Assembly (NCBI GenBank): GCA_016795075.1
Contig: JAEUIP010000001.1
Span: 20,608 to 84,607 of the forward strand
Origin: Planctomycetaceae bacterium
Lineage (GTDB): Bacteria; Planctomycetota; Planctomycetia; Pirellulales; Pirellulaceae
Length of the DNA: 64,000 nucleotides
Reading direction: 5' to 3'
In this document: one piece after another, positions 1-64,000 of the stretch
Layout of the letters: the number at the start of each line of letters is the position of its first letter
How positions within the stretch are numbered: position 1 is the first letter of the stretch
Translations under genes and position numbers: made by a program
The notes under the pieces: model-generated
The model's input: only the letters and a program-made list of their open reading frames with translations
Database searches by the model: none
What the model was told of the DNA's origin: nothing

Positions 1-1
1 C

Positions 2-1618
2 CGTGGTCTTGGAGAACCAATTAGTTGGGTTCGCGAACGACGACTGCCGCCGATTTTTTCTCCCATTGTTGGGCAAAATGACGGCGAAACTTCGGAATCG
101 ACGAACGATGAATCGGAATGGGAAGTTCCGGCAAGTGTGATTAGTGTGTTTGCCGTCCCATCACGGTTTGCCGAATTGGAGGAGCGAATGCCGCCTCGCT
201 CGACCGGTGGCGTCGAGACGGTTCACGGTCGGTTATCGTTTGCGTTAAATCAAGTGCTAAGAAATGCCAAGCGATCGTTGACCTATCGTGAGCTAATGCA
301 ACAAGTTGGCTGGCAATATCAAGCATGGGGTTGGAACCCGCGTCCGTACTTGGAGGGGGGCGACCTTGATCGCGAAGTCTTGGGAGCTCGCGAGTGGCCG
401 ACGCGATCTTGGATCACGGCCATCAAAGAATCTCATCGCTATCGGTTGAATGTGGGCTTTCTCGACCAAGTGGCCGTAGGGTCTATTTTCGAGTTGTTTC
501 CGGCTGATCGAGCCGAAGGCAGCGACGCCAGTTTGGGCTTCGTCAAAGTCAGCCGTGTTGCGGCGGGTGAATGCCTGGCCGAGCCGTGTGCGTTCGATGG
601 GCGAACTGCGAGCGACATTGCCAATCTTCCGTTAGGGGCGAATGCGGAGTTGGTCTATCGAGAACTGGGAGACGCTCGTTTGCCAGTGGCTTTGATTTCG
701 GCTACCGACGAAACCCCGAACAAAGAATTGTGGGCCGCGTGCGAAGCGGCGCTGGATAATATTTTTGCGGATCGGCGGCGATTGGTGCGGCAGGCAAGTC
801 CCGACGAGACCCCTCAGTTGTTCGTGGTCGTCGGCGCGACACACGTGTGGGTTCAAAATGGGAAGGGCTCGGTTGAGGGATTGCCGGATTCGGGTTCGAC
901 CGCGTACGCTCTGGGGTCGAACCCTCAAGAGCTAGAGCCAAAGATAGCAGGCAGTCTAACGATGATCGCGCGTGCGTTGAACTTGGTTCGCTTGGCATCG
1001 CCGATTCCGTCCGAGTCCGTGCTCACTGGTGCGACAGAACGGACTTCCACGCCGACATTATTGGGGATAACGATTCAAAAAGAGCATCCGCCGGGTTCCG
1101 GAATCTTCGTCGCAGTAGACGATCCCGATACGATTGTCCTGAAGGATGGCGATCGAGTGCGAATCCAGGTTCAAAACCGCTCCGATCGCAGCTTGGATCT
1201 AACCGGCTTGGTTGTGGAAAGCGGCTTCGCAATCAACCCGATCCGACTGCGGCGAGACGGAAAGGAAGTTTCGAAACGATTGCCGCCAAATTCGGAACCG
1301 GCCTACTTCGGAACCATCAACATCTCGAACACGACCTTCGGTTTGGAACATTTTGTTTTGATTGGGGTCGAAGCCGGCCCTGAGCCTGAAGTGATGGACT
1401 TCTCGTACCTCAGGCAGAACGCACCGCAAGCAGCGAGCGAAGTTGCAAAACCGATGAATCGTTCGACGGAGCGTGCCAGTGGCTTTCGACAACTTGTGGA
1501 AAGTACAACACTGGATGGCGCTCCGACTCGTGGTCCCGGACGTTCGGACGAGCCCGGAGTTGTTCTGCGAATCCCCTGGCGTGTGTTGCCACCGGACACC
1601 GTTCCCAAAACCAAATAA
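2..1618 (+). CDS. caspase-like (peptidase C14 family) protein, C-terminal part; 5' end lies outside the window
   Basis: The frame is open from nt 2, with no stop before the GTG at 137 used by the ORF track, so the gene starts upstream of the window. ...VISVFAVPSRFAELEE...VHGRLSFALNQVLRNAKRSLTYRELMQQV...PRPYLEGGDLDREVLG follows the pattern seen just after the catalytic Cys of bacterial caspase/metacaspase-like proteins. The C-terminal LKDGDRVRIQVQN...FGLEHFVLIGVEAG resembles a DUF4384-type beta-sandwich. The catalytic His/Cys region itself is not in the window. Confidence 0.5.
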   Translation, partial: RGLGEPISWVRERRLPPIFSPIVGQNDGETSESTNDESEWEVPASVISVFAVPSRFAELEERMPPRSTGGVETVHGRLSFALNQVLRNAKRSLTYRELMQQVGWQYQAWGWNPRPYLEGGDLDREVLGAREWPTRSWITAIKESHRYRLNVGFLDQVAVGSIFELFPADRAEGSDASLGFVKVSRVAAGECLAEPCAFDGRTASDIANLPLGANAELVYRELGDARLPVALISATDETPNKELWAACEAALDNIFADRRRLVRQASPDETPQLFVVVGATHVWVQNGKGSVEGLPDSGSTAYALGSNPQELEPKIAGSLTMIARALNLVRLASPIPSESVLTGATERTSTPTLLGITIQKEHPPGSGIFVAVDDPDTIVLKDGDRVRIQVQNRSDRSLDLTGLVVESGFAINPIRLRRDGKEVSKRLPPNSEPAYFGTINISNTTFGLEHFVLIGVEAGPEPEVMDFSYLRQNAPQAASEVAKPMNRSTERASGFRQLVESTTLDGAPTRGPGRSDEPGVVLRIPWRVLPPDTVPKTK

Positions 1619-1634
1619 TTGTGAGGATGATACC

Positions 1635-3056
1635 GTGAACTACTCAGAGTTGAAACGTTCGTTATTGTGTTTCATGGCGTGCCATTTTCTCGTCGACTTG
1701 TCGCACGCTTTTGGGCTAGAGCAGGACGATCGGTTCGACATGAATTCCGCCAAACCAAACCTTTCTCAGGTATGGAAGCCTCAACAAATTGTGGCGGGGC
1801 TGAATTTAGAGATCGGGAGACTAGAACGCGGAGCCCCAGATCCATCGGGCTCGTTTCGTCCGCGTGGCGAAGCGTCCATGCGAGTTTATCGCGACGCTAG
1901 TCCGGCCATCGTGATGGTGACGGATGGGAAAACGGGCCATGGAACAGGGTTCTTTATTCGTGAAGGTGGATGGATCATGACTAATCATCATGTGGTCGAA
2001 TCCATGCCCATTGATCCAACAACAGGAGCCAAGGTAGCCCGAGTTGTCGTCGGTCGTTTGGCAGATGACGGCGCGATGAGTGCCCATGAAGAGCACTTGG
2101 AAGCCATCGTCTATCGAACCGATGAAATTCGCGATCTGGCTTTGCTACGGCTCACAGACGTATCTGCCGAGATCGTCGCAGATCATCGATCGATACCGCT
2201 GGCTGATCAATCCCCAGTTCCCGGGACTTTGTGTATTGCCATTGGTCATCCTGCGCAAGGCGTGATGTGGACATTGCGACAGGGCGAGGTCTCGGGCCGG
2301 GGCCAATTTCCCAAAGATCAATTGGGAAATTTTGTCTTGCGAGGGGCCGATACATCCGAACGTGAATCCCTCGAAGATTTACTGGGAACATTGCCCAGTC
2401 GCAAAGTCTTGCTGTCGAGCTGTGGTTTGAACCCGGGTGATTCTGGTGGTCCTTTGTTAAACGAGGCTGGGCATCTAATTGCCGTCTCTTTTGCTGTGCC
2501 AACGATTGATGCGGAACGGGGCATCGACTTGGGCAAGTTCTCGTATCACGTGCACTTGGAAGAGGTCAAATCGTTTTTGGAAGACTGGCCATCCGAACCC
2601 GCGGTCGCACCGCCGTCGATCCTTCCTCCAGCTTTCGCACAGGCCCTGGTGGATATGGACGACGACAACCAACTCGAATCGTGGCTGTTTGCCTTGGATG
2701 CGTCAACTCCGTCGGGGTTCCTGGTTGACTTGGACGCCGATAGCGACCCTGACTTTATCAAGAGGGCACTTGCCGACGGGATCACCGACACGGAACCCTT
2801 GCAGACTTGGAACTGGGAATTCGCCTATGTCTTGGCCCCCCAAGAATTATTTGCCTTTGAGTTGGATGGCGACGGGCACCCCGATGTCGTTTTTGTACAA
2901 CAAGAACTGGGCCCAGACCACTGGAACAAATTCTCGAAGTCGGCGGACGGAATTTGGAAATGCGAGTCTTGGGAAGGTGATCCGCAGACCCACGAACATT
3001 TTGAATCTGCCGAAATGCAGCGTCAATTTCGGCGAATCATGCGACGTTTACGATAA
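1635..3056 (+). CDS. trypsin-like serine protease (S1 family) with an unknown C-terminal domain
   Basis: Catalytic triad contexts are GWIMTNHHVVE (His), IRDLALLRL (Asp) and LNPGDSGGPLLN (Ser). The ORF-track start at 1473 overlaps the upstream gene, so I chose the GTG at 1635, which is preceded by GAGGA (1623-1627). The N-terminus is hydrophobic (LLCFMACHFLV). Confidence 0.75.
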   Translation: MNYSELKRSLLCFMACHFLVDLSHAFGLEQDDRFDMNSAKPNLSQVWKPQQIVAGLNLEIGRLERGAPDPSGSFRPRGEASMRVYRDASPAIVMVTDGKTGHGTGFFIREGGWIMTNHHVVESMPIDPTTGAKVARVVVGRLADDGAMSAHEEHLEAIVYRTDEIRDLALLRLTDVSAEIVADHRSIPLADQSPVPGTLCIAIGHPAQGVMWTLRQGEVSGRGQFPKDQLGNFVLRGADTSERESLEDLLGTLPSRKVLLSSCGLNPGDSGGPLLNEAGHLIAVSFAVPTIDAERGIDLGKFSYHVHLEEVKSFLEDWPSEPAVAPPSILPPAFAQALVDMDDDNQLESWLFALDASTPSGFLVDLDADSDPDFIKRALADGITDTEPLQTWNWEFAYVLAPQELFAFELDGDGHPDVVFVQQELGPDHWNKFSKSADGIWKCESWEGDPQTHEHFESAEMQRQFRRIMRRLR

Positions 3057-3343
3057 TAGATCGGTCCAGCAAACCGCGTTGGAACAAGCCACGAACGACT
3101 TCCGGACAAAATATTCGGGCTTATTGTAAGTCGAGCCGGAACCGTGCGTTTCTGTGGGGCAGAACGATGCCTTGTTCCGTCACTTGCGGTTTGCGTTGAA
3201 ACAGGAGAAAATCAATGGCGTACTGCGCGACAGCGATCGCGATTCCGGGGCCATTCTTGGATCTGTCCCGATTCATGAAGCGAGCGGTCCCAACGACCGT
3301 CCGAGTTATCCTTCAACGGAGTTCGTGCGTGGACGAAACCCGA

Positions 3344-3925
3344 ATGTCATTATTGTTGCGGGCCCGAAATGCGGCTGACCCCGACGCATTCACGGAATTC
3401 TATCAGGTCTACGCTCCTTTACTCCAAAGATTTGTCCTGTCGCGTGGGGTGGATGAAACTTCGAGCGACGATGTGGTCCAAGAGTTGTTGATTTCCCTCT
3501 GGCGTCGCCTGCCTGAATTGGATTTTGATAAGACGCGAGGTCGTTTTCGCACTTATCTGTGGCAGAGCACCCATCATGCCGTGACGTCCTGGTACCGCAA
3601 AAACGCGAAGCACCTCAAATCTCGCGTTGCCGATCTTGATTCTCGCATGTTGGAACTGGAATACGAATCGCAAGGTGTTCCGGATCGCGAGTTCCAATTG
3701 GCCGTGCGCAATCGAATCTTGGAAGTTGTCTTGGCGCGGATTCAACAGGAGGTCTCGGACTCCGAATGGCAGAAGTTCAAACGGCACGTCGTGGACGGTG
3801 TTTCTGCGTTGGATCTGAGCCGAGAGTTGAGTTGTACAACCGGCGCTATTTATCAAGCTGCCAACCGCTTGCGCAAGAGAGTCCGCACGTTGTTTGATGA
3901 GTACGGAGAGGAATTCGATGTATGA
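3344..3925 (+). CDS. ECF-type RNA polymerase sigma-70 family factor
   Basis: Region 2 is present (FTEFYQVYAPLLQRFVLSRGVDETSSDDVVQELLISLWRR; RFRTYLWQSTHHAVTSWYRK), as is the region 4 HTH (ALDLSRELSCTTGAIYQAANRLRKRV). I moved the start to ATG 3344 (MSLLLRARN...). The stop overlaps the next start (ATGA at 3922-3925). Confidence 0.8.
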   Translation: MSLLLRARNAADPDAFTEFYQVYAPLLQRFVLSRGVDETSSDDVVQELLISLWRRLPELDFDKTRGRFRTYLWQSTHHAVTSWYRKNAKHLKSRVADLDSRMLELEYESQGVPDREFQLAVRNRILEVVLARIQQEVSDSEWQKFKRHVVDGVSALDLSRELSCTTGAIYQAANRLRKRVRTLFDEYGEEFDV

Positions 3926-5778
3926 ACGCCATTACCGAATGCCTCACGGAAGAGGAACTGATTGCCTTGCTGTCGGGCGAATCGGTATCTTCAGAAAAGT
4001 CAACTCACATGGAGCAGTGCCAATATTGCCAAGAAACCCGCAACCAAATTCGTTCGGACCTCGATGCAATCCGAGCCGTCGCCAATTCTAGCATTGACGA
4101 GATTACCTTTTCGAATCCCGATGTTCGCAAACCTCGCCAGCTTTCACAAGGAACGCCGACCGAGCGTGGCCACCAAGATGGTCGGTTGGCGATTGGATCG
4201 ACGGTAGGAAACTACACCGTGATTCGGTTGCTCGGTCGAGGTGGCCAATCCGAGGCCTACTTGGTACGGCAGACGGATAAAGGTGAAGACTCGCCTCGGT
4301 TTGTGCTCAAAATTTCCCGTATCACGGATGCCTGGGGCCTACCGTTGTCGGCGTCGCAGTGGCACCATCTGCATGCTGCGTTGAAATCTGAAGAGGAAAC
4401 ACTGTACAAGCTTCGCGGCATTACGGGGACGCTGCAATACGTCACCGCTGGGCAGGTAGATCTCGGGGGTGGCAAACCTGAGCCATATCTAGTGACCGAT
4501 TATGTGCGTGGACAAACGCTACAACAACGCGGCACGGAGTTTACCGACCCGCAGCAAGCCGTTCTATTGGTCAAAAAGATTGCCGAGATCCTCTCTCACG
4601 TGAATCGGATCGGCGTGATTCACGGCGATCTCAAACCGCAAAACGTCATGTTGAGTGACGACGATTCGCCAACGGTCATTGATTTTGGAATGGCGAGGAT
4701 TCGTGATGTTTGGAATCAAGGTGATGTTTCCGAAATGCAAGGCGGAACGATCCAGTACATGTCTCCTGAGCAGGCGAAAGGCGATGCTTCACGGATCGGC
4801 TCTGCCACGGACGTGTTTGCGTTAGGAGCAATCCTTCAACAGTTGGTGACCCAACAAAAAGTGTACGACGGCGATCATTGGAAAACTTGTTTGGAGGCGG
4901 CCAAAGCCGGACGCGTCAACGTCGCCGACGCGCGAGCATTTGGGCATCGACAATTGCAACACGTGGTGGCTCGCTGTTTGGCAAGCGAACCAGAACTGCG
5001 TTTTGCCAATGGAGGTGCGGTGGCGGAGGCGTTGTCTCGTCTTCAGTTTGCAAAGTTCTCGCGCTGGCAATTTGCTGGCGTTTTTTTCCTGGCACTACTG
5101 GCAATCACGGCGATTTTGTGGCTGGCGTTTTATCCACCGTGGATCGAGCACTCCAACTCCGAGCCATCAAGTCTCGCGACGGAGTCGCCGGTTCCAGGTT
5201 TGTTGGGTTCCGATGATCTCAAAGTTGGTGAGTGGAATAAGAAGCTGCCGGTTACGGCGGGCAGTCGGTTACGTGTCGAAGCACAGGGCCCAGCCAACAA
5301 CGCATGGTATTTGGTCTGGATCGATAGCAGGCGAGAAGTATTCGTTTTTTCGCAGGATTCTCCAGAGAACCCGATATTGACGGAGCCTGTCGACGATGGG
5401 ACTAAAGTGCGTGTCGTTTGGCCGCGACTTGAAGAGGGAACCATCAGTATCGAAAGTGAAGGAGGGACCGAGCTGCTGATGTTGGTCGGTTTCCCAATCC
5501 ATCATCCAATCTCAGAACAAGAGCTCAAAGACGCCATTGCAGCCGTATTGGCCACCGCGGATGCGTGGCCTGACCTTCCCGAAACGGTTTTAGCCCGGTT
5601 TGACAAAACACGCGTCCATCCCGTGTCGCCAACCGGCACGATGCGTGGCCCGGGTAAGGTAGAACCTTCGGCCTATCGGCAAATCGAAAAGACGATTCGT
5701 CGTATTCGCGAAACGATCGAAGACCGTGCAGAGTTCATCCGCGGGGAAGCCTTTCACGTGTCACCAAATACGGAATGA
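3922..5778 (+). CDS. Ser/Thr protein kinase with N-terminal zinc-binding anti-sigma (HxxxCxxC) domain, one TM helix and an extracytoplasmic DUF4384-like domain
   Basis: The N-terminal HMEQCQYC fits H-x3-C-x2-C. Kinase motifs are GRGGQSEAYL...FVLK, HGDLKPQNVM, DFG and YMSPEQ. The TM helix is FAGVFFLALLAITAILWLAFY. The C-terminal domain reads VTAGSRLRVEAQGPANNAWYLVWIDSRREVFVF...GGTELLMLVGFP. Confidence 0.85.
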   Translation: MNAITECLTEEELIALLSGESVSSEKSTHMEQCQYCQETRNQIRSDLDAIRAVANSSIDEITFSNPDVRKPRQLSQGTPTERGHQDGRLAIGSTVGNYTVIRLLGRGGQSEAYLVRQTDKGEDSPRFVLKISRITDAWGLPLSASQWHHLHAALKSEEETLYKLRGITGTLQYVTAGQVDLGGGKPEPYLVTDYVRGQTLQQRGTEFTDPQQAVLLVKKIAEILSHVNRIGVIHGDLKPQNVMLSDDDSPTVIDFGMARIRDVWNQGDVSEMQGGTIQYMSPEQAKGDASRIGSATDVFALGAILQQLVTQQKVYDGDHWKTCLEAAKAGRVNVADARAFGHRQLQHVVARCLASEPELRFANGGAVAEALSRLQFAKFSRWQFAGVFFLALLAITAILWLAFYPPWIEHSNSEPSSLATESPVPGLLGSDDLKVGEWNKKLPVTAGSRLRVEAQGPANNAWYLVWIDSRREVFVFSQDSPENPILTEPVDDGTKVRVVWPRLEEGTISIESEGGTELLMLVGFPIHHPISEQELKDAIAAVLATADAWPDLPETVLARFDKTRVHPVSPTGTMRGPGKVEPSAYRQIEKTIRRIRETIEDRAEFIRGEAFHVSPNTE

Positions 5779-5842
5779 TTTGTGCGAGCACAAGTTTGGC
5801 TTGTTGCTGGATCGCCCGATATGAAATGCTACTGCCGCCCAA

Positions 5843-7048
5843 TTAAAACGCATTGCGCATGTTCATGATTGGCAGGAGTAAGGATACGACCACAAACAAG
5901 ATGATCCCGGACATCACCACCAACAGCAATGGTTCGATCATCTTGACCGCCAGGTCCAGCTTGCGACTCGTGCGTTTTTCTAGACTGTCGGCGATATCAA
6001 CCAGAACGGTATCCAGGCTATTGGATTCTTCGGCGACGGCGATCATTTCGGTCACGGTCCGAGGGAAGCTGCCACTTTTGCTCAGTGGTGGCGCAAGGGA
6101 CTCGCCGGACTTGATGTTCTCGGTAGCGCTACTGATCGCTTCAGCCAAAATCATATTTCCTGCGGATTGACTGCTGATTTGCAAGGACTTGATAATCGGC
6201 ACACCGTTGGCCAATAGCGTCCCCAAAACACGGCAAAAACGGGCAACTGCCAAGCTTTGGTTGATCGCGCCAAACACGGGAATCTTCAACTTGATGATAT
6301 CTAGGACTCGTCGTCCGCTCGGCGACGCAAAGTAGAACCGAATCCCAAGAATCAGCGCGACGAAGCCCGCCAATCCGACGAAGAAGTAGCTGCGCAAAAA
6401 ACCACTAAAACCCAGCAGCGCCTCCGTAACCCAAGGCATTCCGCCTTTAGAACGAAGCTGATCAAACATTTCGCCGAACATGGGCACGAAAAAGACCAAG
6501 AGCACCACAATGACTGCCGAGCCGATCGTCGCCAACATGAACGGATAGGCCAAGGCGCCAACCGTGCGAGATTTCAGATCGGCTTGTTCTTCGGTGAATT
6601 TCCCGACCCGGTCCAAAGCGTCATCCAAGAACCCACCTTCGCCACCGGCCCTGGTCATATTGATGGCGATGTCAGAAAAGACTTTGGGATGCCGTGAGAA
6701 CGCATCTCCCAACCCTTCACCATCTTCAACGCGACGATGAATGTCTTCCAGGACCTCCTTCAACTTGGAGCTGGAAGTTTGTTCACGTAGAATGTTCAAC
6801 GAGCGAAGCAGCGGTACGCCACCGCGCAATAATCCGGAAAGCTGGTTGTAGAACACGCCCATCATTTGGGCATTGATACCACCGCCCAGCGAGAGTCCAC
6901 TGCCTTTCTGGCGCACGACTTTTACGGACAAGGGAAACAATTGGCGACCACTGAGTTGCCCGACCGCTTCGCGTTGGGTGGCGGCGCTCGTCGTCCCTGA
7001 GACGCGATCTCCAGTCATGGTCCGGGCGACATATTCAAATTCAGGCAT
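5843..7048 (-). CDS. type II secretion / type IV pilus platform protein (GspF/PilC family)
   Basis: The 401-aa protein has duplicated T2SSF-type halves (LLRGGVPLLRSLNIL and LLANGVPIIKSLQI) and three TM segments. It lies directly downstream of the GspE/PilB-type ATPase. Confidence 0.9.
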   Translation of the reverse strand: MPEFEYVARTMTGDRVSGTTSAATQREAVGQLSGRQLFPLSVKVVRQKGSGLSLGGGINAQMMGVFYNQLSGLLRGGVPLLRSLNILREQTSSSKLKEVLEDIHRRVEDGEGLGDAFSRHPKVFSDIAINMTRAGGEGGFLDDALDRVGKFTEEQADLKSRTVGALAYPFMLATIGSAVIVVLLVFFVPMFGEMFDQLRSKGGMPWVTEALLGFSGFLRSYFFVGLAGFVALILGIRFYFASPSGRRVLDIIKLKIPVFGAINQSLAVARFCRVLGTLLANGVPIIKSLQISSQSAGNMILAEAISSATENIKSGESLAPPLSKSGSFPRTVTEMIAVAEESNSLDTVLVDIADSLEKRTSRKLDLAVKMIEPLLLVVMSGIILFVVVSLLLPIMNMRNAF

Positions 7049-7087
7049 GACGTTTTGCTAACTCCTGATTCCTAAGCTTCGCGAATG

Positions 7088-8800
7088 TTATCGTTCGATG
7101 CCTTTGTCACTCTTGGTAACGCGAGTGACTTCCTCGACCGAGGTATCACCGCGCATGGCCTTCTTCCAGGCATCATCGCGGAGTGTTTTCATGCCTTCGG
7201 CCAGGGCTGCCTTCTTGATCTCCCAACTACTCGCGCGGTTTGTACACAAATCGCGAACTCGTTCGGAAGTAACCAACAATTCGTAAATCCCCATTCGGCC
7301 GCGATATCCCAAGTTTCGACACTCGCGACAGCCCTGAGGCGTGTACAGGGGCCGATCCTCGAGCAAGGCCCACGGAAAGTCTTTGGGCAAATCCAGCGAC
7401 TTGGCATCTACGGGTTTGCGGCAATGTGGGCACAAGCGGCGCACGAGACGTTGGGCCATCACGGCTTCGACTGTACTGGCCACCAAGAACGGCTCGACAC
7501 CCATATCGGTCATACGAGTAAAGGCCCCGGACGCATCGTTGGTGTGCAAAGTACTAAACACCAAGTGACCCGTCAGCGACGCTTGAATCGCATTCTCGGC
7601 GGTTTCATGGTCGCGAATTTCGCCCACCAACACGACATCCGGGTCGTGCCGCAAAATACTCCGGAGTGAGTGGGCAAAGGTTAGACCAATTTTGGGATGA
7701 ACCTGAATCTGATTGATCCCGGCCAATTGGTATTCGACCGGATCTTCTGTCGTGATGATCTTGACGTCGGGTTGATTGATTTCGACCAACGCACTGTAGA
7801 GCGTCGTGGTCTTGCCGGACCCCGTGGGGCCGGTCACCAAAATGATTCCGTGCGGTAGTTTGATTAGCTCTTTGAACACGTCATATTGTTCAGGGTCCAT
7901 GCCGATCTTCTGCAACTCGAAGACCATGCTGCCTTTATCCAAAATACGCATGACCAAGCCTTCGCCGTGAATCATCGGGATTACCGACAAACGCACGTCG
8001 ATCTCGCGGCCTTTGACTTTCAACTTGATACGACCATCCTGTGGCAAACGCTTCTCGGCGATATTGAGACGTGCCATGATTTTCAGACGACTGATGATGG
8101 CGGATTGAAACTGATGGATTTCCGGCGGCAAGGGTTGCGTTTGCAAAATGCCGTCAATCCGATAGCGAACTTCCAAGCCATGAGCCTGACTCTCAATGTG
8201 CACGTCGGACGCTCGCATCTCCACGGCTTCCAACAGAACCTCATTCACCAAGCGAACCACCGAGGCTTCTTGAACCATCTCCGATAGTTCCGAGCCATCC
8301 GTTTCCAATTCCTCCAGAAGTTCGATGTCTTCGTTCTTTTTTTGTGTGACTAACGAATCGATGGTTTCACTGCCCACGCCCAGATGGGTCTTGATCAGCT
8401 TGGCGATTTCGACTCGTTCGGCTAGCACGGGTTCCACAATCCAACCCGTCGCGGCACTGATTGCATCGATCGAATAAACATCGAACGGATCGCTCGTCGC
8501 TACGTACACCGTATCTCCGCGCCGATAAATGGGGAACAACATGTGTCGGTGGACGAGTTTTTGGGGCACGAGTTTCAGCAAACCCAAATCCAACTCTGCG
8601 GAGGCGACATCGACAAACTCCATGCCAACCTGCTTGCCCAAGGCAGTCAATGCCTGACTTTCGGTCAGCACTCCTTGTTCCACCAGCTTTCGCCAATGGC
8701 CACCCTCTGGACTATCGCTTTTCAACTGCATCACGTCACGATGCTGGATCAGACCTTGATCCAACAGGATGTTTACAGCATTCATGGGGGTGCTTTCCAA
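7088..8800 (-). CDS. type II secretion / type IV pilus assembly ATPase (GspE/PilB family)
   Basis: It has an N-terminal T2SSE_N-like domain, Walker A GPTGSGKTTTLYS, Walker B region DPDVVLVGEIRD and the tetracysteine CPHC...CRECR. Confidence 0.9.
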   Translation of the reverse strand: MESTPMNAVNILLDQGLIQHRDVMQLKSDSPEGGHWRKLVEQGVLTESQALTALGKQVGMEFVDVASAELDLGLLKLVPQKLVHRHMLFPIYRRGDTVYVATSDPFDVYSIDAISAATGWIVEPVLAERVEIAKLIKTHLGVGSETIDSLVTQKKNEDIELLEELETDGSELSEMVQEASVVRLVNEVLLEAVEMRASDVHIESQAHGLEVRYRIDGILQTQPLPPEIHQFQSAIISRLKIMARLNIAEKRLPQDGRIKLKVKGREIDVRLSVIPMIHGEGLVMRILDKGSMVFELQKIGMDPEQYDVFKELIKLPHGIILVTGPTGSGKTTTLYSALVEINQPDVKIITTEDPVEYQLAGINQIQVHPKIGLTFAHSLRSILRHDPDVVLVGEIRDHETAENAIQASLTGHLVFSTLHTNDASGAFTRMTDMGVEPFLVASTVEAVMAQRLVRRLCPHCRKPVDAKSLDLPKDFPWALLEDRPLYTPQGCRECRNLGYRGRMGIYELLVTSERVRDLCTNRASSWEIKKAALAEGMKTLRDDAWKKAMRGDTSVEEVTRVTKSDKGIER

Positions 8801-8886
8801 AGGGTGTGGCGTTCTGATTGGTGACTTGGCCCCAGCGAGTTAGCGCCAAATCGAAGTTGCGGATTGCGCCAGAAACGCAAAGGTAT

Positions 8887-8945
8887 AAAAAAAGGGAGGC
8901 TTCCAACCGCCTACACCACATTGTAGTTGGGCGGAGAGCACTCCC
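8887..8945 (-). terminator. putative rho-independent terminator downstream of the Spy-like gene
   Basis: On the minus strand there is a composite hairpin (GGGAG...CCGCC-TACA...TGTA...GGCGG...CTCCC read on the plus strand, 8894-8945) followed by a run of 7 T (plus-strand A run 8887-8893). It lies about 60 nt after the stop at 9009. Confidence 0.45.
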
Positions 8946-9008
8946 TAGTATCTACTTCGGATTAAACGACGCCCCGTTCCAAAGCGGCAACCGATACAAC
9001 CCGGATCT

Positions 9009-9719
9009 TTAGAAATCCAGAGGACGTTGTCCGCCGCCTTGGCCACGACCGCCTTGACCACGACCACCTTGGCCTTGTCCACCGCGACCACCGAAGTTGA
9101 ACTCAGGAACTTCCGTCTTCAGCCATTCCTTCATCTTTTCTTGGGCTTCCTTCGGCAGCAAGGCAATCACGCGTTCGTTATAGCGTTCGCGAAGCTTGGC
9201 AATTTCCTCGTCTTGCTTGGCTTGCAATTCTGCGGCTTGTTCGCGGAATTCTTCAGCTTCGGATTCGCTCAACCCCAGTTGCTTGATCAGATTGGGGTCA
9301 TTTAGCACGCCAGAGGCGCCGCCACGTCGCATGGTCATGCTGGCGGTCATGGCTGCCAATTGCTCGCGTTGATGCTTGAGAAGAACGCCGTCGATTTCTT
9401 TTTGGATGCGGCCCATGACTTCTTGCATCTTCTCGCGGGCATCCTCACCGCCGCCACCCCCACGGAACATCTCCTGCATTTCATCCCGCATGTCCGCTTG
9501 CAGGTCTTCCAGACGTTGGATCTGATCTTCGGAAAGCTCCAATTGCTCGCGGACTTGTTCATTCATGAGCAACATCGCGGAACCACCTCCGCCCATCATC
9601 CCGCCAAAACCACCCCGACCACCCGGGCCACCTCGACCAGGCTGAGCCACAGCCGAATCCACGGCGACCGACGCCAAAACTGCCAGAACCAAGCAGGTTA
9701 CTCCCAACCAACGCGACAT
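9009..9719 (-). CDS. secreted coiled-coil protein, Spy/CpxP-like (LTxxQ-type) periplasmic chaperone candidate with Gly-rich N-terminus and RGG-repeat C-terminus
   Basis: The signal peptide is MSRWLGVTCLVLAVLASVAVDSAVAQ, so I moved the start to 9719. Repeated L-[ST]-E-x-Q-like helices are present (LELSEDQIQRLEDLQ, LGLSESEAEEFREQ). The C-terminal tail is GGRGGQGQGGRGQGGRGQGGGQ. Confidence 0.5.
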   Translation of the reverse strand: MSRWLGVTCLVLAVLASVAVDSAVAQPGRGGPGGRGGFGGMMGGGGSAMLLMNEQVREQLELSEDQIQRLEDLQADMRDEMQEMFRGGGGGEDAREKMQEVMGRIQKEIDGVLLKHQREQLAAMTASMTMRRGGASGVLNDPNLIKQLGLSESEAEEFREQAAELQAKQDEEIAKLRERYNERVIALLPKEAQEKMKEWLKTEVPEFNFGGRGGQGQGGRGQGGRGQGGGQRPLDF

Positions 9720-10125
9720 CTCAATCTCCTCAGACGCAATTGCTAAACAGGCGTTTTGCCGGGGGCCAACATTCAGCCGTTTCAAGGGAACGCCTTGAGT
9801 GAATTAACCCGGCAGGTTCCCGAAAGTTGCATTTTTTTTCTAAGAATCCTGAATCGTGTGGCGTTCGGGTTGGAAACTGGAATAAGGTCGGCGGGACATG
9901 TGTTGCCAGCCTGGACAGGAATGCGTTGCGCGACTTGCCTGGAATCAAACTCACCGGCCCGGCCAGGACTGGCACAGTAGTTGCACCGAGGCCGCTTGGT
10001 CGCAGCAACTGACATTTTTGCTGGTTCGTTGGCCCTTGCTGTCAGGAGCGGGTCGGACGGCTGCGGATATATGGTGCGTCTACGAGTTTTTGACCACTCA
10101 TGGCTTATTGTGGAGGATATTGAAC

Positions 10126-11817
<1,692 letters not shown>

Positions 11818-11927
11818 TTGGCTGTTGGACCGGCAGTCGCTCGGTAGCGGTTGCCGGCCATTTGATGGCCGAAGAGTTTCATAAACCAATTTGATTTGCA
11901 AGCAACGAAGAATAAGGAAGTGCGGAA

Positions 11928-12230
11928 ATGGCAAAGACCAGTGTTAAAATTCGTCCGTTGGATGACCGAGTTGTTGTAGAAGTTTCGGCTGCTGAACAAA
12001 TGACTGCCGGTGGAATCGTTCTACCCGACAATGCCAAAGAGAAGCCGCAACGTGGCCGGGTGGTCGCCGTAGGTCCAGGCAAGCTCTTGGAATCGGGGGA
12101 ACGTGGATCGCTGAGCGTGGCGGTTGGCGACGAAGTGATTTTCGGGAAGTACGGCGGAACGGAAATCGAAGTCGACGGTGAAGAAGTCAAGATCCTCCGC
12201 GAGAGCGATATCTTGGCAAAGGTCTGCTAA
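11928..12230 (+). CDS. groES: co-chaperonin GroES (10 kDa)
   Basis: The 100-aa protein reads [19 protein letters not shown]...[27 protein letters not shown], with the mobile loop and the length typical of GroES. Confidence 0.95.
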
Positions 12231-12294
12231 GCGTGGTTGCCGAGTTGGCAAGTCACAGATTCACACGAGCAACGAGACTTTGAGGATTCTGGCA

Positions 12295-13914
12295 ATGGCG
12301 AAACAATTGTTATTTGATGATAAGGCTCGGCAACGCATGTTGCGGGGCATCGAGAAACTGGCAGATGCAGTCGCGGTAACGATGGGACCGACGGGTCGCA
12401 ACGTTATCTTGCAGAAGTCGTATGGTGGTCCAACGGTTACCAAGGACGGCGTGACGGTTGCCAAAGAGATCGAGTTGGAAGATCGCTTTGAGAACATGGG
12501 CGCGAAGTTGGTGGTCGAGGTCGCTCAAAAGACGTCCGACTTGGCGGGCGATGGCACGACCACGGCAACCGTATTGGCCCGGGCGATTTACAAAGAGGGT
12601 TTGAAGTCAGTGGTTGCCGGCTCGAACCCAACCGCGATTCGACGCGGGATGGAACGCGCCGTCAAGGCTGCAGTCGAGCACTTGGAAGGCATGGCTCGAC
12701 CAGTGAGCGAGAAGTCGGAAGTCGCCCACGTCGGCGCGATCAGCGCCAACAACGATCGCGCGATCGGCGAACTGCTGGCCGATGCTTTGCATCGCGTTGG
12801 TCAGGACGGCGTGATCACGGTTGAAGAAGGCAAGTCGACCGAGACCAAGGTGGACTATGTCGATGGGATGCAGTTCGACAAGGGCTACATTTCGCCTTAC
12901 TTCATTACCGACCCAGGCACGATGGAATGTGTGTTGGACAACGCCAGCATTCTGTTGTATGAAAAGAAGATCAGCAACATTCGTGACTTGGTACCGTTGT
13001 TGGAAAAGACCAGCCAAACGGGTCGCCCGTTGTTGATCATTGCCGAAGACATCGACGCGGAAGCGTTGACGTTGTTGGTCGTGAACAAGCTGCGAGGCGT
13101 TTTGAATGTCTGCGCCGTCAAGGCTCCGGGTTTTGGCGACCGCCGCAAAGCGATGTTGGGCGATATTGCCACGTTGACTGGCGGAACGTTCGTCAGCGAA
13201 GATCTGGGCATTCAATTGGAAAGCTTGGATTTGAGTCACTTGGGCAGTGCAAAGAAGGTCGTCGTTGACAAGAATGGCACGACGATCGTTGAAGGCGGCG
13301 GCGAACGCAAGGACGTCGATCATCGGATCGCGCAGATCCGAGCTCAAATCGATCAAAGCGACAGCGAGTACGATCGCGAAAAATTGCAAGAACGACTGGC
13401 TAAATTGGCTGGCGGTGTTGCGATCATTTCGGTCGGCGCTGAAACCGAGGTTGAGATGAAGCAGAAGAAGGCTCGCGTCGAAGATGCTCTACACGCGACT
13501 CGCGCCGCTGTGGAAGAAGGCATCTTGCCGGGCGGTGGTGTCGCATTGCTGCGTTGCAAGGGAGCTGTCGAGAAGGTACGTTCGTCGGCTCGTGGAGACG
13601 AGAAAATCGGCGTGGACATTATTTTGGGCGTTTTGGACGCTCCGATTCGCCAAATTGCGGCCAACGCCGGTATCGATGGCGCCGTCGTTGCGGACGAATT
13701 GTCGGAGATGGATGTCAACTTCGGGTACGATGCCAATGCTGGTCGCTACGTCGACATGTTCAAGGCTGGTGTGATCGATCCGAAGAAAGTGGTCAAGACG
13801 GCGCTGATCAATGCTGCGAGTATTGCGGGCCTGCTGTTGACCACCGATGCCCTCGTATCCAACTTTGACGACGATGACAAATCGCGTCGCAAAGTCGAAG
13901 GCGCAATTTCGTAG
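12295..13914 (+). CDS. groEL: chaperonin GroEL (60 kDa), copy 2, no GGM tail
   Basis: [19 protein letters not shown]... and [11 protein letters not shown] are present. The ATG at 12295 is the canonical start, and the ORF-track start at 12178 overlaps groES. The protein ends ...[17 protein letters not shown]. Confidence 0.95.
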
Positions 13915-13984
13915 TTTGATGTTAGGCCGGTTGCCTAGCGGGTGCCGGCTCGATCAAATGAAGCGGAAGAGGAGCTTGTTCATC

Positions 13985-14024
13985 AAAAAAGGGCCAATTG
14001 CATCTTGCACTTGGCTCTTTTTTT
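13985..14024 (+). terminator. possible terminator/attenuator hairpin between groEL copy 2 and dnaJ
   Basis: An A run (13985-13990) is followed by an 8-bp stem AGGGCCAA/TTGGCTCT (one G-U pair) with a 13-nt loop, then TTTTTT (14019-14024). The large loop makes this a weak call. Confidence 0.4.
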
Positions 14025-14045
14025 CAGTTTAGGAAGTGGATGAGG

Positions 14046-15161
14046 ATGGTGACCCAACGCTGTTATTACGAAGTCTTGGGTGTCGCAAGGACGTCCTCGG
14101 ACAAAGAGATCGCACGAGCTTATCGAAAACTGGCGATCAAGTACCATCCCGACTCGAATCCGGATAATCCGGAAGCGACCGACCTCTTCCGCGAAGCCGC
14201 GGAGGCGTACGAGGTACTGGGCGATCAGGCGAAGCGGGAGCGTTATGATCGCCATGGCCATGCGGGCGTGCGAGGAGCGGGGGCCGAGTTCCATTCAACG
14301 GAAGACATCTTCGAAGCGTTCGGCGAAATCTTCGGCAACGGAATGTTCGGAGATCTGTTTGGCGGGCGGCGCGGTGGCAAACGACAGCGCCGCGGCAACG
14401 ACGTTCGAGCGGATATCACTCTCACGTTGGAGGAAGCGGCGTCCGGGATTGTCAAGACGGTCCGGTTCAACCGCAACGAACGTTGCGATACGTGCAGCGG
14501 TAGCGGTGCGAAGTCTGGCACGAAGCCTGAGACTTGCAAGACCTGTGGTGGACGCGGACAAGTCTTGCAGTCGGCCGGCATCCTCCGTATGCAAACAACC
14601 TGTCCGCATTGCCGGGGAACAGGGTCCGTGATAACCGATCCTTGCGGGACTTGCCGTGGGCGAGGCGTCAATGTCAAGTCGGTAGACTTGGAAGTCTCGA
14701 TACCCGCGGGCGTTGACGATGGGATGCGGGTGCGTTTGACCGGAGAAGGCGAAGCGAGTCCGGACGGAGGTCCAAACGGAGACTGCTATTGCTTCATCAA
14801 AGTCAAGAAACACGAACTGTTCCATCGCGATGGAAGTAACTTGATCGTGCAGTTGCCGATTGCGTACACGCAAGCGGTACTGGGAGCCGAACTAAAGGTT
14901 CCAACGCTTAATGGCCAAGAAGTCTTGGCATTGAAGCGAGGAACGCAATCCGGTGAAGTGTTTACTCTGCGTGGTAAAGGGGTGCCCGATCCGCAGGGTG
15001 GCCCACGAGGGGATCTGTTGGTTCAGGTTTACATCGAGACACCCAAGGAAATCAGCGCCAAGCAGGAAGAAGTTCTACGAACGCTGGCCGAACTTGAGCA
15101 CACGGACGTTTCGCCCCAACGCAAGTCCTTCTTGGATAAGATCAAGTCGTACTTCCCGTAA
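14046..15161 (+). CDS. dnaJ: molecular chaperone DnaJ (type I, with zinc-finger domain)
   Basis: The J domain is present (YYEVLGV...YRKLAIKYHPDSNP), then a G/F-rich linker and four CxxCxGxG repeats (CDTCSGSG, CKTCGGRG, CPHCRGTG, CGTCRGRG). The start is taken at ATG 14046 (MVTQRCYYEVLGV). Confidence 0.95.
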   Translation: MVTQRCYYEVLGVARTSSDKEIARAYRKLAIKYHPDSNPDNPEATDLFREAAEAYEVLGDQAKRERYDRHGHAGVRGAGAEFHSTEDIFEAFGEIFGNGMFGDLFGGRRGGKRQRRGNDVRADITLTLEEAASGIVKTVRFNRNERCDTCSGSGAKSGTKPETCKTCGGRGQVLQSAGILRMQTTCPHCRGTGSVITDPCGTCRGRGVNVKSVDLEVSIPAGVDDGMRVRLTGEGEASPDGGPNGDCYCFIKVKKHELFHRDGSNLIVQLPIAYTQAVLGAELKVPTLNGQEVLALKRGTQSGEVFTLRGKGVPDPQGGPRGDLLVQVYIETPKEISAKQEEVLRTLAELEHTDVSPQRKSFLDKIKSYFP

Positions 15162-15185
15162 GATCGATCGCGCGCGAAAAGCGAC

Positions 15186-15779
15186 ATGGATTTCATCGCC
15201 CAACTACCAAATAACTGTACGAAACGAGCACCGATGACCGCACGAGAACACGATACCGCCGAAGGCAAATTTCAATCGGGAGATAACTCCTTTCCGGAAA
15301 CGACGTCAGCTGGAGATGCGTCGACGTCGTCGACTACCGTGGAAGAGCAGCTCCGAATGGAAGTACAAAACCTGACCGAACGTTGGCTGCGAACGGAAGC
15401 CGAGATGGATAACTTGCGGCGAAGGACGCGCCGGGAAATCGAAGACAACGCAAAGTTTGCCAACCAGCGTTTGATGGTTGATTTGATGGAAGTGGTCGAC
15501 AATTTACATCGGGCGCTTGGTGTGGCGAATCAGTCCACCGCCGAAGCGTTGGTCGCCGGCGTGCAAATGGTATCGCACCAATTTGACGAAGTCATGAAAC
15601 GACATGGATGCCAAAGAATCTCGACGCTCGGCGAGATGTTTGATCCGAATTATCACGAAGCGATTCAAATGGTTCCGAGCGATTCGCCGGCAGGGTCCGT
15701 AATCCAAGAGGTTCGCACCGGTTATCGTTTGCATGATCGCTTGATCCGACCTGCTCAGGTGATCGTCGCCGCAGGTTAG
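15186..15779 (+). CDS. grpE: nucleotide exchange factor GrpE
   Basis: WLRTEAEMDNLRRRTRREIEDNAKFANQRLMVDLMEVVDNLHRAL and the C-terminal ...FDPNYHEAIQMVPSD...GYRLHDRLIRPAQV are typical of GrpE. The start could instead be the ATG at 15234. Confidence 0.9.
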   Translation: MDFIAQLPNNCTKRAPMTAREHDTAEGKFQSGDNSFPETTSAGDASTSSTTVEEQLRMEVQNLTERWLRTEAEMDNLRRRTRREIEDNAKFANQRLMVDLMEVVDNLHRALGVANQSTAEALVAGVQMVSHQFDEVMKRHGCQRISTLGEMFDPNYHEAIQMVPSDSPAGSVIQEVRTGYRLHDRLIRPAQVIVAAG

Positions 15780-15813
15780 TTTTCATGTTCATCCAATCGA
15801 GAGATCGTGTTTC

Positions 15814-16185
15814 ATGCCAACCTACGACTACCAATGTGATGCGTGCGGTCACAAGTTTGAAGAGTTTCAGAATATTACCGCACCGGTCTTGACCAAGTGC
15901 CCGGCCTGCAAAAAGAAGAAGTTGCGACGTTTGTTTGGAACGGGCGCCGCTGTCGTATTCAAAGGCAGCGGGTTCTATCAAACCGACTATCGAAGCGAAG
16001 GCTACAAAAAGGCCGCAGAACGTGACAGTAGCAATGATTCCGGAAAGTCGGATTCTGGCAGTTCCAAAGAATCTGGAGGGACGAGTACGAACGGCGAGAC
16101 TTCGAAAGCGTCCAAGTCGACAAGCACGACGTCGGCGAAGTCAGAAAGCGCTGCCAAGTCAAAGAACAGCAAAAAGAAAGAATGA
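15814..16185 (+). CDS. FmdB-family zinc-ribbon protein with Ser/Lys-rich tail
   Basis: MPTYDYQCDACGHKFEEFQNI...KCPACKKKKLRRLF has two CxxC pairs in the FmdB/CxxC_CxxC_SSSS arrangement. Confidence 0.8.
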   Translation: MPTYDYQCDACGHKFEEFQNITAPVLTKCPACKKKKLRRLFGTGAAVVFKGSGFYQTDYRSEGYKKAAERDSSNDSGKSDSGSSKESGGTSTNGETSKASKSTSTTSAKSESAAKSKNSKKKE

Positions 16186-16197
16186 CGGGGTAAGCGA

Positions 16198-16416
16198 GTG
16201 AGTCTTGCGAATTTCGAAGGTCAAAGAACTCCCAAGTGTTCCAATTGCAACAAGCCCATCTTGTCGATCGAGCCTTCGTTAATGCCGTTTTGTTCGCAAC
16301 GTTGCAAAGAACTGGATCTGTCGAATTGGTTGACCGAATCGTATGGGATGCCCTTCGAAAGCGATGCCTCGACGGAATCCGCGGACTTCTCGCCATACGA
16401 CGATGAGGATCAATGA
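16198..16416 (+). CDS. yacG: DNA gyrase inhibitor YacG-like zinc finger protein
   Basis: KCSNCNKPI...PFCSQRCKELDLSNWLTESYGMP matches the YacG pattern C-x2-C...PFCS-x-RC-x2-IDLG-x-W. The start codon is GTG. Confidence 0.75.
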   Translation: MSLANFEGQRTPKCSNCNKPILSIEPSLMPFCSQRCKELDLSNWLTESYGMPFESDASTESADFSPYDDEDQ

Positions 16417-17570
16417 TGGCCGCAGAGTCCATTGATTCGAAGCCTTCGGGTCCGGCTTACCAGGCTCCGTTCGATCTTTCATTTGAAGTCAGTTTGATTT
16501 TTTCGAAATTGATTGCCGGAGTCTACGCAAGTTTGCATCCTATCAATGTGTTGATTGCCGGGGTGGCCTTGTTCTTGGTGATCGGTGTGGATGCTTGGCT
16601 GCCGGGCGCGCCGGAACTTGCTACAGAAAACCTCGCTGACGCCAAGGCCACCGAAGTCCCAGGGAAGTTTGTTCCGGAATTTTCGATTTTTGAGAGGGTC
16701 GGAACGACGACCAACCCCTTGGTCATCGCCTCCGAGTTGACACATCCGTGGGCGGACTTGGTTCGCGGTGGTTTCTGGCGACAGGCCGTCATTTGCCTCT
16801 GGGCACTCCTCGTCTGGAGTTGGGCGGGGACGATGATTTGCCGCAGTATTGCTTTGCGAATCGGACGGATCGATCATCAATGGCTGGATGTGGTTCGCTT
16901 TGCCAACCAACATTTCCTAGATTCCCTGTTTAGTATTTTGATCCCATTGGCGGCCGTCGTGGCTTTAGCGATCCCGCTGATGGCGACCGGCTGGTTGTTG
17001 GTTTGGGATTGGACGTCGATTTTGGGCGCCCCGCTGGCGGCGTTGGGATCGGTATTGGGATTGTTAATCGGCGTTGTCTTGTTGGGTTTGTTTTTGGCGT
17101 GGCCTTTGATGTTTCCGGCCATCGCGTTCGAAGGGCGGGACTCGTTTGAATCGATTAGTCGCGCTTATGCTTACGTGATGCAGCGTCCGATCCATGCGTG
17201 CGTTATTGCATTGGCAGCGATTGCCATCGGATCGGTAACTGGGACGGTTATCGAATGGTTCTGTTCGCTATCGGCGAATGGGCATGCTTGGGCATTAAGT
17301 TGGGGGGCCAATGCAGCGCATGCGGACCGTCTTAGCGAACTGCTCGCGGCACCGACTACGCCAGCTCCCGCGATTGCCCAATATTGGTCGGGGCCCTGGT
17401 TGCGAACCAGCCAGGAGGGGTTTTCGTTCTTGGCTCGTGCTGCGGGTTATTCGATGTTTTGGGGGCTGGCCAGTGGCGCTTATTTGTTGCTCCGTCGCTA
17501 CCTGGATCAAACTCCGGTAGATGAAATTTACCGACCTGGGCAGTCCACACTCAAACCGCTCGATACTTAA
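16413..17570 (+). CDS. polytopic membrane protein, unknown function
   Basis: The 385-aa protein has several long hydrophobic segments. Its start overlaps the yacG stop (ATGA). I recognised no motif. Confidence 0.6.
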   Translation: MMAAESIDSKPSGPAYQAPFDLSFEVSLIFSKLIAGVYASLHPINVLIAGVALFLVIGVDAWLPGAPELATENLADAKATEVPGKFVPEFSIFERVGTTTNPLVIASELTHPWADLVRGGFWRQAVICLWALLVWSWAGTMICRSIALRIGRIDHQWLDVVRFANQHFLDSLFSILIPLAAVVALAIPLMATGWLLVWDWTSILGAPLAALGSVLGLLIGVVLLGLFLAWPLMFPAIAFEGRDSFESISRAYAYVMQRPIHACVIALAAIAIGSVTGTVIEWFCSLSANGHAWALSWGANAAHADRLSELLAAPTTPAPAIAQYWSGPWLRTSQEGFSFLARAAGYSMFWGLASGAYLLLRRYLDQTPVDEIYRPGQSTLKPLDT

Positions 17571-17662
17571 CGCGTGATGGTTGCGAAGAGACTTTGGTTC
17601 GGTCAAAATGGCGACTTGGCTGGTTGGCGTCCTCAAGCGTCCTTTGAAAGGCACAAACACAA

Positions 17663-18691
17663 ATGAATCAATTTCCGAAATTGCACAACGCCATGTGGCC
17701 CGGTCTGGTTGGCAAAGGCCCGGATGCTGAAGAACCTGCGATCGATTTGGAGACCATGTTAAAGATGACCGCCGCCGCGGAGGTGGACGGAGTCAAATTT
17801 GATGGCGTGGACCTTTTTTTGTACAACCCCCATGTCGATATCGAGATTTCCGATGATGACTTGAAGACGTTGGCCGAACGGGTTCAAAAGTACAACTTTG
17901 TGGTGGGCAGCGTCGTCGCACCGGTGTGGTTTGATGGGGCGGCGATGGGCAGTCAGCAGCAACGGGACAACTTTGTGGCAGCGGTAGGAAAGGCTTGCCG
18001 CATCGCGACGCGCCTGCGAGAGTTGGGGGTTCGACCGTACGGGGTTGTGCGAATCGATTCGGCTACCAGCGTTTCGGCATGGAATTCGGACCCCGTAGGC
18101 GGAACAGCGCAAATTGCCGAGACTTTTCGGCGGGCGGCCGACATTGCTGAAGATTATGGTGAACGATTGGCCGCCGAGGGGGAAATTTGTTGGGGAGGCA
18201 TGCATTCTTGGCGAAACATGGTCAACCTGTTGGAACAGGTCGGACGTCCACAGACGTTGGGGTTCCAAGCCGACATGGCGCATACGCTATTGTATTTGTT
18301 GGGCTACAACGCACCTCAAGATCGAATCGTTCCGGAAAACTTCAATTGGGAACCTGCAGCGCTTGATGAGGCACTGAAAACGCTAACAGCCGCCCTTCGT
18401 CCTTGGACGATTGACTTTCACGTCGCACAGAATGACGCCACAGTGAAAGGCAGCGGGTCACACGACAAAACCGGTCGCCACTGTTTAGCAGATGACCCGA
18501 ACGGCAAGCTCAACATCGCCCATCATGCGGGGTTCTGGCTACGCGACGAGGCGGGCAAGTTAACCAAAACCATCCAACACATTTGCTGGGATGGCTGCAT
18601 GTTCCCGAACGCCGTGATGACTCAACAATCCACCTGGAACAATATCCTGGCCGCGATGCAACAAGTTCGCCAACAACACGGTTGGTCTTGA
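17663..18691 (+). CDS. xylose isomerase-like TIM-barrel protein (sugar phosphate isomerase/epimerase family)
   Basis: [19 protein letters not shown]... and the alternating beta/alpha pattern with conserved E/H/D positions resemble the AP_endonuc_2 fold. The assignment is from recollection only. Confidence 0.65.
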
Positions 18692-18729
18692 TTGATCGGG
18701 TAATATCGCGCGAAAAAGACGGTTCATTT

Positions 18730-18770
18730 AAAAAAACGAGGGCCCAAGTATTTGGGCCCTCGTTTTTTTT
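18730..18770. terminator. bidirectional rho-independent terminator between convergent genes
   Basis: An A7 run (18730-18736) precedes a perfect 11-bp stem CGAGGGCCCAA/TTGGGCCCTCG (18737-18747 and 18752-18762) with loop GTAT, followed by a T8 run (18763-18770). Confidence 0.85.
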
Positions 18771-18789
18771 GAGTTGCAAACTCGAGTGA

Positions 18790-19512
18790 TCATTCGTGGT
18801 TGGTTTGAACTTCAAACTTTTGGAACTCAAACGATCCTGCTCCGATAGTGGCCAAGCCAACCGCTCCTGTTCCCGTTCGATCGTTGCTGATTGAGAGCAG
18901 ATTTTGCCCGTTGAGCAAAACACTGACCTCGGAGCCCTTTTCGATCAGTTTCAACTCGTAGCGATCGCTGGCGTCAACGCTCATGTTGATCATCTCCGAG
19001 AATCCATCGGGAGATCTTTCCAAGACTCGGAACGTTTGATTGGCATCCAGCAGAAACAAAAAGTATCGAGTGGGGTTCTGTTGGTAACCATAGATCAAGC
19101 CTGCCGAGCCAGGCCCTGTGACCCTGGCGTCCGTTAGGATCGTACGACGTCCATAAGTGTCGGGTGGGTTGTCAGCATAAAAGTACTTCACGCTCGAATC
19201 GTCTGCTTTTGACTCCAGCCGATAGCTTCCATCCGATTGAGCCATGCCTCGATATTGCTCTTCCTCCCCAAAAAGCAAAACGGGAACCAGTGGCTGCAGG
19301 TTCGAGGTTGCGGCGATGTTCTCAGGTGACGTCGTTCCGCCGGGAGCCGAATTCAGGTTCGCGCGAACCGGCGGCGGGGTAACCGGCCCTGTTGGCTGGG
19401 TGGTTGTTTGGCGTAGCGCCGAAAATTGTGCCGAAACAGAACCCGGCAGGACAAAACCAGCGGCCAACAATAGGGACGGGGCAATCCAATTAGCAAAAGT
19501 GTGGGTGTTCAT
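18790..19512 (-). CDS. secreted protein, unknown function (beta-sandwich/lectin-like C-terminal half suspected)
   Basis: The signal peptide is MNTHTFANWIAPSLLLAAGFVLPGSVSA, so I moved the start to 19512. It is followed by a Pro/Thr-rich linker and then a beta-rich domain ending ...GAVGLATIGAGSFEFQKFEVQ. Confidence 0.55.
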   Translation of the reverse strand: MNTHTFANWIAPSLLLAAGFVLPGSVSAQFSALRQTTTQPTGPVTPPPVRANLNSAPGGTTSPENIAATSNLQPLVPVLLFGEEEQYRGMAQSDGSYRLESKADDSSVKYFYADNPPDTYGRRTILTDARVTGPGSAGLIYGYQQNPTRYFLFLLDANQTFRVLERSPDGFSEMINMSVDASDRYELKLIEKGSEVSVLLNGQNLLSISNDRTGTGAVGLATIGAGSFEFQKFEVQTNHE

Positions 19513-19708
19513 CAGAGGACTCCAGAATCTCATAAGGTGGTTCGTTATGGCGACCCAATCAAAATCGATTGGCTCGCGACATCACCATTACAAGTCGAGC
19601 GGTCGCCTGTGACAACAAATTTCACACCAGAGCGCAGCACGACATCATCGAGTCGATATCCGAAATTCGGGGGTCCCCGGCGTGCATGACCGTCAGAATG
19701 TAGAACGA

Positions 19709-19848
19709 GTGTTTTGTCGCAACCAAAAATGAGGTTCTCGGGGAGCGGTGGGGAGTCCATTGTGCGAAGCACCCGCATGGTCGCTCAGGCAATAGCATCA
19801 GCCCCGATTACCAGACCGACCGCAGAATTAAATGGTGACCAACCAAAA
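19709..19848. repeat. MITE-like nested palindromic element, degenerate copy (M1)
   Basis: It starts GTGTTTTGTCGCAACCAAAAAT, has the central ...GGAGTCCATTGTGCGAAGCACC... and ends ...TACCAGACCGACC...GGTGACC. By eye it is colinear with copies M2 and M4. Confidence 0.6.
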
Positions 19849-19853
19849 CCTAA

Positions 19854-20057
19854 TTATTGGTTTTGGGTCTGCCACGTGTGAATCCGACGAACGGTGTTGC
19901 CGTAGAAATGCAAAGGGCGGTTTTCCCGCTCCAGAATCGGGGTTGCCCGAATTTGTTCACGTTCAGCGCCAGTGGCAATGATTGGACCTCCAGCCATGGC
20001 ACGGCAACCAAAAGAACCGAGCACGGCAAGTACTAACACAATCATCCCTCGTTTCAT
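19854..20057 (-). CDS. small putative lipoprotein (67 aa)
   Basis: MKRGMIVLVLAVLGSFGC looks like a signal peptide with a lipobox-like LGSFGC. There is no other support. Confidence 0.4.
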   Translation of the reverse strand: MKRGMIVLVLAVLGSFGCRAMAGGPIIATGAEREQIRATPILERENRPLHFYGNTVRRIHTWQTQNQ

Positions 20058-20114
20058 CGGGTGTCACTCCATCGCGCGTCATCGAATCGGAAAAGCCGAA
20101 CGGAAGAATCCTTG

Positions 20115-20253
20115 GTGCTTTGTCACAACCAAAAATTAGGGCCGTTTGAAGCAACCTGGAGTCCGTTATGCGAAGCACCGTCAGGTCCGTTCCAGGAATG
20201 GACTCCTGCCCCCCTCACCAGACCGACCCCAAAACCAAAGGGTGACAAAGCAG
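20115..20253. repeat. MITE-like nested palindromic element (M2)
   Basis: The termini are GTGCTTTGTCAC (20115-) and GTGACAAAGCAG (-20253). The internal ...GGAGTCCGTTATGCGAAGCACCGTCAGGTCCGTTCCAGGAATGGACTCC...CACCAGACCGACCCCAAAACCAAAG is colinear with M4. Confidence 0.75.
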
Positions 20254-20351
20254 TAGAATCTACCCGGTGTTTTCCAGGTAAGGACTTTTCCAAAGAGAGC
20301 TATCGCGTATTTTGGCGGCCAGAACGATGGAGGTTGACGGTCGTAACGGAA

Positions 20352-20496
20352 CTAGTGCTTTGTCATTACTTAATTTTGCGGTGGGTCTGGTAAAGGTGTC
20401 AGGAGTCAATTGCCGGAACGGCCCTGCGGGTGCTTTGCACAATTGACTCCTGACACCTTTACCAGACCCCCATTCTTAGCTGTGACAAAGCACTAG
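20352..20496. repeat. MITE-like nested palindromic element, best-preserved copy (M3), core inverted relative to M2/M4
   Basis: The 14-nt terminal inverted repeats are perfect: CTAGTGCTTTGTCA (20352-20365) and TGACAAAGCACTAG (20483-20496). The 29-bp inner inverted repeat GGTCTGGTAAAGGTGTCAGGAGTCAATTG (20384-20412 and 20440-20468) is also perfect and encloses a 27-nt loop. Confidence 0.85.
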
Positions 20497-20534
20497 GCTT
20501 TGCCCGAAAAGCGGTCCGACCCTCTTTAAAGCAA

Positions 20535-20568
20535 TTTGGCGAGCGCCGGCACACCGACGCTCGCCAAA
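20535..20568 (-). terminator. strong hairpin 3' of the first selenoprotein gene (non-canonical terminator or RNA stability element)
   Basis: The 11-bp stem TTTGGCGAGCG/CGCTCGCCAAA (20535-20545 and 20558-20568) has a 12-nt loop and lies 28 nt downstream of the stop at 20596. On the minus strand the U-rich run precedes rather than follows the stem, so it is not a textbook terminator. Confidence 0.35.
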
Positions 20569-20595
20569 AAAGAAAATAGTTTCAAGAAACAAAAG

Positions 20596-21270
20596 CTACT
20601 CGGCGTCGTGGTCCTCGTGGGTGATCTTCACTTCATGTCCCATCTCCGCGAGAAGGGATGCAACGGCTTCGTCCATGGCAGCACCACGGACGTTCTTGAA
20701 CCGGATGACACCGTCCTTGTCCAAGACATAAATGGTTGGCCAACCTCGAACGCGCCAAGCTCGCGATATCGCGCCGCCCGTTCCTTCCGGGCCATTCCAG
20801 AAACTTCGCCAACTAATGTTTTTTGCTCTCGAGACTTCTCGAATTTCGTTGACATCCTTGTCGCTGTTGACGCCGATCAAACTAAACGGTTTGTCAGAGA
20901 GTTGTTTAACGAGCGACCGCTCGTGCGGGTACATGGCCCGACAAGGCGGTCACCAATCCCCCCAAAAGTCTAAAACAACCACTTTGCCGCGATAGTCACT
21001 CAATTTGAACTCGACTCCGTCGAAGTCCGAACCGATGATCTCGGGAGCGACCTTGCCAATTTCTAAATTAGCTTCGTCGATTACCGGATTATTTTCGGCA
21101 GTTGGGGCGGCGACCGGAATCATTTCTTTGGGCTTTGATTCGGTTGTGGCGGGATTCGGTTGGCCTGACGGCGCCGAGTTCTTGGCAACCGTCGGATTAC
21201 CGGGTTCGGCACATCCAAGCGAGATTCCGATCATCGCCAACAGCCCGAGCCGTTGGATCTTTTTTCTCAT
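20596..21270 (-). CDS. TlpA/ResA-like thiol:disulfide oxidoreductase lipoprotein with predicted selenocysteine (UxxC: W-U-P-P-C); in-frame TGA at 20950-20952
   Basis: ORFs 20950..21291 and 20596..20934 are in the same frame, separated only by TGA plus 5 codons. Joined, they read GKVVVLDFWGDW-U-PPCRAMYPHERSLVKQLSDKPFSLIGVNSD...GWPTIYVLDKDGVIRFKN, which is the redoxin/TlpA layout. The signal peptide and lipobox are MRKKIQRLGLLAMIGISLGC, and AGGAGG lies 7 nt upstream of ATG 21270. Confidence 0.75.
20909..20924 (-). promoter_or_regulatory. SECIS-like hairpin downstream of the in-frame UGA (gene at 20596..21270)
   Basis: The mRNA reads UGA + 25 nt, then ACGAGC-GGUC-GCUCGU (6-bp stem, GGUC tetraloop). 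The same 16 nt occur at the same offset in the paralog. Confidence 0.55.
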
Positions 21271-21298
21271 ACGACACCTCCTAGGTCCCACGTGGTCA

Positions 21299-22687
21299 TT
21301 ACTGGTCTCCTTCCGCTTCGTGAGCGATTTGGACGGAATGCCCCATTTCGGATAGCAACTTCGTCAAAGCCTTATCCATATCGGCACCCCGTGCATTCTT
21401 GTATCGGATCACACCATGTTCGTCCAAGATGTAAATCGTCGGCCAACCAGTAACGTTCCACTGGGCCGAAATAGGACCACCGGTCCCCTCAGGCCCATTC
21501 CAGAAGCTCCGCCAGTTGAGATTCTTCTCCTTGACAGTTGCCCGAATCTGTTCTAGTTCGCGATCACTATTGACGCCAATCAAGGCGAATGGTTTGTCGG
21601 AGAGTTGTTTGACGAGCGACCGCTCGTGTGGGTACATGGCCCGGCAAGGCGGTCACCAATCTCCCCAAAAGTCTAGCACCACCACTTTGCCGCGATAGTC
21701 GCTTAGCTTGAATGCCACTCCATCCAAATCGCTACCAATGATATCGGGCGCGACCTTGCCAATGCTGAGATTTTCGACAGCAAACAACAATCGCTCGGCC
21801 TGCGGCCCAAGCGGCCGTCGCGCGCTGTCAGAGACATCCGCGTATTTAGAAATGACTTCATTCAACAGCTTTAGAACCCGCTCTTCTAATGCAGGATTGT
21901 CCGCACTGGACAATTGCCGTGCCAGCATGAATGTCGCCACACCTTTCACGGCTTTATCTTTCGCCTTGGATTGCAATTTTTCCAGCATTGCTAAGTCACG
22001 GGCGATCAGACCGATGAAGGGAAGAATTTCAGGACTATCCGCGAAATGTTGGACCAACGCCTCGATCGCCGTAGCGGCTTCGGTTCCTTGAGCTCCATTA
22101 CGGACGACCCAGATGTACACGTCCCGGGCAACTTCCGATTGCGGCACGGCTTCTACCAACTTCAACAATTGCTGGCTGGTCTCTTGAACCAACGGCTGAC
22201 GAGCATTTCGAATTTGAGCCGCGTCGGTTCCCGATTGCTTCAGCTGTTCCTCACGTTGGTTGAAGCTGTCCAAAATAGACTGCAACTCGTCCTTCAAGTC
22301 TTCGCCGCGCTGTTTCGACTCGGCAGCTGCTTTCTTCTTGGCGGCGTTTTCGGCCAACATTGTTTTACGATAATCGGCTGCATAACGGCGATCGGCCTCC
22401 GACAACTGGTCCAAGGCGACCGTGCGTTCCGTCCCATCCGCCAATATCAGGACGACAGAGTCGCGTTTCAGTTCTTTAATCGTGGCTTCGACCGAAAATT
22501 TTCCACTTGCATTGGTCCAAGTTCTGGCCTCTTGCGACCAAGACGGGGCCGTCACACCACAGCAGATCACGAACAGAGTGGCCAACGTGATCTGCCATCT
22601 GGAAATACTCCATCTTGAAACAGGTCTGTGGCGCGGTGGCCAACCAACCCGATGCAGTTCGATTTTTGGGGTTAATTCTTGCGTCAT
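21299..22687 (-). CDS. SHD1-domain / helical-domain / TlpA-like thiol:disulfide oxidoreductase with predicted selenocysteine (W-U-P-P-C); in-frame TGA at 21653-21655
   Basis: ORFs 21653..22687 and 21299..21637 are in the same frame, separated by TGA plus 5 codons. The junction GKVVVLDFWGDW-U-PPCRAMYPHERSLVKQLSDKPFALIGVNSD is the same as in the neighbour. The N-terminus has a TM/signal segment and RTWTNASGKFSVEATIKELKRDSVVLILADGTERTVALDQLSEADRRY (SHD1-like). Confidence 0.75.
21612..21627 (-). promoter_or_regulatory. SECIS-like hairpin downstream of the in-frame UGA (gene at 21299..22687)
   Basis: ACGAGC-GGUC-GCUCGU lies 25 nt after the UGA. Flanking codons carry synonymous changes relative to the paralog (CCG/CCA, UGU/UGC, GUU/GUC) while the hairpin is invariant. 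Confidence 0.55.
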
Positions 22688-22833
22688 GAAGTCTCACCTC
22701 GTTTCACACAGAAAGGTAGTTCCTACGACCGGAGTCGCTGCATTGTAAGCAAATCGAGCCCACGAATGCCAGCGGAACTAGTAAGTTATCGACGATTTTC
22801 CAGGCAATTGACGAGGACCGCTGAGAGAAGTCG

Positions 22834-23520
22834 TTAAACACCCCGTTGAAAACCGTACCATTCGATATGCTTCCGCGAGCAAAGCCGCCATCCGCGGGCC
22901 AAGCATTCTTGGCCTAGCCACTCCTCTTTTTGTTCCAACGATGCGGCATCGGTCCCTTGCGGCATCAGCCAAATCTGGGCTGCCTGGAGAAATTCAAATC
23001 GCCCCACAAAGGATTCGATATCGAAGAGGTCCTCGGGAGCCTCCACAACAAATTTCAATTGACACGCGTATTGACTCAGAAGTTGCAACAAGACATCAGG
23101 GCGGAAACGATCGCGCTGGTGGCGTTGCCGCCACTTCCCGGCTCGTTCAGGGCTGGGGTCGGAGTTAGCGAGTTTCGGGCTGATGCTCATCAGGTCGCAA
23201 GCCACCGGCAATTGGAGTGTGCCGGCCGTCTCGATGGTGATGTGTTTTCCCAACCGATGCAACTGTTGGGTCAGTGGAATCAACTCGGAGAACAACATCG
23301 GTTCGCCCCCGGTGATCACGACATGATTCAAGCCATGCGATTGGACCTCGCCGACAACTTCCTCGACCGATCGATCTTCACCTTCGGGATGCCACGACGC
23401 GTAGGGAGTATCGCAAAACCAGCACCGCAAGTTGCAGCCGGAAACGCGAATAAAGCTACTCGGTGTCCCCGTCAATAGACCTTCACCCTGACGACTTGAA
23501 TAGATTTCCGAAATGTTCAT
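22834..23520 (-). CDS. queE: 7-carboxy-7-deazaguanine synthase QueE (radical SAM)
   Basis: MNISEIYSSRQGEGLLTGTPSSFIRVSGCNLRCWFCDTPY carries the CxxxCxxC cluster and the QueE-type N-terminus. VVITGGEP is also present. Confidence 0.9.
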   Translation of the reverse strand: MNISEIYSSRQGEGLLTGTPSSFIRVSGCNLRCWFCDTPYASWHPEGEDRSVEEVVGEVQSHGLNHVVITGGEPMLFSELIPLTQQLHRLGKHITIETAGTLQLPVACDLMSISPKLANSDPSPERAGKWRQRHQRDRFRPDVLLQLLSQYACQLKFVVEAPEDLFDIESFVGRFEFLQAAQIWLMPQGTDAASLEQKEEWLGQECLARGWRLCSRKHIEWYGFQRGV

Positions 23521-24059
23521 TTATTCTTACGTGACTTTTTCTCAGTCGATTGTTTTTCCAAGATCGAGAGAAGATACGTGCGGTTGGTCGTCATCCTCTC
23601 GCGGGCAAGGCACGCCAACTGCCACGCATTTTTTTTGCCATAACGCTGGAGTGAAAAATTGATTTTGTGACGTTGTCCGACCTCATCGGTCCAACTAGCG
23701 CAATAAGCTTCATGGACGTCACCAGCCCGATCGCGGGAAACCGCCAGATAGACGCCGACTCGGCCCGTTTGATTGCGACTTGTCAAACGATCTTTTGTCG
23801 AGAGCCGCTGTGGTAATTCGCGAGACCACGTCAAATATTGAGCGACCGCTGCCGCGCGTGATTTTTTCATGCCCCCATACTTCATGTCCGAGAAGAATTT
23901 CTGATGTCGTAAACCTTGCCGAGCAATTCGAACCATGTAGCCGTGTGTCCGGCGTTCCTCAATATCAAACCTCGTAATCCCGGGAGCGACTCGTCGGGTG
24001 TTGGTGATCGGGGGACGTCTGCCTTCTCGCGTTGTTTTTCCAAGTCGTTTCGCACACAT
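23517..24059 (-). CDS. putative DNA-binding protein with two AP2-like repeats
   Basis: GYMVRIARQGLRHQKFFSDMKYGGMKKSRAAAVAQ and GVYLAVSRDRAGDVHEAYCASWTDEVGQRHKINFSLQRYGKKNAWQLACLARE resemble AP2/integrase-type DNA-binding domains. The stop overlaps the queE start (ATGA). Confidence 0.45.
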   Translation of the reverse strand: MCAKRLGKTTREGRRPPITNTRRVAPGITRFDIEERRTHGYMVRIARQGLRHQKFFSDMKYGGMKKSRAAAVAQYLTWSRELPQRLSTKDRLTSRNQTGRVGVYLAVSRDRAGDVHEAYCASWTDEVGQRHKINFSLQRYGKKNAWQLACLARERMTTNRTYLLSILEKQSTEKKSRKNK

Positions 24060-24306
24060 TCATAGTTTCCACGAACAATTCTAGTCTTCATGACGTTTAG
24101 GCGGTTTCAGCCGCAATCTAATACTCTCGTATTTCAACGCCATATCTTGCATCAATTCGGGCGATATTGACAAGGAGAGAACGGCCTGGATCGCGCAAAA
24201 AATCGCGGATTTTTGCCTGGGAAACCAGCAAAAAGGCTGCCTCTAGCGGAGTATGAACCTTCCACCACAAGCAAACTAGATGGTTTTTGCAACGTGGGCG
24301 CTAAGA

Positions 24307-27300
24307 CTACTTCACAGAAAGATCGGCGGCCGGAACATCTAACAAATACGCCAACAGGTCACTCATTTGAGCAGGTGTCAACGTTCGCTCCAAACCCTCC
24401 GGCATGATGGATTGCCCCGTATTTTTGAGCTCTTGGATTTCCGATCGCAATAGCGTCTCTCGGACATTGTCGGCTCGCTGAAGGAGTATGCTGGTTGCAT
24501 TTTCCTCGACTAAAATTCCCGTACTCGTCCGGCCGTCATCGCGAAGAACGACATAATTAAAATACTGCGGATTGACCTCCAAGTTCGGGTCCAAAACATT
24601 GTTTAAGATAAAGTCGATTCCTTTATGTGCTAACCCAGCCAACGAAGGTCCCAAGGCTGACCCATGTCCTTCCAACTGGTGACAGCCCGCACAATGTTCC
24701 CGAAACAACCGACGACCGTTTTCTCGATCGGTTGGTTCGACCAATCCCGTCCGATAACGCGCGATCAAGTCACCGCGATCTTGCGGAGTCCATTGCGACA
24801 AGAACTCCGTCGCTATCGACTGTTGCTCGGGGGTTCCCCGTTGCGCGATGGATTCCCAACGATCTTTCGGGAACTCGCGCGCCGTGATTGTCCCTCGTGC
24901 AATGGCGGCCAAAACCACATCTACATAACTCGGGTCCGCAAACAGCGCTTCCACCACCGCTTGGCGGACACGCGGACTTAGCGAAGGCCAACTCGCTAGG
25001 TAGTGCTCCGCGATCTCGGGCGTTCGAATGTTCGTCAACGTGCGAATCACAAGCAGTTGAACATCCGTTGGCTGGTTGGGGTTTAGCCAGTCCAGGAGTT
25101 GTTCGCGAACCGCATTGGGCTCCGCGTATTCCAACAACGCAAACCCTCGTTCCAACTGCGACGCAGACCCTGGAACACCGTCTCGCCAATTGGTCACTTG
25201 AGTCGCCACGTCCGACAAAGCGGTTCTTTGCAAGGTGGCAATCCATGATCGCACGACTTCGAGATCGATTCGTTCAAAATGGGGTTCATTCGCGACATTC
25301 GTTGATTGTACCTCGAGCAATTTGTCCCACACCGGTTTGACCACGACCAATTGCTGTGGCTGTTGCGACAATCGGAATACCGTTTGAAATTCCTGGAGCA
25401 AAGTCGCCCACTGTTCCCTAGGGCTTTCGGCTAACATCTGTCGCACCAATGAACTCAACCAAGTCGAAGGCCATTCAACATCACGGTGATCACGCAAACT
25501 GGTCAAGAGTAATTCGCCGGCTAAACCGGTAGCCGAGCTTTGCAAAGCGGTTTGCATCCACGGTTGGTCGATGTCTTGCCGCGCGAGCTTGACCAACGCC
25601 GGAACAGCCGTTGTGCGATTTTCCCCGGAAAGACTGCCTAACGAAAATGCCAACTGGTACCGAACTTCCGGGTGCGGATCGTCGACCAAGCGCAACCATT
25701 CCGCCAAGAGATTGTCATCCATTTGGCTGCCACTGAGAAACGATTCCGCCAAACGAACGGCATGACGACGGACTTGCGGATGGGCATCGCGCAATCCTTT
25801 CACAACCATCGAAGGCGAAAGAGCATCCAACCCGGCCAACACATACAGGGCATGCATTCGCCCGAGAGCGCTGTGCGAGTCTTCAACCAACGCTTCTAAC
25901 TCCGGCCGCACGCTGGTGTCTTGCCGCTCGTACAACAAACGAGCCGCCGTTTCGCGATGCCAGGCATTCGGATGTTCCAACAAACGAACCAAATGCTTGG
26001 ATCGCTCACTCCGTAACTTTGGCGTCGGCCTGTGTTGGAACCCTGGAGGAATAATTCGATACAGTCGGCCGCGATCGCGCCCAGAATTCAGATCGATGTG
26101 TTGCTTGATTTCCGGTGGCAAGCTGTGGGGATGTTCGATCACTTCCCGATAGACATCAATAACATGCAATGTTCCGTCTGGGCTATTTTCGAACTGAGCC
26201 GGTCGAAACCAAACATCACGAGACGCCACCCATTCACGCTGCAGATCGATTCTCGTGCCCACATGCGCGAGCCCCTGTCGCTCGAGTCGTTTGCGGTGAA
26301 TCAGATTCCCGCCGACATCCCCCACGACCGCGAGATTGGATTCGCCGGACGGGTCACGCCACAGAACCGCATCGCGCGACAAGTCTTCATCGCGCGACAA
26401 GTCTGCTTCGCGCGACAAGTCTGCGTAGGCGTCACCTCGATAGATATTGATGCCGGTGGCGCCGGTAAAATAGCCGGCGGCTCGTCCGCCGCCTTCAATC
26501 GGTCCACGGACGACACCGCTGACGCGCAATCTGGTGCGCAAGATTCGCCAGGGCTCGACGGGACTGATTCGAAAAACCTCTGCTTGCGGACCATCGGCGG
26601 CAATCGACAAACGACCAGGCGCGGCCAACACATGCGGGTTTCTCGCCAAGTATCGCCCCTCGTACATGATCTGTTGCAAATGATCGCTATTCGAGCACAC
26701 AAACTTTCGCCCCCAATCGTCGAAGGCCATACCATGTTGCGCCGCTCCGGTGGTCAATTCCCAACGTCCCGTACGTGGGTCCAGTGCCAAGTCGCGACCT
26801 TGTAAATCAAACGCCATTTCGGGGCCATCCTGTTCGCGATAAACACGTCCACCGTTGGAGCTGCAAGCCAAATGAATCCGATTGTCCAAGCCCCAACGAA
26901 ACGAATTGGCCAAACCCTGAACATTGCCAGTACCCAATCCCGTCAACACCAACTCCCGGTAATCTTGGCGACCATCGCCATCTTGATCGCGAAAGAACCA
27001 AACTTGAGGTGCGTCGACAACGAACAAACCACCGTTGGAGGGAAACAGGGCGGTCGGCCAATACAACTGATCCGCAAATACGACGCTGTCGTCGAAGATC
27101 CCGTCGTCGTTCAGGTCCCGCAAACGCACAATCCGCGACAAGCGATCGTCGCGATGCTCGCTGTAGCCCCGCATTTCGCAAACGAACAAATCCCCTTGTT
27201 CGTCCCACTGCATCGCCACAGGACTGGTGACCATTGGCTCAGCAGCCGTCAGTTGCATGGCAAACCCGTCGGTTGTTTCAAACGAAAGCAATGCCTGGTC

Positions 27301-28779
27301 GGGCTCACGCGGCTTGATACGCGGGAGCTGCGATTGGTAATTTGGCGCCGCATGCTCATCGACCAAGAGCTTCTTGATGCCGTCCATCAAGACCGCTTCG
27401 ACCCCCGGACCCACGTTTGAGGAACGCGGCTCGGTTTCATAGCCACCTTGTTCATACGCGATGGCCGTACCGATGTATCCCGTGGCGTAATCCCCATAAG
27501 CCGCCATCGCAACCGTGAGGTCGGGGCGCAAGGCCTTCGCCGCTAATTGATATTCGACAAACAATTCGCCCGGCATGTGCAGGACGCGCACGGGCCCAAT
27601 CTTCAAACAAGACAGTTCGATCGGTTGACCGGACTGCGCTCGGAGCCAAAACGCCAAGCGGTCTGGGCTGCCAAAGAAATCGGTCCTTTTCCACTGAGCC
27701 AGACTTTTCCGCATGGCCGCGGGATCCAAATGATCCGCGACGGGTAAATGGACCGGTTCGACTTTCCAATCGACCAGATCGGGAGTCAGTGGCATGCGGT
27801 TTTGATTCTTCAACGCTGCCCGCATGCCATCGGCCATCCGCTCGGCCAATCGTAGCCGATTCTCGGGGCTCCCATCGTTGTATTTACCGGCTCCTAAATT
27901 TCCGCCGGCTCCGTTGAAATGCACATGCAGTGCGGACGGAACGTCTTGCCCATGCATGAAGCGCGCGATCCCAGGAAAATCGGGACTTGGTACACCGGTC
28001 CGATAATAACTCTGTGGGTGACACGCATAATAGGTCAAGATCGCCACCGGATCGGCTCCGTTGTAAAACGCCAACGAAGTCAATTGTGGGTCGATGACGC
28101 CTTCGGGTTCGGCCCGGATCGCGGGATCACGGGTCGCCGTAAAACGAGTGGCGCGGACTTTCCCATCAGGCCCAAGGATTCGTCGGTTCGACGCGACTTC
28201 CCGAACATCGGCCACCCCGTAGCCAAACTCGGAAATGGGTACCGCCGTGGTCAAACTTCGCTGAACGGCTACGGACAACCGTTGGAGCACCTCGCGAGCC
28301 AACGCACTTTGATAAAAGCCCAAGTCGCTAACGCCCGCCTCGATCAGTAGTCGTTCGGCCGAGGCATCAAAGCGGGGCGCATCATGTTGATGCAAGGCGT
28401 GAACGGCCACACGCGCTGGCGTGGTCCCCGCAGCCTGGGCCAGGACTTCGCGAAACAGATCGTGGCCTTCATTGCCAATCCCGATCCAATCGATGGCACA
28501 GAGCACGATCGGTTCGTCAATGCCTAACAACACCATGCCCCGACAACGGAGCCCTAATTCATCGACGCGGCGAACCGGATCGTACGCCATCATCATGCCA
28601 ACTTCGGGCGTGGCATCGATATCAAACGTGGCCAAGCGAACGCCTATTGGAGTCGCGTCAGTCTCTTGAATTGGCAAGGCCGCGTGCGTCCCCGCGGAGC
28701 TCGTAAGTAACCACGCGACCAGAAGGCCTGCGGCACAACTTCGAAGCGAGGCCACAGCCGTTCGCAACCTTGAAAACAT
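24307..28779 (-). CDS. large secreted multidomain PVC-type heme-binding protein (N-terminal hydrolase-like region, dehydrogenase-like beta-propeller, HEAT repeats, C-terminal cytochrome c domain)
   Basis: A signal peptide is followed by a central region typical of planctomycetal 'membrane-bound dehydrogenase domain' proteins (DGDGRQDYRELVLTGLG...). HEAT-like repeats are present (HPQVRRHAVRLAE, PHPEVRYQLAFSLG). The C-terminus carries CAGCH heme c motif followed by ...SIMPEGL. Confidence 0.85.
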   Translation of the reverse strand: MFSRLRTAVASLRSCAAGLLVAWLLTSSAGTHAALPIQETDATPIGVRLATFDIDATPEVGMMMAYDPVRRVDELGLRCRGMVLLGIDEPIVLCAIDWIGIGNEGHDLFREVLAQAAGTTPARVAVHALHQHDAPRFDASAERLLIEAGVSDLGFYQSALAREVLQRLSVAVQRSLTTAVPISEFGYGVADVREVASNRRILGPDGKVRATRFTATRDPAIRAEPEGVIDPQLTSLAFYNGADPVAILTYYACHPQSYYRTGVPSPDFPGIARFMHGQDVPSALHVHFNGAGGNLGAGKYNDGSPENRLRLAERMADGMRAALKNQNRMPLTPDLVDWKVEPVHLPVADHLDPAAMRKSLAQWKRTDFFGSPDRLAFWLRAQSGQPIELSCLKIGPVRVLHMPGELFVEYQLAAKALRPDLTVAMAAYGDYATGYIGTAIAYEQGGYETEPRSSNVGPGVEAVLMDGIKKLLVDEHAAPNYQSQLPRIKPREPDQALLSFETTDGFAMQLTAAEPMVTSPVAMQWDEQGDLFVCEMRGYSEHRDDRLSRIVRLRDLNDDGIFDDSVVFADQLYWPTALFPSNGGLFVVDAPQVWFFRDQDGDGRQDYRELVLTGLGTGNVQGLANSFRWGLDNRIHLACSSNGGRVYREQDGPEMAFDLQGRDLALDPRTGRWELTTGAAQHGMAFDDWGRKFVCSNSDHLQQIMYEGRYLARNPHVLAAPGRLSIAADGPQAEVFRISPVEPWRILRTRLRVSGVVRGPIEGGGRAAGYFTGATGINIYRGDAYADLSREADLSRDEDLSRDAVLWRDPSGESNLAVVGDVGGNLIHRKRLERQGLAHVGTRIDLQREWVASRDVWFRPAQFENSPDGTLHVIDVYREVIEHPHSLPPEIKQHIDLNSGRDRGRLYRIIPPGFQHRPTPKLRSERSKHLVRLLEHPNAWHRETAARLLYERQDTSVRPELEALVEDSHSALGRMHALYVLAGLDALSPSMVVKGLRDAHPQVRRHAVRLAESFLSGSQMDDNLLAEWLRLVDDPHPEVRYQLAFSLGSLSGENRTTAVPALVKLARQDIDQPWMQTALQSSATGLAGELLLTSLRDHRDVEWPSTWLSSLVRQMLAESPREQWATLLQEFQTVFRLSQQPQQLVVVKPVWDKLLEVQSTNVANEPHFERIDLEVVRSWIATLQRTALSDVATQVTNWRDGVPGSASQLERGFALLEYAEPNAVREQLLDWLNPNQPTDVQLLVIRTLTNIRTPEIAEHYLASWPSLSPRVRQAVVEALFADPSYVDVVLAAIARGTITAREFPKDRWESIAQRGTPEQQSIATEFLSQWTPQDRGDLIARYRTGLVEPTDRENGRRLFREHCAGCHQLEGHGSALGPSLAGLAHKGIDFILNNVLDPNLEVNPQYFNYVVLRDDGRTSTGILVEENATSILLQRADNVRETLLRSEIQELKNTGQSIMPEGLERTLTPAQMSDLLAYLLDVPAADLSVK
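26373..26426 (-). repeat. in-frame 3 x 18-bp tandem repeat inside the 1490-aa CDS
   Basis: Three consecutive units are CGCGCGACAAGTCTTCAT, CGCGCGACAAGTCTGCTT and CGCGCGACAAGTCTGCGT. They encode ADLSREADLSRDEDLSRD. Confidence 0.9.
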
Positions 28780-28820
28780 ATATCCCTCGCTTTCGCTTGG
28801 GGTGGAGGATGGCCCCCCGA

Positions 28821-29032
28821 GTGCATTGTCACAACTTATCTTTAGGGTCTGGTAAAGGTGTCAGGAGTCAATTGTGCGAAGCACCGTCAGGGCCGTTCCG
28901 GCAATTGACTCCTATCGGTCTGGTAAAGGTGTCAGGAGTCAATTGTGCGAAGCACCCAAAGGGCCGTTCCGGCAATTGACTCCTGACACCTTTACCAGAC
29001 CGACCCCAAAACCAAGTAGTGACAAAGCACTA
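28821..29032. repeat. MITE-like nested palindromic element with tandemly duplicated core (M4)
   Basis: The termini are GTGCATTGTCAC (28821-) and GTGACAAAGCAC-TA (-29032). The 29-nt arm GGTCTGGTAAAGGTGTCAGGAGTCAATTG occurs twice (28846-28874 and 28917-28945). One full complementary arm lies at 28973-29001 and a truncated one at 28902-28913. Confidence 0.85.
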
Positions 29033-31750
29033 CAGCAATTTACGGACGACCGTCGGCAAAATGCCGCCGTTTTGGTAGTACACCAATTCTACCGGCGTAT
29101 CGATACGGACCAGCGCTTGGAAGCGAACCTCCGTGCCATCGGCTTTTTTGGCAACCACGAGAGTGGAGCCCAGTGGCTTCAGTTGTTCCAGCTCGGGAAA
29201 GTCAAAGATCTCTTCGCCGGTTAAACCAAGACTTTGCCAAGTCGAGCCGTTCGGGAATTGCAGTGGTAGAATTCCCATACCAACCAGATTGCTACGATGA
29301 ATTCGTTCGTAGCTGGCGGCCATAACGGCCTTGACGCCCAACATCATGGTGCCTTTGGCAGCCCAATCTCGCGAGCTCCCGGTTCCATATTCGGCGCCCG
29401 CCAAGATGACCAGAGGAATCCCGGCTTGTTGGTAAGCCATCGAAGCATCGTAAACCGACATGACTTCGCCGGTCGTCAATAACTTCGACCAACCACCTTC
29501 GGTCCCTGGTGCCACTTGGTTGCGAATTCGAATGTTCGCAAAAGTGCCACGGACCATCACCCGATCATCCCCCCGACGGGAACCGTAGCTATTGAAGTCT
29601 CTGGGCTCGACGCCGCGCGAGATCAGGTAGCGGCCCGCTGGCGAATCCTTGCCAATCGAGCCTGCAGGCGAGATATGATCGGTCGTGACACTGTCTCCCA
29701 ACGCCAGCAAAACACGAGCGCCCTTGATCGGCGGCACCGCCTGCGCTTCGGATGTCATCGCAGCCATGAACGGTGGTTCGTGGATGTAAGTACTGTCCTC
29801 TTGCCATTGGTACAACTCGCCCTTGGTCACGGGAATTTGATTCCAAGTTTCGTTGCTCTTGAAAACTCCCGCATAGCGAGACGTGAACATTTCGGGAGTG
29901 ATGCAAGCGGCAACAACACCGGCGACGGTCTCGCGTGTTGGCCACAAATCAGCCAGCATAACCGGTTGCCCAGAGCGATCTTTGCCTAGAGGTTCCGACG
30001 CAAAATCAATATCGACGGTTCCGGCCAACGCGTAGGCGACCACCAAGGGCGGACTCGCCAAGTAATTGGCTTTGGTCTGCGGACTAACACGACCTTCGAA
30101 GTTGCGGTTCCCCGAAAGGACAGCCGCCGCGACCAAGTCCCCATCGGTAATCGCTTTGGCGACGGCGTCCGGCAGTGGTCCGCTATTGCCAATGCATGTG
30201 GTGCAACCGTAGCCAACGGTTTGGAATCCCAAATCATCCAAGTGCTGGCTCAAATTCGCCTTGTTCAAATAGTCGGTAACCACGCGGGACCCGGGAGCCA
30301 AACTGGTCTTCACGTACGGAGGAACTTTCATTCCCCGTTCGTTGGCAGCTTTGGCGACCAAACCTGCGGCGACCAACACGGATGGATTCGAAGTGTTGGT
30401 GCAAGACGTAATCGCAGCGATGGCCACGGCACCGTGTTGGAGTTCGTATTTCGAACCGTTCTCTTGATACGTGCCGGTCGCCGCCAATCGCTCGGCTGGT
30501 AACGCATAACCGGCTGGACCAATCGGGGCCGTCAGTGCGGCGCGAAATGTGGATTTGACATCCGTTAACGCCACGCGATCCTGCGGTCGCTTGGGTCCTG
30601 CCAAGCTAGGGCGAATCGTGCTCAGATCCAGTTTCAGTTGTTGCGAGTAGATCGGTTGTGGTGCGGTTGGCGTGTAAAACAGGCCTTGGCTCTTGTAGTA
30701 ATTTTCGACCAAAGAAACTTCCGCTGCCGTTCTGCCCGTTCGCCGCAAATAGTTCAAGGTCTCTTCATCGACGGGGAAGAAGCCCATCGTCGCGCCGTAT
30801 TCTGGCGCCATATTGGCAATGGTGGCGCGATCCGCCAGGCTCATCGAAGCATAGCCGCTGCCAAAGAATTCCACAAACTTACCGACCACGCCGGCCTTGC
30901 GAAGAATCTGGGTGACGGTCAAGACCATATCGGTCGCCGTGGTGCCCGCCGGCAGTTGCCCGACAACTTCGAAGCCAATAACTTCGGGCATCAGCATGTA
31001 AATCGGCTGCCCCAACATCGCGGCTTCGGCTTCAATACCACCAACGCCCCAGCCCAACACGCCCAAGCCGTTGATCATCGTCGTGTGGCTATCGGTTCCA
31101 ACCAGCGTGTCGGGCAGAGCCACCAATTGTCCGTTCATCGGCCTGAGGAATACACCTTTGGCCAGGAACTCCAAATTTACTTGATGCACGATCCCAACAT
31201 TGGGTGGTACCACGCGAAAGTTGTCAAACGCCTCTTGGCCCCAACGGAGGAATTCGTATCGCTGTTGATTGCGTTCAAATTCCAATTCCACGTTTTGTTG
31301 CAGAGATTGTTCCGTGCCGAAATAATCCACTTGCACGCTGTGGTCGATCACCAAATCAACGGGAACCAAGGGATTGATCTTTTTGGGGTTGCCGCCCAAA
31401 CGCTGCATCGCGCTGCGCATCGCGGCCAAGTCCACCACCGCAGGAACTCCGGTAAAGTCTTGCAACACCACGCGGGACGGCTTGAATGGAATCTCCACTT
31501 GAGCCGGTTTCGCAGCTTCCCAAGTCGCCAAGTTCAAAACGTCCTGTCGGGTGACTTCAAACTCATCGCAGTTGCGTAGGACGCTTTCCAACAAAATTCG
31601 GATCGAGTACGGCAAGCGATCGACCTGAGCCAGGCCGTCTTCTTGCAACTTGGCCAAGCGGAAATAGGTCGCTTTCTCAGGTCCGCCCGCACCCTGATAG
31701 GTGAACGTGGCTTGGGCTTGAAATGGGTTAGCCGCCGAGGTTGAACTCAT
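29030..31750 (-). CDS. acnA: aconitate hydratase A
   Basis: The 906-aa protein has [37 protein letters not shown] and SGNRNFEGR, which are the Fe-S ligand motifs of AcnA/IRP-type aconitases. Confidence 0.95.
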
Positions 31751-32016
31751 TTTGACTGTACTTCGTTGTCAAGAGGAAACATGGGGAGTCCCGGCAAATG
31801 GCGCGAACGGCCGTCGGGATACACCAACCCGGGCCGCCAACCGACTTGGCCCGAACCATCCGACGTGCTCCATCCATCACCCACCGCGACTCGCTGTTAA
31901 GCTGATCAGTGTCTCGCGAAAGCGAGCGACTGTCAACGCGTCCAGCAGCCTCGAATCTACCTCAGCATCTGGTACAATGTCCGAGTGATTTCCCAGAGCC
32001 CTCCGAGTGCCACTCG

Positions 32017-32631
32017 ATGAACGCCTCACTCTCAACGCCCGCCCCGCCCATCCTTCAACCATGTTCGGCCATTGTCCAAGTGGGGGCCACGGGGGTTTGG
32101 GGCCGTTTCCGATTGCCCACCGGCATCCCCATACAAATCGACGATTGGGTCGTTTGCCAAACCGGACGCGGGCTCGAAATCGGACGCGTCAAAGTCTTGC
32201 TCACGGAGAGCAATGAGGGACCAAGCGAAGAATGGGTCGGACCCATCCTACGGGTCGCGAGCGACTCGGATTTGTTGACACGACAACGAATCGAGCGAGC
32301 GGCGCCACAAGGGATTGCGGCCTGCAATCAATGGTTGCAGGATCGCGGATTTTCGCAAATTGTGTTGGATGTGGACGTGCCACTGGACGGGTTGCGGCTG
32401 TATTTTCATTTTCTGGGCGAGGTCGATCGAGCCCTCGACGCCGCCACCGAAACCTTGGTGGAATTGTTCGACCAAGCCACGGGAATTCGCCGGTTTACCC
32501 AAGCGGTGGCAACCGGTTGTGGACCTCAATGTGGCAGTGACGGTAGCGGGTGCCAGACGGGTCAATCTTCTGGTGAAAAGCGTGGCTGCGCGTCCTGCGC
32601 CCTGAGCGGTGGCTGCGGGAAGCGATCCTAA
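32017..32631 (+). CDS. PSP1-like domain protein with Cys-rich C-terminal tail
   Basis: IDDWVVCQTGRGLEIGRVKVL... and ...LDGLRLYFHFLGEVDRALDAATETLVELFDQATG loosely fit the PSP1 C-terminal domain pattern. The tail is GCGPQCGSDGSGCQTGQSSGEKRGCASCALSGGCG. The start is taken at ATG 32017. Confidence 0.45.
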   Translation: MNASLSTPAPPILQPCSAIVQVGATGVWGRFRLPTGIPIQIDDWVVCQTGRGLEIGRVKVLLTESNEGPSEEWVGPILRVASDSDLLTRQRIERAAPQGIAACNQWLQDRGFSQIVLDVDVPLDGLRLYFHFLGEVDRALDAATETLVELFDQATGIRRFTQAVATGCGPQCGSDGSGCQTGQSSGEKRGCASCALSGGCGKRS

Positions 32632-33655
32632 CGGGCGTCGCCGACCACTTTTGCCCGCTCGTCGATGGACCGCGAGCTGCCAAGTTCCTTTACTCAGCGA
32701 GTATCGTTTGTCCGACCCTGCTGCTTCTCTACCGATCCCACCAAATCCCCCTGGTATCGCAGCGACCAAGTCGTCTGCGGTCCCGGTCTGGCGTTGGTTG
32801 CTGCACCCCGAACCGAGGAATCCGTCGTCGGCCACCGCCACACCCCCGGCGTGGTCTTCAGCCTCGGCAGAGGACCTTGTGGCCACGGAGGAGCCGTTGG
32901 AGATCCGTTTGCAATACGGCCCGCCCCAAAATCGAGTCAGTCGCAGCCTCTCCATCACGATGCGGACACCGGGCGACGATTACGACTTGGCGGTTGGCTT
33001 CCTGTTGAGTGAAGGCATCATTGGCCGGACCGGCGACGTGCTGGTCTCGTCCAATTCGGAATTGCCCACGGAATCCACGTCCAACGTCGTTCGCGTCGCT
33101 TTAGCACCGGACGTCTCCGTCGACATTGACAAGCTCCAGCGGCATTTTTACACGACATCCAGTTGTGGGCTGTGTGGAAAGACATCGCTGGAATCGTTGG
33201 AAAACCAGGGATTGCAACCTGTGCCGAGCGGGAATTGGCGAATTTCAGCCGCGTGGATCGCGAGTTTGCCAAACGCCCTGCGAAATGCCCAGCGAGTTTT
33301 TGCGGCGACCGGCGGACTCCATGCCACAGGGTTGTTCGTTGCCAATGGGCCACTGGTGCTGCTCCGCGAGGATGTCGGGCGGCACAATGCTTTGGATAAG
33401 GTCCTGGGGCGTTTGCTGTTAGAGGATCGGTTGCCGCTAGAAAACCACGTGCTGTTGGTAAGTGGCCGAACGAGCCTCGAGCTGATGCAAAAAGCCGTCG
33501 CGGCGCGAGTCCCCGTCGTGGCAGCCATTGGCGCCCCGTCCAGCTTAGCGATCGACTGTGCTCAGCGGTTTGGAGTCACCTTATTGGGGTTCGTGGCTGA
33601 AAATCGCTTCAACTGTTACGCCCATCCTCAACGGATCGAGGGTGCCTCGGATTGA
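32609..33655 (+). CDS. fdhD: formate dehydrogenase accessory sulfurtransferase FdhD
   Basis: EEPLEIRL..., SCGLCGK, GGLHATGLF, EDVGRHNALDKVLG and VSGRTSLELMQKAVAARVPVVAAIGAPSSLAI are present. The true start is probably downstream of 32609, because the N-terminal ~80 aa are low-complexity and overlap the previous gene. Confidence 0.85.
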   Translation: MAAGSDPNGRRRPLLPARRWTASCQVPLLSEYRLSDPAASLPIPPNPPGIAATKSSAVPVWRWLLHPEPRNPSSATATPPAWSSASAEDLVATEEPLEIRLQYGPPQNRVSRSLSITMRTPGDDYDLAVGFLLSEGIIGRTGDVLVSSNSELPTESTSNVVRVALAPDVSVDIDKLQRHFYTTSSCGLCGKTSLESLENQGLQPVPSGNWRISAAWIASLPNALRNAQRVFAATGGLHATGLFVANGPLVLLREDVGRHNALDKVLGRLLLEDRLPLENHVLLVSGRTSLELMQKAVAARVPVVAAIGAPSSLAIDCAQRFGVTLLGFVAENRFNCYAHPQRIEGASD

Positions 33656-33731
33656 ATTCTACTCCAGGGGTTTTACCAAATGAGAGCTGGGCGACATAAT
33701 ACGCCCGCCCAAGGCGCATATCGCCCAACTG

Positions 33732-34601
33732 TTGGAGAATTGCTTGAATCCGTTTGTGTTGCTGCTTTTATATTGCGTGGTGTTGGTGGTTTTGGCTTGG
33801 CTGGGCGGATCGTTGCCGACCAAGTGGAATTGGAACCACGTGAGGATGCAGCTGGTCATGAGCTTCATCGCCGGGTTCATGTTGGCCGTGGCCTTGGTTC
33901 AGCTTCTGCCACATGCCTACGGAATTCTCGGCGACGGACGCACGATCGGCTTGACGATCTTGGGTGGGCTGTTGGTGATGTTCTTGTTGATTCGAGCGTT
34001 CGACTACCACCATCACCATTTTGCGGATGCTCCCCAAAAGTCGCTCAGCTGTGCCCATGACCACGATCACACGGCCGAGGCCCATGCGGCTTGGGGGGGC
34101 CGCAAAAATAGCTTTGCATGGGTGGGTCTAATCTTTGGCCTTGGTTTGCATTCGATCATCGAAGCCGTTGCCTTGGCCGCCGCCCTGCAAGCGGGAGCCA
34201 TGAACGACGCGGCGTTTTTAAAGAGTGTCGGAATATTTTTGGCGATCGCATTGCACAAGCCCCTGGATGCCATGAGCATCGCTTCGGTAATGGCGGTCAG
34301 TCACTGGCCAATCCGCGAGCGAATGTTGGTGATTGCCGTCTATGCCGTTTTAGGTCCGTTGGCGGCCTGCTTGGCGTTTCTGGGGTTTTACTGGATACCT
34401 GCCGATACCACGGTCGCTTTGGGGTTTGCCTTGGCTTTCTCGTGCGGCACTTTTTTGTGCATTTCCTTGAGTGACCTGTTGCCAGAACTCCAATTTCACT
34501 CGCATGATCGTGGTAAACTATCCGCTTGTCTGCTGGGTGGAGTCGGGTTGGTGATCGTGTTGGAACTGATCCCGTTCCTCAATCACAGTTCCAGTCGGTG
34601 A
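33732..34601 (+). CDS. ZIP-family divalent metal transporter
   Basis: It has about 8 TM segments and a His-rich loop (DYHHHHF...CAHDHDHTAEAH). Conserved HS..E (GLHSIIEAVALAAA) and H..D (ALHKPLDAMSIA) motifs lie in TM helices. Confidence 0.8.
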   Translation: MENCLNPFVLLLLYCVVLVVLAWLGGSLPTKWNWNHVRMQLVMSFIAGFMLAVALVQLLPHAYGILGDGRTIGLTILGGLLVMFLLIRAFDYHHHHFADAPQKSLSCAHDHDHTAEAHAAWGGRKNSFAWVGLIFGLGLHSIIEAVALAAALQAGAMNDAAFLKSVGIFLAIALHKPLDAMSIASVMAVSHWPIRERMLVIAVYAVLGPLAACLAFLGFYWIPADTTVALGFALAFSCGTFLCISLSDLLPELQFHSHDRGKLSACLLGGVGLVIVLELIPFLNHSSSR

Positions 34602-34617
34602 ACGACGGGCCCGAACT

Positions 34618-35763
34618 GTGTCGCAATCGTTGGAGTTAATGATGAACGTTCGGCATTGCTGCAAAGCCTTACTATGGTTCGTTTGGTCGGCTACGATTGT
34701 GGGAATCCCCACGCTGATGTTGGCCCAAGAGAAATCGGACTCTACAAGCATGACGGACGAACAAGCCACGCGTCTGGCGGAGTTAGCACTCAAGGGGTTG
34801 GACCAGGAATATCCCAACAAGCCCTCCAACGTGTTGGCTGGGGCGCAAGATGTGCGTTCACCTCGAGAGCTTTCTCCGGCGTTTTATGGCTGCTTTGATT
34901 GGCACTCCAGCGTCCACGGGCATTGGATGTTGGTACGCTTGCTCAAAGTGCAACCGAATTTTTCACGTGCCCAAGAAATCCGCGATCGCTTGGAGCAACA
35001 TTTGACGTTGGAGAATATCCAAGCCGAGACAAAACACTTTCAGCAGAAGGAACACAAGTCATTCGAGCGTCTGTACGGTTGGGCGTGGTATTTGCGTTTG
35101 GTCGAAGAGTTGCACACTTGGGATGATCGGCAAGGGCAACGTTGGCGAGAGAATCTTCGCCCCTTAGAAGATCACTTGGTGGCGGCCACGTTGGAGTTCT
35201 TGCCGAAACAAGCGTATCCGATTCGCACGGGTGTTCACCCCAACACGGCTTTTGGTTTGGCGCAAATTCGCGATTATGCCGTAGCGGTTGGGAACCAACC
35301 GTTGATCGAATTGATTGATCAACGGGCGCGGGATTATTACATGACCGACCGCGATTACCCAATCGAATACGAACCGTCGGGTGAAGATTTTTTTTCAGCA
35401 GCGTTGAATGAAGCGGACTTGATGCGCCGCGTACTTTCCCCAGCGGAGTTCACCGAGTGGTTCGCGCGGTTTATCCCGGATTTCGAGCGTCCGGCGGTCG
35501 AGCAGTTCCTGACGCCTGTTTCGGTGACCGACATCACGGATGGAAAACTAGTTCACTTGGCAGGCTTGAACTTCAATCGAGCCTGGACCCTGCGCGGAAT
35601 CATGACCCATTTGCCAGAGTCTAGTCCCCTGAGAACTCGTTTGGAGCAGGCCGCGGTGGCTCATACCAACATGGGCCTGGAATATGTCTTCACAGGCGAC
35701 TACGCGGGCGAACATTGGTTGGGGACTTTTGCCATCTACGTGCTCACCAACGTTGGCCAATAG
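34618..35763 (+). CDS. DUF2891-like protein
   Basis: A signal-like N-terminus is followed by PAFYGCFDWHSSVHGHWMLVRLL, which matches my recollection of the DUF2891 signature. Confidence 0.6.
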   Translation: MSQSLELMMNVRHCCKALLWFVWSATIVGIPTLMLAQEKSDSTSMTDEQATRLAELALKGLDQEYPNKPSNVLAGAQDVRSPRELSPAFYGCFDWHSSVHGHWMLVRLLKVQPNFSRAQEIRDRLEQHLTLENIQAETKHFQQKEHKSFERLYGWAWYLRLVEELHTWDDRQGQRWRENLRPLEDHLVAATLEFLPKQAYPIRTGVHPNTAFGLAQIRDYAVAVGNQPLIELIDQRARDYYMTDRDYPIEYEPSGEDFFSAALNEADLMRRVLSPAEFTEWFARFIPDFERPAVEQFLTPVSVTDITDGKLVHLAGLNFNRAWTLRGIMTHLPESSPLRTRLEQAAVAHTNMGLEYVFTGDYAGEHWLGTFAIYVLTNVGQ

Positions 35764-35912
35764 CACCAACTTCCGTGGTTTCTTATTCCCATAAATTCTG
35801 TCTATGGTAGTGGCGAACCGCATTCATCGAGTTTACCCTATGGAGAACTGTCCGGAGCATCCCGGCAGAACCCATCCCTCCGCCCCTCCTATTTTTCCTT
35901 AGGGTACTCGAC

Positions 35913-37274
35913 ATGAAGCGTCGCTCGATATTTGGTTCATGGGTCGTCATCGGCGTGGCGACTCTCGCTTGGTTGCCCGCGACGATTCTGGTCGTAGGTG
36001 CTCCCATCGAAGACAACGCGCCCGCCGAAGACAATGTCCCGCCGGCTGGCTATGTCGCATTATTCGACGGCAAGTCCTTAGACGGCTGGTATGGCATGCC
36101 CCATCAAGACCCCTACGAGTGGGCCGCGATGTCGGATGAACAGCGAACCGAAAAAGTTGCGGCCTGGAACCAAGAAGTTGCCAAACATTGGACCGTGGTG
36201 GACGGAGCGATTGTCAACGACGGCGATGGTCCTTACTTGACGACGAAACAAGAATTTCGCAATTACGATTTGTGGATCGACTACAAAACGGTCGCTCAAG
36301 CAGACAGCGGCATTTACTTGAAGGCCAATCCGCAAGTGCAAATCTGGGACTATACCCAAGAAGGCGGCAAGTGGAATATCGGAGCGGATAAAGGTTCCGG
36401 CGGGCTATGGAACAACAGCGCGGGAGCCGATGGCAAAGATCCGCTGGTGTTGGCCGACAAACCGTTTGGGCAATGGAACCGAGTCCGAATCACGCAAGTC
36501 GGTCAGCGCACCAGCGTTTGGCTGAACGATCGTTTGGTCGTCGACAAAGCCCTCATGGAGAACTTCTGGAACCGCGCGAAACCAATGCTGGCCAGCGGCC
36601 CAGTACAACTGCAGACGCACGGTGGCGAGATTCAATGGAAAAATATCTTCGTCAAAGAACTTTCGAACGAAGAAGCGACCGAATTCCTTAAAGAACGCAA
36701 GACCGTCGCGACCGAATCACTCTTCGATGGGAAGACGTTTCAAGGCTGGAAGGGTCCTACGGATCAGTACGAAATCGTTGACGGAACCATCGTCTGCAAG
36801 CCCGGCCAAGGCGGCACGATTTATACCGAAGAAGTATATGCCGACTTTATGGTCGCGTTGGAGTTCCAATTGCCACCGGGCGGTAACAATGGCTTGGCAA
36901 TTCGCTACCCCGGCAGTGGCGACACCGCATACGTTGGCATGTGCGAACTACAGATATTGGACTCGGAGCACCCAAAGTATGCCAACTTGGACCCACGCCA
37001 GTATCACGCGTCGGCCTACGGCATGATCGCTGCCGAACGTGGCTACTTGTACGAAACCGGACAGTGGAACTACCAAGAAGTGACCGTCCAAGGTTCGACC
37101 TTGCGCGTGGAATTAAATGGCAACGTGATTCTCAGCGGCGACCTTAAAGATGTCAAAGATCTCATGATCGACGCGGCAGGTCGAAACCGCACCGAAGGGC
37201 ACTTTGGCTTGGCGGGTCACAGCGACCCAGTCCGTTTCCGCAACCTGAGGATCGGTCGCCTTGATTCAAAATAG
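35913..37274 (+). CDS. secreted protein with two DUF1080 (3-keto-disaccharide hydrolase-like) domains
   Basis: There are two repeats of the pattern (G)Y/E..LFDGK(S/T)..GW.G...W.V.DG.I..., each ending in ...I.(W/F)(K/R)N(I/L). The second ends HFGLAGHSDPVRFRNLRI. Confidence 0.8.
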   Translation: MKRRSIFGSWVVIGVATLAWLPATILVVGAPIEDNAPAEDNVPPAGYVALFDGKSLDGWYGMPHQDPYEWAAMSDEQRTEKVAAWNQEVAKHWTVVDGAIVNDGDGPYLTTKQEFRNYDLWIDYKTVAQADSGIYLKANPQVQIWDYTQEGGKWNIGADKGSGGLWNNSAGADGKDPLVLADKPFGQWNRVRITQVGQRTSVWLNDRLVVDKALMENFWNRAKPMLASGPVQLQTHGGEIQWKNIFVKELSNEEATEFLKERKTVATESLFDGKTFQGWKGPTDQYEIVDGTIVCKPGQGGTIYTEEVYADFMVALEFQLPPGGNNGLAIRYPGSGDTAYVGMCELQILDSEHPKYANLDPRQYHASAYGMIAAERGYLYETGQWNYQEVTVQGSTLRVELNGNVILSGDLKDVKDLMIDAAGRNRTEGHFGLAGHSDPVRFRNLRIGRLDSK

Positions 37275-37298
37275 CGAGTCAAACATAGCGAGCCTCGG

Positions 37299-38510
37299 AT
37301 GAGTCAACCCAACTCCACCCAAGTGGTCGATCCTGGAACAACTCCGGCGTTGCGACTAACCAGCCTCGATGTATTTCGTGGTTTCGTGATGTTCCTGATG
37401 TTGGCGGAAGTGCTCAAACTTTCGAAGTTGGCCGCGCATTTTCCGGAGGCAACTTGGCTGGAGTGGGTCACGTTTCACACGACGCATGTGCACTGGGTTG
37501 GATGTTCCTTACACGATCTGATCCAACCTGGGTTCTCGTTTTTGGTTGGCGCTGCGCTGCCGTTTTCACTGGCCAAGCGGCAACAATCGGGTCAAGCGAC
37601 GTGGTGGTTGTACGTCCATGCGGCTTGGCGAAGTTTGTTGCTCATCGCGCTCGGCATTTTTGTGCGGAGCTTGAATTCGGACGCCACCAACTTCACGTTC
37701 GAGGATACATTGACCCAGATTGGGTTGGGTTATTTTTTGCTCTTCGCGATTGCCCGTGGGCCGCATTGGTTAGCCCCCACGGCGATCGGAGTAATCTTGT
37801 TGGGCTATTGGATGGCGTTTGCAGCCAATCCACCCGCTGAGGACTTTGACTATCAGGCGGTCGGAGTTCCGGTGAATTGGACCGAGCACCAAACGGGGCT
37901 CGCCAGTGCCTGGAACAAGAACAGCAACTTGGCGTGGAAATTCGATACGTGGTTCTTGAATCTGTTTCCCCGGCCGGAACCGTTTTCTTTTCATTCCGGT
38001 GGTTATTCGACATTAAGCTTTGTTCCTACTTTGGCAACCATGTTGATGGGGCTCCTAGCCGGACGTTGGCTGTTGCACGAACAGAGGACATCGCGGCGAT
38101 TGTTGTTGTTAACATCGGCCGTTGTAGTGGGCCTGTTATCGGGCTGGCTATTGAATGAGTTTGGAATCTGTCCGGTGGTGAAACGAATTTGGACGCCCAG
38201 TTTCGCGCTTTGGAGCGGGGGATGGTGCTTCCTGTTCGTGTTGATCTTTCATGTGGTCTGCGATGTTTGGCAGTTGAAGTCGTGGAGTTTTCCGCTGGTG
38301 GTGATCGGCTGCAACTGTATTTTTGTCTACCTATTGAATTGGACGATCAAGGGATCCATCATCGCGGCGCTGCACCGGCATTTTGGGACACTGTTCCTCT
38401 CAAACGCGAGCCCGGAGTTCCAGGAGTTGTTCACTGGACTGGGAGTGCTGACGATCTTCTGGCTCTTGCTCTTCTGGATGTATCGCAACAAGGTTTTTGT
38501 TAAGCTGTAG
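37299..38510 (+). CDS. DUF5009 / heparan-alpha-glucosaminide N-acetyltransferase-like membrane acyltransferase
   Basis: The N-terminal RLTSLDVFRGFVMFLM motif is followed by about 10 TM helices. Confidence 0.7.
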   Translation: MSQPNSTQVVDPGTTPALRLTSLDVFRGFVMFLMLAEVLKLSKLAAHFPEATWLEWVTFHTTHVHWVGCSLHDLIQPGFSFLVGAALPFSLAKRQQSGQATWWLYVHAAWRSLLLIALGIFVRSLNSDATNFTFEDTLTQIGLGYFLLFAIARGPHWLAPTAIGVILLGYWMAFAANPPAEDFDYQAVGVPVNWTEHQTGLASAWNKNSNLAWKFDTWFLNLFPRPEPFSFHSGGYSTLSFVPTLATMLMGLLAGRWLLHEQRTSRRLLLLTSAVVVGLLSGWLLNEFGICPVVKRIWTPSFALWSGGWCFLFVLIFHVVCDVWQLKSWSFPLVVIGCNCIFVYLLNWTIKGSIIAALHRHFGTLFLSNASPEFQELFTGLGVLTIFWLLLFWMYRNKVFVKL

Positions 38511-38519
38511 CCGCACATC

Positions 38520-39506
38520 TTGGCCAAACAGGAACTTTGCATGACGGAAAATCAGGATATTACTCCTCCACCGGTGGTCGAACTGTTGCATGGCTTGATC
38601 GATTACGCTGGGTTCTTTCCGCCGGCCAGTTTGTCGATCCCACAGGCCTTGAAGAATTTCTGCGAGTACCAGGATTCGGATTACTACTGGGTCTTGGGCC
38701 ATTTGGTTTTGCCGGTTGCTAAACTGAGCGAACTAGCGGAACAATTAACGAAAGATCTATTGGAGCCGTTGCCCATCAGTGTGGTGATGCCGGGTGCGGC
38801 GGACAAAGCCGGTTTCCTAGCCGGGTTAGAGGCCATCCGGGACTTCAACGCCGAGCACGAATTCAACGGGTTGGTTGATGCGATCGAGTGCAAGGTCGAC
38901 TCTCCTGCGGAGTTGGCCGCAGCGCACGCGGCTTGTTGCGATGATCCATTGATGTGTTTCTGGGAATTGCCGTTAAACGACCAACTGACTCCACTCGTCA
39001 ACGCATTGGCCGAGATCAAACAGGCAACGGGCCATCGCCGCAATAACGCGAAGATCCGCACTGGCAGCGTTGTTCCCGGCGCGATTCCGAATGTCGCATC
39101 GGTCGCCAACTTTTTGAGCGTTTGTGCCCAGCACCAAGTGCGCTTTAAAGCCACAGCCGGACTTCATCACCCGGTGCGAGCTTCCTATCCATTGACGTAC
39201 GCTGCCGATGCGCCGTGTGATGTGATGCACGGATTTTTGAACATGTTTTTGGCGGCCACTGCGGCTTATGTCGGGACAACGGACGTGGAGACCGTGACCC
39301 AAATCCTGCTTACCGAACATTCGAACAAGTTCCAGATCGAATCCACGGGCATTCGATGGCATGAACATTTTTGGACATTGAACCAAATTTCCGACGCCCG
39401 TTTCAACTTCGGCTTGAGCTTTGGCTCCTGTTCGTTTACCGAACCCGTTCACGATCTGGTGGCCCTCGGCTGGCTGCCGCCATCGGATGAAAGTTTATTT
39501 GAATGA
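38520..39506 (+). CDS. conserved hypothetical protein translationally coupled to fumarylacetoacetase
   Basis: The 328-aa protein is not low-complexity (e.g. FKATAGLHHPVRASYPL) and I recognised no family. The stop overlaps the next start (ATGA 39503-39506). The start could instead be the ATG at 38541. Confidence 0.6.
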   Translation: MAKQELCMTENQDITPPPVVELLHGLIDYAGFFPPASLSIPQALKNFCEYQDSDYYWVLGHLVLPVAKLSELAEQLTKDLLEPLPISVVMPGAADKAGFLAGLEAIRDFNAEHEFNGLVDAIECKVDSPAELAAAHAACCDDPLMCFWELPLNDQLTPLVNALAEIKQATGHRRNNAKIRTGSVVPGAIPNVASVANFLSVCAQHQVRFKATAGLHHPVRASYPLTYAADAPCDVMHGFLNMFLAATAAYVGTTDVETVTQILLTEHSNKFQIESTGIRWHEHFWTLNQISDARFNFGLSFGSCSFTEPVHDLVALGWLPPSDESLFE

Positions 39507-40840
39507 GAACTCTTGATCATACCCACGATCCTCACGCTCGTTCTTGGATCGAGTCCGCCAATTCGTCCACGACCGAATTTCCACCTCAAAATCTTCCTTT
39601 TGGCGTTTTTCAAGCGGACGGGCTACCGCGAGTGGGCGTGGCGATCGGCGACCAAGTCGTTTGTTTGGGAACGTTGGCAGAAGCCGGTTTCTTCAACGAT
39701 TCGCTGGGTGTGGCGATCCACGACCATGTGGACCTGACGGGGTTGATGAGTTTGTCGGTCGCCGAGCGACGCGCGCTGCGACACGAGCTGTTCCAGCTGT
39801 TGACCGATCCGCAATCGCGACTGGCCACGGACTCCCGGTTGCGTCAATCCGCGTTGAGATCCATCGACCAGGTCCAGTTGTTGAAGCCGGTCGAGGTGGG
39901 TGACTATACCGACTTTTACGCCAGTCTGTACCACGCGACGAACGTCGGCAGCATGTTCCGGCCCGATAATCCGCTGTTGCCCAATTGGAAACACTTGCCG
40001 ATCGGATACCACGGACGAGCGAGCAGCTTGGTGGTCAGTGGGACGGAGATTCGTCGCCCCAATGGCCAGTTGCCACCGGCTCAAGAAGGCGGTGCTCCAA
40101 CCTTCGGCCCGTGTCGGCAAATGGATTACGAACTGGAGGTCGGCGCGTACATTGCGCTCGGCAATCGCTTGGGTGAACCGATCTCATTGGCCGATGCCGA
40201 AGACTATTTGTTCGGCATCACATTGGTCAACGATTGGTCGGCGCGCGATATGCAGCGGTGGGAGTATCAACCGTTGGGTCCGTTTTTGGCCAAGTCCTTT
40301 GCGACTTCCGTTTCGCCATGGGTGGTCACCATGGAAGCATTGGCTCCGTTTCGGGGCCCGGCTTTTGAACGCTCATTGGATGACCCGACGCCGCTGCCCT
40401 ATTTGCAGAACGATACCAATGCGAAAACAGGCGGGATTCAACTGCAATTGGAAGTGAGCCTGTTGACCGAAGCGATGCGGCAACAGGGCTTGGCCCCGCA
40501 CCGACTCAGCCTAGGTTCATTCGGGAACATGTATTGGACGTTGGCGCAAATGTTGACGCATCACACGAGCAACGGTTGCAACCTACAACCTGGTGACCTG
40601 ATCGCCAGTGGAACGGTCAGCGGACCCACACGAGATTCGCGTGGGTGTCTGCTGGAACTAACTTGGGACGGCGAGTACGGCAAGCCGGTGCCCGGTTCGC
40701 AACGCACAGCCTTGAAGTTGCCCACCGGCGAGGAACGATTATTCTTGGCTGCAGGCGACGAAGTCCTGATTCGTGGTTGGTGCGAACATCCGGAGCGGCG
40801 AACCATCCATTTGGGTGAGTGTCGCGGGCAAGTTGTGTAA
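39503..40840 (+). CDS. fahA: fumarylacetoacetase
   Basis: The N-terminal SWIESANSSTTEFPPQNLPFGVF is followed by PIGYHGRASSLVVSGTEIRRPNGQ, YELEVGAYI and LVNDWSARDMQRWEYQPLGPFLAKSFATS, and the protein is about 445 aa long. Confidence 0.9.
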   Translation: MRTLDHTHDPHARSWIESANSSTTEFPPQNLPFGVFQADGLPRVGVAIGDQVVCLGTLAEAGFFNDSLGVAIHDHVDLTGLMSLSVAERRALRHELFQLLTDPQSRLATDSRLRQSALRSIDQVQLLKPVEVGDYTDFYASLYHATNVGSMFRPDNPLLPNWKHLPIGYHGRASSLVVSGTEIRRPNGQLPPAQEGGAPTFGPCRQMDYELEVGAYIALGNRLGEPISLADAEDYLFGITLVNDWSARDMQRWEYQPLGPFLAKSFATSVSPWVVTMEALAPFRGPAFERSLDDPTPLPYLQNDTNAKTGGIQLQLEVSLLTEAMRQQGLAPHRLSLGSFGNMYWTLAQMLTHHTSNGCNLQPGDLIASGTVSGPTRDSRGCLLELTWDGEYGKPVPGSQRTALKLPTGEERLFLAAGDEVLIRGWCEHPERRTIHLGECRGQVV

Positions 40841-41011
40841 AACAGATGCCCAACGCTTTTTTCGCAAACGCTAACAACATGTACAGTGACGTGGTGCAAA
40901 TCGTTCTGAAGACTACCGGCGAGTAACGCTTGACTCAATTCCACGCTTTACACCGCCGAATCGACGACTTGTGGATCGTACCAACCCTCCCATTCCAAGC
41001 CGAGGATCACC

Positions 41012-41872
41012 ATGGCAGAAAGCCCCATCTTTCATTCCCCAAGTAGCGATCCACAGATGGATCAAGCAACAGCCAAAGCCCGTCAGACCTTCAAATTCTT
41101 CTGGCGTGAAATGGCCTGGGAGCGGCGACGTATTGTTCCGGGATTGGACGTGGCGGCTGTCAAAGTTGCGTGCTCCGATCCACCGGAAATTCGCGCACAA
41201 AATCCCGATGGACTTGAAGTGGAACACATGTGGATCGTGGACGTCGACTTCGACGGAAAGCGGATCCAAGGGACGCTTATCAATTCACCGCACACGTTGC
41301 GATCCTTCGAAGAAGGGGACCAAGTGACGGTCACCGGCAAGCAACTGAGCGACTGGATGTATGCGATCGCTGGACATGTCTATGGCGGCTTTACAGTGGA
41401 CGTGCTTCGGTCACGGATGTCGACGTCAGAGCGAACCCAACATGACAAAGCTTGGGGGCTCGACTTTGGACCGGTTGGCGTCGTGCCGATCGTCCCACCC
41501 GATTACATTGGCGACCCGGCACCGAAGAAGAAGGGGTTGTTTTCGTTTTTTGGCGCAGCCACAGCGCCGGCCCCGCAAGACTATGCCAAAGTCGCCGCAA
41601 CGGAACATCCCATGTCCGTCAACATGCGGCAGTCGTTGGAGGCAACGCTGGCGAAGAACCCGAGCTTGGTTCATGAAACCGATGATCATGGCTACAACTT
41701 CTTGCATCAGTTGTCATTAGCGGGATCGTATGACGGAGTTGATATTTGCCTGAAATGTGGTGCTGACCCGAAGAAGCCCGCACGGAACGGCATGACGCCT
41801 TTGGCACTGGCGAAATGTTTGGGCTGGAAACGAGTTATCGAACGATTGCAACAAGCGGGTGCGACGAACTGA
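41012..41872 (+). CDS. DUF2314 domain protein with C-terminal ankyrin repeats
   Basis: AKARQTFKFFWREM...VEHMWIVDVDFDGKRIQGTLINSPHTLRSFEEGDQVTVTGKQLSDWMY fits the DUF2314 pattern. The C-terminal DDHGYNFLHQLSLAGSYDGVDICLKCGADPKKPARNGMTPLALA is ankyrin-like. Confidence 0.7.
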   Translation: MAESPIFHSPSSDPQMDQATAKARQTFKFFWREMAWERRRIVPGLDVAAVKVACSDPPEIRAQNPDGLEVEHMWIVDVDFDGKRIQGTLINSPHTLRSFEEGDQVTVTGKQLSDWMYAIAGHVYGGFTVDVLRSRMSTSERTQHDKAWGLDFGPVGVVPIVPPDYIGDPAPKKKGLFSFFGAATAPAPQDYAKVAATEHPMSVNMRQSLEATLAKNPSLVHETDDHGYNFLHQLSLAGSYDGVDICLKCGADPKKPARNGMTPLALAKCLGWKRVIERLQQAGATN

Positions 41873-42044
41873 GGTTGGACCACATCGCGCGGAGTGATGG
41901 ATGGAGGCGAGGACGCATGCCTTTTCCTGTATGGTAATTTGGGCCGCACCATGGAGCTGTTTTGTCGGCAAAGGGGGTAACACCTACGCCAAATGTGTCA
42001 TGTTGGCGAGCCGGGCGTGCTGCGGACTGGTTGTGTTGAATCGA

Positions 42045-42362
42045 TCAACTTGTCAAGTTTGAGGAGTCTTGGGAGGTCGAGAGTATCCGCAATACTGTAA
42101 CGGTTGTTTCCTCGATTTGGTAAAGCACTCGGTGAGTGTGTTAAGCTGCGACACCAAACAACAAATGACGAATCTCAACACCTATGCGGTCCGATTCTCG
42201 GGCGACTGGACAACGATAAGGCAATCGCTCAAGAGAGTAAATCTTTTCGATGGCGGCAACATACCATCGCTCCGCTTCATCCTTTGAACGATTGGCACTC
42301 CACCAATCGACAATGTGGCGAATATCCGCTTGCGCCGCAGCGGAGAGAAAAACGTCAAACAC
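42045..42362 (-). pseudogene. ParE/RelE-family toxin gene interrupted by an in-frame TAA (42141-42143)
   Basis: The N-terminal 73 codons read ...AAAQADIRHIVDWWSANRSKDEAERWYVAAIEKIYSLERLPYRCPVARE...IRHLLFG. After the TAA the same frame continues HTHRVLYQIEETTVTVLRIL..., which is the conserved ParE C-terminus (Y-R-[IV]-[LI]-Y...V-x-[IV]-L-R-[IV]). Confidence 0.7.
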
Positions 42363-42616
42363 TACACATCAGTACGTCTCGCAAACGCCATTTCTTCACG
42401 GAAAGCCGTGTCAAAATCAACGAGCGGTGACACTCTCCCGCTCCTAGCATCTTCAATACCCAATCGAATTGCTTCGAGATCTGCCGCCTGTTTGATAAGT
42501 TGATTGACGTACTTTTCAACGCTGTTGAAACCCGCAGCGGTAGCCACTTGAATCGCTACTTCCTCATTGAATACCTGAATCTGCATGTTCAGCAACTCCT
42601 GGTTCATGGTTACCAC
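42362..42616 (-). CDS. ParD-like type II antitoxin
   Basis: The 84-aa protein lies immediately upstream of the toxin, with a 1-nt overlap (TAG/GTG). The C-terminal ...LEAIRLGIEDARSGRVSPLVDFDTAF resembles ParD-family antitoxins. Confidence 0.6.
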   Translation of the reverse strand: MVTMNQELLNMQIQVFNEEVAIQVATAAGFNSVEKYVNQLIKQAADLEAIRLGIEDARSGRVSPLVDFDTAFREEMAFARRTDV

Positions 42617-42929
42617 ATTGGATTATTCACAATTGAGTCAATCCGTCAACAATAATTCCGCTCAAACCCCAGAAAACACATGGTTCGAGTTGGCAGTAGA
42701 TTCGGTCGCCAATTGGACACGGTCGGTGTCAGCAGTTGATTACGGACCGAGGGATACTTGATCTCCAGCGGTCGTCCGGCGGCATCCAAGGAATTGACGG
42801 TTTGGACACTGCTGTCGGAACACTGGTCGAATTGGTCTCAAGCGTCCGAGCTTGCGAGCGTGAACCATTGCGGTTAAGGTTGGTCCGCGCCGCCCGCTGC
42901 CGAAATCGTTACCTGATTAGAAAGTCTCT

Positions 42930-43874
42930 GTGTCCAACCTCCCCGTTCCGCGACCAATGTCAGCTGGCATGGGTGTGCTCACGATCTTGATGACTTTGGT
43001 GGGTTGGTCCAGCATCCCGCTGTTCCTGCGGTATTACTCCGAACATATCGATCCGTGGACGAGCAACGGTTGGCGTTATGGTGCCAGCGCTTTGTTCTGG
43101 GCGCCGGTGTTGATTGTGACCGCAGTCCGAGGACGCTGGCCAGCTGGACTATGGCGTGCGGCCTTGATACCCGGTTCGATCAATGTGTGTGGGCAAATTT
43201 GTTTTGTCTGGGCCCATTATCAAATTGAACCTGGATTGTTGACGTTTGGATTGCGAAGCCAAATCCTGTTCGCCGCCGTCGGTGCCTATCTCTTGTTTCC
43301 ACCCGAACGAGCCGTGATTCGCACGCCGAGTTATTTGTGGGGTGCTTTGTTGGTGCTGACAGGTACCAGCGGTTCGATCTTGTTGAGCCCCCATTCGATC
43401 GACTGGAGCCGGCTATCGGGATTCGGATTGGCGGTCGCCAGTGGCGGATTGTTCGCCTGCTATGCCTTGTCCGTTCGCAAATACTTGCCGGGCGTCAGTT
43501 CCGTGATGGCGTTTGCCGCCATCAGTCAGTTAACAGCGATCGTGATGGTGGCGCTCATGTTCGTATTGGGGCAACGATATGGTGCAGATGTGTGGAACTT
43601 GAGTCGAGAACAAATTGTTTGGTTGCTGATGTCGGCATTGATTGGAATCGCCTTGGGACACGTGTTTTATTACATGTCGATCGCCCGCTTGGGCGTTGCC
43701 GTTTCGGCCGGTGTTCTGCAATTGCAACCGTTCTTGGTTGCTGTTGCATCGTACTTGCTGTTTGGTGAAGTCCTCCAAGTCGGACAATGGCTGGCCGGTG
43801 GCGTCGCCATTGGTGGAGCGATGTTGATGCTGGCGATCCAATTGAGGGTCAGCCAACAACGAAATAGCGGTTGA
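42930..43874 (+). CDS. EamA/DMT-family transporter
   Basis: It has about 10 TM helices in two EamA-like halves. Confidence 0.75.
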   Translation: MSNLPVPRPMSAGMGVLTILMTLVGWSSIPLFLRYYSEHIDPWTSNGWRYGASALFWAPVLIVTAVRGRWPAGLWRAALIPGSINVCGQICFVWAHYQIEPGLLTFGLRSQILFAAVGAYLLFPPERAVIRTPSYLWGALLVLTGTSGSILLSPHSIDWSRLSGFGLAVASGGLFACYALSVRKYLPGVSSVMAFAAISQLTAIVMVALMFVLGQRYGADVWNLSREQIVWLLMSALIGIALGHVFYYMSIARLGVAVSAGVLQLQPFLVAVASYLLFGEVLQVGQWLAGGVAIGGAMLMLAIQLRVSQQRNSG

Positions 43875-44171
43875 TGTGCGGAAAAGCCTGACAAGTGTCG
43901 CCCACCGTTGGTTCACGGTGTCGATACTCCTACCAGGAAGCCATTCAAACGTACATCCGGAGCAATTCACAGCGCGGGCTTGTTCGGATTCCCACCCAAC
44001 CAAGCTTTGCGAACCGGTCAACTCCCAAGGCAGGATTTCTCCACGCACTGATTCGACTCGAAACGGCTCTTCATGTCATGCACGTCGCGGTGCTGGGCTG
44101 TGTTAAAGCCCAATGCACCTGCGATTGCTAATGTCGAGACGCTCGTTGGCTTGAACCTAGTTGCCCTGGTG

Positions 44172-47100
44172 CTAGTTGGCCTGGCGTAGGGTTGTGGTCG
44201 TATTGTGGTATAAGACCGGCGTATCCTTGCCGTCACCGTTGAAGTCACCGGCGATTGGATATCCTTCACCGTCCATCTCGAAGACCCGATCGGCGGCATC
44301 CAGTTGGCGATTCCCGTTGGTATCGATGTACCAACGACCGGCTCGATAGATTGCCAAGTCGGAAATCCCGTCGCCGTCAAAATCACCGACAACGGGGATG
44401 TCGCCGACTTGACCGAATTGGAATGGTTGGTCGCGATCATCCAACTTGCCATCGCCATTGGAGTCGATTGTCCAGGCTCCGTTGTTGAACACACCAATTT
44501 GCGTGATGCCGTCGCCATTGAAGTCGCCCGAGATCGCGACGTCTCCTTCCTGACCGAACGAGAAGACGTGGTCAATCACATCCGCGCGATTTCGTCCGAC
44601 GACGCCTTGCTTCAAGACGCGACTGCCTTCGACCGATTCGTCGATCATCGGTGGGATATTCTTGGGACGCGTGTAGCGATGGTTTTCGCGATCCGGTAAC
44701 CCAGGCTCGCGGGAAATCGCGTACTCGTCGCCCTGCCATTGTGGTCCGAAGATTCCAATGTCGTCTTTGCCGTCGCCGTCCCAATCACCAACCACGGCTT
44801 GGTCGTCGGCGTTCCCCAAACGAATCATCAAGTCGCTATTGTCCCAGCTACCGTTTCCATTCGAGTCGATAAACCAATAGCCATCTTTGAAGATTGCGAT
44901 TTGGTCGATCCCATCACCATTGAAGTCGCCCACCAACGGTTGACTACCGAGCGTGCCAAAGTTCGAACTGATGTCGGCCTTCTTCAAGCTGCCCTTGTCA
45001 TCTTCCGTCGTGAAGGTCCATTGACCTTGTTCCATCGCGAATCGATTCCAATCCAATTCGGACAGATAGCCAACTTCGTGCCACGGTCCACTACCACCAT
45101 CTTGGGCTTCGCGGGGCGTCCCGTCGTTAATCACACTCAAGTGCCACGAATTGGCTGGTAGCGGGTTCGTTGGCGTGGCGTTGAATCCGATTCCAACAAA
45201 GACGTTGGAGTTGATTCCTTGATGGCCCAACAGACCCCCAAACCCTGTCAACGGAACACCGGGACCAGGCGGGTTGCCATTTACCGGTGGCAACTGCGGA
45301 ATGTTGGGCAGTTCCGGTGTTGGTGGCGGTGGCGGAGGCAATTGGGACACCAAGACTTCCGTGAAATTGTTCTGCATCGACACTTGCCCGCTGTTGACCC
45401 GCACATTGGCCAAAGTGTCCAGCAACTGTTGTTGACCAAAGGTCGAGATCAGCGATTGCGGAGCCGTACTGGCCATGTCCAGGCTGTTGAACGCGACACC
45501 AGTTGTCGTACCCACATAATTGTTGGCATCCACGTACCCGACGGGTTGGGATTGCAAAACAATATAGTTGCCGGCCTGCAATCCCTCGAACTTGTAGTTG
45601 CCTTGCGCATCGGTCATCACATACACCGGCGAGTTGGCGCCACTGATGTGTGAGTAATGTTGGCCCAACACTTCGCTCAACATGACTGGCCGAGGTGCAA
45701 TTTCTTGCGATGTCGGATCGATGTACCAGTACAGCGCCATCCGCACTCCGCCAATGGCTCGGTCATCGGATGTGAACTGGCCGTCCCGCAGGGACCGATA
45801 ATTGGCAGGGACCAAGCCATCTTGAGTTTGAAATGCCGGCCCGTCTTGAAAGACTTTTCCAGTGATCGCGGCTCCGGTGACCTCACAGAAGTTGTACTGA
45901 ACCAAATTGAAGTTTGATTTCAGCACGATGTTCGAGATGAGGTTTTCGGTAGCCGTACCCGGTTTCACATCCGGGTGCCCCATCAGGTAGCCAACCTTTT
46001 GACCGTCCGTGAAGTAATCCATCGGCTGGGTCTGACGAACCGAATAAGTTCCCGGCAATAGCTCCTTGAACTCGTAGAACCCGTCTTTGTTCGTCATCGT
46101 GGTCTTGATGACGTTCCCATTCTGATCCAACAACTGCATGGTCACATTTGCGATGGGCAAATCGCCCGCCGAATCTGGAGTACAGTTACCGTCGGAATCC
46201 ACGTTAACGTATCCCGAAATGGAGCTCAGCTTGAACTCGCCGAAGTCGTATCGCACGCCCGCATCGCCATCGCGAATCGTGATTTTGGTGAACAAGTCGT
46301 TGCTGGTTGTGCCACCGAGCGAGCCAACCGAATCTTTGCCATCCACCCATCCACTTGGCTGAATCTGTTGGACCTGGTATTCACCGGCGCGCAGATTTTC
46401 GAACTTGTATTGTCCATTTGCGTCGGTGATCGCCGTCAGAACCATCTGCGTGCCACCGTTGTTGATCATGACCGGCGTTCCGTCCGCATGGAGCAGCCGA
46501 ATCGTCACACCGGAGATCCCTTCTTCGCCACTGTCGATCACACCGTTGTCGTTGCGATCATGAAAGACTCGGCCCGCAACACTCGCGGGCAGGTGTTCAC
46601 AGAATCCGTATTTGATGCCCGCTTGTCCGGACATCAAGTTGATCTGCGAGATGGTGTCGTTGGCGGAAACAACCCCTTGGCTCAAACCGTTGACGGTTCC
46701 AATATGATCCGCTCCATCGAGGTAAGCGGCGGGTTGAATCTGTTTGATCGTGTACGATCCGGGGAATAGTCCCGTAAATTCGAATGTGCCATCCGACTTG
46801 GTCTTGGTCGTGCTGACCATTTGACCTCGCGAGTTGTACAACTCGATGGTCACCCCTTGGATGCCGACATAAGTCGCATCGCCGGGCTTGGTGCAGTTGC
46901 CGTTTCGGTCGACTTGCGAAACGTAACCTTCGATCGTGACTGGCTTCAGTTCGCCGAAGTTGTTGTTCAGGCTGTTATCCCCGGCATGCAGCAAGACCTG
47001 GGTGTGCTGATCTTCGCCACTAATACCCCGCGTCGTGCCATTGACCGAGCCGACCATATCCTTGCCGTCAAGGAAGCCCGTCAACGGGTTGGTTTGATTG

Positions 47101-48509
47101 GGGTATTGATTGATTTCAATGATCTCGTAAACACCCGGAGGCAATCCCATCACGGAGTAGTAACCATTGCTGTCGGTCGTGACCGTGATGTTGTTCCAGT
47201 TGGCAAACACGTCGGAGGTTTGCAAACCAGCGGTGCGGCGCACCAAGATTTGCACGTTGGCCAGCCCTTCTTCACCCGTTTCCATCAGGCCGTTGTCGTT
47301 GCGGTCATGGAACACGTGACCCGACAATTGGACTGGCAACACTTCGCAGAAATCGTAGTTGATTCCGTGCATGTCGCCCTTCGGAATGATGATGCCGGCT
47401 AGAATATTCGGCTGATTATCGGAAATCGTATGTATCGATCCGGTGCGATTGCCAGATACGGTTCCGGGCATTGCTCCGACACTCAAATAACCATCGGGCT
47501 GAGTTTCGACCACACGATATGTGCCTGGCTTCAAACCTAAATCCACGCCGAATTTGTAATCACCCTGAGCGTCGGTAGTCGTGGTAGCGACTTGTTCGTA
47601 TTGGCCATTGGCATTCAAACGTTCCAATGTCAATTTGACATTGGCAAGCCCCGTTTCGGTGCCGTCCTGAATGCAATTGATATTGCTATCGTGATAGACT
47701 CGGCCCGAAATTGAAATTGGCTTCTCGATCAGATTGTAGCCATCCCATGCGGCAGCCGTTCGGTCCAAATGCCCACCGCCATTGTCGGTCTCTAGATCCA
47801 AGGTCTGCTTCGTCAACTGGTTGGCGACGGTCATGAAGTTATCGTAGTAGTCCCAGAACTTGCCCGAAGTTTCGCCACCCGCACCGTTGATCGTGAGTCG
47901 CTCCATGGTGTAGTGTGGGTCGACAAAGTTGGCCTGAAACATCGAGGTTTCCATCTCGGTTCCGGACACGATCTTGTCGGGACGGAGTGTCTCGATTTCG
48001 TCGGTATCGATCGTAAATGCCAACTTATCTCCGGCTTCGAAGTTCTTGAGTTGAACCTCCAGCATCAAACCATTGTTCGATACTCTCCAACTGACGACAT
48101 CCGAGGCGACAAGACCGCGGCTATTCGCGGCGTCAAACACAAACGCGTGGGCATCCCCCGCGCCTTCAATCGTTGGAGTCGAATGGAAAATGATATCGCC
48201 CCGAGTTCGACCACCACTGAGATCTTTATCTCCGTTGATAACGAAGTTGGTCAGCTGTGTGGTCTCGGACCCACCTTGAAAGGTCACTTCGAAATAGTCC
48301 GGGCTTAAATCCGCACCGTTGTCTGTTTCGAAGAACGTGATTCCGGCAGCGACCGGGTTCGCCGACAACACGCGACGATCTTCCAAGCGTTCGATCCGAC
48401 ATTGGCGATAGGCGCCGGCTCGTTGGTCTTGACGATTGGCCCCTGACTCGGAAGGCACGGTGGCAGATGCACCAAACACCAACTTAGAGAAGCTGCGGAG
48501 AAGCGACAT
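44172..48509 (-). CDS. giant secreted protein: N-terminal planctomycetal ...ERLEDRRVLSA motif, six SdrD-B/Cna-B-like repeats, Pro-rich linker, C-terminal FG-GAP/VCBS repeats
   Basis: Six repeats fit [IL]-[SA]-G-x-V-[FY]-x-D...G-[IL]-x-[GN]-V...T-D-x-x-G-x-Y-x-F...L-x-x-G-x-Y (e.g. ISGRVYHDSNINC..., LSGHVFHDRNDNG...). A PPPPPPTPELP linker follows. At least five GDFNGDG/GDWDGDG/GDFDGDG repeats lie at the C-terminus. Confidence 0.9.
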   Translation of the reverse strand: MSLLRSFSKLVFGASATVPSESGANRQDQRAGAYRQCRIERLEDRRVLSANPVAAGITFFETDNGADLSPDYFEVTFQGGSETTQLTNFVINGDKDLSGGRTRGDIIFHSTPTIEGAGDAHAFVFDAANSRGLVASDVVSWRVSNNGLMLEVQLKNFEAGDKLAFTIDTDEIETLRPDKIVSGTEMETSMFQANFVDPHYTMERLTINGAGGETSGKFWDYYDNFMTVANQLTKQTLDLETDNGGGHLDRTAAAWDGYNLIEKPISISGRVYHDSNINCIQDGTETGLANVKLTLERLNANGQYEQVATTTTDAQGDYKFGVDLGLKPGTYRVVETQPDGYLSVGAMPGTVSGNRTGSIHTISDNQPNILAGIIIPKGDMHGINYDFCEVLPVQLSGHVFHDRNDNGLMETGEEGLANVQILVRRTAGLQTSDVFANWNNITVTTDSNGYYSVMGLPPGVYEIIEINQYPNQTNPLTGFLDGKDMVGSVNGTTRGISGEDQHTQVLLHAGDNSLNNNFGELKPVTIEGYVSQVDRNGNCTKPGDATYVGIQGVTIELYNSRGQMVSTTKTKSDGTFEFTGLFPGSYTIKQIQPAAYLDGADHIGTVNGLSQGVVSANDTISQINLMSGQAGIKYGFCEHLPASVAGRVFHDRNDNGVIDSGEEGISGVTIRLLHADGTPVMINNGGTQMVLTAITDANGQYKFENLRAGEYQVQQIQPSGWVDGKDSVGSLGGTTSNDLFTKITIRDGDAGVRYDFGEFKLSSISGYVNVDSDGNCTPDSAGDLPIANVTMQLLDQNGNVIKTTMTNKDGFYEFKELLPGTYSVRQTQPMDYFTDGQKVGYLMGHPDVKPGTATENLISNIVLKSNFNLVQYNFCEVTGAAITGKVFQDGPAFQTQDGLVPANYRSLRDGQFTSDDRAIGGVRMALYWYIDPTSQEIAPRPVMLSEVLGQHYSHISGANSPVYVMTDAQGNYKFEGLQAGNYIVLQSQPVGYVDANNYVGTTTGVAFNSLDMASTAPQSLISTFGQQQLLDTLANVRVNSGQVSMQNNFTEVLVSQLPPPPPPTPELPNIPQLPPVNGNPPGPGVPLTGFGGLLGHQGINSNVFVGIGFNATPTNPLPANSWHLSVINDGTPREAQDGGSGPWHEVGYLSELDWNRFAMEQGQWTFTTEDDKGSLKKADISSNFGTLGSQPLVGDFNGDGIDQIAIFKDGYWFIDSNGNGSWDNSDLMIRLGNADDQAVVGDWDGDGKDDIGIFGPQWQGDEYAISREPGLPDRENHRYTRPKNIPPMIDESVEGSRVLKQGVVGRNRADVIDHVFSFGQEGDVAISGDFNGDGITQIGVFNNGAWTIDSNGDGKLDDRDQPFQFGQVGDIPVVGDFDGDGISDLAIYRAGRWYIDTNGNRQLDAADRVFEMDGEGYPIAGDFNGDGKDTPVLYHNTTTTLRQAN

Positions 48510-48615
48510 GTCACGGTTTCCTTCGGCGAAACGGAATGAGACGATGGATGTTCACGGGGAGGATTGGTTGTGAGCCCGGGCCTTTGACAAACCTCAAGTC
48601 TGCCATGAGCGATGG

Positions 48616-49758
48616 CTAACGGATGGAGCGAATCGGAAGCAAGGGTGGCGATGGCTCGGGACGACTCGCGGCTCGTTCGTTGGCCGACGGGACGCCAAGA
48701 GCCGGTAGGTCGAAACTGGCCGAGGGCGCCGGCAACGAGCGATGGGTGTCCACCGCGACCGTAATGCCATCCTGCGCTTGCCAGACCCGGGTTTCTCCGT
48801 CGTAACTTCCTGAAATGAGTTTCCCATCCGCATAGGCCAAACTACTGATGGTTCCCTGGTGTCCCTCTAAATAGCCGATTGTCTTCTTTCCCTGAATATC
48901 AATCAGGTGAATTCGGTTGTGACTGCCACCGCACGCAATCAAGGTCTGCGACAAAACAGCCAACGAATACAACTTTCCAGGCATCGTGGCAACGAGCTCC
49001 GATCCAGTCGCAGAGCCCAGGTCGGTCCGGTAAATAGTCCGATCCTCACTAATACTCACGATTTGGTCGGCTTGAATGAAATGGATGCCTTGGATTCGTT
49101 GCTGATGGATCGCGGCCTGAGAAATCGATTTCCATTGCGGACTGGCCTTTTCCCAGACAAACAACTGGCCAGCACGCCCACCCGCTGCCAACCGTTGACC
49201 ATCCGGTGAAAATGCAATCGCTCGCAAATCGCCACTCGGACATTTCAAACTGGCCACTTTTCTTCCGGTCGCGACTTCAAAAATTCGAACGGTTGAATCG
49301 AACCCAACCGCAGCGACCAAACTTCCGTCCGGCGAAAATGCAATCGCTTCAATCGACGCGTTTTCGGTCGCGAAAATCCCCCAGCGTTTTTCCTCCAAGT
49401 CCCACTTCAGAATGCGGCGATCCGAACCAGCCGTCAACAAAGTGGTCCCATTCGGCGAAAACGCAATCGTTCGAACCCAGTCTTCGTGGCCTGGCAACGT
49501 CTGGATCAAGCGACCCGATGTGATATCGATCAAGTGGACGATGTGGTCGTCACCAACCACGACCGCTTCGTTGGTTCCAGGCCGCAGGGCAATACCCGTG
49601 ACCACCGGTGAAACGTCGCCGACCCGATGGGAATCGACAATTCGACTGGGCCAATTCAAACGCTCTTGGGCCATCGCCGGAGACAGTGGACCTGCACCCA
49701 CCATGAACCCAGCCAATATGCCCGCCAGGCCACCGTGTAATATCTTGGTTTGCATCAA
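48616..49758 (-). CDS. secreted WD40-repeat beta-propeller protein
   Basis: A signal peptide is followed by repeats IAFSPNGTTLLTAGSDRRILKWDL, IAFSPDGSLVAAVGFDSTVRIFEV and IAFSPDGQRLAAGGRAGQLFVWE. Confidence 0.85.
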   Translation of the reverse strand: MMQTKILHGGLAGILAGFMVGAGPLSPAMAQERLNWPSRIVDSHRVGDVSPVVTGIALRPGTNEAVVVGDDHIVHLIDITSGRLIQTLPGHEDWVRTIAFSPNGTTLLTAGSDRRILKWDLEEKRWGIFATENASIEAIAFSPDGSLVAAVGFDSTVRIFEVATGRKVASLKCPSGDLRAIAFSPDGQRLAAGGRAGQLFVWEKASPQWKSISQAAIHQQRIQGIHFIQADQIVSISEDRTIYRTDLGSATGSELVATMPGKLYSLAVLSQTLIACGGSHNRIHLIDIQGKKTIGYLEGHQGTISSLAYADGKLISGSYDGETRVWQAQDGITVAVDTHRSLPAPSASFDLPALGVPSANERAASRPEPSPPLLPIRSIR

Positions 49759-49928
49759 TGTTCAGCCGTGGTTTGTGGGTTGCTCGCGATTGGATTGGCT
49801 CCCCGCCTGACTCCAAAGCGCACCTCCGCCGGGGCACACAAAGCCCAGACTCTCGTAGAACATATCGGCAAATCGCTACGAAAGAAAAAATCAAAACAAG
49901 CTAGCAACGGCAATATTCGCCAAGTGCT

Positions 49929-50570
49929 TTAATCCGCAATGCTTGCCCTTTTTGCGATCGACTTCACCAAAGTCCCTGCTAGCAAGCCAATCGCGGCTCC
50001 TATAAAGACATCGCTAGGCCAATGCGAATTGCTGACGATTCGCTGAAGTCCCGCTAACGAAGCCAAGAAATAAAAAATGATTCGACCACGTGGGAACGCC
50101 CAACTCAACGCCACGGCCAACGAAAACGCGGTCGCCGTGTGGCCGGAGGGAAACGACTGTCGCCAACTCTCGCGCAGATAACTGCTTTCCAGAATCGGCA
50201 GCCACCCGACAAAACTGTGGCCAAGCTCTTCAGCGCTCGCTTGCAACTCCCAAAACTTGTACGGTCGGATCCGCGACAACAAGGACTTCGTCAGATTCGC
50301 GGCCAAACCACCCACGACAGGACAAGCGACCAACCACCAGAAGATCGGACGCACCGGCAACGCCACGCGATACACGAGAAGCAAGATCACCGCGACCGTC
50401 AAACCATGAGCCATCACCTCGCTTAGATCAATCAATCGTTTGAGATCCGAAGGCAGACGGTTTTGCACAAAGAATTGGCAAATAGACTCGTCAAAAAAAG
50501 ACACACCCACCGCCGCCCAACACAAAAAAACGGCGATCGCCAGGGTCCGTTTCCAAGGGACTTCAACCAT
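49929..50570 (-). CDS. PAP2-family membrane phosphatase
   Basis: KSLLSRIRPY, PSGHTATAF and SNSHWPSDV are the three PAP2 motifs. I moved the start to ATG 50570 because the longer ORF-track N-terminus is translated from hairpin repeats. Confidence 0.85.
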   Translation of the reverse strand: MVEVPWKRTLAIAVFLCWAAVGVSFFDESICQFFVQNRLPSDLKRLIDLSEVMAHGLTVAVILLLVYRVALPVRPIFWWLVACPVVGGLAANLTKSLLSRIRPYKFWELQASAEELGHSFVGWLPILESSYLRESWRQSFPSGHTATAFSLAVALSWAFPRGRIIFYFLASLAGLQRIVSNSHWPSDVFIGAAIGLLAGTLVKSIAKRASIAD

Positions 50571-50647
50571 GCACCGGGATTTTGTTTCGTTAGGCAAATG
50601 CTCAGCCGCGGAGTTCAACACGGTTCCAATCAAGTTTGTATCGTGAC

Positions 50648-50776
50648 GATGGTAGTGGGTCGCTCCGCGACCCATTTGTTGGTTCGCGGAGCGAACCACT
50701 ACCATCTACCGGCCATTGGACATAGCAGTGGGTCGCTCCGCGACCCAGTTGTTGGTTCGCGGAGCGAACCACTACA
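50648..50776. repeat. two tandem copies of a ~55-bp imperfect palindrome (REP-like hairpin family 2)
   Basis: Copy 1 (50648-50706) is GATGGTAGTGGGTCGCTCCGCGACC-CATTTGTT-GGTTCGCGGAGCGAACCACTACCATC. Copy 2 (about 50725-50776) has the same core with CAGTTGTT as the loop. Confidence 0.85.
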
Positions 50777-51017
50777 CTCCAACCGAATGTACGATTTATC
50801 CAGCTTCGCAACAAGGCACGAACTTCGCAGACGGTTCCTGTCACATGATTGCCTGAGCACGTGCGGCGATCCGGGCCTTCAATTATGCTAAGCTGGGGCG
50901 GTCCCTTGGCGTTAGGCTATCCTTTGGAAGTCGCACTTGAGGTCCTGGGATCGTTCGACCGCGGTCGCTTGCATTTCGCTGGATCAATCACTCCTTACCA
51001 CTGCCGAGAAGTTTTCG

Positions 51018-52283
51018 ATGAGCCACCATCTGTCGCGTCATTACTCATTCGCCACGACAACGCGAGGAATCCTAAAGACCCTAGTTCGAATTCCATTGAT
51101 GTTCGTCGTGTCGATGGCTTGCGGATTCAATCCGTCGGCGGCACCCGGGTTTCAGGCATCGCTCACGAACGACGCTCCGATCACGATCTTGGTCGGGACC
51201 TACACCAACAAAGACAGTCAAGGTGTTTATCGATTGGAGCTGAACTTAGCGACGGGGCAACTCACACAGCGAGGGCTTGTCGCCAAGTTGGACCAACCTT
51301 CGTTCTTGGCGGGGTCGCCAGGCTTGCCTGGTCTATTCGCGGCAGTTCACGAAACTTCGGATTTCTCGGGCAAACCAGGGGGCGGGCTATCGTTGCTAAA
51401 GTTTGACTCCACCACCGGAGCCGCGCAAGTGGTATCCCAGAGTTTGACACAAGGCGGCGCGCCATGTCACGTGGCCATCGACTCGGGTGGTGGCCGGATC
51501 GCTGTCGCGAATTATTCGGGTGGCAGTTACTCCGGCTTTCGCGTCGATCGTGCCAAAGATGCTCGCTCGCCCGCGGCCGCGGAACCGGCGCTTCGTTTGA
51601 CGGCCGGCTACTGCTTTCAAAATTCGGGTTCCAGCATCAATCGGCAACGACAGGAATCTTCCCACGGTCACTGCGTTCGCTTTGTCCCCGGTCACGAAGA
51701 TTGGATTGTGGCGGCGGACCTGGGAACTGACGAAGTACTCTTGTTCAAGGTCAGTGAAACCAAAGCCGATGTCGTGCTGGAAAAAGTCCGTACGATCCAA
51801 TTGAAGCCCGGGAGTGGGCCACGACAAATTGATTTTCATCCCAATGGCAAGTGGATGTACGTGATCAATGAACTCGACAACACCATCACGCAACTGACGT
51901 TCCCCGATGCGCAAGGGAACATGCAAATTCTGGGCTCGGTACCGACTTTACCGGCCGACTTCCAGGGCTCCAACGGCACGGCACAAGTTCAGGTCCATCC
52001 CAATGGCCGTTTTGTTTATGGCAGCAACCGTGGGCACAACAGTATCGCGATGTTTTCCGTCGCGTCAGATACCGGAGCCCTCACTCCGCTGGGTCACCAA
52101 GCGGCCGGGATCAAAACACCGCGTCATTTCTTGGTCGAGCCAAGCGGAAAATACCTCTTGGTGGCCAATCAAGATGCCGATTCGGTGGTCGTCTTTCCGA
52201 TCGACGCGGAAACCGGAATCCTCGGGCCATCCCAGTTCCAAGCCTACGTGCCGACTCCGGTTTGTTTGCTTCCAATCCAGTAA
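51018..52283 (+). CDS. lactonase-family 7-bladed beta-propeller protein (6-phosphogluconolactonase-like)
   Basis: ILVGTYTNKDSQGVYRLEL..., GGAPCHVAIDSGGGRIAVANYSGG, GPRQIDFHPNGKWMYVINELDNTI and PRHFLVEPSGKYLLVANQDADSVVVF are present. The start is taken at ATG 51018, with a signal/lipoprotein-like N-terminus. Confidence 0.8.
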   Translation: MSHHLSRHYSFATTTRGILKTLVRIPLMFVVSMACGFNPSAAPGFQASLTNDAPITILVGTYTNKDSQGVYRLELNLATGQLTQRGLVAKLDQPSFLAGSPGLPGLFAAVHETSDFSGKPGGGLSLLKFDSTTGAAQVVSQSLTQGGAPCHVAIDSGGGRIAVANYSGGSYSGFRVDRAKDARSPAAAEPALRLTAGYCFQNSGSSINRQRQESSHGHCVRFVPGHEDWIVAADLGTDEVLLFKVSETKADVVLEKVRTIQLKPGSGPRQIDFHPNGKWMYVINELDNTITQLTFPDAQGNMQILGSVPTLPADFQGSNGTAQVQVHPNGRFVYGSNRGHNSIAMFSVASDTGALTPLGHQAAGIKTPRHFLVEPSGKYLLVANQDADSVVVFPIDAETGILGPSQFQAYVPTPVCLLPIQ

Positions 52284-52317
52284 CCATGTCGTTGGATCAC
52301 ATCGGCGAAACGCTCGA

Positions 52318-52632
52318 CTATTCCCGAGAAATTGGAATTTGGGGCAAGTCGCTTGGCAACGGTGGCGTCAACAGAGTCGCCCGCGGAGGTGGCGTGGTGC
52401 TCGCGTCTTTTGGCAGGGAAGTCGGGGGCAGATCGGATTCCGCCATACTGGTCGGAGCAATCTTCGTCGCTGGAGGAGCAATATGCGAGGTTGGCGAGAC
52501 CCAAGAACTGAAACAACCGCCGGTGACGGTTAACGCACCAACCACACAACCCAATGGCAGCGTTCGGTGCAGGAGCAAGCTGGACAGAATTCCCTTGGGC
52601 AAATTTCGTGCTTGTTTATTTCGGTTACTCAT
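52318..52632 (-). CDS. possible small Pro/Thr/Ser-rich lipoprotein (weak)
   Basis: MSNRNKQARNLPKGILSSLLLHRTLPLGC... looks like a basic N-terminus, a hydrophobic core and a Cys. AGGA lies about 11 nt upstream, and the ORF is on the same strand as, and 27 nt downstream of, the metalloprotease gene. An overlapping plus-strand ORF (52262..52663) is about equally long, so coding status is uncertain. Confidence 0.3.
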   Translation of the reverse strand: MSNRNKQARNLPKGILSSLLLHRTLPLGCVVGALTVTGGCFSSWVSPTSHIAPPATKIAPTSMAESDLPPTSLPKDASTTPPPRATLLTPPLPSDLPQIPISRE

Positions 52633-52659
52633 TGCATCGATTCCTGACAGGGTGTCGTA

Positions 52660-54111
52660 TTAGCGAAGCCGTTGTGGAAGCAAGATCGTCGAATCACTAC
52701 GATAGTTGGCCTGACCCACGGGTGCTGGGGTAGCGAGCGGTGCTGGGCTAGACGCGGGTGTCGGGCGAAGGCGTGGCAAGGTATTTCCCTGTGGTGATAA
52801 ATTTGTGTTCGGCATCGGCGGACTCTGTGGCGTTGGTGATGGTGGGCCGAATGCCAGTGCTGCTGAAGACGGTTGCGGTCCACTAGCTAACCCAGTCTGC
52901 GGGACGCTCTCGGATTGGACCGTTTCGACTGTGGATGTACCACCGCTCGTTAGTCCTGCCCGCATTTGTTGAACGTAGAAGTTCTCATCGTTCGACTCAT
53001 CCGAATTGCGGCCGATAAAATTTGCGGGCGCGGCAATCGTGCCGGTTTGTGGATCGGGCTCGTCCACGCTGGCCAAACGGACACCACTGCGTTGCTCCAT
53101 CCGAGCAACCGCGTCAGATTCTTGACTGCCTTCGCCGACCCACTTCAGCCAATCGAGCTGTAGTTCGGACAAGTCTTGATAACCGTACATTTCGCGCATG
53201 GCTTGATCCCAGGCCACGGTCACCGGCATTTGGGTTTCATGTTGCAGACCGCGTTCGACAAGCTGTACGAATTGGCGATGCCCACCTTGGGCAATCAAGA
53301 ACTTCGCAACGGAATAACCTTGAGCGTACAACGGCAACATATCGCTCGGATAGTCACGCATGGGGAACATACGATTGAACGGGATGCCTTGCCTTTGTTG
53401 TGGCGATAGATATCGCAGCAGCAAGGCATGAATCTTTTCACGTTCGCTCGAGTGCTCGATCGTCGTGCAGGCCCCTTCATCAGCCCAGCGTGGAAGGCGT
53501 TGCTTGAAATGCGAGGCAAAAATCGTGTGCGTGATTTCATGAGGCAAGACGCTATCCAACAATCGATCTGTTGGACCGTTGACTTTCATCTCCCAATCGC
53601 TCGGTAGCGCCGTTCCATCTTCCGACAGCAAGAACGAAGTTTCTCCGTGGGCTTGATTGGACACGTTGACTTCAATCGGACATGACTGTGACCAATCCGG
53701 CAATGTATAGCCCAACCATTGCATGGCCAACAACTCGCGATAGCCTTCGGCTCGGTCGCCCACCACTTGGGCCAATTGCGAGTTCGCAGCTTGGACCCGG
53801 AAGTTTCTCGTCACATACACGTTGCCCTGGAATTGGCCCAAGTTCTGATACGCCAAGACGGCGTCGTTTATTTCCGGAGTTGGCTTCTTGCTGGTAACCG
53901 TCAGGTGAAGGGGCTGATCGGCCCACGACAACGTCCCGGTGGAGTTCCCGAACAGCAAGCCGCAAAAGCTGAGGACCAGCCAGGCCCAACCGTTGCGTTT
54001 GCCGGCTTGTTTCAACCGCGGCGTGAATCCATGTTCGCTAGGGCACGCGTGGGCATCCCTACGGCAGTCCCGATGCGCAGCCGCGTCGATTACGGTCCGG
54101 CAAGCATCCAT
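52660..54111 (-). CDS. putative zinc metalloprotease (HExxH, peptidase MA-like) with Pro/Ser-rich C-terminus
   Basis: The TM/signal segment is WAWLVLSFCGLLFG. LPHEITHTIF (HExxH) is followed by PRWADEGACTT, a candidate third ligand Glu. Confidence 0.6.
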   Translation of the reverse strand: MDACRTVIDAAAHRDCRRDAHACPSEHGFTPRLKQAGKRNGWAWLVLSFCGLLFGNSTGTLSWADQPLHLTVTSKKPTPEINDAVLAYQNLGQFQGNVYVTRNFRVQAANSQLAQVVGDRAEGYRELLAMQWLGYTLPDWSQSCPIEVNVSNQAHGETSFLLSEDGTALPSDWEMKVNGPTDRLLDSVLPHEITHTIFASHFKQRLPRWADEGACTTIEHSSEREKIHALLLRYLSPQQRQGIPFNRMFPMRDYPSDMLPLYAQGYSVAKFLIAQGGHRQFVQLVERGLQHETQMPVTVAWDQAMREMYGYQDLSELQLDWLKWVGEGSQESDAVARMEQRSGVRLASVDEPDPQTGTIAAPANFIGRNSDESNDENFYVQQMRAGLTSGGTSTVETVQSESVPQTGLASGPQPSSAALAFGPPSPTPQSPPMPNTNLSPQGNTLPRLRPTPASSPAPLATPAPVGQANYRSDSTILLPQRLR

Positions 54112-55109
54112 GCTCGCAAACTCCGTGCAATGAGTTTCTTAACGATTCGGAAACCATCCGTGTTTCCTGAGAATGCTAAGCCTAACTCAAGTCGAAATTA
54201 ACCAACAGAGAAAACCCGCCGGTCCTTCCAAAGTCGCTAGCACTTGTGTTGATCCATTGCAGCGATAATCCGAAACTCGGGGGCCGAGCAATTTCCGTAA
54301 GCGTCTACCAGCGATCACTACCGCCGCGGCTTCGCTCCAGCAGCACAGGGACAATATACCTAACTCCGCAACCGGACGAGCCACGTCGGGGGCGATTGTA
54401 TGTAGTTTCGGCAGATGTCAGGGTCAGCGATTCGTCTTTTAACCTCTAGCGACGATTCATTTAGCGCTGCCCCTTTGGGGCGAATTGGTTTGGGTTTGCG
54501 GCCTTTCCCAGGGCGACGTTCGCGACGGGCGATCGTTTGACTCTTTGGTGAAACGAAACATGCCACGCGGGCAAACCACTTCGGCGGATCATACGTGCCG
54601 CGAACTCTGCCCTGGGCTGACTTAGGACTGGCCCGTTGGGCCGAAAACCCGTTTGGTTTAATGCTTTCCAACGGAACCCATGCGACGACTGGGGAACCGA
54701 CCCGTTGACAATCACGATTGGCCTTTCTCCGAAAAAATGTGTGTCCCCAGCTTTTTCCCCCGCGCGGAGAGCAGTCGAGGAACAGACTTGTTTAGCAAAT
54801 GAATTCCATCGAGACCGCAATCGTTCACGCTCGCAGGTCCGGGCAGTCCGTACCCAAGGTGAAAACCGATCGGCCTACTTGCAGACGTGTCTGAAGCAAG
54901 CTCTGTCTTGCGGCCTTCAAAACCTGGCCCACTGATGATTCGAGATTTGGCGATGTCGTTTAAACACAAAGCTTCCGCACAGACGGGACGCGCCACGTCG
55001 GGGGCGATTGTTCGAAGTTGCGGCGGACGTCGATCGTCGAGCGAGCGCCCCAATCGCTCCTTGGCATCCGATCGAAAGCGTTGACGTTAGAAAACCGGCC
55101 AAATGGATA

Positions 55110-56711
55110 TTAACGGTTTCGCCAATACTGAAAGAGTGCGGAGCCGGTTTGCTTGAGTTCCGCCAGCGCTTGCCGCCACGTTCCACGCAGCGATTCTTGA
55201 AACAAACGCAACAGCGAGGTTGATTGGGCGTCGCGTAAAATGGTCGACAGGGCAGGCAAGAGGTTTTCAGCAACACCCCAATTCCGGGCTGGATCGCCTG
55301 AAGTACAAACGGGAATGACCACCGAGACGCGTTTTCCAACGACCGAATGGACGTAGTTCAAAGCGGCCTGAATTTGACGGCCCTTGGCATCTTGGGGTTC
55401 CCGCCAGTTGTAAGGCGGTTCCCAAACCATCGCAGGCTTCAACAAATCGACATGCGTCAGCACACCAATCATTGGAGGAAATCGCAGATCGGGGTGAGCG
55501 ACAAAAAAGGCTTCCAATTGCTCCAACAACAATTGATCGGATTTGCGGGCCGACGTATTGGCAGACATAACCAACAACACCGCATCGGCTTGTGTCACTG
55601 CGGTTTCAATTTGTCGACGTTGTTCCGCACTGGCGCCGGCCTCGCCATAACCGGGCGTATCCAGCAACTCCACCGGCCCAGCGGCATTGGCCAAGGGGAT
55701 CGCAAAGCGGCGAACCTCGCGCGTCGTCGGCAAAACGTCGCAGGCGGCTTCATGTTTTCCCAACAACGAATTGATCAAGCTCGACTTCCCCGAGCTTACC
55801 TGCCCCACCAAAACAATACGCACCGCTTCGCTGGGTGGCGGGCCTGTTTCTTTTTTCAAGTCGGTCGGCTCGTTGCCAAGACTTGCGGACTGGGGCGAAT
55901 CCGGCTCTGCTTTGACCGCGACTTGGTCTTGTCCGAAGGTCTCGCTGCGTCTTCGGCCAAAGTACTGACGGTACTTTTGCGTCCCGCCACGCAATCGTCC
56001 ACTGTTCATCTCAATCAGGTAAAAGCCCACTTGATAAATGAATTTCATGTAGAGCCGAACCAACAGTTCTTGTTGGAGCTGCTGCCCCAGCGGTTCAACG
56101 GTCGCTTTTGAAGTGAAGTACCGCAGCACGTTGAGGGGGTTGTACACCATCGAGGACAACCAAACCGACTCTTGAACACGATTGTACCACTTGGGAGTGT
56201 GACCTAACGCTTGCCATTGGCCAATCGTTAACCACTGGGCCACGGGCAATCGCTCCGTCGTCAACTCTTCCAAGTCTTCGACCGCTAAGTGAACGGCCGA
56301 CAATACTTCGGTAACCTTCAGTGAAGAATACGGGTCTTGGGCGGAAGGATAATAATGGGCAGCCAACTCCATCGCCAGCGACTTGACCTGTTCGATGTAG
56401 AAGTGCGGATCAATCAATTGCTCAGGCGTATGCTCGGGCACCGTCAGTTGGCGACGACGAACAATTTCGAGCGCGGCGCGATCGCGGTCGGTCCAGTGAA
56501 CACCGGGCTCGGCAACCTCCAAAGCATCGACCGTTGGTGGTAACCAAACTCGACCGACGATCCAGGCGGTCAACCAACACAGCGGCAACAAGGCCCAAGC
56601 CCAAAACGTCAAGCCACTTGTCCACAATGCGTATCCACCCAGGATCACGTACACCAGGATTGGCGACAAGATCAAACTGCCCATGACCCACGAACGACGA
56701 CTAAATATCAT
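55110..56711 (-). CDS. membrane-anchored GTPase (N-terminal TM helices, helical middle region, C-terminal P-loop GTPase domain)
   Basis: G1 is GQVSSGKSSLINSLLG, G3 is LLDTPGYGE and a G4-like element is VLTHVDLL. There are two N-terminal TM helices. The start at 56711 forms an ATGA overlap with the upstream gene. Confidence 0.75.
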   Translation of the reverse strand: MIFSRRSWVMGSLILSPILVYVILGGYALWTSGLTFWAWALLPLCWLTAWIVGRVWLPPTVDALEVAEPGVHWTDRDRAALEIVRRRQLTVPEHTPEQLIDPHFYIEQVKSLAMELAAHYYPSAQDPYSSLKVTEVLSAVHLAVEDLEELTTERLPVAQWLTIGQWQALGHTPKWYNRVQESVWLSSMVYNPLNVLRYFTSKATVEPLGQQLQQELLVRLYMKFIYQVGFYLIEMNSGRLRGGTQKYRQYFGRRRSETFGQDQVAVKAEPDSPQSASLGNEPTDLKKETGPPPSEAVRIVLVGQVSSGKSSLINSLLGKHEAACDVLPTTREVRRFAIPLANAAGPVELLDTPGYGEAGASAEQRRQIETAVTQADAVLLVMSANTSARKSDQLLLEQLEAFFVAHPDLRFPPMIGVLTHVDLLKPAMVWEPPYNWREPQDAKGRQIQAALNYVHSVVGKRVSVVIPVCTSGDPARNWGVAENLLPALSTILRDAQSTSLLRLFQESLRGTWRQALAELKQTGSALFQYWRNR

Positions 56712-57862
56712 GAGGAGCCCTGTGGATGAACGGACCACAACTTGGCGCCGGTTTGCAACTGATTGCGAAATTGATTTTTGAGTTCGTCATTGGTGGGCAG
56801 ATGTCCCTGCAGACGCTGAGTGAAATACCACTGCCACGCCCAACCGGCCGCGTAGGTGATACCAAACGTGGAAGCCGCATTGACGGCCATGCCCACGTAC
56901 GGAATGAACTTCAAGCCTTGTCGTAGCCCCGCCTGGACCGCGACGGCTCCTCCAACAATCCCCATGATCTTGGCCAAGTTCGCTTTGTCTAATGGTTGCT
57001 GATACACATCCGCGATCGTCTTCGCCAAGTGCGTTTGAATCGCAAAGACCGCCGGAATATCGACCCACGGTATCGGAAACGCAGCCGTCGAAGCGGCCAA
57101 CACGCTATGGGCCATGATGATCGGCGCGCAACGACGCCGCGACAAATCGTCCAACGCTTGCTCGACGTTCTCCAAACAAGACAACGTGTGGCGATACGCG
57201 GCAGGTAGCAACTCCAGCAGAGCCTCTTTCAGCAGACGCCCTCGATAATCCTGAGGCTCCAACTGATCCTCGGGAGTCGTCAAATCCACTTCAATGACTT
57301 TATCGTACATTCCCGCAAAACGAGACTTCTGTAAATCGATGCTTCTTTGCAAATTGTCCGGCCACAGAGTTGTCGCACCCCGATCTTCCGGATGTGGCTG
57401 ACCGGGATAAGCATCGTGCAGCGCTGTCAAAACGAGAAGTATGGGACGTTGCGGTCGACAGTTTCGAATCTGTTGCCAAGTGTCCTTAAGTTCATCCAGC
57501 GAATGATCCATCGCGCGGATCGTTACCACCACCAAGTGGCTTTCGTGTTGCAGTTTCGCAATATCCGCTGCGTGATCGTAGTGGGCCTCGCCCAAGCCAC
57601 GTGTATCTAGAAACTTGACTAGCGGTGCTTGTTCATCGGGGAAGGCATACAATCGAGTGTGTTTGGTCTGAGGTTGAAATCCATTGCCGATCTCGGCCTC
57701 GGTCGCTCCCGTCAAATACCGAATCAGCGACGATTTCCCACTGCCCGTCTTGCCAAATAGCCAAATCACCGGAATCGGAGCCTGCGCCAAAATCGCTGCC
57801 CGTTGTTGTTCGTAGTCGGTTGATCGTCCAGACTGAAAGTAATAGGCTATTTGATTCCACAT
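56708..57862 (-). CDS. GTPase with C-terminal DUF697-like membrane domain
   Basis: G1 is FGKTGSGKSSLIRYLTG and G3 is FLDTRGLGE. The C-terminal ...PIPWVDIPAVFAIQTHLAKTIADVYQQPL...FIPYVGMAVNAASTFGITYAAGWAWQWYF resembles YcjF/DUF697. Confidence 0.75.
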   Translation of the reverse strand: MWNQIAYYFQSGRSTDYEQQRAAILAQAPIPVIWLFGKTGSGKSSLIRYLTGATEAEIGNGFQPQTKHTRLYAFPDEQAPLVKFLDTRGLGEAHYDHAADIAKLQHESHLVVVTIRAMDHSLDELKDTWQQIRNCRPQRPILLVLTALHDAYPGQPHPEDRGATTLWPDNLQRSIDLQKSRFAGMYDKVIEVDLTTPEDQLEPQDYRGRLLKEALLELLPAAYRHTLSCLENVEQALDDLSRRRCAPIIMAHSVLAASTAAFPIPWVDIPAVFAIQTHLAKTIADVYQQPLDKANLAKIMGIVGGAVAVQAGLRQGLKFIPYVGMAVNAASTFGITYAAGWAWQWYFTQRLQGHLPTNDELKNQFRNQLQTGAKLWSVHPQGSS

Positions 57863-57874
57863 CTCGCAACCAGC

Positions 57875-58005
57875 AATGCCAGGGTGTCGAGCGATACCCG
57901 CTCGACGAGCCGCCAGGGGACTGGCGACTAATATTGTTTTGAGCCGCCAGGGACTGGCGGCCTACATTTGTTTAATGCCGCCAGGGACTGGCGACCTACA
58001 TTGGT
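57875..58005. repeat. array of four GC-rich hairpins filling the divergent intergenic region (3 x ~34-bp unit GCCGCCAGGGACTGGCGRC + CTACATTTGTTT-like spacer)
   Basis: The first hairpin is GTCGAGCG-ATACC-CGCTCGAC (57886-57906). Palindromic units GCCGCCAGGGGACTGGCGAC, GCCGCCAGGGACTGGCGGC and GCCGCCAGGGACTGGCGAC then start at 57909, 57943 and 57977. Confidence 0.85.
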
Positions 58006-58021
58006 CCCCGGGAAGGATAAC

Positions 58022-59512
58022 ATGGAACTTCGTTGGTTAAAATGGACAAGTTTGTTTTTTCGCCTAATCCTAATTTTTGGCGGGCTTTCGAACCTTGCCA
58101 CGGGACAGGCTCAGGTCGAACGAGCCGAATTGGGGAAAAGGCTCCAACGATTGGAGCTCCAATGGGCCCAAAGCTCGCCGGCTCAGCAGGCCGCCGTTGC
58201 CGCACCCATGCAAGAAGCCGTGAGCAGCTTTTTTTCCCTGCGTTTGTTGCGAGCCGCAGAAAAATTAGATGAAGCCTGGTGGATCGCCCGAGACGCGACA
58301 CCTTCCGGCACCGAACGAACCGTGATTGGTCATCGAGTCCATGTTGCTGAACTTCTGGCCGAAGCCGCTTCATCGACCATTCCGGTCAAGCTCGTCCCGT
58401 TTTATACCACTGATGAGGCGTTAGATGACGCGGCCGTGGAGTTTTCCATCACCGCCGCTCCAACGACTTTGCCAATTCAACGACCGGCGAATACGGAGCA
58501 GATTGGTCAAACGGTCGGGTTTTCCTGGAAAGAGGCGATCGCTGGCGTTGCTTTGGATGTTTCCGCTTTACCGGAAGGTGATTACGAAGTGAGGACCTTG
58601 GTGCGTTTGGGCGACAAATCACTGGAGCTCTTGCCAGCAGGATGGTCGCGGATTCGCGATGCTCGCGCCCGGGTGGAACAGGTGCGTAAAAGTTGGGAGG
58701 AACAAGAGGACAACTTGCCACCATGGATCAGGGCAACAATCCAAGATCAACTGCGAATCCTAAACGCACTTCTTGAAGGTGAAGCTCAAGAAGTGGACTA
58801 CCCCGCCCAGCATCAGCTCGTGATGTGCGAAAAAATGCTGGCCCAGCCGGAATCCGCCGCCCATCTGATTCGTGAAACCGCTCAAACACGAGACGTTTGG
58901 CTGACTGTGGCGGAGGGGCGCAAGAAAGTAGCGCTGCGACTCCGTGCTCCCCGTCCTGTCGATACTACCGCACCCATGCCTGTGTTGTTCCTGTTTCATG
59001 GAGCGGGAGGCAGCGAAAACATGTTCTTTGAAACCTATGGCGCTGGTGGTGCGGTCGCAGCTGGACTGCAACGTGGTTGGTTGGTCGTTGCGACTCGGCA
59101 AGGACTGACGGGACTGTCGTTAGATGCCAAACAGATATTGGATTCGCTCCAGCCAATATTTCCGATGGATCGAGACCAAGTTTATTTCATGGGGCATTCG
59201 ATGGGCGCAGGACAGGTAGCCACGCAGGTTGGTTTGCATCCCACGTTGCCGCGCGCGGTCGTTGCGATCGGTGGCGGTGGTCGTCCACGTGCGTTAGAAG
59301 CGGCGTCTCAGATTCCCTGGTTTATCGCCGCCGGAAGTTTGGACTTCGGCAAGTCTGGCGCTAAAAGCCTCAGTCAAAACCTGAAACGAGCGGGCGGCCA
59401 ACAAATCGTTTATCGCGAATACCCAGATGTCGAACACATGGTCATCGTGCAAGCCGCTCTACCGGAGGCGTTCGACTTTCTAGACAAAGTCGCGCACCCG
59501 AAACAGCCGTGA
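58022..59512 (+). CDS. secreted alpha/beta hydrolase (esterase-like) with N-terminal helical domain
   Basis: The signal peptide is MELRWLKWTSLFFRLILIFGGLSNLATGQA. LFLFHGAGGSENMFF (oxyanion region) and the nucleophile elbow GHSMGAG are present. The start is at ATG 58022, because the ORF-track start at 57968 lies inside the hairpin array. Confidence 0.75.
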   Translation: MELRWLKWTSLFFRLILIFGGLSNLATGQAQVERAELGKRLQRLELQWAQSSPAQQAAVAAPMQEAVSSFFSLRLLRAAEKLDEAWWIARDATPSGTERTVIGHRVHVAELLAEAASSTIPVKLVPFYTTDEALDDAAVEFSITAAPTTLPIQRPANTEQIGQTVGFSWKEAIAGVALDVSALPEGDYEVRTLVRLGDKSLELLPAGWSRIRDARARVEQVRKSWEEQEDNLPPWIRATIQDQLRILNALLEGEAQEVDYPAQHQLVMCEKMLAQPESAAHLIRETAQTRDVWLTVAEGRKKVALRLRAPRPVDTTAPMPVLFLFHGAGGSENMFFETYGAGGAVAAGLQRGWLVVATRQGLTGLSLDAKQILDSLQPIFPMDRDQVYFMGHSMGAGQVATQVGLHPTLPRAVVAIGGGGRPRALEAASQIPWFIAAGSLDFGKSGAKSLSQNLKRAGGQQIVYREYPDVEHMVIVQAALPEAFDFLDKVAHPKQP

Positions 59513-59621
59513 GGTTCAACCAAATCCATACTTCCAGGCTGAGGTGCTGGACACTTGATTCACCGAACGAGAAAATCCAGACGTATGGCGCCGCTGGCTT
59601 GTTGATGAATGCAGGAACCTG

Positions 59622-60740
59622 ATGACTTGGTCGTGGATTGGTGTGGACGAAGCAGGGTATGGAGCCAGGCTGGGACCGATGGTGGTTTCGGCCTCGTGGT
59701 GGCAAATCGACTCCGCCGAATGGAATCCTAAGTCCTTGCGCGATGCGGATTTCTTGCAGAAAATCGATGGTTGGTCTTGGCAGTCTCAATTTGCCGCCAA
59801 GGCTGTTGGCGCTGTCGAGCATTCGCCCCCACATTTGGTCGCCGATTCGAAAAAGGTTTACCAATCAGGCCAAGGATTGAATAAACTCGCGCGGATCGTC
59901 ACGTCTTTGTTGCATGCGATCGAACAGGCAAGAACTCCGAGCCCACCCGGGACTCGGACGAAACGCGCTGACCTCAACGAGCTCAGCGATCACGGGACCG
60001 ACGAACGGCCCACGGACGCGAGCGAACTTCACGCGGCTTGGTTATCGGCCAGTGAAGCCTACGCCGGTCATGCGCGGCGCGTTCAACCGCACGATCCTGA
60101 CTCGTGGCCTTATTGGTTGACGGCGTCATGTCGTGAGGGATCGTCGCCGTCGTGGGCAAACGATCCGGCGGACCTCAGCAGCGAGGCAAACGCTTGGGCC
60201 TCAACCACGGTTCGTCCCAGTGGTTTGTTCAGTGCCCTGGTTTCGGAACATGAATTCAACCAAGGCTTGATCCAGCATGGCAACAAAGCTCATCTGTTAT
60301 CGGCCACCAGCTTGCTGTTGGCGAATCATGTCTTGCAGCTTTGTCCAGCCGGTCAAACGGTGGTCATCGACTTTGATCGACACGGTGGTCGCAAACGCTA
60401 TCTACCGCTGTTGGTGGAACACTTTGCAGCGGACTGGCCGCAGGTTTTGGGCGAGACAGAACGCGAGAGCAGTTACCTGTGGGAAGCCGGGGACCGGCGC
60501 GTCTTCTTTCGCTTTACGGTCGATGGCGAGCAACGCTATCCGGTGGCCGCCGCAAGTCTTGCCAGCAAATACGCGCGGGAACTTGGCATGCATTGTGTGA
60601 ATACTTTTTGGCAACGATTGATTCCCAACTTGCCCGCGTCCGCAGGGTACCCGGTCGACGCCGCTCGGATGTTGGCCGAAATGCAATCCGCCATTCAACC
60701 GCTACCGGTTCCCCTTGCGGAGCTTTGGCGAAACGCTTAG
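59622..60740 (+). CDS. RNase HII-like protein with large insertions
   Basis: IGVDEAGYGARLGPMVV (DEAG motif), VADSKKVY (DSKKL motif), VVIDFDRHGG, VDGEQRYPVAAASLASKYAR (compare GDSRVPEISAASILAKVTR in E. coli RnhB) and SAGYPVD (GYP motif) all occur in the canonical order, but spread over 372 aa. Confidence 0.6.
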   Translation: MTWSWIGVDEAGYGARLGPMVVSASWWQIDSAEWNPKSLRDADFLQKIDGWSWQSQFAAKAVGAVEHSPPHLVADSKKVYQSGQGLNKLARIVTSLLHAIEQARTPSPPGTRTKRADLNELSDHGTDERPTDASELHAAWLSASEAYAGHARRVQPHDPDSWPYWLTASCREGSSPSWANDPADLSSEANAWASTTVRPSGLFSALVSEHEFNQGLIQHGNKAHLLSATSLLLANHVLQLCPAGQTVVIDFDRHGGRKRYLPLLVEHFAADWPQVLGETERESSYLWEAGDRRVFFRFTVDGEQRYPVAAASLASKYARELGMHCVNTFWQRLIPNLPASAGYPVDAARMLAEMQSAIQPLPVPLAELWRNA

Positions 60741-61031
60741 GTAAAGCAGCACCGACGCTGCGTTTGCGTTATGCCTAGTCCGGTATTGAGATCCGTGGCA
60801 AGTAAAAAGCCTGTCGTTAAACCCTTCATGCCTAGCAGGCTGTGCCGGGTTGAAGCGACTCGTTTCATCGCTGCATGCTCCCTATCATTTGCGGTGCGGC
60901 GCGTAAAATCACGGGCGCAGCATCCGGCACCTCACGACTTCGCTCGAGTCGGCTTTACATTCGGATAGACGACGACGAAGATAAGCCTTTGGCGGCAGTT
61001 TGCAGGTGATTCTAACCCACGTAGGCGATCC

Positions 61032-61868
61032 ATGGTTTCCGACCGTCCAGCCACTTCGCCCCACTCGGCCAGCAACCCAGGGGACTTGGGTGCAAACAGA
61101 CCCATGTTATCGCCGCTTCAAGTTTGGGATTTGACCGTCGCGTACCAACGAACACCGGTGCTGTGGGATGTCGCGTTCCAAGTCGAACCCGCATCGCTGG
61201 TGGCCGTGGTTGGTCCGAACGGAGCCGGAAAGAGCACCTTGCTACGTGCGATACTGAATTTGATTCCTCGGACCAGCGGGAAGATCCAAATATTTGGCGA
61301 CGAGTTCTCGGCCCAACGGCGTCGCGTGGGTTACGTGCCGCAACGCGAAAGCGTGGACTGGGACTTTCCGGTCAGCGTCCTCGATGTCGTGACTATGGGC
61401 CTCTATCGAGAAATTGGTTGGTTGTGGCCTGTCCGCAAACAGCACCGGGCTAGGGCGATGGAAGCATTGAACCAAGTCGGCATCGCGGACTTGGCTCATC
61501 GGCAGATTAGTCACCTGTCGGGCGGTCAACAACAGCGCACGTTTTTGGCGCGGGCCTTGGCTCAGAACGCGGATTTGTATTTGATGGACGAACCGTTGGC
61601 AGCCGTGGACGCCGCGACCGAACTCGCGATCATCCAGCAACTGCGAGCGATGAAACAACAGGGCAAGACCTGTGTCGTCATTCATCATGACTTACAAACC
61701 GTGCCCGAGTATTTCGACAGTGTCTTGTTGCTGAACATGCGAGTCGTCGCCAGCGGTCCCGTCGCTGAAGTGTTCACACCGGAAAACTTGCAGAAAACTT
61801 ATGGTGGTCGTTTGACGTTGTTGGATGAGGTCTCCTCAGCGATGCGACGGCAGGAGAAATTGCTGTGA
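61032..61868 (+). CDS. metal (Mn/Zn/Fe) ABC transporter ATP-binding protein (TroB/ZnuC/YtgB-like)
   Basis: Walker A is [11 protein letters not shown], the signature is LSGGQQQR and Walker B is LYLMDEP. It is followed by ABC-3 type permeases. The start may instead be the ATG at 61104. Confidence 0.9.
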
Positions 61869-63250
61869 TCGGTCCGAGTGTCGCGTGGGTCGCCACCGAA
61901 ACCAGCGAAGAATGGCTCGTCGCGTTGTGGCGACTACTTACCTTAGCCGATTACAATTCCCGAGTTGTGATTTTGGGGACGGCCTTGTTGGGTTGCGCCG
62001 CGGGGGTCGTGGGAAGCTTCACACTATTGCGCAAACGAGCGCTGGTGGGTGATGCAATCAGCCATGCGATGTTACCGGGATTGGGAATCGCATTCTTGGC
62101 TGCCACCCTGAGTGGTGGTGACGGCCGATCGCTACCAATTTTGTTGACGGGCGCCACGATCTCTGGCTTGATCGGAGCCGCAGCGATTCTGGGACTGCGT
62201 TCCACTTGGCGATTGAGCGAAGACGCCGCGTTCGGGATTGTCTTGAGCGTTTTTTTTGGAGCAGGTGTCGCGTTGCTCGGCGTGATCCAAAGCTTGGAAG
62301 CGGGACACGCGGCCGGATTGGAAGGATTCATCTACGGCAAGACGGCTTCCTTGAGTTGGACGGATTTGATGGCGATCATCTCGGCGGCGGCGGTGGCCTT
62401 GCTGCTGTGTGCGATGTACTTCAAGGAACTCGCTTTATTGTGCTTTGATCAAGCGTATGCCGAATCACAAGGTTATTCCAAATGGTGGCTGGATGGGCTG
62501 CTCATGTCTTTGGTGGTGGGTATTGCGATCACCGGCATGCAGGCGGTTGGTTTGATCCTGGTGATTGCCTTGTTGATTATCCCGGCCGCTGCGGCAAGAT
62601 TTTGGACGCATCGTCTGTCGCGGCAAGTTTTGATTTCGGCCGGAATTGGGATGGCGGGGTGTTTTGGTGGTGGCATGGCCAGTGCTTTACTTCCCAATTT
62701 ACCGGCCGGCGCCGTCATTATTCTAGCTTGTGCGATTCTGTTTCTGTTCAGCCTTATGTTTGGAAGCGCGCAAGGCATGGTTTGGCGAGCCATTCGACGC
62801 TGGCAGTGGCAACAAATCATGTTGCGGCAACATCTTCTCCGGGCCGTTTACGAACAAGCGGAAACTAAAACCAGTGGGCCCGAAATCGCGGGAGATTTCG
62901 AGGTTCGCATCGACGTCGCGGACTTGATGATTTCGCGTTCTTGGTCCAAGCCGTTGCTAGAGCGATTGGTGGACGATGCCCAGCGTGAAGGCTTGGTCAC
63001 GCGAATTGGCTTCCAGGTGGCGCTCAGTCGATCGGGCTGGGTTCAAGCAAAACGACTGACCCACCAACATCGGTTGTGGGAGATGTACTTGATCACGCAC
63101 GCCGATGTGGCACTTCAACAGGTCGACCGGTTGGCGGACGACATCGAACATGTGCTCGAACCGTCGATCATTCATGAGTTAGAACAATTGGTCCAAGGTC
63201 GAACCGTCGAGGTCGCCAAGAGCCCCCACCAACTTCCGGAGCCAAGCTAA
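61865..63250 (+). CDS. ABC-3 family metal transporter permease fused to a C-terminal DtxR/MntR-like repressor domain (YtgC-YtgR-like)
   Basis: Residues 1 to about 300 are a polytopic ABC-3 permease ([17 protein letters not shown]...). The C-terminal ~150 aa read ...[80 protein letters not shown], which is a winged HTH plus the R-x-H-R-L-x-E-x-[FY]-L and EH elements of DtxR-family regulators. There is a GTGA start/stop overlap with the ATPase gene. Confidence 0.85.
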
Positions 63251-64000
63251 TGGGATTGGACGGATGGATCTGGGCATTGGACGGGTGGATCCTGGTTGCG
63301 GCGGTGCTGTGCGCGGTGTCCTGCTCGCTGTTGGGGAATTTTTTGGTCCTGCGTGGAACCAGCATGTTGGGTGATGCGATCTCGCATGCGGTGCTACCAG
63401 GTTTGGCCGTCGCGTTTTGGATCTCCGGCAGCCGGAGTGGAACCGGAATGTTTGTAGCTGCGGTGGCGGCGGCGGTCGTGACCGTGTTCTTGATTGAGAC
63501 CTTGCGTCGATCCGCCGGCGTGGATCGTGGTGCTTCGATGGGTGTTGTGTTTACCGCGATGTTTGCACTAGGCATGATCATGATTGTCCAAGTGGCCGAT
63601 CATGTCGACTTGGATCCCAACTGCGTGTTGTATGGTTCCATCGAATTGACGCCGTTGGATCAATGGGAGATCGCGGGTTGGTTGATCCCCAAAGCGGTCG
63701 TCACACTTGGAGTAACGCTATTGCTCAACGGTCTGTTTGTGGCGTTGTTTTACAAGGAACTGTTGCTGACTACCTTCGACAGCGATTTGGCCGACTCGAT
63801 GGGTTTCTCGTCCCAGGTGATACACTATGGCTTGATGACACTGGTGGCGATCACGGCCGTGGCTAGTTTCGAAAGTGTCGGTAGCGTCTTGGTCGTGGCC
63901 ATGATGGTGGTACCACCGGCTTCGGCATTGATGATGACCGACCGCCTATCCGGAATGTTGGCCTGGAGCGCAGGCCTCGCCGCATTGGCGGCCATCATGG
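63250..64000 (+). CDS. second ABC-3 family metal transporter permease (TroD/YtgD-like), 3' end outside window
   Basis: This ORF is not in the ORF track because it has no stop in the window. My translation from ATG 63250 (TAATG overlap) is [57 protein letters not shown]..., and the frame stays open to nt 64000. Confidence 0.85.
   Translation, partial: MGLDGWIWALDGWILVAAVLCAVSCSLLGNFLVLRGTSMLGDAISHAVLPGLAVAFWISGSRSGTGMFVAAVAAAVVTVFLIETLRRSAGVDRGASMGVVFTAMFALGMIMIVQVADHVDLDPNCVLYGSIELTPLDQWEIAGWLIPKAVVTLGVTLLLNGLFVALFYKELLLTTFDSDLADSMGFSSQVIHYGLMTLVAITAVASFESVGSVLVVAMMVVPPASALMMTDRLSGMLAWSAGLAALAAIM

Follow-up and report, generated by a model that had tools for sequence, protein, structure and literature searches.

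Two neighbouring genes in the 64-kb stretch of DNA analysed here (the window) each carry an in-frame TGA that almost certainly encodes selenocysteine (Sec), as in about 90 related planctomycete genes, judging from the comparison of their sequences. It is highly probable that these genes, referred to hereafter as genes A and B, are tandem exported selenoproteins of the TlpA/ResA type in which UGA would be recoded as Sec by means of a SECIS hairpin. The position of the TGA, the fold in which it lies, its presence in about 90 related genes, and a hairpin with frozen synonymous sites that is linked to the TGA are all seen directly. A preliminary description of this DNA had proposed that Sec is used in place of Cys at these codons, and the position of the TGA, the occurrence of relatives with Cys or TGA, and the conserved hairpin support that proposal.

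Genes B and A are neighbours on the minus strand, each with a single in-frame TGA in the motif DFWGDW-TGA-PPC. The ORF list of the window contains four minus-strand ORFs at this locus, which had been paired previously as 20950..21291 with 20596..20934 and 21653..22687 with 21299..21637. The list confirms the pairing: the members of each pair are in the same frame, and the gap between them consists of the TGA and 15 nt coding for PPCRA. Joined across the TGA, both genes read ...GKVVVLDFWGDW-U-PPCRAMYPHERSLVKQLSDKPF..., and the joined reading proposed earlier matches our reconstructed sequences. Gene B (21299..22687, minus strand), as defined from ORFs, Pfam and AlphaFold, has 462 codons including U345 and ends in TAA; its TGA (21653..21655, minus strand), the predicted Sec345 of W-U-P-P-C, aligns to the first Cys of CxxC. 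Gene A (20596..21270, minus strand), as defined from ORFs and Pfam, has 224 codons including U107 and ends in TAG; its TGA (20950..20952, minus strand) is the predicted Sec107 of the same motif.

The ATG of gene A lies 28 nt past the gene B stop. This ATG, at 21270, is likely to be the start of gene A rather than the GTG at 21291, and GGAGG is present 6 nt upstream of it. A terminator-like 15-bp hairpin (20535..20568, minus strand), identified by a consensus scan only, lies 28 nt downstream of gene A and likely marks the end of a B-A transcript. The neighbours of the two genes in the window include GroEL, DnaJ, a radical-SAM QueE-like gene, aconitase and a DUF7133/cytochrome c protein. Clustering of the ORFs within 6 kb across loci revealed no conserved neighbour genes, the best cluster being present in 12 of ~80 loci. 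The closest public relative, Pirellulaceae bacterium JTS-AC165 (JBGSJV01), is syntenic with this DNA and shares about 93% of its nucleotides. Nothing convincing in the way of other selenoprotein genes was found by a scan of the window for in-frame TGA with open frame on both sides, or by a scan of all loci for TGA followed by a GGUY-loop hairpin.

Both proteins end in a TlpA-like thioredoxin domain. Gene A encodes a putative lipoprotein-type signal peptide (21211..21270, minus strand) with a lipobox-like I-S-L-G-C (Cys20) recognized by eye from the sequence, then a Pro/Ala-rich linker and the TlpA/ResA-like thioredoxin-fold domain (residues about 71-196; 20683..21060, minus strand), which was placed by Pfam and PDB alignments. 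The gene B product begins with an N-terminal hydrophobic helix, followed by an SHD1 (SLA1 homology domain 1) beta-barrel at residues 52-106 (22370..22534, minus strand; PF03983, E 1.2e-7; Foldseek match 2hbp), a helical-repeat domain and the C-terminal TlpA/ResA-like thioredoxin-fold domain (residues about 309-434; 21386..21763, minus strand), the last placed by Pfam and by its match to the paralog in gene A. An AlphaFold model of gene B residues 1-344 (pLDDT 85.7) has a helix at residues 28-45, and beyond the SHD1 match, Foldseek of the gene B N-domain gave nothing but weak matches of the TPR/BamD-like or designed-repeat kind. Read by eye, both genes and most homologs have N-termini that are lipobox-like or hydrophobic, the homologs with sequences such as LVAC, TVGC and LAGC.

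Scores for the Pfam models AhpC-TSA, Redoxin and Thioredoxin_8 exceed the gathering threshold in each case (PF00578, 67 bits with a cut-off of 26; PF08534, 57-60; PF13905, 56), and PDB matches to ResA, TlpA and DsbE reach E values down to 5e-15. In residue-level PDB alignments the U of W-U-P-P-C falls on the first Cys of WCPPC, WCKPC and WCGPC. The same column is the first Cys of FW(A/G)(T/S)WC(P/K/G)PC in solved structures of the ResA, DsbE and thioredoxin families, and W-U-P-P-C sits at the start of helix 1, the place of the W-C-x-x-C active site. Pfam and these alignments thus agree with the earlier suggestion that the TGA occupies the position of the nucleophilic N-terminal Cys of CxxC in a TlpA/ResA-type fold.

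A search of species-representative genomes found 393 relatives, and the best 80 were kept for comparison. Every family copy in these 80 best-matching genomes, nearly all of them Planctomycetota, has TGA at this codon; together with the window and duplicate loci they amount to 98 copies, 93 of them distinct. Full-length Cys forms (WC[PG]PCRAMYPHER...) exist as well, so that the column holds Cys or TGA in relatives, the distribution for which a check had been proposed. One database homolog, P0034, has Gly at the U position. A helical N-domain, about 250 residues long, is usual in the family. In one member, L096, a single frame of 793 codons comprises two complete modules, both with a TGA of their own.

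A nonsense mutation that inactivated each gene and left its downstream part untranslated would also account for two genes that gene callers split, and no Sec machinery is seen in the window. The comparative data effectively refute this explanation, and we assign it next to no probability. Across about 80 species-level genomes, 93 distinct copies share the TGA at this one codon. The preliminary description had named stops or frameshifts elsewhere in the genes of relatives as evidence that would count against Sec, and none was seen in the 93 reconstructed copies. Codon positions 1 and 2 are conserved and position 3 varies on both sides of the TGA in the family alignment. In the comparison of gene A with gene B, the proportions of synonymous and non-synonymous differences are 0.64 and 0.10 on the upstream side of the TGA (pN/pS 0.16), and 0.89 (saturated) and 0.22 downstream of codon 15 (pN/pS 0.25). 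Since pN is well below pS, both halves are under purifying selection. By the same measure A and B are old paralogs, and the TGA that they share is therefore not a recent copy of one lesion. These figures bear out both the remark that the paralogs have diverged and yet keep the TGA, and the conclusion drawn from it that this is not gene decay.

If translation ended at the UGA, the C-terminal half might be made separately from an ATG five codons on, or a truncated N-terminal protein might be the only product. Every copy does have an ATG (the Met of RAMYPHE) 15 nt past the TGA, and gene callers start the second ORF there. All 11 of the 11 short database matches that were fetched begin exactly at M(Y/F)(P/G)HERSLVK, which by its sequence is the signature of the same split at the TGA. 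The Met, however, is equally conserved in the Cys forms, which have no stop, so it is a structural residue, and no Shine-Dalgarno-like sequence precedes the ATG. A break at this point would also divide the thioredoxin fold between the active-site strand and helix, with loss of the nucleophile, and the two TGA-bearing modules of L096 lie in a single frame. We consider termination very improbable, and Sec insertion remains the preferred reading.

Downstream of the TGA, both genes contain a predicted SECIS hairpin, ACGAGC-GGUC-GCUCGU, at +28 to +43 from the U of UGA (gene B, 21612..21627; gene A, 20909..20924; both minus strand). It consists of a 6-bp stem (ACGAGC/GCUCGU) and a GGUC loop, and starts 28 nt after the U. 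The same nucleotides encode the invariant peptide H-E-R-S-L-V. The hairpin sequence is kept across all copies even at four-fold degenerate sites, and the one C-to-U change leaves a G.U pair. In 93 sequences the entropy of codon choice at the H-E-R-S-L codons was 0.09, 0, 0, 0 and 0 bits, compared to a mean of 1.32 bits (minimum 0.51) at 34 codons outside the element. RNAalifold paired the hairpin in 88 of 88 sequences; as the hairpin never varies there is no covariation, and the structure rests on sequence invariance and thermodynamics rather than on compensatory changes. In six of the seven distinct Cys-form relatives the hairpin is degraded, in five through amino-acid changes and in one through a Leu codon only. 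The alignment, RNAalifold and the entropies thus answer the earlier call for a SECIS search with a conserved SECIS-like hairpin after the TGA of both genes. The 12-mer GAGCGGTCGCTC occurs 98 times in 1.3 Mb, 97 of these exactly 30 nt after a family TGA, which makes the frozen 16-nt hairpin a simple and highly specific marker of the family.

Bacterial SECIS elements have stems of 6-8 bp and a conserved loop G (PMC4605307), and the 6-bp stem here fits this description. Like the SECIS of E. coli fdhF, the hairpin lies within the coding sequence just past the UGA and has an identical GGUC apical loop. It differs in that its stem is a perfect 6 bp, without the bulged U or long lower stem, and in that the loop begins at +34 rather than +21, counted from the U of UGA. 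The distance from UGA to the first loop G is 31 nt here compared to 18 in fdhF, and the typical figure quoted is about 20 nt. This unusual spacing could be the reason that the hairpin escapes standard SECIS predictors, and the hairpin could serve for a family model or for predictors tuned to longer spacing. The distant, frozen 16-nt element and the frozen codons of the spacer could reflect a lineage-specific SelB geometry. Rfam gave no match at gathering thresholds in the whole window, and two chance-level matches near the genes at E values up to 10. A UGA-containing stem, GACCGC...GCGGUC, that appeared in single-sequence minimum-free-energy folds was rejected; positions +3 to +5 vary freely (CCN/GGN) in the family.

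A stable hairpin past a stop codon can, as textbooks note, stimulate read-through in general, and we considered whether the UGA might be decoded as something other than Sec, either as Trp or Gly genome-wide or as Trp, Cys or Arg through near-cognate read-through. The Gly of P0034 would be in keeping with this. TGA, however, is the normal stop elsewhere in the window: of the 36 other long ORFs, 12 terminate with it, some at ATGA junctions where stop and start overlap. Moreover, recoding always falls on the catalytic nucleophile, a position that is Cys in homologs and at which no residue but Cys or Sec would leave the enzyme active, and the hairpin has the loop of the fdhF SECIS. Decoding other than by Sec is therefore unlikely, with only a small probability.

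As the preliminary description had stated, the Sec machinery does not lie in the window. ARAGORN found no tRNA-Sec in the 64 kb or in any of the 92 loci, and tblastn searches of the same DNA with E. coli SelA, SelB and SelD found no selA, selB or selD, the sole match being a TypA/BipA GTPase in locus L064. Other planctomycetes (strains P1 and P2, Gemmata obscuriglobus and Isosphaera pallida) carry selA, selB, selC and selD (PMC4807772), and these four genes would be present elsewhere in the genome studied here. In the mechanism that we propose, genes B and A are probably co-transcribed and encode exported thiol-disulfide oxidoreductases with U-P-P-C instead of C-x-x-C. SelB carrying Sec-tRNASec would be recruited by the in-gene SECIS hairpin, 25 nt past the UGA, and would recode this codon during translation. 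The finished proteins would then be exported, gene A as a lipoprotein and gene B with its N-terminal hydrophobic helix. Once in the periplasm, the selenolate would attack disulfides of the substrate or cysteines oxidised in other ways, forming a selenenylsulfide that the motif's second Cys would resolve, and the enzyme may be re-reduced by a membrane reductase of the CcdA/DsbD type.

In fold, in W-C-x-x-C layout and in the cis-Pro region GWPT the two genes resemble ResA, TlpA and CcmG/DsbE, and their putative signal- or lipoprotein-type N-termini, read by eye, would likewise direct them out of the cytoplasm; but those proteins are Cys-type whereas genes A and B would have Sec in place of Cys. 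No cytochrome-c-maturation or Sco neighbours are present at the locus. Scores against the corresponding NCBIfam equivalog or subfamily models all lay far below the cut-offs: 68.5 against 170 for ResA (NF002854), 48-51 against 230 for TlpA (NF047696), and, for DsbE/CcmG, 43-48 against 123 (TIGR00385) and 32-35 against 359 (NF011941). Scores also fell below the cut-offs for the models WAxxUGC_long (NF041054; 30-35 against 300), redoxin_TUGYCR (NF053656; 19 against 100) and TsoB (NF045694; 18-21 against 805). These three are likewise thioredoxin-fold or ResA-like selenoproteins, but the motifs WAxxUGC and TUGYCR differ from the W-U-(P/G)-P-C found here.

The closest published relatives are the 'thiol-disulfide isomerase-like protein' selenoproteins, a family with a UxxC motif in a TlpA-like (cd02966) domain (Zhang 2005). 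Two TlpA-like selenoprotein entries, one dated 2006, both appear in a 2026 review (PMC13188914). UxxC thioredoxin-fold selenoproteins are thus an established class, as had been stated. Genes A and B have UxxC in a TlpA-like domain, and the comparison with the published family, whose members include MGB1650493.1, is one of motif, fold and family description. The class resembles our genes in having a TlpA-like thioredoxin fold, Sec for the first Cys of CxxC, widespread Cys homologs, and members predicted computationally from an in-frame TGA. It was described from marine metagenomes and Deltaproteobacteria, whereas the clade studied here is essentially Planctomycetota-wide and differs further in its usual ~250-residue helical N-domain and one frozen SECIS sequence. 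In planctomycete P1, two split 'thiol-disulfide isomerase-like thioredoxin' Sec candidates have been listed (Kim et al. 2016, PMC4807772, Table S9). Like genes A and B these come from the same phylum, are annotated as two adjacent genes and have a closest full-length match with Cys (PMC4807772). At default settings bSECISearch found no SECIS in these candidates (PMC4807772), which may or may not be members of the same family, in contrast to the conserved hairpin here.

Genes A and B therefore belong to an already known kind of selenoprotein; they are mainly an annotation correction, and the current understanding of Sec decoding is unchanged by them. Whether the W-U-(P/G)-P-C-RAMYPHERSLV clade as a whole is a Planctomycetota-wide, often multi-copy selenoprotein family that has gone undescribed as such is a closer question, to which we would give slightly less than an even chance. 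Some of its members are predicted to be single polypeptides with two Sec-containing modules. Joining the split ORFs restores complete redox enzymes and would mark the host genomes as Sec users. The result points to selenium dependence of extracytoplasmic thiol-disulfide chemistry in many Planctomycetota. No NCBIfam model covers the clade, and public annotation splits its members everywhere: the window genes and roughly 90 relatives from planctomycete MAGs are deposited as truncated ORF pairs, with the C-terminal halves named 'TlpA family protein disulfide reductase' or 'hypothetical protein'.

Genes B and A lie in tandem on the minus strand (22687..21299 and 21270..20596, respectively), and each reading frame is broken by one in-frame TGA, at 21655..21653 in gene B and at 20952..20950 in gene A (both minus strand). 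In both genes the open reading frame upstream of the TGA ends ...YRGKVVVLDFWGDW and the downstream frame, for which the gene caller chooses an ATG start, begins MYPHERSLVKQL...; the five codons between TGA and ATG encode PPCRA. The ORF listing contains exactly these same-frame pairs, as the preliminary description of the sequence had stated. The gene A start was assigned to the ATG at 21270, which has GGAGG 6 nt on its 5' side, and a GTG at 21291 is likewise open. Because only 28 nt separate the gene B stop from the gene A start and a 15-bp terminator-like hairpin lies 3' of gene A, the two genes probably share one transcript. Sequence comparison indicates that they are old duplicates. Within the thioredoxin domain the proportion of synonymous differences was 0.64 on the 5' side of the TGA and 0.89 (saturated) on the 3' side, with non-synonymous proportions of 0.10 and 0.22, bearing out the earlier observation that the paralogs have diverged at both levels yet both keep the TGA.

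With Cys put in for the TGA, both proteins cleared the thresholds of Pfam AhpC-TSA, Redoxin and Thioredoxin_8 by a wide margin and matched solved structures of ResA, TlpA, DsbE/CcmG and related 'thioredoxin family proteins' (best E 5e-15). Residue-level alignments to these structures placed FWGDW-[U]-PPC over FWATW-C-PPC, FWGTW-C-KPC and FWASW-C-GPC, so the TGA codon corresponds to the first, attacking Cys of CxxC, the catalytic position of the TlpA/ResA/redoxin layout proposed previously. Neither gene was assigned to an NCBIfam equivalog, ResA, TlpA and DsbE scoring far under their cut-offs, and the NCBIfam thioredoxin-fold selenoprotein models WAxxUGC_long, redoxin_TUGYCR and TsoB gave weak matches only. 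The N-terminus of gene A is a putative lipoprotein-type signal, MRKKIQRLGLLAMIGISLG-C. AlphaFold modelled gene B residues 1-344 (window 21656-22687, minus strand; pLDDT 85.7) as a hydrophobic helix (residues 28-45), an SHD1 beta-barrel (residues 55-91, also detected by Pfam SHD1 and a Foldseek match to 2hbp), a helix of ~55 residues and finally a TPR/HEAT-like helical repeat. This repeat, which has no Pfam model, is common to most family members; most relatives are 360-480 residues long, with a signal- or lipobox-like N-terminus, the helical domain and a C-terminal TlpA domain.

Scanning one genome per species and retaining the best 80 loci of 393 relatives gave almost only Planctomycetota MAGs (Pirellulaceae, Mariniblastus, Gemmataceae, Fimbriiglobus, Isosphaeraceae and others). 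At the predicted Sec codon, TGA was present in all family copies from these best 80 loci; full-length relatives with Cys, WC[PG]PC..., exist elsewhere. Including the window and duplicate loci, 98 family copies were obtained, 93 of them distinct over 153 nt, and none of the 93 reconstructed genes had a further stop in the frame read through the TGA. Gene decay, in which orthologs would show other stops, is contradicted by this record, and the earlier preference for Sec-for-Cys use stands. Multiple copies, in tandem or nearby, were present in L005, L014, L016, L017, L021, L050, L055 (three copies), L075 and L080, and several genomes carry two or three Sec-gene copies in tandem. The fetched locus L005 (Pirellulaceae bacterium JTS-AC165) shares synteny with the window at 92-94% nucleotide identity across 20 kb, and both L005 and L014 keep the window's order, in which the long form precedes the short, putative lipoprotein form. 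Members with TGA and hairpin also occurred on short contigs (4.6-8 kb) in L061, L071 and L074, whose bins are labelled Luminiphilus (Gammaproteobacteria), Brocadiaceae and Verrucomicrobiota; these could reflect mis-binning or lateral transfer.

Two other readings of the UGA were considered. A reassigned genetic code was ruled out, since of the window's 36 other long ORFs, 12 have TGA as an ordinary stop. Restart at the Met five codons past the TGA was rejected because this Met is equally conserved in Cys forms and lacks a Shine-Dalgarno sequence. Read-through is also the only sensible account of another locus, L096:2062-4443 (+), where two TGA modules share one frame: its 793 codons, with TAA as the sole terminal stop, span two complete helical-domain-plus-TlpA modules that both carry W-TGA-(P/G)-P-C and an identical hairpin, and are predicted to encode a two-Sec fusion protein. 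This layout recurs in database ORFs P0027 and P0050, where the C-half of one module continues into the N-part of the following one.

The hairpin, at +28..+43 counted from the U of UGA, is frozen at the codon level. Third positions are free to vary both before and after the TGA, and codon-choice entropy outside the element averaged 1.32 bits (minimum 0.51; 34 codons, 93 sequences). Over H-E-R-S-L (+27..+41) it was 0.09, 0, 0, 0 and 0 bits in the same 93 sequences, Arg, Ser and Leu being invariably CGG, TCG and CTC with six codons possible for each. The invariant stretch CACGAGCGGTCGCTCGT folds as ACGAGC-GGUC-GCUCGU, and RNAalifold recovered the hairpin in 88/88 sequences. Covariation was absent from these 88 because the hairpin sequence never varies; the sole C-to-U change retains a G.U pair. 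Three controls link the hairpin with the TGA. Its core 12-mer occurred 98 times in 1.3 Mb of fetched DNA, 97 of them exactly 30 nt past a family TGA, and the 64-kb window contains just two perfect 5-bp-stem GGTC hairpins, those of genes A and B. Among eight metagenome loci with Cys (TGY) in W-C-(P/G)-P-C-R-A-M-(Y/F)-P-H-E, seven of them distinct, six of the seven have lost the hairpin: five through altered amino acids (HEREIV, HERDLV, HEQEIT, HERGLV, HERALV) and one that retains HERSLV with TTG for Leu. Only L092 (L092:6118-6170, protein P0006), a TGC form, has ACGAGC-GGUC-GCUCGU intact; this form may represent a recent Sec-to-Cys switch or the precursor of a Cys-to-Sec switch.

The GGUC apical loop is identical to that of the E. 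coli fdhF SECIS as read from the genome, but the UGA lies 31 nt from the first loop G in the family compared to 18 in fdhF. Bacterial SECIS elements are described as having a 6-8-bp stem and a conserved loop G ~20 nt past the UGA (PMC4605307); the spacing in this family exceeds the typical one. Within the spacer, two codons in the stretch +12..+23 (window 20929-20940 and 21632-21643, minus strand) are also frozen: at all loci Arg at +12 is CGG or AGG only and Tyr at +21 is TAC only, while neighboring Ala and Pro codons vary freely. These sites could form a GGG/CCC mini-stem or contact the ribosome or SelB.

We consider it very likely that the TGA codons of genes A and B are true Sec codons. 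UxxC thioredoxin-fold selenoproteins are long established, as the preliminary description also held, and genes A and B are therefore further members of an already known class, a result that would not surprise a specialist and whose value is in curation. What is added concerns the family: a clade spread over Planctomycetota, a frozen SECIS with long spacing, two-Sec fusions and the fact that no dedicated model exists for its annotation. Since no neighboring gene was conserved across loci and none in the window was informative, the mechanism is drawn from the family. The products would be exported reductases that use the selenolate to attack oxidised cysteines in periplasmic substrates; the second Cys of the motif would then resolve the selenenylsulfide, and a CcdA/DsbD-type membrane reductase would recycle the enzyme. 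Substrate selection may fall to the helical N-domain.

As reported earlier for the window, no tRNA-Sec, selA, selB or selD was found there, nor in any fetched locus. The trait is supported indirectly by planctomycete isolates P1 and P2, Gemmata obscuriglobus and Isosphaera pallida, for which complete sets of selA, selB, selC and selD are reported (Kim et al. 2016, PMC4807772). P1 has two 'thiol-disulfide isomerase-like thioredoxin' candidates, each annotated as two genes and with Cys at the Sec position in the closest full-length match; bSECISearch found no SECIS in them (PMC4807772).

The gene split is systematic in public records. Many protein database matches were fragments of 110-145 residues, and 11/11 of those fetched begin M(Y/F)(P/G)HERSLVK. 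C-terminal fragments are named 'TlpA family protein disulfide reductase' in GenBank MAGs (P0121, MDG2185156.1; P0128, MCH2177577.1) and 'hypothetical protein' in IMG. One homologous ENA protein (P0034, 199 aa) has Gly in place of Sec (DFWGDW-G-PTC), which could be a true variant or could stem from a depositor's pipeline that translated TGA under genetic code 25. Partly palindromic intergenic repeats of ~140 nt, resembling REP or MITE elements, lie just 3' of gene A (window 19708-19845, 20115-20256 and 20352-20497), with a further copy near 28.9 kb (28817-29032); the same repeat family was found in L005.
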